From: Candidatus Algichlamydia australiensis
GTDB taxonomy: Bacteria; Chlamydiota; Chlamydiia; Chlamydiales; JAJFMI01
Assembly (NCBI GenBank): GCA_033977065.1
Contig: JAXCHI010000007.1
Coordinates: 1-20,692, forward strand
DNA length: 20,692 nucleotides
Reading direction: 5' to 3'
Positions 1 through 20,692 of this stretch are shown piece after piece. The translations under genes were made by a program, and so were the position numbers. The notes under the pieces were generated by a model. It was not told the DNA's origin. It saw nothing but the letters and a program-made list of their open reading frames with translations, and ran no database searches. How positions within the stretch are numbered: position 1 is the first letter of the stretch; every line of letters begins with the position of its first letter.

Positions 1-1304
1 TCCGCCTGACTGAAGAGTTTATTCCTTTAGATGTTGAAGAAGGTTCGATTCAAGAAGCTACAGAGAAGACAATATTTGGAGAGCTCTTAAGTAAAACCTT
101 GGGTGTAGCTGCTGCAAAATTTAGCAGAACAGCTACTGAAAAAGATCGATTCGCTGAAGTGCTAAGGGTTTTTGAGCTTGATTCTACGCCTTCAGCTAAA
201 GTTTTAGAAGCGCTTTTAGAATTAAAAGATCTAAAAAATCCATTGATTTATCTGGCTGATAATCTTGAAGAGCATACCAATAAGGTGCCTAACTACCAAA
301 TTTTGTTGGAATTGATCCAAACTGGTGGAGATATTTTGTCTGTGGGAGCTGAAGGGTCTCTTCTTCTCCATATTGTTCTCTATGACATTAGAAATTATAA
401 AGGAAATCTGCCTGAGGGAGAACTAACCTTCACTAAAGAATTGATATTAGCACTTGTAGCAAAAGGAGTGGATATCAATGTCTCGAATGACCGTGGCTAC
501 ACAGCAGCGCATTTTGCCGCAGCAGCGAAAAACCCAGATTTTCTTCGGTTCTTGGTTCAATACACTGATGTTGACCTGAAAAGTACTGCTAAAGATGGGG
601 TCACACCGCTAATGGCAGCTGGTCAAAATGGCAAAAAAGAGAACGAAAATTACCTGCTAGATGTTCTAGCGAAAGATCAACTTACTCCTGAAGAGGAATT
701 AGAGTATAAGCATGTCTTAGAAGTGTATGGTTTGACAGGCCATCCTTCAATCGCAGTTCTTGAGGTGTTAAAAGAGGCTCAACCCTCGTTAGTCGATCTG
801 TTATACCGTTTAGATGAAAATAGAGATGGTGTTCCAAATTTACGTATCTTCAAAGAGCTTGTTGAGGCAGGTGTTGATGTTCATATAAGCGATAAGAATG
901 GGAGAAATCCTCTCCATCTTCTTGTATCCTTTGCAAGTTTGCTTGATATAAAAGAGTGTATAAGCGTGGCTACACTGCTCATTAACAAGGGATTAGATGT
1001 GAATACGGCTGATAGTCAAGGAGCTACTATCGCTCACATTGCTGCATCTAAGCCACTTGAACTTCTAAAATTTCTTGGGACAAGAGTAGATATAAATTTT
1101 GATGAAGCAACAAATTTAGGTTGGACGCCTCTTCATTACGCCACATATAACGGGATGGCTGCTAACGTTAAGTACCTTTTAGAGACTGGGGTAAGAAAAA
1201 ACCCGCTAAATAATGAAAGCCAACCTCCAATAGACTTTGTTAATGGTCCCAACTGGTCGAATGCTGACGAAAAAGAGGAAGTGCGTAGACTTCTAAATAA
1301 ATAA
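1..1304 (+). CDS. Ankyrin-repeat protein, 5'-partial (putative host-directed effector)
   Basis: Frame has no stop from nt 3 (RLTEEFIPLDV...) to TAA at 1302-1304, so the true start is upstream of the window. Ankyrin motifs: GVDINVSNDRGYTAAHFAA, DGVTPLMAA, NGRNPLHLLV, GLDVNTADSQGATIAHIAA, LGWTPLHYAT. Confidence 0.9.
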   Translation, partial: RLTEEFIPLDVEEGSIQEATEKTIFGELLSKTLGVAAAKFSRTATEKDRFAEVLRVFELDSTPSAKVLEALLELKDLKNPLIYLADNLEEHTNKVPNYQILLELIQTGGDILSVGAEGSLLLHIVLYDIRNYKGNLPEGELTFTKELILALVAKGVDINVSNDRGYTAAHFAAAAKNPDFLRFLVQYTDVDLKSTAKDGVTPLMAAGQNGKKENENYLLDVLAKDQLTPEEELEYKHVLEVYGLTGHPSIAVLEVLKEAQPSLVDLLYRLDENRDGVPNLRIFKELVEAGVDVHISDKNGRNPLHLLVSFASLLDIKECISVATLLINKGLDVNTADSQGATIAHIAASKPLELLKFLGTRVDINFDEATNLGWTPLHYATYNGMAANVKYLLETGVRKNPLNNESQPPIDFVNGPNWSNADEKEEVRRLLNK

Positions 1305-1314
1305 ACCTTTGTTA

Positions 1315-1342
1315 GTTTAACATAAGATACATTATCCGACGT
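1315..1342 (-). other. dif: dif site (XerC/XerD recombination site)
   Basis: Minus strand reads ACGTCGGATAA-TGTATC-TTATGTTAAAC. E. coli dif is GGTGCGCATAA-TGTATA-TTATGTTAAAT. XerD arm matches 10/11, spacer 5/6, and the inner ATAA of the XerC arm is kept. The site is intergenic. Confidence 0.85.
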
Positions 1343-1355
1343 TGCTACAATAGGT

Positions 1356-1393
1356 AAAACAAGGTAAGGTTTCCACCCTACCTTGTTTTTTTT
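1356..1393 (+). terminator. Rho-independent terminator downstream of the ankyrin gene
   Basis: AAAACAAGGTAAGGT-TTCC-ACCCTACCTTGTTTT hairpin (15-bp stem, 1 mismatch) running into a T tract. Confidence 0.75.
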
Positions 1394-1458
1394 AAAGCCG
1401 CATAAATTATCAGAATTTCAAAATTGCTGATAAATTCTTCAAAGAATAAGATGATTAC

Positions 1459-1791
1459 ATGCTTGAGACCATTCTTAGATACCCAGAGAATCTCCTTGAA
1501 CCACCAGATTTTAAGAGTCTTTTCACTAGTGCCCAAGCGCTTCTAGTGCAGTTAGCAGACGTCCAGATTGAAAATTGCAAAAACACGATTATTAAAAGAA
1601 TGCCTGCCAAAGAACCCATTCTTAACTTTGATGTCTGGTTTCCTAGCAAGATAAGAGATCTAGATATCCTAAGGGATCTAGAAAAATCTCTAACTGCTTT
1701 AACAAAACAAGAATTTGCAAAATCAATTGAACAGCTCGGATTAAAGATTTACGTGTCATTTAACTGGCCTCGTATTCGGTGGTCTAGATAA
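1459..1791 (+). CDS. Tautomerase-superfamily (CHMI/HpcD-like) paralogue lacking the catalytic Pro1
   Basis: Aligns by eye with the downstream gene: MLETILRYPENLLEPPDFKSLF vs MPHLFLEYTENIQETPDFPKLF; LVQLADVQIENCK vs LAQIADADPKSCK; LTKQEFAKSIEQLGLKIYVS vs LLKEEFALAIEKFDLQITVS. Confidence 0.65.
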   Translation: MLETILRYPENLLEPPDFKSLFTSAQALLVQLADVQIENCKNTIIKRMPAKEPILNFDVWFPSKIRDLDILRDLEKSLTALTKQEFAKSIEQLGLKIYVSFNWPRIRWSR

Positions 1792-1834
1792 TAAAATATT
1801 TTTCCAAAAATGCTGAATATTTTATGATGGGACC

Positions 1835-2368
1835 ATGCCTCACCTATTTCTAGAATATACAGAAAACATCCAAGAAACGCCTGACTTTCCCAAGCTCTTT
1901 GATCGTTGTCATGAGCATCTTGCTCAAATTGCAGATGCTGATCCAAAAAGCTGTAAAAGTCGAGTTTTTAAAGAAGATGTCTATCATATCGGTTCTGGTG
2001 ATCCAAAAAGTGCTTTTATCCATCTCTGTGTTTATATGGCAAATGGCAGAACACCTCAGGTTAAAAAAGAGCTAGTAATCCGTAACAGAAAATTTTGCTA
2101 TTCTTTTTAACGTGAAAGCTCTCGCGATTGAGCTATCGCAACTCACCTAGTATTAATCAAATACGAGGTGATTTTCGATAGTTCAATCCCGAGGCTTTGA
2201 CGTAAAAATAATGCTAAAATTTTCTGTTATGGAGTACTAGGTACTACCCTGCTCAACCTTTTGAAAGAAGAATTTGCATTGGCAATAGAGAAGTTCGATT
2301 TGCAGATTACCGTATCTGTTGAAGAATTTGATAAGAATTTCTATTTCAAGTTTCCTGGCTCTGTATAA
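1835..2368 (+). pseudogene. 5-carboxymethyl-2-hydroxymuconate isomerase (CHMI)-family tautomerase gene interrupted by a 165-bp insertion
   Basis: N-terminus MPHLFLEYTEN...CKSR...FIHL...GRT.Q.KKEL is typical of the CHMI family. Removing 2076-2240 restores a 122-aa ORF that continues GTTLLNLLKEEFALAIEKFDLQITVSVEEFDKNFYFKFPGSV* (TAA 2366-2368). The ORF track's 91-aa product ends at a stop inside the insertion. Confidence 0.8.
2072..2240. mobile_element. Palindromic MITE-like element with CTAG (or TA) target duplication
   Basis: CTAG at 2072-2075 and 2237-2240. Left arm 2072-2154 (CTAGTAATCCGTAACAGAAAATTTT...TCACCTAGTATT) is an imperfect reverse complement of right arm 2160-2240 (AATACGAGGTGA...AAAATTTTCTGTTATGGAGTACTAG), with a 5-nt loop AATCA. 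Confidence 0.85.
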
Positions 2369-2622
2369 CGAGAGGCGCTTCAATGTTGTCTTATAATAAT
2401 AGGCTCTATTTTTTTTAAGAGTTTTTTGTACATTTTTGCTCACCTTAGTTCCGTTTTATGCAGTTTCTTGATTAATTCAAGTCCAATTTCAAGGTAAATC
2501 CAGAAAATCTATTACGAAAACAACCAATATTTACGGAGGTAGTTGTAAACCGGAAGCTTTGCGAGACGTATCACTTTTAATTTTTTTTCAATTATATATT
2601 CAATTAACTATAAACTGGTTTT

Positions 2623-3417
2623 ATGGAGCTTTTACCCTATATTCTCTTGCTGCTTACAGGTGTTTTAGCGGGTACCCTAGCGGGTCTTCTTGGAATCGGA
2701 GGTGGAATTGTTACAACGCCCTGCTTAGTGGCTGTTTTTTCACTTTTAGCTGTTGATCATACAGAGCTCATGCATCTGGCCATTGGAACTTCCCTTGCTT
2801 GTATGGTTTTAACTAGCGCAAGCTCAACAATTGCTCACCATAGAAAAAAAGGAGTGGTCTGGTCAATCTATCCCCGGCTAGGAATTGGGATTATTCCTGG
2901 GGCAATTTTAGGCGCTTATGTGGCCAAACTCCTCCCCTCCTCTACGCTCAGATTGATTTTTGGTCTTTTTGTTATTCTTGTGGGACTTCATTTTTTGCGG
3001 AAGAAACAGAGAGGCGAGGAGCATCCAAAAAGCAAGTCGCTTTGGTTATACACCTTAATTGGATTTGGTGTAAGCTCTGTCTCGGCACTTTTAGGAATTG
3101 GAGGAGGCTTGATTATGGTGCCTCTTCTCCATTTAATGGGTTTATCGATTCGCAGCTCAGTTGGAACAGCTGCTTCAACTGGTCTGTTGGTTGCAGTTGT
3201 TGGCACGATAAGCTTTCTTCTTTTTGGACTAAATGATCCAGTTGATGCATCTGGACAGCTAGGTTTTGTCTACTTGCCAGCTTTTCTTATTATAGGAATT
3301 GTATCACCTATTTTCGCGCCGATTGGAGCTCATTTCGCTCATAAAATCCCTACAAATACTTTACGAAAAATTTTTGCATTAGCACTTATACTTGCAGGAA
3401 TTGCTCTATTTCTATAA
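2623..3417 (+). CDS. TauE/SafE (TSUP) family membrane exporter
   Basis: Highly hydrophobic 264 aa with duplicated GLLGIGGG / ALLGIGGG motifs, plus AIGTSL and VGTAA. Confidence 0.9.
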   Translation: MELLPYILLLLTGVLAGTLAGLLGIGGGIVTTPCLVAVFSLLAVDHTELMHLAIGTSLACMVLTSASSTIAHHRKKGVVWSIYPRLGIGIIPGAILGAYVAKLLPSSTLRLIFGLFVILVGLHFLRKKQRGEEHPKSKSLWLYTLIGFGVSSVSALLGIGGGLIMVPLLHLMGLSIRSSVGTAASTGLLVAVVGTISFLLFGLNDPVDASGQLGFVYLPAFLIIGIVSPIFAPIGAHFAHKIPTNTLRKIFALALILAGIALFL

Positions 3418-3426
3418 ACTAGTTGT

Positions 3427-4197
3427 ATGGATCCCGGCGCTTATTACGCAGAACACTCAATTCACCAAAAACGATTCGCAAAAGAATTCCTTCAAAACCT
3501 TAAAGTAGAGCCGGGTTCGGTCTATTTAGATGTCGGCTGTGGTGAAGGAAAGATTACTTCTGATCTTACACGTAAATATCGTCTAACTTCTTTAGGTACG
3601 GATAGAAGCAATTCCATGATTGAGTATGCGAATAACCACTACCGCACAGAAAACCTTTCATTTATTCAGACTGACGCGGAGTGCTTTGTAAAAAACAATC
3701 ATTACAACCTCATCACATGTTTAACAATGCTTCATTGGGTAAAAAAACCAGAAGTTGCGCTTCAAAACATGTACAACTCTCTTCAGGAAAATGGTTCTCT
3801 CTATCTCCTTGTTAACCCGAGAGAATCAGAGCTTTTTCAGGTCTATATTAAAACGCTTGAGAAAGAGAAGTGGGCTTATCTAAATGATAGAGTGATTGGT
3901 CTCGGACGTAAATATTCTGATGAATATTTAAAAATAATCCGTGAAATAGGTTTTGTTGTCGAAAGATCCTGTTTAGAAGAGGGCTCTCTCTACATGGATA
4001 GCTTTGACGATTATAAAAACCACGTAAGAGGTTTTGTTCAAAATATCGTCTCACTAAAAGAGAGTGAAATAGAAGAATTTATTGAAGATATGGTTAGCGA
4101 AGCAAAGAGCCTTTTCCATAGAAATCAAGAGGGTAAAATAGTCGTGAAGGGTCGTGTCCTAAGTGTGATTTGTACGAAAGTCCTTTCGGAGAATTGA
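3427..4197 (+). CDS. Class I SAM-dependent methyltransferase (Tam-like small-molecule methyltransferase), copy 1
   Basis: Motif I YLDVGCGEG, GTDRS..MI, TDAE, LTMLHWV. Confidence 0.9.
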   Translation: MDPGAYYAEHSIHQKRFAKEFLQNLKVEPGSVYLDVGCGEGKITSDLTRKYRLTSLGTDRSNSMIEYANNHYRTENLSFIQTDAECFVKNNHYNLITCLTMLHWVKKPEVALQNMYNSLQENGSLYLLVNPRESELFQVYIKTLEKEKWAYLNDRVIGLGRKYSDEYLKIIREIGFVVERSCLEEGSLYMDSFDDYKNHVRGFVQNIVSLKESEIEEFIEDMVSEAKSLFHRNQEGKIVVKGRVLSVICTKVLSEN

Positions 4198-4964
4198 TGA
4201 CAGACTTGTATGATGGATCTTACTACTCGAATCACTCTATCCACCAGAAAAACTTTGCTAAAGAGTTTCTTAAAAATTTAAAAATCGCGCCAAAGTCTCT
4301 TTATCTTGATATGGGGTGTGGAGATGGCAAAATCACATCCGACATTGCTGAAGAGCATGACTTGACTGCTTTAGGAGTAGACCGTAGCGCTTCAATGATT
4401 GCCTTTGCGAATGAGAACTACCACAAAGATAACATCTCTTTTTTACAGGATGATGCAGAGGATTATGTAAAACCTGAGAAGTTTGACCTTATTACCTCTC
4501 TAACAATGCTCCATTGGGTTAATAACCCTCAAAAAGCTTTGCAAAATATCTACAAATCCCTGAAAAAAAACGGGACGTTCTATCTTCTGCTTAGTCCAAG
4601 AGAATCCGAACTATTTCAAATCTATCTCAAAACACTAAGAAGGAAAAAATGGCGTGAGATTGGAGAGAGAGTAATTGGAACCAATCGCAAATATTACGAT
4701 GAATACTTGAAAATTTTAAGAGAGGCGGGATTTACGATTGAAAACGCTTTTTTAAAGGATCGATTCGTCCTGATGAATAATCTAGATGACTATAAAAAGC
4801 ATGTAAGGAGCTTTGTGCAAAATATCGTCCTATTAAAAGAAGATGAAATCGAAGAGTTCATCGAAGACGTTGCCCAAGAAGCCTCTGATTTTTTTGAAAA
4901 AGATGAAAAAGGGAGAATGATTGTAAAAGGGCGAGGCTTAGGCGTCATCTGCAGAAAGCTGTGA
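4197..4964 (+). CDS. Class I SAM-dependent methyltransferase, copy 2 (tandem paralogue)
   Basis: Motif I YLDMGCGDG, GVDRS..MI, FDLITSLTMLHWV. Start placed at ATG 4197 (TGATG overlap with copy 1 stop), which makes it colinear with copy 1. Confidence 0.9.
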   Translation: MTDLYDGSYYSNHSIHQKNFAKEFLKNLKIAPKSLYLDMGCGDGKITSDIAEEHDLTALGVDRSASMIAFANENYHKDNISFLQDDAEDYVKPEKFDLITSLTMLHWVNNPQKALQNIYKSLKKNGTFYLLLSPRESELFQIYLKTLRRKKWREIGERVIGTNRKYYDEYLKILREAGFTIENAFLKDRFVLMNNLDDYKKHVRSFVQNIVLLKEDEIEEFIEDVAQEASDFFEKDEKGRMIVKGRGLGVICRKL

Positions 4965-5735
4965 CCAGAGAACATGGTGAGGTAGAGAGTGCCCTTCACC
5001 GTAGCCAAAAATAACTCTTGTTTTTCCACCGGAGTTGCACTTCTTTAGTCGCTCAGTGTAAAGGTTATCATCTCGATTAGAAAGAACCTCATCTGGAATT
5101 TGAAAATGCACAGCCACATTCATCGACAGATCTTTCAACTTTTTTAGAACTTCAATCGGCTCCATATCGTTTGTCTGATAGTGGTTACCAATCACTATTA
5201 GTTCCTCACTTTCTCCACGAAAATCAATGATTTCTGCAACAGATTTGAGTGGAGTATCGAGGATGATCTTTCCATTTCGCAAGAGTTGAAGGATCTTCTC
5301 TTTTTCTTGGCTGTGTATTCCTATTTTTTGAAGCTGGTCATCAAAATGATGAGAAGTGAGAGCGTGCAAAACATTGATGATCGCTCCCCCACCTGCTGAG
5401 TGCCCATACAAGCTCATCTCTTGTAGATCTTCAATTGCTAAACACTCCTTCAAAATGAAGAGAGCTGGGAGTATCTCTTTTGGAGTTCCAAACACAGTCT
5501 TATGAGGATCAAATGTTCCGCTTAGTTTCCCCGCATTAGGAAAGTTAAAACCAATAACTGTCTCTTTAGTTGACGATTGATCGCTTACGTCATGTGCAAT
5601 AGTGGCATCACCTTCCATGCCATGAAAACAGATCATAATTCTTTTTGGGCTACCTGGAACTTCAATAAGATTCAAATCGTATTGAAAGAGGGCCAAAAAC
5701 GGTGTAATGAGATGAAGTAAAATCTTGTTTTGCAT
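4938..5735 (-). CDS. Alpha/beta-fold hydrolase, possibly exported
   Basis: Oxyanion-like FHG, nucleophile elbow GHSAGG, candidate Asp (DEVL) and His (GHSLPH), hydrophobic N-terminus. ATG at 5735 preferred over TTG at 5762. Confidence 0.75.
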   Translation of the reverse strand: MQNKILLHLITPFLALFQYDLNLIEVPGSPKRIMICFHGMEGDATIAHDVSDQSSTKETVIGFNFPNAGKLSGTFDPHKTVFGTPKEILPALFILKECLAIEDLQEMSLYGHSAGGGAIINVLHALTSHHFDDQLQKIGIHSQEKEKILQLLRNGKIILDTPLKSVAEIIDFRGESEELIVIGNHYQTNDMEPIEVLKKLKDLSMNVAVHFQIPDEVLSNRDDNLYTERLKKCNSGGKTRVIFGYGEGHSLPHHVLWSQLSADDA

Positions 5736-5765
5736 TATCAGAATCTTATTGTAAGATATCAAAAT

Positions 5766-6968
5766 ATGAAGGTAAATTCTACTAAAATAATTTTGATCTT
5801 TTTGCTGGTTTTAATCACTTTAGGCCAGTTTGGAGTAGATCTATTTTTACCCTCACTGCCTCACATTGCAAAGAGCCTAAACACTGCCATTTCATCGGTA
5901 AAACTTACAGTTCCCGTCTATCTTTTAGGACTTGGAATTTCCCAGCTTTTTTACGGCCCTATTTCAGATTGTATTGGAAGAAAACCTACTTTGCTTGTTG
6001 GCTTAACTCTTTTTGGAATAGGTTCACTCGGATGCGCTTTAGCTAATGGTGCCGCGATTCTCACAGTATTTCGTATCATTCAGGGTTTTGGTGCTGGTGC
6101 TGCTATTGTACGAGCAATTATGCGGGACGCTTTTCATGGTAAGCAGATGGCAAAAGCATCTGCCTTAGTTGTAATGGTCTGGTCTGTAACTCCAATTGTG
6201 GCGCCTGTGATTGGAGGATACATTCAAACGTATTTGGGGTGGCGCGCGAACTTTGCAATCATGTTAATTTATGCTTCTCTTATCTGGATGTTTGTCTTTT
6301 TTCGTTTTCCTGAGACTCTTGATGACGATCACAAAAAAGACTTAAATATTCGACTTGTTCTCGGAATTTATAAGAAAATCTTTTCTTGTAAGCTTTTTTT
6401 AGCCTTCAGTCTTATGTCTTCATTTTGTTACGGCTATTTCATTAGTTTTGCAACAGCAAGCCCCTTCCTTTTTCAGAACCAGCTTGGGCTCTCCCCTGTT
6501 CAGTTTGGATGGACCCTGCTTGTCATTGCGTTTGGGACAGCTCTCGGATCGATTATTTGTAGACACGCAGTAGCACGCTTTAAAATTACACAAATCATAT
6601 TTGCTGGTAGCCTCTGTACACTTATTGCAACCCTTGTGATGACTCTGCTTGCCTGGGTAGGAATTTTCAATGTTGCATCGGTGTTGATCCCTCCATTTTT
6701 TGGAAGCATTGGTGGTGGAATGCTTTTTCCAAACTGCACTACAGGAGCTATGACTCCTTATAAAGCAAATGCAGGAGCAGCTGGTGCAGCCCTTGGGTTT
6801 ATCCAGATGTTTAATAGTTTCATTTTTACTGCGATTATTAGCTATGTTTCTGCCAAAACTGCCCTTCCCCTCTCTCTTGAACTCTTAGTCATCTCAATAT
6901 TAATGTTTGTCTTATTTATGACCTATATTCGCTTCCATTTTGAAGAGGAGGAAGAAATCCATGCCTAA
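5766..6968 (+). CDS. Bcr/CflA-family drug-resistance MFS transporter
   Basis: DLFLPSLP, motif A GPISDCIGRKP, FRIIQGFG, APVIGG, LGWR, FPETL; about 12 TM segments. ATG at 5766. Confidence 0.92.
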   Translation: MKVNSTKIILIFLLVLITLGQFGVDLFLPSLPHIAKSLNTAISSVKLTVPVYLLGLGISQLFYGPISDCIGRKPTLLVGLTLFGIGSLGCALANGAAILTVFRIIQGFGAGAAIVRAIMRDAFHGKQMAKASALVVMVWSVTPIVAPVIGGYIQTYLGWRANFAIMLIYASLIWMFVFFRFPETLDDDHKKDLNIRLVLGIYKKIFSCKLFLAFSLMSSFCYGYFISFATASPFLFQNQLGLSPVQFGWTLLVIAFGTALGSIICRHAVARFKITQIIFAGSLCTLIATLVMTLLAWVGIFNVASVLIPPFFGSIGGGMLFPNCTTGAMTPYKANAGAAGAALGFIQMFNSFIFTAIISYVSAKTALPLSLELLVISILMFVLFMTYIRFHFEEEEEIHA

Positions 6969-7983
6969 AAAAGAGTTGCCATTCGAATTGAAAATTCCAG
7001 TAATTCAGGCACCCATGGCTGGAGGGCACACTACCCCAGAACTTGTTGCAGCAGTTTCAAATGGAGGCGGCCTAGGCTCATTAGGAGCTGGATATATGGA
7101 ACCTGAAGCGATACGAGAAGCGATTCAAAAAATTCGCACCTTAAGCTCGCTCCCCTTCAATGTAAATCTTTTTGTTCCTCCGCCCCAAACCTCTTCACCA
7201 CCAATTGAACGAATGCAAAAGATTCTCGCGAAAATGTGGAAAGAGCTTAGTAGCGAATCTTTTGAAGTGCCCTCTTTTTCACTCCCCTCTTTTGAAGAGC
7301 AAGTTGAAGTGCTAATTGAAGAAAAAGTTTCGATTTTTAGTTTTACTTTTGGCATTCCTCCTTCGGCAATTTTGGATCAATTTCGTGATAAAGGAATAAA
7401 AATAGTGGGGACAGCAACAACACCAGAAGAGGCGCAAAAACTAGAAAAAGCAAACGTGAATGCGATTGTTTGTCAGGGAAAAGAAGCAGGCGGGCATCGA
7501 GGGAATTTTTCCACAGATGATCCATTTTACGATCTTTCAACTCTATTGAAACTAACAAAAGAAAAAGTTTCTACTCCCCTAATTGCCGCGGGAGGTTTGA
7601 TGGATGGGCCTTCTGTAGCTCATGCCCTGCAACAAGGCGCTTTCGCAGCACAGCTCGGCACTGTATTTCTGACTACAAAAGAGAGTGGAAGCGCCCCGAT
7701 TTATAAAAAAACTCTCTTACAAAAACCTCCTTTATCGACCGTTATAACAAAAGCATTCACAGGAAAAAATGCTCGAGCCGTCTCAAATGACTTTATAAAC
7801 CGTTTAAAAGGATCAGCTGTTCCTGAGTACCCTATCCAGCATTTTTTGACTAAAAAATTGCGAACCCTAGCTACAGAGAAAGAGAAAGTAGATCTTATGT
7901 CTATCTGGGCAGGAGAAAACTACCCCCAGTGTCAAGACCTTACCGTTGCAGAATTACTATCTAAAATTATAGACAATCTATGA
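6961..7983 (+). CDS. Nitronate monooxygenase (2-nitropropane dioxygenase-like) flavoprotein
   Basis: PVIQAPMAGG, AAVSNGGGLG, PFNVNLF, QGKEAGGHRG, IAAGG, AQLGTVF, WAGE. GAGGAGG RBS before ATG 6961, which overlaps the MFS stop. Confidence 0.92.
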   Translation: MPKKELPFELKIPVIQAPMAGGHTTPELVAAVSNGGGLGSLGAGYMEPEAIREAIQKIRTLSSLPFNVNLFVPPPQTSSPPIERMQKILAKMWKELSSESFEVPSFSLPSFEEQVEVLIEEKVSIFSFTFGIPPSAILDQFRDKGIKIVGTATTPEEAQKLEKANVNAIVCQGKEAGGHRGNFSTDDPFYDLSTLLKLTKEKVSTPLIAAGGLMDGPSVAHALQQGAFAAQLGTVFLTTKESGSAPIYKKTLLQKPPLSTVITKAFTGKNARAVSNDFINRLKGSAVPEYPIQHFLTKKLRTLATEKEKVDLMSIWAGENYPQCQDLTVAELLSKIIDNL

Positions 7984-10293
7984 TTCTAGTATTTCTATAG
8001 CTCTTTTAACCGATATTCTATCTTCAGGGTATATTTGTAGCAAACCTTTAGTCACTTCAAATATTTTTAAAATTGGAGCATGAAATTGAGTGTCTGTGCT
8101 GCTTGTAAGCTTATTAAAAAAAGAGGCATTTAAAAATCGATCTATTTCCTCTTGGGTTATTTCATTAATATCAGTCTGTAGTTTTGATCTGTCCTTTTGA
8201 TTTAAAGTTTCTGTTTTTACATGTTTATTAAAAACACAATACAGGTAAATATTAAAAAAATGATGATATTCTAACCTTGTGGTTCCGCCACGATTGAGCT
8301 TAATAGGAATTTTTCTAAATAAAATTGATGCAATTACTAGGCCCAATGCCCAAAGATCTCTGGGTTGTCCATTTTTACACTCCTCTCGAACCTTATCTTT
8401 TGCTTCTTCTAATTTTCGCTTATACTCTAACCTGCGAGCACGCATCTGCGTATTTTCATGATAAAGGCCTAAATAAGGCATATAGGAAGATAGCTCAATA
8501 ATACGTAGGGGAGAAAGTCGATACCGTTCAAACCCATTCGAAAAATCTCTAGGACGTTCTTTATTAGGAGCAAGATACGTAGCAGTATATGCTCCTGATA
8601 AGGCACCACTCTGAAATGAAATGTCAGTTAGAACACATTCTTTCTTGCCTGAAGCTGTTTTTCGAAATAATATGTTAGCTAATTTGACATCAAAATGAGA
8701 TACTTTTAAATTTTCTACTTCTAATGCTCCTGATGAGATTGTATGTCTTTTTTTATGCAGAGCTTTTGTTGCATGCAACAAATCTAATACTATTGGAAGA
8801 ACATCTTGATCAGAGATTTTATTATCTTCAATAGCTTCTGATAGAGTCATATCATATCTCGCTTCGAGCCAACTATGTTTTCTAGAAATGACATAAGGAA
8901 CATGCCCCCGCATACCCACAAAGTCCTTCATAAATTCAAACTCTTCCTCATCTGTAATCTTCTTTTTTACCAGTGGTTGGCCTGTGAAGAAAGAATGTGC
9001 AGCTTTAACTTTTTGAAAGGCTCCTGTCGCGATTACTTTTTTTGTCATAAGAATAACATCTTGGCAACATGAACTTGGAATAGTTTTAAAAGGGAATGAA
9101 GACTCTTTAGATCCTTGAAAGAAAAGGCTTAAAGGCGATGTAAGCTTACTAATTATTCTAATTTCCTTTTTAGGGTTTTCTTCGTAAAATGTATAAATCC
9201 TTCTTTTCTCACCTGGAGAAATTTGTACATTCTTCAAAGTGAAAAAATAGAGCCCATTTGGATCTTTTACATTATTGAACAAATGACTCAAATTACGGAG
9301 TAACTCTTCTTTTTTAGTGGACGAAAGACCTGCATCATTTTGTGGAGGCATAATCACAGGAGTTATTTCAGGCTTTGTAAAAAAAGTTCCTTGATCAAGA
9401 GAGGAAGTATTTATTAGAGATGTATACCCAGGAGCAGTGGTTACACCCATTTTCAGAAAAAAGCTATCTAAAATCCGTGAAAACTTTTCAGCAGGTGAAT
9501 TTGCAAAACCATCTTGCTCTGCAATAAAGGCAGCCTTTTCTAATTCTATGTGCTCAACTATTGATTCAAGCATTTCTTTCTCTGTTTGCGACCCAACTTC
9601 TTCTCCGGCTGCTCCTTTAAATTCTTGCAATGCAATTATTTTTTCGAGTCTAGATTTCGCAACTAGCAATCTTTCCTCTAATTTCTCCATTTTTGCTTTT
9701 GCTTTTGCTGTTCTCTCAGCTTCGACTTCTATAATTTTTCGAAGTCTTAAATCGCATGTGTCTAAGTGGTCATCGGGTTTAGAAGATCTAATCCATCTTT
9801 GAGAAAAAATACTTTGCAGTGTTAAAAATTCCCTGCTGAGCTGCTGTGATTCTTTTTCTTCACTGACTCTTTGAAAAAAAGCGTCTTGAACTTTTAAAAA
9901 CTCCTCGAAGTGCTCATCATAAAATTGTTTATTTTCTTCGTAGAATTTTTTTGTTTTAACTGAGAATGATGCGCTAGAAAGATGATTTCCAGTCTCTAAA
10001 TCTAAATAGGCAGAAGAATTTTTCTTTTTTTCTTGGGGAGGAGTTACGTCCAATGCATCAAAGAGAGTGCTTGGTGACTGTAAAGTTGTTTTTTTTCTCA
10101 GCTTAAGAAGAATAATGCTTATACTAGCTAGAGTGATTGCACCAATAAAGTATTTTTTATTTTGAAAAACAAAATTTACAATAGTTTCTACTTTGGTCCA
10201 AAGGTTTTCCCTAGGCACAGGGGAAATGCGATCGACTATTTTAGTCTCGATTGGTGAGTGATTCAAGTTTATTTTGCGCATAATAGAGACCAT
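7978..10293 (-). CDS. Eukaryotic-like Ser/Thr protein kinase-domain protein with N-terminal TM segment and coiled coil
   Basis: C-terminal Hanks motifs ATGAFQKV, LVKKK, HFDVKLANILF, VLTDIS, TATYLAPN, DLWALG, PEDRIS. TM segment YFIGAITLASISIILL. Start may be the ATG at 10281. Confidence 0.8.
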   Translation of the reverse strand: MVSIMRKINLNHSPIETKIVDRISPVPRENLWTKVETIVNFVFQNKKYFIGAITLASISIILLKLRKKTTLQSPSTLFDALDVTPPQEKKKNSSAYLDLETGNHLSSASFSVKTKKFYEENKQFYDEHFEEFLKVQDAFFQRVSEEKESQQLSREFLTLQSIFSQRWIRSSKPDDHLDTCDLRLRKIIEVEAERTAKAKAKMEKLEERLLVAKSRLEKIIALQEFKGAAGEEVGSQTEKEMLESIVEHIELEKAAFIAEQDGFANSPAEKFSRILDSFFLKMGVTTAPGYTSLINTSSLDQGTFFTKPEITPVIMPPQNDAGLSSTKKEELLRNLSHLFNNVKDPNGLYFFTLKNVQISPGEKRRIYTFYEENPKKEIRIISKLTSPLSLFFQGSKESSFPFKTIPSSCCQDVILMTKKVIATGAFQKVKAAHSFFTGQPLVKKKITDEEEFEFMKDFVGMRGHVPYVISRKHSWLEARYDMTLSEAIEDNKISDQDVLPIVLDLLHATKALHKKRHTISSGALEVENLKVSHFDVKLANILFRKTASGKKECVLTDISFQSGALSGAYTATYLAPNKERPRDFSNGFERYRLSPLRIIELSSYMPYLGLYHENTQMRARRLEYKRKLEEAKDKVREECKNGQPRDLWALGLVIASILFRKIPIKLNRGGTTRLEYHHFFNIYLYCVFNKHVKTETLNQKDRSKLQTDINEITQEEIDRFLNASFFNKLTSSTDTQFHAPILKIFEVTKGLLQIYPEDRISVKRAIEILES

Positions 10294-10326
10294 GTTATAC
10301 CCAGGTAGCTTTTTTTACAACTGTAC

Positions 10327-10797
10327 CTAGAGGCGGGAGACACGGGTCCGGCAGTCCGTTGAGCGGTCAGGATGCCAGGGTTGTGGCGGGAGCTCTTCTT
10401 TTTGTGGTTTTTCAGGAAGAAGGACATATTTATGTGTGCTCGACACGTGGTGAAAGCCTCCTATGCATTTTGACTGCTCTTCTACTTTTGAAAGGGGCTC
10501 AAAGTGGGTCACATTATAGTGGTTGATGCTCCCCTCTTTAGCTATTGCTTTAAGCTCCCATAAAGGATAATCCTGATTCTCCCAAAGCTTAACGGCTCGT
10601 TTGTCTTTTTTTTCCACTTCTTTGGAGGAGGTTGTGATGTGCCCATCTTTTTTTTGATTGAAAAAGCGCTTAAATAACTTGCCTGGAAGATGCAAGAAAA
10701 AGTGCCTTCTCTTTTGAGATGGTCTGCGGTTTTCAAAGTTTCTTTTTTCGTCGGTCAGCTTTGCAATGCATGACGCTTTCTTATTAAGATTTCCCAT
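10327..10797 (-). CDS. Hypothetical basic protein, 156 aa
   Basis: ATG-started ORF that fills the gap between malic enzyme and the kinase on the same strand. No recognisable motif. Confidence 0.5.
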   Translation of the reverse strand: MGNLNKKASCIAKLTDEKRNFENRRPSQKRRHFFLHLPGKLFKRFFNQKKDGHITTSSKEVEKKDKRAVKLWENQDYPLWELKAIAKEGSINHYNVTHFEPLSKVEEQSKCIGGFHHVSSTHKYVLLPEKPQKEELPPQPWHPDRSTDCRTRVSRL

Positions 10798-10839
10798 TCT
10801 TGATGAGATCTTAACAAAGTGGTTTTTTAATGCAAAGAA

Positions 10840-12510
10840 TTATTTTTTTCTATGTAGTGGGACGTATTTGGGGAACCAAATGTTTTCTTCTACAGCTTTT
10901 TCTATGTCAGGAAGTTCAGCTGTAGCATGTCCCTGCTTTTTGGCAATCTTAGCTACCTCGATAGCAATTTTGCGTGAGATAGAGCGCAGGTCACTGAAGT
11001 TAGGGAAGAGATTTTTTGTTGGATCTTGCAACATAGGTGACTCTTCACTGATCATTTTTGCTGCTGCAACAAACATTTCAATCGTAACTTTTTTAGACTT
11101 AGCTGCAATCACTCCGAGGCCAACACCAGGAAAGATATAAACGTTGTTGCACTGTCCGATTTGGTAGGTTGTCTCTTGATACGTAACGGGTGGAAATGGA
11201 CTGCCTGTAGCAACAATTGCGTTCCCTTCGGTCCATTTTAAGAGATCTTCTGGTTGAGCTTCTGCTTTTGCTGTGGGATTTGAAAGAGGAAAAATAGCAG
11301 GGCTATTGCAGTGTTTGTACATTTCCCGCACAGCTTCTTCTGTAAAAGCACCCGGTTGTGTTGAAACACCTATAAGAATGGTGGGGTGAGCGTGTTTAGC
11401 TACATCTGTGAGGGTAATATTGTCGGGATTTTCAACTTTCCACTCTGCAATTTTTTGTGCGTCTTGTGCGAACTCTTTTTGCGCAGGGCTCGCCTTTGCG
11501 ATCTTTGTGTGGACAAGACCTTGAATGTCGAGAATATAAAATTTTTCACGGGCCTCTTTTTCGCTTAAGCCTTCGCGAATAAGCACCTGGTAGAGTAGAT
11601 GCGCAATTCCCATTCCAGCGCTTCCCCCGCCTAAAATAGCAATACGCTGCTGTGTAATTTTTTCTCCTTTTTTGCGCACTGCAGCAAAGATGGCTGCTAA
11701 AGCAACAGAAGCTGTTCCTTGAATATCGTCGTTAAAAGAGCAAATTTGCTCTTGGTAACGCTCAAGTAGCGGGAAGGCATTGGGATTTGCAAAATCCTCC
11801 CACTGCAAGAGAACTTTTGGAAAACGTTTTTTAATTGCTTTGACAAAGCGATCGATAAACTCATCATACTCTTTTCCGCGAATCCGCTCGTGGCGGCAAC
11901 CTAAATAGAGAGGGTCGTCAATAAGTGCGGGATTGTTTGTTCCAACATCAAGCAGTACAGGTAAGGTGCGCCCTGGATGAATTCCTCCAAAAAGGGTGTA
12001 AAGGGCAAGTTTTCCAACGGGAATGGTCATTCCCCCAACACCAAGATCACCAAGGCCGAGAATCCTCTCACCATCTGTAACAACGATTACGTCAACTTGA
12101 TCGCGCGGGATTCTTTCTACCATCTCCTCCATGCGATCACGAAGTTGGTAGGAGAAGTAGACGCCACGATTTTGTGAGTAGATGTAGCTGTGATGAACAG
12201 AGGCCTCTCCAACTGTTGGTGTATAGATAAGAGGGAGACACTCTTCAATATGTTCGTATACAAAGCGGTAGTAGAGCGTTTCGTTACGATCTTGCAAGGC
12301 TGAGAGGTAGCGGTATTTACCAAGCATACTGCGCTTTTGGCAAAAATTTTCATAACGGCGTGCGAGTTGCTCCTCGATCGTTGAAATATGGGGAGGTAAG
12401 AGTCCCTCTAAACCGAGTTCACGGCGCTCTTCTGCTGTAAATCCTGTCCCCTTGTTGTAAAGCGGGTGGTATAAAATCGATTGCGGCTCTAAATCTGTTT
12501 CATTGTACAT
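10840..12510 (-). CDS. maeA: NAD-dependent malic enzyme
   Basis: YNKGTGF, LPLIYTPTVG, VVTDGERILGLGDLG, QWEDF, FNDDIQGT, GGGSAGMG, FPLSNPT, QCNNVYIFPG. ATG 12510 (or GTG 12516). Confidence 0.95.
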   Translation of the reverse strand: MYNETDLEPQSILYHPLYNKGTGFTAEERRELGLEGLLPPHISTIEEQLARRYENFCQKRSMLGKYRYLSALQDRNETLYYRFVYEHIEECLPLIYTPTVGEASVHHSYIYSQNRGVYFSYQLRDRMEEMVERIPRDQVDVIVVTDGERILGLGDLGVGGMTIPVGKLALYTLFGGIHPGRTLPVLLDVGTNNPALIDDPLYLGCRHERIRGKEYDEFIDRFVKAIKKRFPKVLLQWEDFANPNAFPLLERYQEQICSFNDDIQGTASVALAAIFAAVRKKGEKITQQRIAILGGGSAGMGIAHLLYQVLIREGLSEKEAREKFYILDIQGLVHTKIAKASPAQKEFAQDAQKIAEWKVENPDNITLTDVAKHAHPTILIGVSTQPGAFTEEAVREMYKHCNSPAIFPLSNPTAKAEAQPEDLLKWTEGNAIVATGSPFPPVTYQETTYQIGQCNNVYIFPGVGLGVIAAKSKKVTIEMFVAAAKMISEESPMLQDPTKNLFPNFSDLRSISRKIAIEVAKIAKKQGHATAELPDIEKAVEENIWFPKYVPLHRKK

Positions 12511-13735
12511 ATTCACTCATAGTAGTAGCGGATTTTCTGCTTGTCAAGCCTCGGCTAATTACAAGAAGCCAGAATAAAAAGATTCCTACTAGTGAGCAAG
12601 AGAGGATCATTCCTGATGGAACGAGTAGAAGAATGAATGAGGCAAAGGCTTTGCTACTGCGGTAGGCAAAAACATCGATGAAGGCTTTCGCTTTAAATTT
12701 TTCTTCCACTTTCAGCGGCACGTAAAGCATCTCTTTTAAAATTGTGAAGAGCGAATAATCAAATGACTTGATCATTCCGTAGTTGTATGAAAGAAGAGCA
12801 AAATTGGGACTAAAGAGGTAGCTTATTGAACCAAGTCCTAAAATGGTAGGGATCATAAGATGAGCGCGTCGCAGTCCGATAAAGTGCACAACGAGGTAAC
12901 TTCCAGCAAATTGTAAAAAAGTGTTAATGGTGTGTACAACGCTAAAGAGCTTACCAAGATAGGCTGTTCGAAGATCTTGAAGAGGAATTTGCAACTGAAG
13001 ATTTTGATGAAATTGAAACTCTAAAAGCGTGGCACTTACTTGCATACAGACAACTAAAATCAAAATCACTTGTAGCGTTTTAGAGCGTTTTATTAACCCC
13101 AATCCCCCACCGCTATCTTTATGGTCTGAAGGTGTGAAATTACCACGCATTCGTAAAGCAATGCCATAACAAATTGTGAGCAGAACAGCAAAAGCTGGAG
13201 CAATGAAAAGAAGTTTTTCCGAACCGTAACGCACAGATAAAAATCCGGGAATAAGGCTTGCTAAAGCAGCACCAATTCCTCCTACTCCAAAGAAAATGCC
13301 ATAGAGATATTTTGCACGATTTTGAGGAAAAGTAGCGTGAATAACAGACCAGAGTTGCTGAAAGAGCAGCATTATATAAATATCTTTAAAAATGTAGAGG
13401 AGAAAGGGCAGCCATACAATTTTAGCTAAAAATAAAGCTGAAAAAGAAAATACAAAGATTGAAAAAATTGTTGAGAAAAGAAGTGTGCGAAAGCAGCCCA
13501 GCTTAAATACAAAACGATTGTATAAAGAGACAACAAAAAAATTAACAGGAATAGCAATCAACCAGACAAGTGGGAAGAGCTTAGCTCCATAGGTAGCGAT
13601 AAAAAGAGAGTGTGAAATAGGTTTTACGACAGCATACTCTGCTGTGATAAAGAACCCACAGAGCATTGCGAAAAGAACGAAAAGTCGCTCTTTAACTGAA
13701 TAGCCTAATAATTCATTTTTTATTTTAGCAAACAC
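12500..13735 (-). CDS. TLC/NTT (Npt) family nucleotide transporter, short divergent type
   Basis: About 12 TM segments; LWS..HATF...RAKYLYG, KSFDYSLF...KEMLYVPL..EEKFKAKAFIDVFAYRSSKA signature. GTG start. Confidence 0.85.
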   Translation of the reverse strand: MFAKIKNELLGYSVKERLFVLFAMLCGFFITAEYAVVKPISHSLFIATYGAKLFPLVWLIAIPVNFFVVSLYNRFVFKLGCFRTLLFSTIFSIFVFSFSALFLAKIVWLPFLLYIFKDIYIMLLFQQLWSVIHATFPQNRAKYLYGIFFGVGGIGAALASLIPGFLSVRYGSEKLLFIAPAFAVLLTICYGIALRMRGNFTPSDHKDSGGGLGLIKRSKTLQVILILVVCMQVSATLLEFQFHQNLQLQIPLQDLRTAYLGKLFSVVHTINTFLQFAGSYLVVHFIGLRRAHLMIPTILGLGSISYLFSPNFALLSYNYGMIKSFDYSLFTILKEMLYVPLKVEEKFKAKAFIDVFAYRSSKAFASFILLLVPSGMILSCSLVGIFLFWLLVISRGLTSRKSATTMSEYVQ

Positions 13736-13833
13736 AGACCCATTATACAGGATCTAAACTTTTTTGAGATTCCCTTTGGAAGGACTAGTAAGATGGTTGT
13801 ATGCTTTTGACGACTCTATCTAAATAACTTTTT

Positions 13834-14919
13834 TTAGAACCTTTGGCTCGTGCTATCGGCAGAGCAGTTATTCAGATCTTCCCTTGGTAAATAGGTCCAA
13901 CTGTAGCTAGAAAGAGGAGCAATAGCATTAGAAAAATCAGAGCCCACTCCAATGACCTCTCCTCCTCTTACCACAGGAAAATCCATGACCTGAGGTTTTT
14001 CGGCTCGTGCTAGATTAGAAGGAATAGCTAAAAAACGCTTGCTTCGATCAATAAATGGCGCTGCATGAGGATGGTCTCGCTCTTTCCAAATGAGGGTAAT
14101 GATCCCCATATCGTGCAGATTCACATACTCTTCTGGCTCGTCAGGTACTTTAAGTAAGTGAGCACGCATAAATTCTGCCATATGATAGCCATACGCTTTT
14201 ACAGATGGGTATTGATAAATTCTTTTATGCATAAAGTAGCGCGCTAAAAGCAGGCTTTCACACGCCTCGATCCCAGCAAGCTCCATGCCGATTCTTCCAT
14301 CTGATGTAATCCGAAGCATTTCGATAATTTGCTCATAATCAAAAAGGCCATAAGGCAGACCTGAAGATTTTGCGTCGCGCAGAAGATAGTCGATTCTATC
14401 TGCTCCGAAAAAATCACCTGTGATGATTTCAGTGATCAGAAGATCTAAATCTGAGTAGTGCTCTTTACAATATTTGGGACCCACAGCTGCTTTCACCACA
14501 TCTTTGGGGTCGATCTCAGCATTAGCAAAACACTCACCTAGCATTTCACTCTCAATTAATTTTGCCGTCCAAGCCTCGTGAGAGCTATCGCCCAAAAGAG
14601 CTTTCTCTGCTACATGAGAAAAAGGCAAGTGTCCCAAATCGTGGCAAAGGGCGGCAAAACGAACAACTTTGCGCAAATACTTTAGTTGAGTCTCCTCTTT
14701 CCCTAGAGAATTTGCTAACTGGTCAAAGGAGCGAGTCGCAACCTCCATTGTTCCCAAGCTATGTTCAAAGCGCTTATGCGTGGCACCCGGATAGACAAAA
14801 AGTGCGCAACCTAACTGGTGGATATAGTGGAGCCGCTGAAACGGCAACGAATCGATCAGTCGCAGCTCATCCTGCTCAAGGTGAATAAATCCGTGAACCG
14901 GGTCGTAAATCTTTTTCAT
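13834..14919 (-). CDS. HD-domain phosphohydrolase (SAMHD1-like dNTP triphosphohydrolase family)
   Basis: IYDPVHG, FQRL..IHQLG, YPGATHKRFEHSLG, LCHDLGHLPFSH, ADRIDYLLRD, IYQYP. Confidence 0.9.
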   Translation of the reverse strand: MKKIYDPVHGFIHLEQDELRLIDSLPFQRLHYIHQLGCALFVYPGATHKRFEHSLGTMEVATRSFDQLANSLGKEETQLKYLRKVVRFAALCHDLGHLPFSHVAEKALLGDSSHEAWTAKLIESEMLGECFANAEIDPKDVVKAAVGPKYCKEHYSDLDLLITEIITGDFFGADRIDYLLRDAKSSGLPYGLFDYEQIIEMLRITSDGRIGMELAGIEACESLLLARYFMHKRIYQYPSVKAYGYHMAEFMRAHLLKVPDEPEEYVNLHDMGIITLIWKERDHPHAAPFIDRSKRFLAIPSNLARAEKPQVMDFPVVRGGEVIGVGSDFSNAIAPLSSYSWTYLPREDLNNCSADSTSQRF

Positions 14920-14931
14920 TGAGAAATTTTT

Positions 14932-15095
14932 AAACTCAAGTTCCTACCCTCTTCCCCCCTCTGGAGAAATCCTTTTTGCGACCTGTTTCGTTTAAAATTT
15001 CAGAAATATTCAACAAACATTCCTTTAATTTGAAACAAAACATCTCATCAAAAATCCCTCTCTCCGTAGGAGAAACTGGGTAGCAACTTGAGTTT
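14932..15095. repeat. 164-bp imperfect palindromic element (second MITE-like family)
   Basis: Left end AAACTCAAGTTCCTACCC and right end GGGTAGCAACTTGAGTTT match 17/18 as inverted repeats. Inner complementary blocks: GGAGA/TCTCC, TTTTTG/CAAAAA, TGTTTCGTTTAAAATT/AATTTGAAACAAAACA. Confidence 0.75.
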
Positions 15096-15190
15096 TTTAA
15101 CTATTAATCAAGATTTTACCTGAACTCAAAAAAATTTCCAAACAGAATACTCCTTCTATCAGTTACAGAGAATTTCTCTTTTAGTACAAT

Positions 15191-15245
15191 AACTCATGTT
15201 GCCACCCCCTTCTCCCTCTGAAAAGACTGGGTACCGACTTAAATT
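15191..15245. repeat. Internally deleted, degenerate copy of the 14932-15095 element
   Basis: AACTCATGTTGCCACCCCCTTCTCCCTCTG resembles the left end AACTCAAGTTCCTACCCTCTTCCCCCCTCTG. ACTGGGTACCGACTTAAATT resembles the right end ACTGGGTAGCAACTTGAGTT. Confidence 0.6.
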
Positions 15246-15256
15246 ATGATAGAATC

Positions 15257-15985
15257 ATGGAAAAAATAAGTGTTGTCATTCTAGCAAAAGATAATGAAAA
15301 AACCATTGCAAAAGCGCTCGCTTCTGTAGCATCTTTTGATGAAGTGCTACTCTGTGATACAGGCTCTACTGACGCAACAGTAGAAATTGCAAAAAGGTTT
15401 TCCAATGTGCGAATTATTAGGCGATCTCTTACAAATTTCGGGGCTCTGAGAAATGAAGTAGCGAAAGAAGCGAAAAATGACTGGATCCTCTCTCTTGATA
15501 GCGATGAGGAGCTCTCTAAGGAATTTTCACAGCCTGAGTTTGAATCTTCATTTGTTTACTCCTTCCCCTTTAAAAATTTTTTTCAAGGAAAGTGGATTAA
15601 AGGGTGTGGCTGGTATCCCGATCGCCATGTAAGGCTCTATAACCGCCAAAAAACTGCTTTTTCAAATGTTCATTTACATGAAAAAATTCAAACTAGCGGT
15701 CTACCCGTGAGAAAGTTATCCTATCCTATCCACCACTACTCATACCAAAATACCACGGACTTTTTGACAAAGATGCAGCGCTACTCAGAGCTTTTTGCCA
15801 AACAAAATGCAGGAAAAAAGAGCTCTCTTTTTAAAGCTTTAAAGCATGGCGCTTGGGCTTTTTTCAAAAGTTACATTATTAAGCGCGGATTTTTAGATGG
15901 AAAACAGGGGTACATTATTTCTGCCTACAATGGACAGACTGCTTACTACAAATACTTGAAGCTTGCGGAGCACCAATGCTCTTGA
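15257..15985 (+). CDS. Glycosyltransferase family 2 (KdtX/WaaE-like LPS core glucosyltransferase)
   Basis: ISVVILAKDNE, DTGSTD, NFGALRN, WILSLDSDE, WYPDRHVRLY, GFLDGKQG. Confidence 0.88.
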   Translation: MEKISVVILAKDNEKTIAKALASVASFDEVLLCDTGSTDATVEIAKRFSNVRIIRRSLTNFGALRNEVAKEAKNDWILSLDSDEELSKEFSQPEFESSFVYSFPFKNFFQGKWIKGCGWYPDRHVRLYNRQKTAFSNVHLHEKIQTSGLPVRKLSYPIHHYSYQNTTDFLTKMQRYSELFAKQNAGKKSSLFKALKHGAWAFFKSYIIKRGFLDGKQGYIISAYNGQTAYYKYLKLAEHQCS

Positions 15986-16650
15986 TTCCTGTTTTTCACC
16001 GCGTTGGCAGAGGCAAGTGGGCAACAGAGCTTTCAATCTTAAAAAGGACTCTTTACCACCTCAAACGCTATCCTCATGTGCTACCCGGAGAAAAGCTACA
16101 GCGTGGCTGCAATATTTGCCTAACATTTGATGATGCAACGTGTGATTTTTACTACTTTGTCTACCCCCTTTTAAAAGAGTTGAACCTGCGCGCGTTACTT
16201 GCAGTTCCAACTGCCTATATCTTAGAAAAAAGTGAAGTTTCGTGGGAAGAGCGCCTGGATTTTCAAGATCCTTTTTGCTCAAAAAATCACTTTTGTACTG
16301 CTGAAGAGCTCTATGAAATGGAGAAGTCGGGCCATGTACAACTCGCCTCTCATACTCATACGCATCCCGATCTAACAAAGCTCTCAAATGAAAAAATAGA
16401 AGAAGAACTCACTCTTTCCGCAAAACTTCTTAGAAATCCCAATACCTTGATCTACCCATTTGGAAAAATGGATCGGAAAGTGCAACGCATTGCAAAAAAA
16501 CACTATCCTTACTGCATGCGATTAGGCGGTGGCACCAATTTTTCTTGGAATTCACTCCTCTATCGCATCCCCATGGATGGCGGAGGTCAGCTTCGCCCTA
16601 ATCCCAAACAATTTTTCAATTTTTTCAAAAATCGCTTACGTGCAAGATAG
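15976..16650 (+). CDS. Polysaccharide deacetylase (NodB/CE4 family)
   Basis: FHRV, LTFDD, ASHTHTHPDL, YPFG. Overlaps the GT2 stop by 10 nt. Confidence 0.88.
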   Translation: MLLIPVFHRVGRGKWATELSILKRTLYHLKRYPHVLPGEKLQRGCNICLTFDDATCDFYYFVYPLLKELNLRALLAVPTAYILEKSEVSWEERLDFQDPFCSKNHFCTAEELYEMEKSGHVQLASHTHTHPDLTKLSNEKIEEELTLSAKLLRNPNTLIYPFGKMDRKVQRIAKKHYPYCMRLGGGTNFSWNSLLYRIPMDGGGQLRPNPKQFFNFFKNRLRAR

Positions 16651-16762
16651 GTGCATGGACGAATATAAGAGACTGTATGTGAATTAGATAGCGTCGAGTT
16701 TTTGAATTATTTTGGTTGATTATTGGAGGTCGTTTCCTAAAGCCCATTTTAGAGAATAAAAT

Positions 16763-16839
16763 TGCGACCCAACATGTCGCTAAAAAGTCTTATTTTTGGC
16801 AATTTGGGTCGCATATTTCACAACATGTTGATTATCAAC
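16763..16839. repeat. Nested inverted repeats between convergent genes (terminator or palindromic-element remnant)
   Basis: Perfect 10-bp IR TGCGACCCAA (16763-16772) / TTGGGTCGCA (16804-16813) enclosing GCTAAAAA/TTTTTGGC. Followed by the palindromes CAACATGTTG and GTTGATTATCAAC. Confidence 0.55.
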
Positions 16840-17167
16840 TTTTTCTAGAAGGAAAAAAGAGGAGTAAACCGCCGAAAATTACCCCTATGATCCCACCTGT
16901 CATCAACCAATCTGCTAGCTTCTCATAGTAAGCTACGTCGCGACGTCCTTGATTTATCTGGCTCTGTCCCGATGCGGTTACTACATCACCAACAGGCTCT
17001 GTAGCAGAGGACATGCCAAATAATGCCTTTGTTTGGTCTACTTTTTTTTGACCACTGGCGATCTGCTCCTTTCCTTTGGCTACCTCTTTTTTGATATAAA
17101 GAGAAGTTCCGATAGAACCAAGACCAGAAACTAAAATAATTATTCCTAAAATACGTCGAAAACTCAT
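16835..17167 (-). CDS. Small hypothetical membrane protein, 110 aa, two TM segments
   Basis: ATG 17167 preceded by GAGGT. Hydrophobic N-terminus (ILGIIILVSGLGSIG) and C-terminus (GGIIGVIFGGLLLFF). The ORF track's longer start lies inside a tRNA. Confidence 0.75.
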   Translation of the reverse strand: MSFRRILGIIILVSGLGSIGTSLYIKKEVAKGKEQIASGQKKVDQTKALFGMSSATEPVGDVVTASGQSQINQGRRDVAYYEKLADWLMTGGIIGVIFGGLLLFFPSRKS

Positions 17168-17223
17168 AAAAACCTCGTTTTGATTTACTAATAAAGGTTT
17201 TTTTGGAAAATGTGTAGGAAAAT

Positions 17224-17296
17224 TAGCGGCAGTCGGACTCGAACCAACGACCAATGGATTATGATTCCACTGCTCTACCAGCTGAGCTATGCCGCC
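17224..17296 (-). tRNA. tRNA-Met(CAT), probably elongator
   Basis: GGCGGCATAGCTCAGCTGGTAGAGCAGTGGAATCATAATCCATTGGTCGTTGGTTCGAGTCCGACTGCCGCTA forms a cloverleaf with CAT anticodon and paired position 1:72. CCA not encoded. tRNA-Ile2 is not fully excluded. Confidence 0.93.
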
Positions 17297-17308
17297 GTAG
17301 AAAAAAAA

Positions 17309-17381
17309 TAGCGGGAAGAGGATTCGAACCTCTGACCTTCGGGTTATGAGCCCGACGAGCTAACCGCTGCTCCATCCCGCG
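17309..17381 (-). tRNA. Initiator tRNA-fMet(CAT)
   Basis: CGCGGGATGGAGCAGCGGTTAGCTCGTCGGGCTCATAACCCGAAGGTCAGAGGTTCGAATCCTCTTCCCGCTA has a C1:U72 mismatch and three consecutive G-C pairs in the anticodon stem. CCA not encoded. Confidence 0.96.
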
Positions 17382-17408
17382 GTATGTTTAGAAGTCTATC
17401 AGAATCAG

Positions 17409-18512
17409 TTATTTTCGAACAAGTGATAAGGTTTTTTTTGTTGGGCCCTGCAAAGAGCGTAAAAGAGTCTGTCCAGCCTCCCCTTTTCCTTCTAATTTTT
17501 TTATCTCCATAACAAGCTCTTCTGCCTCACACTGCCTCCCTGCTCCACTCTTTTTTGCAAGCCGCGCCATCTCTTCTTGTCCCGACATATGCGGACCAAA
17601 AATTACAGGAGTACCGTAGGCAAGCGGTTCAAAAATATTATGCCCTCCAATTCCAGGAAGAAAACTCCCCCCCACAATTGCTATCTGGCTTTTGGCGTAA
17701 TAGTCACAAAGCACTCCCATTTGATCAACTAAGAGAGCTTTAGGATAATTTTTCACAAGTTTTCGAACCTCAGAAAATCTTTGAGGATGGCGGGGAACAA
17801 CATAAATTTTTGCAGGAAAATCTTTAAGGGCTTCCAGTAAGAGTCTCTCTTCACCTGGATGTGTTGAACCGAGAGTAATAGTAAACTCCTTTTCTTTTGG
17901 AAAAGTTTTAATGGCAAGGGCATCCCATTTTAAATTTCCTGTTACTAAAAGCTCTCCCGAAAAATAGGGCGCAAAGCACTTTCTATAGCTCTCTGACTGC
18001 AGGCAGATGTGATCAAAATATCCCATTTGTGATCTTGCAAAAATGGGAAAAAGTTTGTAGCGACGGTACGACTTATCCGACATTTTTGCATTAATAAGAG
18101 AGCAAGTCGTTCCATTCTTCTTTAAAAAATAGAGAAGGTTGGGCCAGAGGTCTGTTTCGACTAAAAAAAAATGGTTGGGGTTAAAGAGCTTTACAAGTGG
18201 CTTCATTAACCAAGTAGCATCTAAAGGCAAACGAAAGTGGGCATCTAGCTCAGGCAGACTTTTTTTTGCCTCCGCAAGACCTGTTTTTGTTCCGCATGAA
18301 ATGACGATTTGTGCTTTTGGATCGCGTTTTTTTAAAGCAATGGCAAAGGGGGTTGCAGCCTTTGTCTCTCCAACAGAAACTGCATGAATCCAGAAAAGGT
18401 TTTTATTTTTTTTTCTCTCAAATTTAGGGATCTGAAAGCGCTCTGAATCAATTTTCCTCCACTTAAACAACAAGAGCAGAGGAGAGATCGAGTTATATAT
18501 TTTGCGGATCAT
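17409..18512 (-). CDS. waaA: 3-deoxy-D-manno-octulosonic acid (Kdo) transferase
   Basis: WIHAVSVGE, LPLD, ETDLWPN, TGNLKWD, GSTHPGEE, VPRHPQRF, GGHNIFEP. ATGA overlap with the leuS stop. Confidence 0.95.
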   Translation of the reverse strand: MIRKIYNSISPLLLLFKWRKIDSERFQIPKFERKKNKNLFWIHAVSVGETKAATPFAIALKKRDPKAQIVISCGTKTGLAEAKKSLPELDAHFRLPLDATWLMKPLVKLFNPNHFFLVETDLWPNLLYFLKKNGTTCSLINAKMSDKSYRRYKLFPIFARSQMGYFDHICLQSESYRKCFAPYFSGELLVTGNLKWDALAIKTFPKEKEFTITLGSTHPGEERLLLEALKDFPAKIYVVPRHPQRFSEVRKLVKNYPKALLVDQMGVLCDYYAKSQIAIVGGSFLPGIGGHNIFEPLAYGTPVIFGPHMSGQEEMARLAKKSGAGRQCEAEELVMEIKKLEGKGEAGQTLLRSLQGPTKKTLSLVRK

Positions 18513-20692
18513 TTGACCACAAAATTCAAAAGTTTATCAGGAACGAAAACTTCTTTAATTATATTTCCTAAAAGATGTTTTTTAACCTGCGGATCCTCTT
18601 TAGCAATTGCAACAATCTGCTCTTTAGAGAGGCCTTTTGGCTTTTCTGTGCGCGATCGCACTTTTCCATTTACTTGAAAGACGTAGGTGGTCGAGTCATC
18701 AACCAAATATTTCTCTTCAACTTTTGGGAAAGGGGCAAATGTAATGCTCTCTTTTTCTCCGAGATGTTCCCAGAACTCTTCTGCAATATGTGGCGCAAAG
18801 GGGTAGAGCACCTGCACGGCCATTTTTAAAGCCGTTTTAGGATAACTTGGCAGTTTTGTAAAGGCGTTGATAAACTCCATCATTTTGGCAACAGCGCAGT
18901 TAAAGAACATTTTTTCAATATCCTCTTGCACTCCTTTCACAAGACGATGAGATAGCTTTAATGCCGCTTCAATCGGTTCGTCAGACACTTTTTCAGAAAA
19001 AACCATATCGTAGAAACGGTTTAAAAATCGCTTACAACCATTAACGCTATCCGTGCTCCAAAATTTCTCTTTATCAAACGGTGCCATGAACATCTCATAC
19101 AGGCGCAAAGCATCTGCTCCAAACTCTTCAATTACTTCGTCAGGAGTCACACCATTGAGTTTAGACTTTGACATCTTCTCATGGTGCTCTTCGAGCTTTT
19201 TCCCCTCAAAGAAAAACTCATTACCTCGCTTCTCTACTACGTTGGGGTCTACATAATTCCCACCTGGGACTTTATAAGCCATTGCCGTTACAAGCCCTTG
19301 GTTGCGCATTGTTTGAAACGGCTCTTTTGTGGAGACAATTTTTAAGTCATAAAGAACTTTGTGCCAAAAACGGGCATAGAGTAAATGCAATACCGCGTGC
19401 TCTACTCCACCCACATACATATCAACGGGCATCCAATACTTTTCGGCGTCTGGGTTAAAGATGAGTTTATCATTGTGAGGATCGCAAAAACGCAGATAGT
19501 ACCAACACGATCCTGCCCACTGTGGCATTGTATTCGTCTCCCGCAAAGCACGCTTTCCTGTTTTGGGATCTGTGATCTCAATCCACTCTTTTACTTTTGC
19601 TAGAGGACTCTGCCCATCTTCTGCAGGTTTATAGTCGGCAATATCAGGAGGGCTGAGCGGAAGCTCATCAAGTTCTAGTGGGCGCATACTCCCATCTTCT
19701 AAATGAACAATAGGAATAGGCTCGCCCCAATACCGCTGCCGGGAAAAGAGCCAGTCGCGTAAGCGATAATTTGTAAACTTTTCTCCACTCCCCTCTTTTT
19801 CCATTAGCTCAATGCTTTTGGTAATCGCAGCTTGATAGTCCAAACCATCGAGTTCGAATGAATTGACCATGTGCCCACAAAAAGAGCTGCAAAAATCTTG
19901 AGGATCCTCTGGGTTCCTTTCATCACCTGGATTTACAACTGTTGCAAGAGGAAGACCAAACTTCTTCGAGAATTCATAGTCACGCTGATCATGTGAAGGC
20001 ACGGCCATTACAGCGCCTGTTCCATATCCCATGAGTACATAATCAGAGATCCAAATCGGAATTTTCTTTCCTGAAAGAGGAGTTGTTGCATACGCACCAG
20101 TAAAAACTCCACATTTCTCTTTAGAAAGTTCTGTACGTTCCAAATCACTTTTTGATGCAATCTCCTTTTGAAAGGCTAAAATGGCTTCTTTCTGCTCACC
20201 CGTTGTTAACTTCTCTACAAGAGGGTGCTCGGGAGATAAAACAAGGTAAGTTACACCATAAATTGTATGAGGAGATGTTGTGTAAACAGGGATTTCATGA
20301 GAACCTGATTTAAAGGTAATCTTGGCACCTACACTCTTGCCAATCCAGTTGCGCTGGATTCGCTTAAGATACTCAGGCCAATCGAGTTCTTCTAAATCAT
20401 TTAAAAGCGCCTCTGCATACTCAGTAATTTTTAATACCCACTGCCGAAGAGGACGTCTCTCAATTGGAAAACCTCCCTCTTTAGACTTCCCATCTTCCAC
20501 CTCTTCATTTGCTAAAACAGTTCGTAGCTCAGGACAGTAGTTAACGAGAACGTCAGCCTCGTATGCAAGACCCTTTTCAAATAATTTTGTGAAAATCCAT
20601 TGCGTCCATTTGTAATATTTTGGGTCACTTGTCTTGAGTTCACGACTCCAATCGTAACTAAACCCTACCTCTTTTAGTTGCTGACGATATGT
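18509..20692 (-). CDS. leuS: Leucine--tRNA ligase, 5'-partial
   Basis: Frame open to the window edge (GFSYDWSRE...WTQWIF). YGTGAVMAVPSHDQRD editing motif, DWLFSRQRYWGEPIP, GGVEHAVLHLLYARF, KMSKS, QVNGKVR. Confidence 0.98.
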   Translation of the reverse strand, partial: TYRQQLKEVGFSYDWSRELKTSDPKYYKWTQWIFTKLFEKGLAYEADVLVNYCPELRTVLANEEVEDGKSKEGGFPIERRPLRQWVLKITEYAEALLNDLEELDWPEYLKRIQRNWIGKSVGAKITFKSGSHEIPVYTTSPHTIYGVTYLVLSPEHPLVEKLTTGEQKEAILAFQKEIASKSDLERTELSKEKCGVFTGAYATTPLSGKKIPIWISDYVLMGYGTGAVMAVPSHDQRDYEFSKKFGLPLATVVNPGDERNPEDPQDFCSSFCGHMVNSFELDGLDYQAAITKSIELMEKEGSGEKFTNYRLRDWLFSRQRYWGEPIPIVHLEDGSMRPLELDELPLSPPDIADYKPAEDGQSPLAKVKEWIEITDPKTGKRALRETNTMPQWAGSCWYYLRFCDPHNDKLIFNPDAEKYWMPVDMYVGGVEHAVLHLLYARFWHKVLYDLKIVSTKEPFQTMRNQGLVTAMAYKVPGGNYVDPNVVEKRGNEFFFEGKKLEEHHEKMSKSKLNGVTPDEVIEEFGADALRLYEMFMAPFDKEKFWSTDSVNGCKRFLNRFYDMVFSEKVSDEPIEAALKLSHRLVKGVQEDIEKMFFNCAVAKMMEFINAFTKLPSYPKTALKMAVQVLYPFAPHIAEEFWEHLGEKESITFAPFPKVEEKYLVDDSTTYVFQVNGKVRSRTEKPKGLSKEQIVAIAKEDPQVKKHLLGNIIKEVFVPDKLLNFVVK

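Follow-up and report, generated by a model that had tools for sequence, protein, structure and literature searches.

Correia elements (CREE/NEMIS) of Neisseria are non-coding hairpins of about 100–160 bp that have inverted ends, duplicate TA and occur in many copies; they lie in or beside genes and are found without a partner transposase in the genome. Stowaway-type MITEs of plants, which belong with Tc1/mariner, likewise duplicate TA and are the source of the MIR1120/1122 hairpins. TA is also the target duplicated by the IS630 family; IS630 itself reportedly prefers CTAG. In Rickettsia, palindromic elements (RPE) keep the reading frame open, and the proteins that carry them are extended by a stretch of peptide.

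Here we describe a chlamydial element found in a window of 20,692 nt (the whole stretch of DNA analysed) from Candidatus Algichlamydia australiensis, on contig C7 of a 1.80-Mb genome (G000; 7 contigs, 93.4% complete). The insert in the window is a MITE, i.e. a non-autonomous DNA transposon, and its architecture appears closest to that of Correia elements and Stowaway-type MITEs. It resembles the former in its size, its single hairpin, its presumed TA duplication, the presence of copies in and near genes and the lack of a resident transposase; it differs in that the centre of the chlamydial element is conserved across families while the ends change, and in that a partner IS can be named in one genome (G136). 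No sequence likeness between the two was found or would be expected. Like Stowaway-type MITEs, it has TA flanks and folds from end to end into a hairpin, and the lengths are similar. The Rfam MIR1120 model aligned end to end with the core of other copies of the same family (family A, see below) at 43.9 bits, which is half of its gathering score of 86 and comes mostly from pairing, and we claim no homology; the window’s own copy gave no match to this model at E values up to 1. No family of Rfam 15 reached its gathering score, the best in the window being FuFi-1 with 17 bits. As with RPE, we are dealing with palindromic repeats in frame within protein genes of an obligate intracellular bacterium, but the chlamydial element has stops in all six frames and truncates the protein; with stops in every frame of the consensus, such elements would not be tolerable as in-frame peptide inserts. 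IS630-family insertion sequences and their MITEs duplicate TA, as is presumed for this element, and the ends of the G136 MITE equal the end of a DDE_3 element, but the chlamydial elements of the IS630 clade that we examined are about 930 bp long, with short terminal repeats and no core.

The insert occupies positions 2072–2240, 169 nt including the CTAG at each end, and is a near-perfect palindrome that adds exactly 165 nt, or 55 codons, to a CHMI-family gene. Folded as single-stranded DNA it forms one hairpin with a 5-nt loop (2155–2159) and an energy of −53.8 kcal/mol, compared with −12.8 ± 2.6 kcal/mol for 200 shuffles, none of which folded as well (z = −16); the corresponding RNA folds at −85.4 kcal/mol (z = −17.6). 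Both comparisons place the hairpin far beyond chance. Its 38-nt arms are 84% complementary, and pairing extends over the whole element. The 163-bp element proper has no coding capacity, each of the six frames of the family consensus containing two stops or more.

The N-terminal 80 residues of the interrupted gene match the Pfam CHMI family PF02962 (5-carboxymethyl-2-hydroxymuconate isomerase family; E 1.4e-14, profile positions 1–78 of 124). The genus has just one further genome, G001 (76% complete), and there an intact orthologue of 123 residues (locus L046) adjoins the same membrane-protein gene. Alignment of the two genes at the DNA level shows one internal gap of exactly 165 nt, and at the insertion point G001 reads GAG TTA GGT where the window reads GAG CTA[insert]GGT. 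The 3’ part aligns without gaps to the end of the orthologue, and neither half contains a further frameshift or stop relative to it. The frame from the ATG at 1835 to 2368 is open apart from three stops, all of them within the insert, and translation would end 11 codons into the element; near the right end of the insert the sole ATG, at 2229, lies in another frame that is closed by a stop at once. These results bear out what the first-pass annotation had read from the letters of the window, namely a palindromic hairpin with a 5-nt loop, bounded by CTAG and adding 55 codons, with in-frame stops TAA, TGA and TGA, placed between two undamaged gene halves from which the empty site could be reconstructed. 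Both halves show no further decay yet. At the same time, the stops alone point to a loss of function, and the gene is most likely dead, so that what looks like an annotatable CHMI-family gene would be a recent pseudogene. Directly upstream lies an ORF of 110 residues (1459–1791) that is weakly similar to the N-terminus of the broken gene (40% over 43 residues, E 1.8e-5), starts with MLE and not MPH, and has no Pfam match; it may be a decayed tandem paralogue. Coordinates of these and other features are collected in Table 1.

Table 1. Features of the interrupted gene and its insert (positions in the window) and related arrangements elsewhere in the same genome
Feature	Position	Strand	Remarks
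CHMI-family gene, 5’ part	1835..2074	+	80 codons, starts MPH...; Pfam PF02962; 56% identical to the G001 orthologue
Left TA of presumed target duplication	2073..2074	.	Within CTAG 2072–2075
MITE left arm (terminal inverted repeat)	2075..2109	+	Inverted repeat; ends common to the 14 full copies and family B
In-frame stop 1, TAA	2108..2110	+	Truncated product would be 91 residues
Conserved central core	2110..2202	+	Covariance model R1, 93.6 bits; 20/37 pairs covary
In-frame stop 2, TGA	2129..2131	+	Frame reading
In-frame stop 3, TGA	2198..2200	+	Frame reading
MITE right arm (terminal inverted repeat)	2203..2237	+	Inverted repeat, fold, copies
Right TA of presumed target duplication	2238..2239	.	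Within CTAG 2237–2240; empty site in G001
CHMI-family gene, 3’ part	2240..2368	+	Codons GTT...GSV, then stop; in frame with the 5’ part
A-B-A composite	L002:931-1669 = G000:C4:453326-454064		
A-B-A composites, further	G000 C4:389697-390437; C2:110118-110858		
Split thiamin pyrophosphokinase gene	L003:1315-2613 = G000:C4:487153-488451		Pieces match TPK_catalytic (twice) and TPK_B1_binding

The window’s element belongs to a family, which we call A, that is present in G000 in 14 full copies of exactly 169 nt each and in 3 partial ones, spread over four contigs. CTAG is found on both sides of 13 of the 14 full copies, the remaining one having CCAG on the left. The full copies have a mean pairwise identity of 97.3%, and their majority consensus is identical to one of them. 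Of the 14, the window’s copy has diverged most; its six differences include one compensatory pair in the arms. The earlier suggestion of a recently active element therefore fits the family, one member of which equals the consensus, better than it fits this particular copy. A lack of other copies, or of an empty site in orthologues, would have spoken against mobility; other copies exist and G001 has the empty site, and the view of the insert as a mobile, non-autonomous element is upheld on both counts. A possible uncatalogued chlamydial family had been proposed as well, and relatives were indeed found across the phylum (see below).

A second family in G000, B, is about 410 nt long, with 11 full copies that are each 93.7–100% identical to the reference copy; it shares sequence with family A at both ends, over about 55 nt on one side and about 27 nt on the other. 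A copies often adjoin B copies through a shared CTAG, giving rise to A-B-A composites in which two 169-nt copies surround one B of about 410 nt, each joint being a shared CTAG. The elements thus appear to re-use the CTAG recreated by their own insertion. The thiamin pyrophosphokinase gene of the same genome has been cut in three by one A and one B copy. With the CHMI-family gene, the symbiont has lost at least two genes to these elements, which makes a mechanism of gene loss visible in an obligate intracellular bacterium. A contig from run X3 (another study, organism A) carries the window’s element (2072–2236) with 95–99% likeness and joins back on itself by 165 nt, as two copies in tandem would; the family therefore exists beyond this sample. 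A distant-mode search of a plasmid collection gave no match to the element. We also noted that contig C1 (87 kb) and contig C3 have about 4.4 kb in common, with an identity of at least 85% (G000:C1:47691-52141 and G000:C3:12246-16654).

The empty site is compatible with duplication of either 2 bp (TA) or 4 bp (CTAG). Old copies in G000 are flanked by GTAG..CTAG and ATAG..CTAA, a relative in G001 by TTAG..CTAT, and related elements in other genomes have TA directly at both ends. Since older copies and relatives retain TA while the outer bases vary, we favour duplication of TA within CTAG over a 4-bp duplication. No autonomous element with family-A ends was found in G000, where the end motifs pair only at spacings of 169 nt and about 410 nt. 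No match to DDE_3 (IS630-type) was found in this 93.4% complete assembly, and tblastn of G000 with eight chlamydial IS630 transposases gave no match either. A metagenome scan with the end motif returned four loci, none with a transposase. Two of the four (L051:2355-2522 and L052:2355-2522, on contigs of about 35% G+C) hold a hairpin-type MITE of about 165 nt with family-A-like ends (the terminal 12–17 nt are nearly as in family A) and a different interior. An unrelated IS903-like element, which makes a 9-bp duplication, is present twice in G000.

A candidate partner was found in another genome, G136, which contains a multi-copy IS630-family (DDE_3) element that terminates many contigs. Five of its copies (L104 and L143–L146) share one terminus type, ending about 23 nt after the stop codon, and the same type is seen with an 89%-identical transposase relative in G109. 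Two copies at contig ends (L141 and L142), on the other hand, end in the MITE’s own arm terminus: BLAST gives 91–92% over 35–37 nt, and in a count by eye they agree with it at 28 and 27 of 29 bases, a stretch including the last codon and stop of the transposase. In G136 at least, the arms are therefore IS630-family ends, while the core is absent from that IS. By this comparison, the interior of the MITE is not a deleted copy of the G136 element, and the family looks modular, with a conserved core and swappable ends. The two kinds of element are also nested in G136: the loop of one core-bearing MITE carries, at a TA, an IS630-family element (L104:725-833), and a MITE lies within a decayed copy of the IS630-family transposase gene (L113:1-141), indicating that both were moving at TA sites there. 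G136:C30 was considered as an autonomous element with half-cores and rejected; it is an IS630 copy at TA in a MITE loop, and four other copies of that IS end without a core. The first-pass annotation had left IS630- and IS5-type mobilisation side by side. No transposase with these ends is found in G000, and the G136 subfamily has IS630-family ends; for family A in G000, IS630-type mobilisation is the likelier reading.

An IS5-family transposase of the IS427/IS1031 group, targeting YTAR/CTAG, could have moved the same kind of element here instead. We consider this unlikely on balance, but it is a live rival, since G000 holds a broken IS5-family element at CTAG (DUF4096 + DDE_Tnp_1; L021:1358-2290, C2 at about 415 kb). 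One end of this remnant abuts CTAG and equals the ends of a third, itself CTAG-flanked, MITE family; a further hairpin, about 172 nt long, breaks the 3’ end of the remnant. Family-A ends are unlike those of the remnant, as compared by eye, which argues against it as the source. The lack of a DDE_3 gene in G000 fits the IS5-type reading, as does a similar IS in G136 that duplicates TA within TTAG. In G015, moreover, core-bearing elements have 3-bp flanks, TTA or TAA, and ends beginning GGAAG, and such 3-bp flanks and GGAAG-type ends are habitual for IS5-type elements. Against this stand the sole demonstrated match between arms and an IS in the superfamily, which is to an IS630-family element, and a hand tally that places PF13586 in only 10 of the 41 core-bearing genomes. 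Readings in which the gene was never lost fare worse. Misplacement of a repeat into the gene during assembly would be suggested by the short-read contigs of runs X1 and X2, which break within the repeat. However, in both runs (which may be the same sample as the source of the genome) contigs pass from unique gene sequence into the element on either side, covering 1700–2111 and 2200–2600 in X1 and 1700–2103 and 2200–2600 in X2 with no letter different, and the window’s copy has private differences from every other copy, so that an artefact is next to inconceivable.

That the gene stays functional, because the insert is precisely excised in some of the population, processed out of the RNA or hopped over by ribosomes from one CTA codon to the other, as had also been speculated, is only slightly more credible. 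The insert is in frame between undamaged halves, with matched CTA codons on both sides and a very stable RNA hairpin, and in this it is like T4 gene 60 and the mitochondrial ‘byp’ inserts, where a hairpin insert lies in the coding frame between matched codons. Target duplication alone yields matched codons, however, and the unit length of 161–165 nt across related subfamilies makes the multiple of three a matter of chance, not something maintained. To our knowledge, translational bypasses have gaps of about 50 nt and require a stop right after the take-off codon. Here a GTA codon, and no stop, follows the first CTA, the gap of 165 nt is about three times longer than any of these, the element has stops in all frames, and we see no evidence of read-across. 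None of the contigs examined joins across the empty site, as far as assembled contigs, which do not reach rare alleles, can tell, and among sequencing runs recorded as RNA none contained the locus. The idea of a bypass thus finds no support.

Taken as a whole, the locus is very probably explained by a 163-bp MITE, composed of arms and core as modules, that was pasted at a TA by a transposase supplied in trans and turned the CHMI-family gene into a pseudogene. A DDE transposase would have cut TA inside a CTAG of the gene, and pasting of the element would have duplicated this TA, the element and one TA together making up the 165 bp; with translation ending 11 codons into non-coding sequence, a CHMI-family pseudogene would result. 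The outer arms of about 35 nt would represent the terminal repeats of the transposase, variable between lineages, and the core of 91–93 nt would be the part conserved over many chlamydial families and absent from the sole partner IS identified.

The core was delimited by comparison with other genomes of the order, in which element nt 38–131 alone gave matches, with several copies in each genome; these matches lie in hairpins of similar total length but with quite different outer arms. An alignment of 26 cores from six genomes served as the basis of covariance model R1. RNAalifold on these 26 cores gave 37 paired columns, with changes on both sides in 20 of the 37 pairs, while all 26 cores have one and the same T.G pair. 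Pairing is found in 96.9% of the cells compared with 85.1% in shuffles, none of 500 shuffles reached any of five measures, and pairing falls to 39–50% when partners are slid by one column. The core is asymmetric, in that its halves do not mirror each other; every lineage has a bulged T as well as G.G, C.C and T.G oppositions, and in most elements, also in genomes outside the model, one strand scores 20–38 bits above the other. We also came across symmetrised cores, in which both halves have the ‘left’ box or both have the ‘right’ one (G103:C1:1641953-1642040 and G103:C1:563637-563721), and such copies suggest hairpin-templated conversion.

Of 150 sampled Chlamydiota genomes scored with R1 (one further genome went unscored), 41 contain the core, representing 31 of 90 genera; copy numbers per genome are lower bounds, at most 28 candidates having been scored in each. 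With the same model, the core was found in none of 26 genomes of one small-genome family (1.0–1.3 Mb). Twelve genomes outside the model again have it in hairpins of 163–167 nt, mostly flanked by TA on either side, and a single genome may contain several types of arm. Strict pattern searches for an autonomous element with half-cores at its ends in five near-complete genomes returned only paired or symmetrised cores. DDE_3 is present in 19 of the 41 core-bearing genomes and in 27 of the 109 others, by a hand tally in which relatives are not independent and drafts lose ISs. Conversely, 22 of the 41, G000 included, have no DDE_3, and 19 have neither DDE_3 nor PF13586. Phyletically, the core is thus only weakly tied to either transposase family, and presence of a transposase explains little.

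While the knock-out of a small gene by a MITE is an ordinary, well-documented event, the MITE superfamily itself is undescribed and widespread in chlamydiae. Full-text literature searches for MITEs in Chlamydiota found no description, and the text available to us of the genome paper, which counts 11 transposases, makes no mention of them (PMC11317633). A repeat family present in about one third of the sampled genera breaks short-read assemblies, marks lineages and may mislead gene callers. It also offers a natural experiment on the role of a conserved, covarying hairpin within a transposon.

What the core does is a matter for more tentative proposals. It might be a functional structured module, under purifying selection in environmental chlamydiae, that rides on lineage-specific ends fitting the local transposase, a reading to which we give well under even chances. 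If true, this would be a ‘core-first’ MITE superfamily, with conserved cargo and exchanged ends (TA in most genomes, TTA/TAA in G015, CTAG in G000), contrary to the usual pattern. The core could then act in cis on transposition, by folding the ends together or binding a conserved architectural protein, or else serve as a DNA or RNA signal on neighbouring genes. Alternatively, the pairing could have been kept by hairpin-templated repair of a DNA palindrome, without selection, but some mismatches are themselves conserved, an argument for sequence-based retention of at least the two outer boxes. Among 65 distinct cores, mismatches of the G.T type number 119 and those of the A.C type 16, or 62 and 16 when the invariant T.G pair is excluded, which hints at selection on one folded strand, although the copies are related and the count is no test.

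A promoter role was dropped after a consensus scan showed no promoter-like site inside the window’s element; read by eye towards the loop, the core halves have −35-like and −10-like hexamers in several lineages. A terminator role was rejected because T-runs precede, and do not follow, the hairpin on both strands. In a rough, ORF-based count of 42 elements, orientation with respect to neighbouring ORFs was unbiased (in tandem settings, 10 in the same and 12 in the opposite direction); 12 elements lay between convergent ORFs and five between divergent ones, divergent intergenic regions being under-used.
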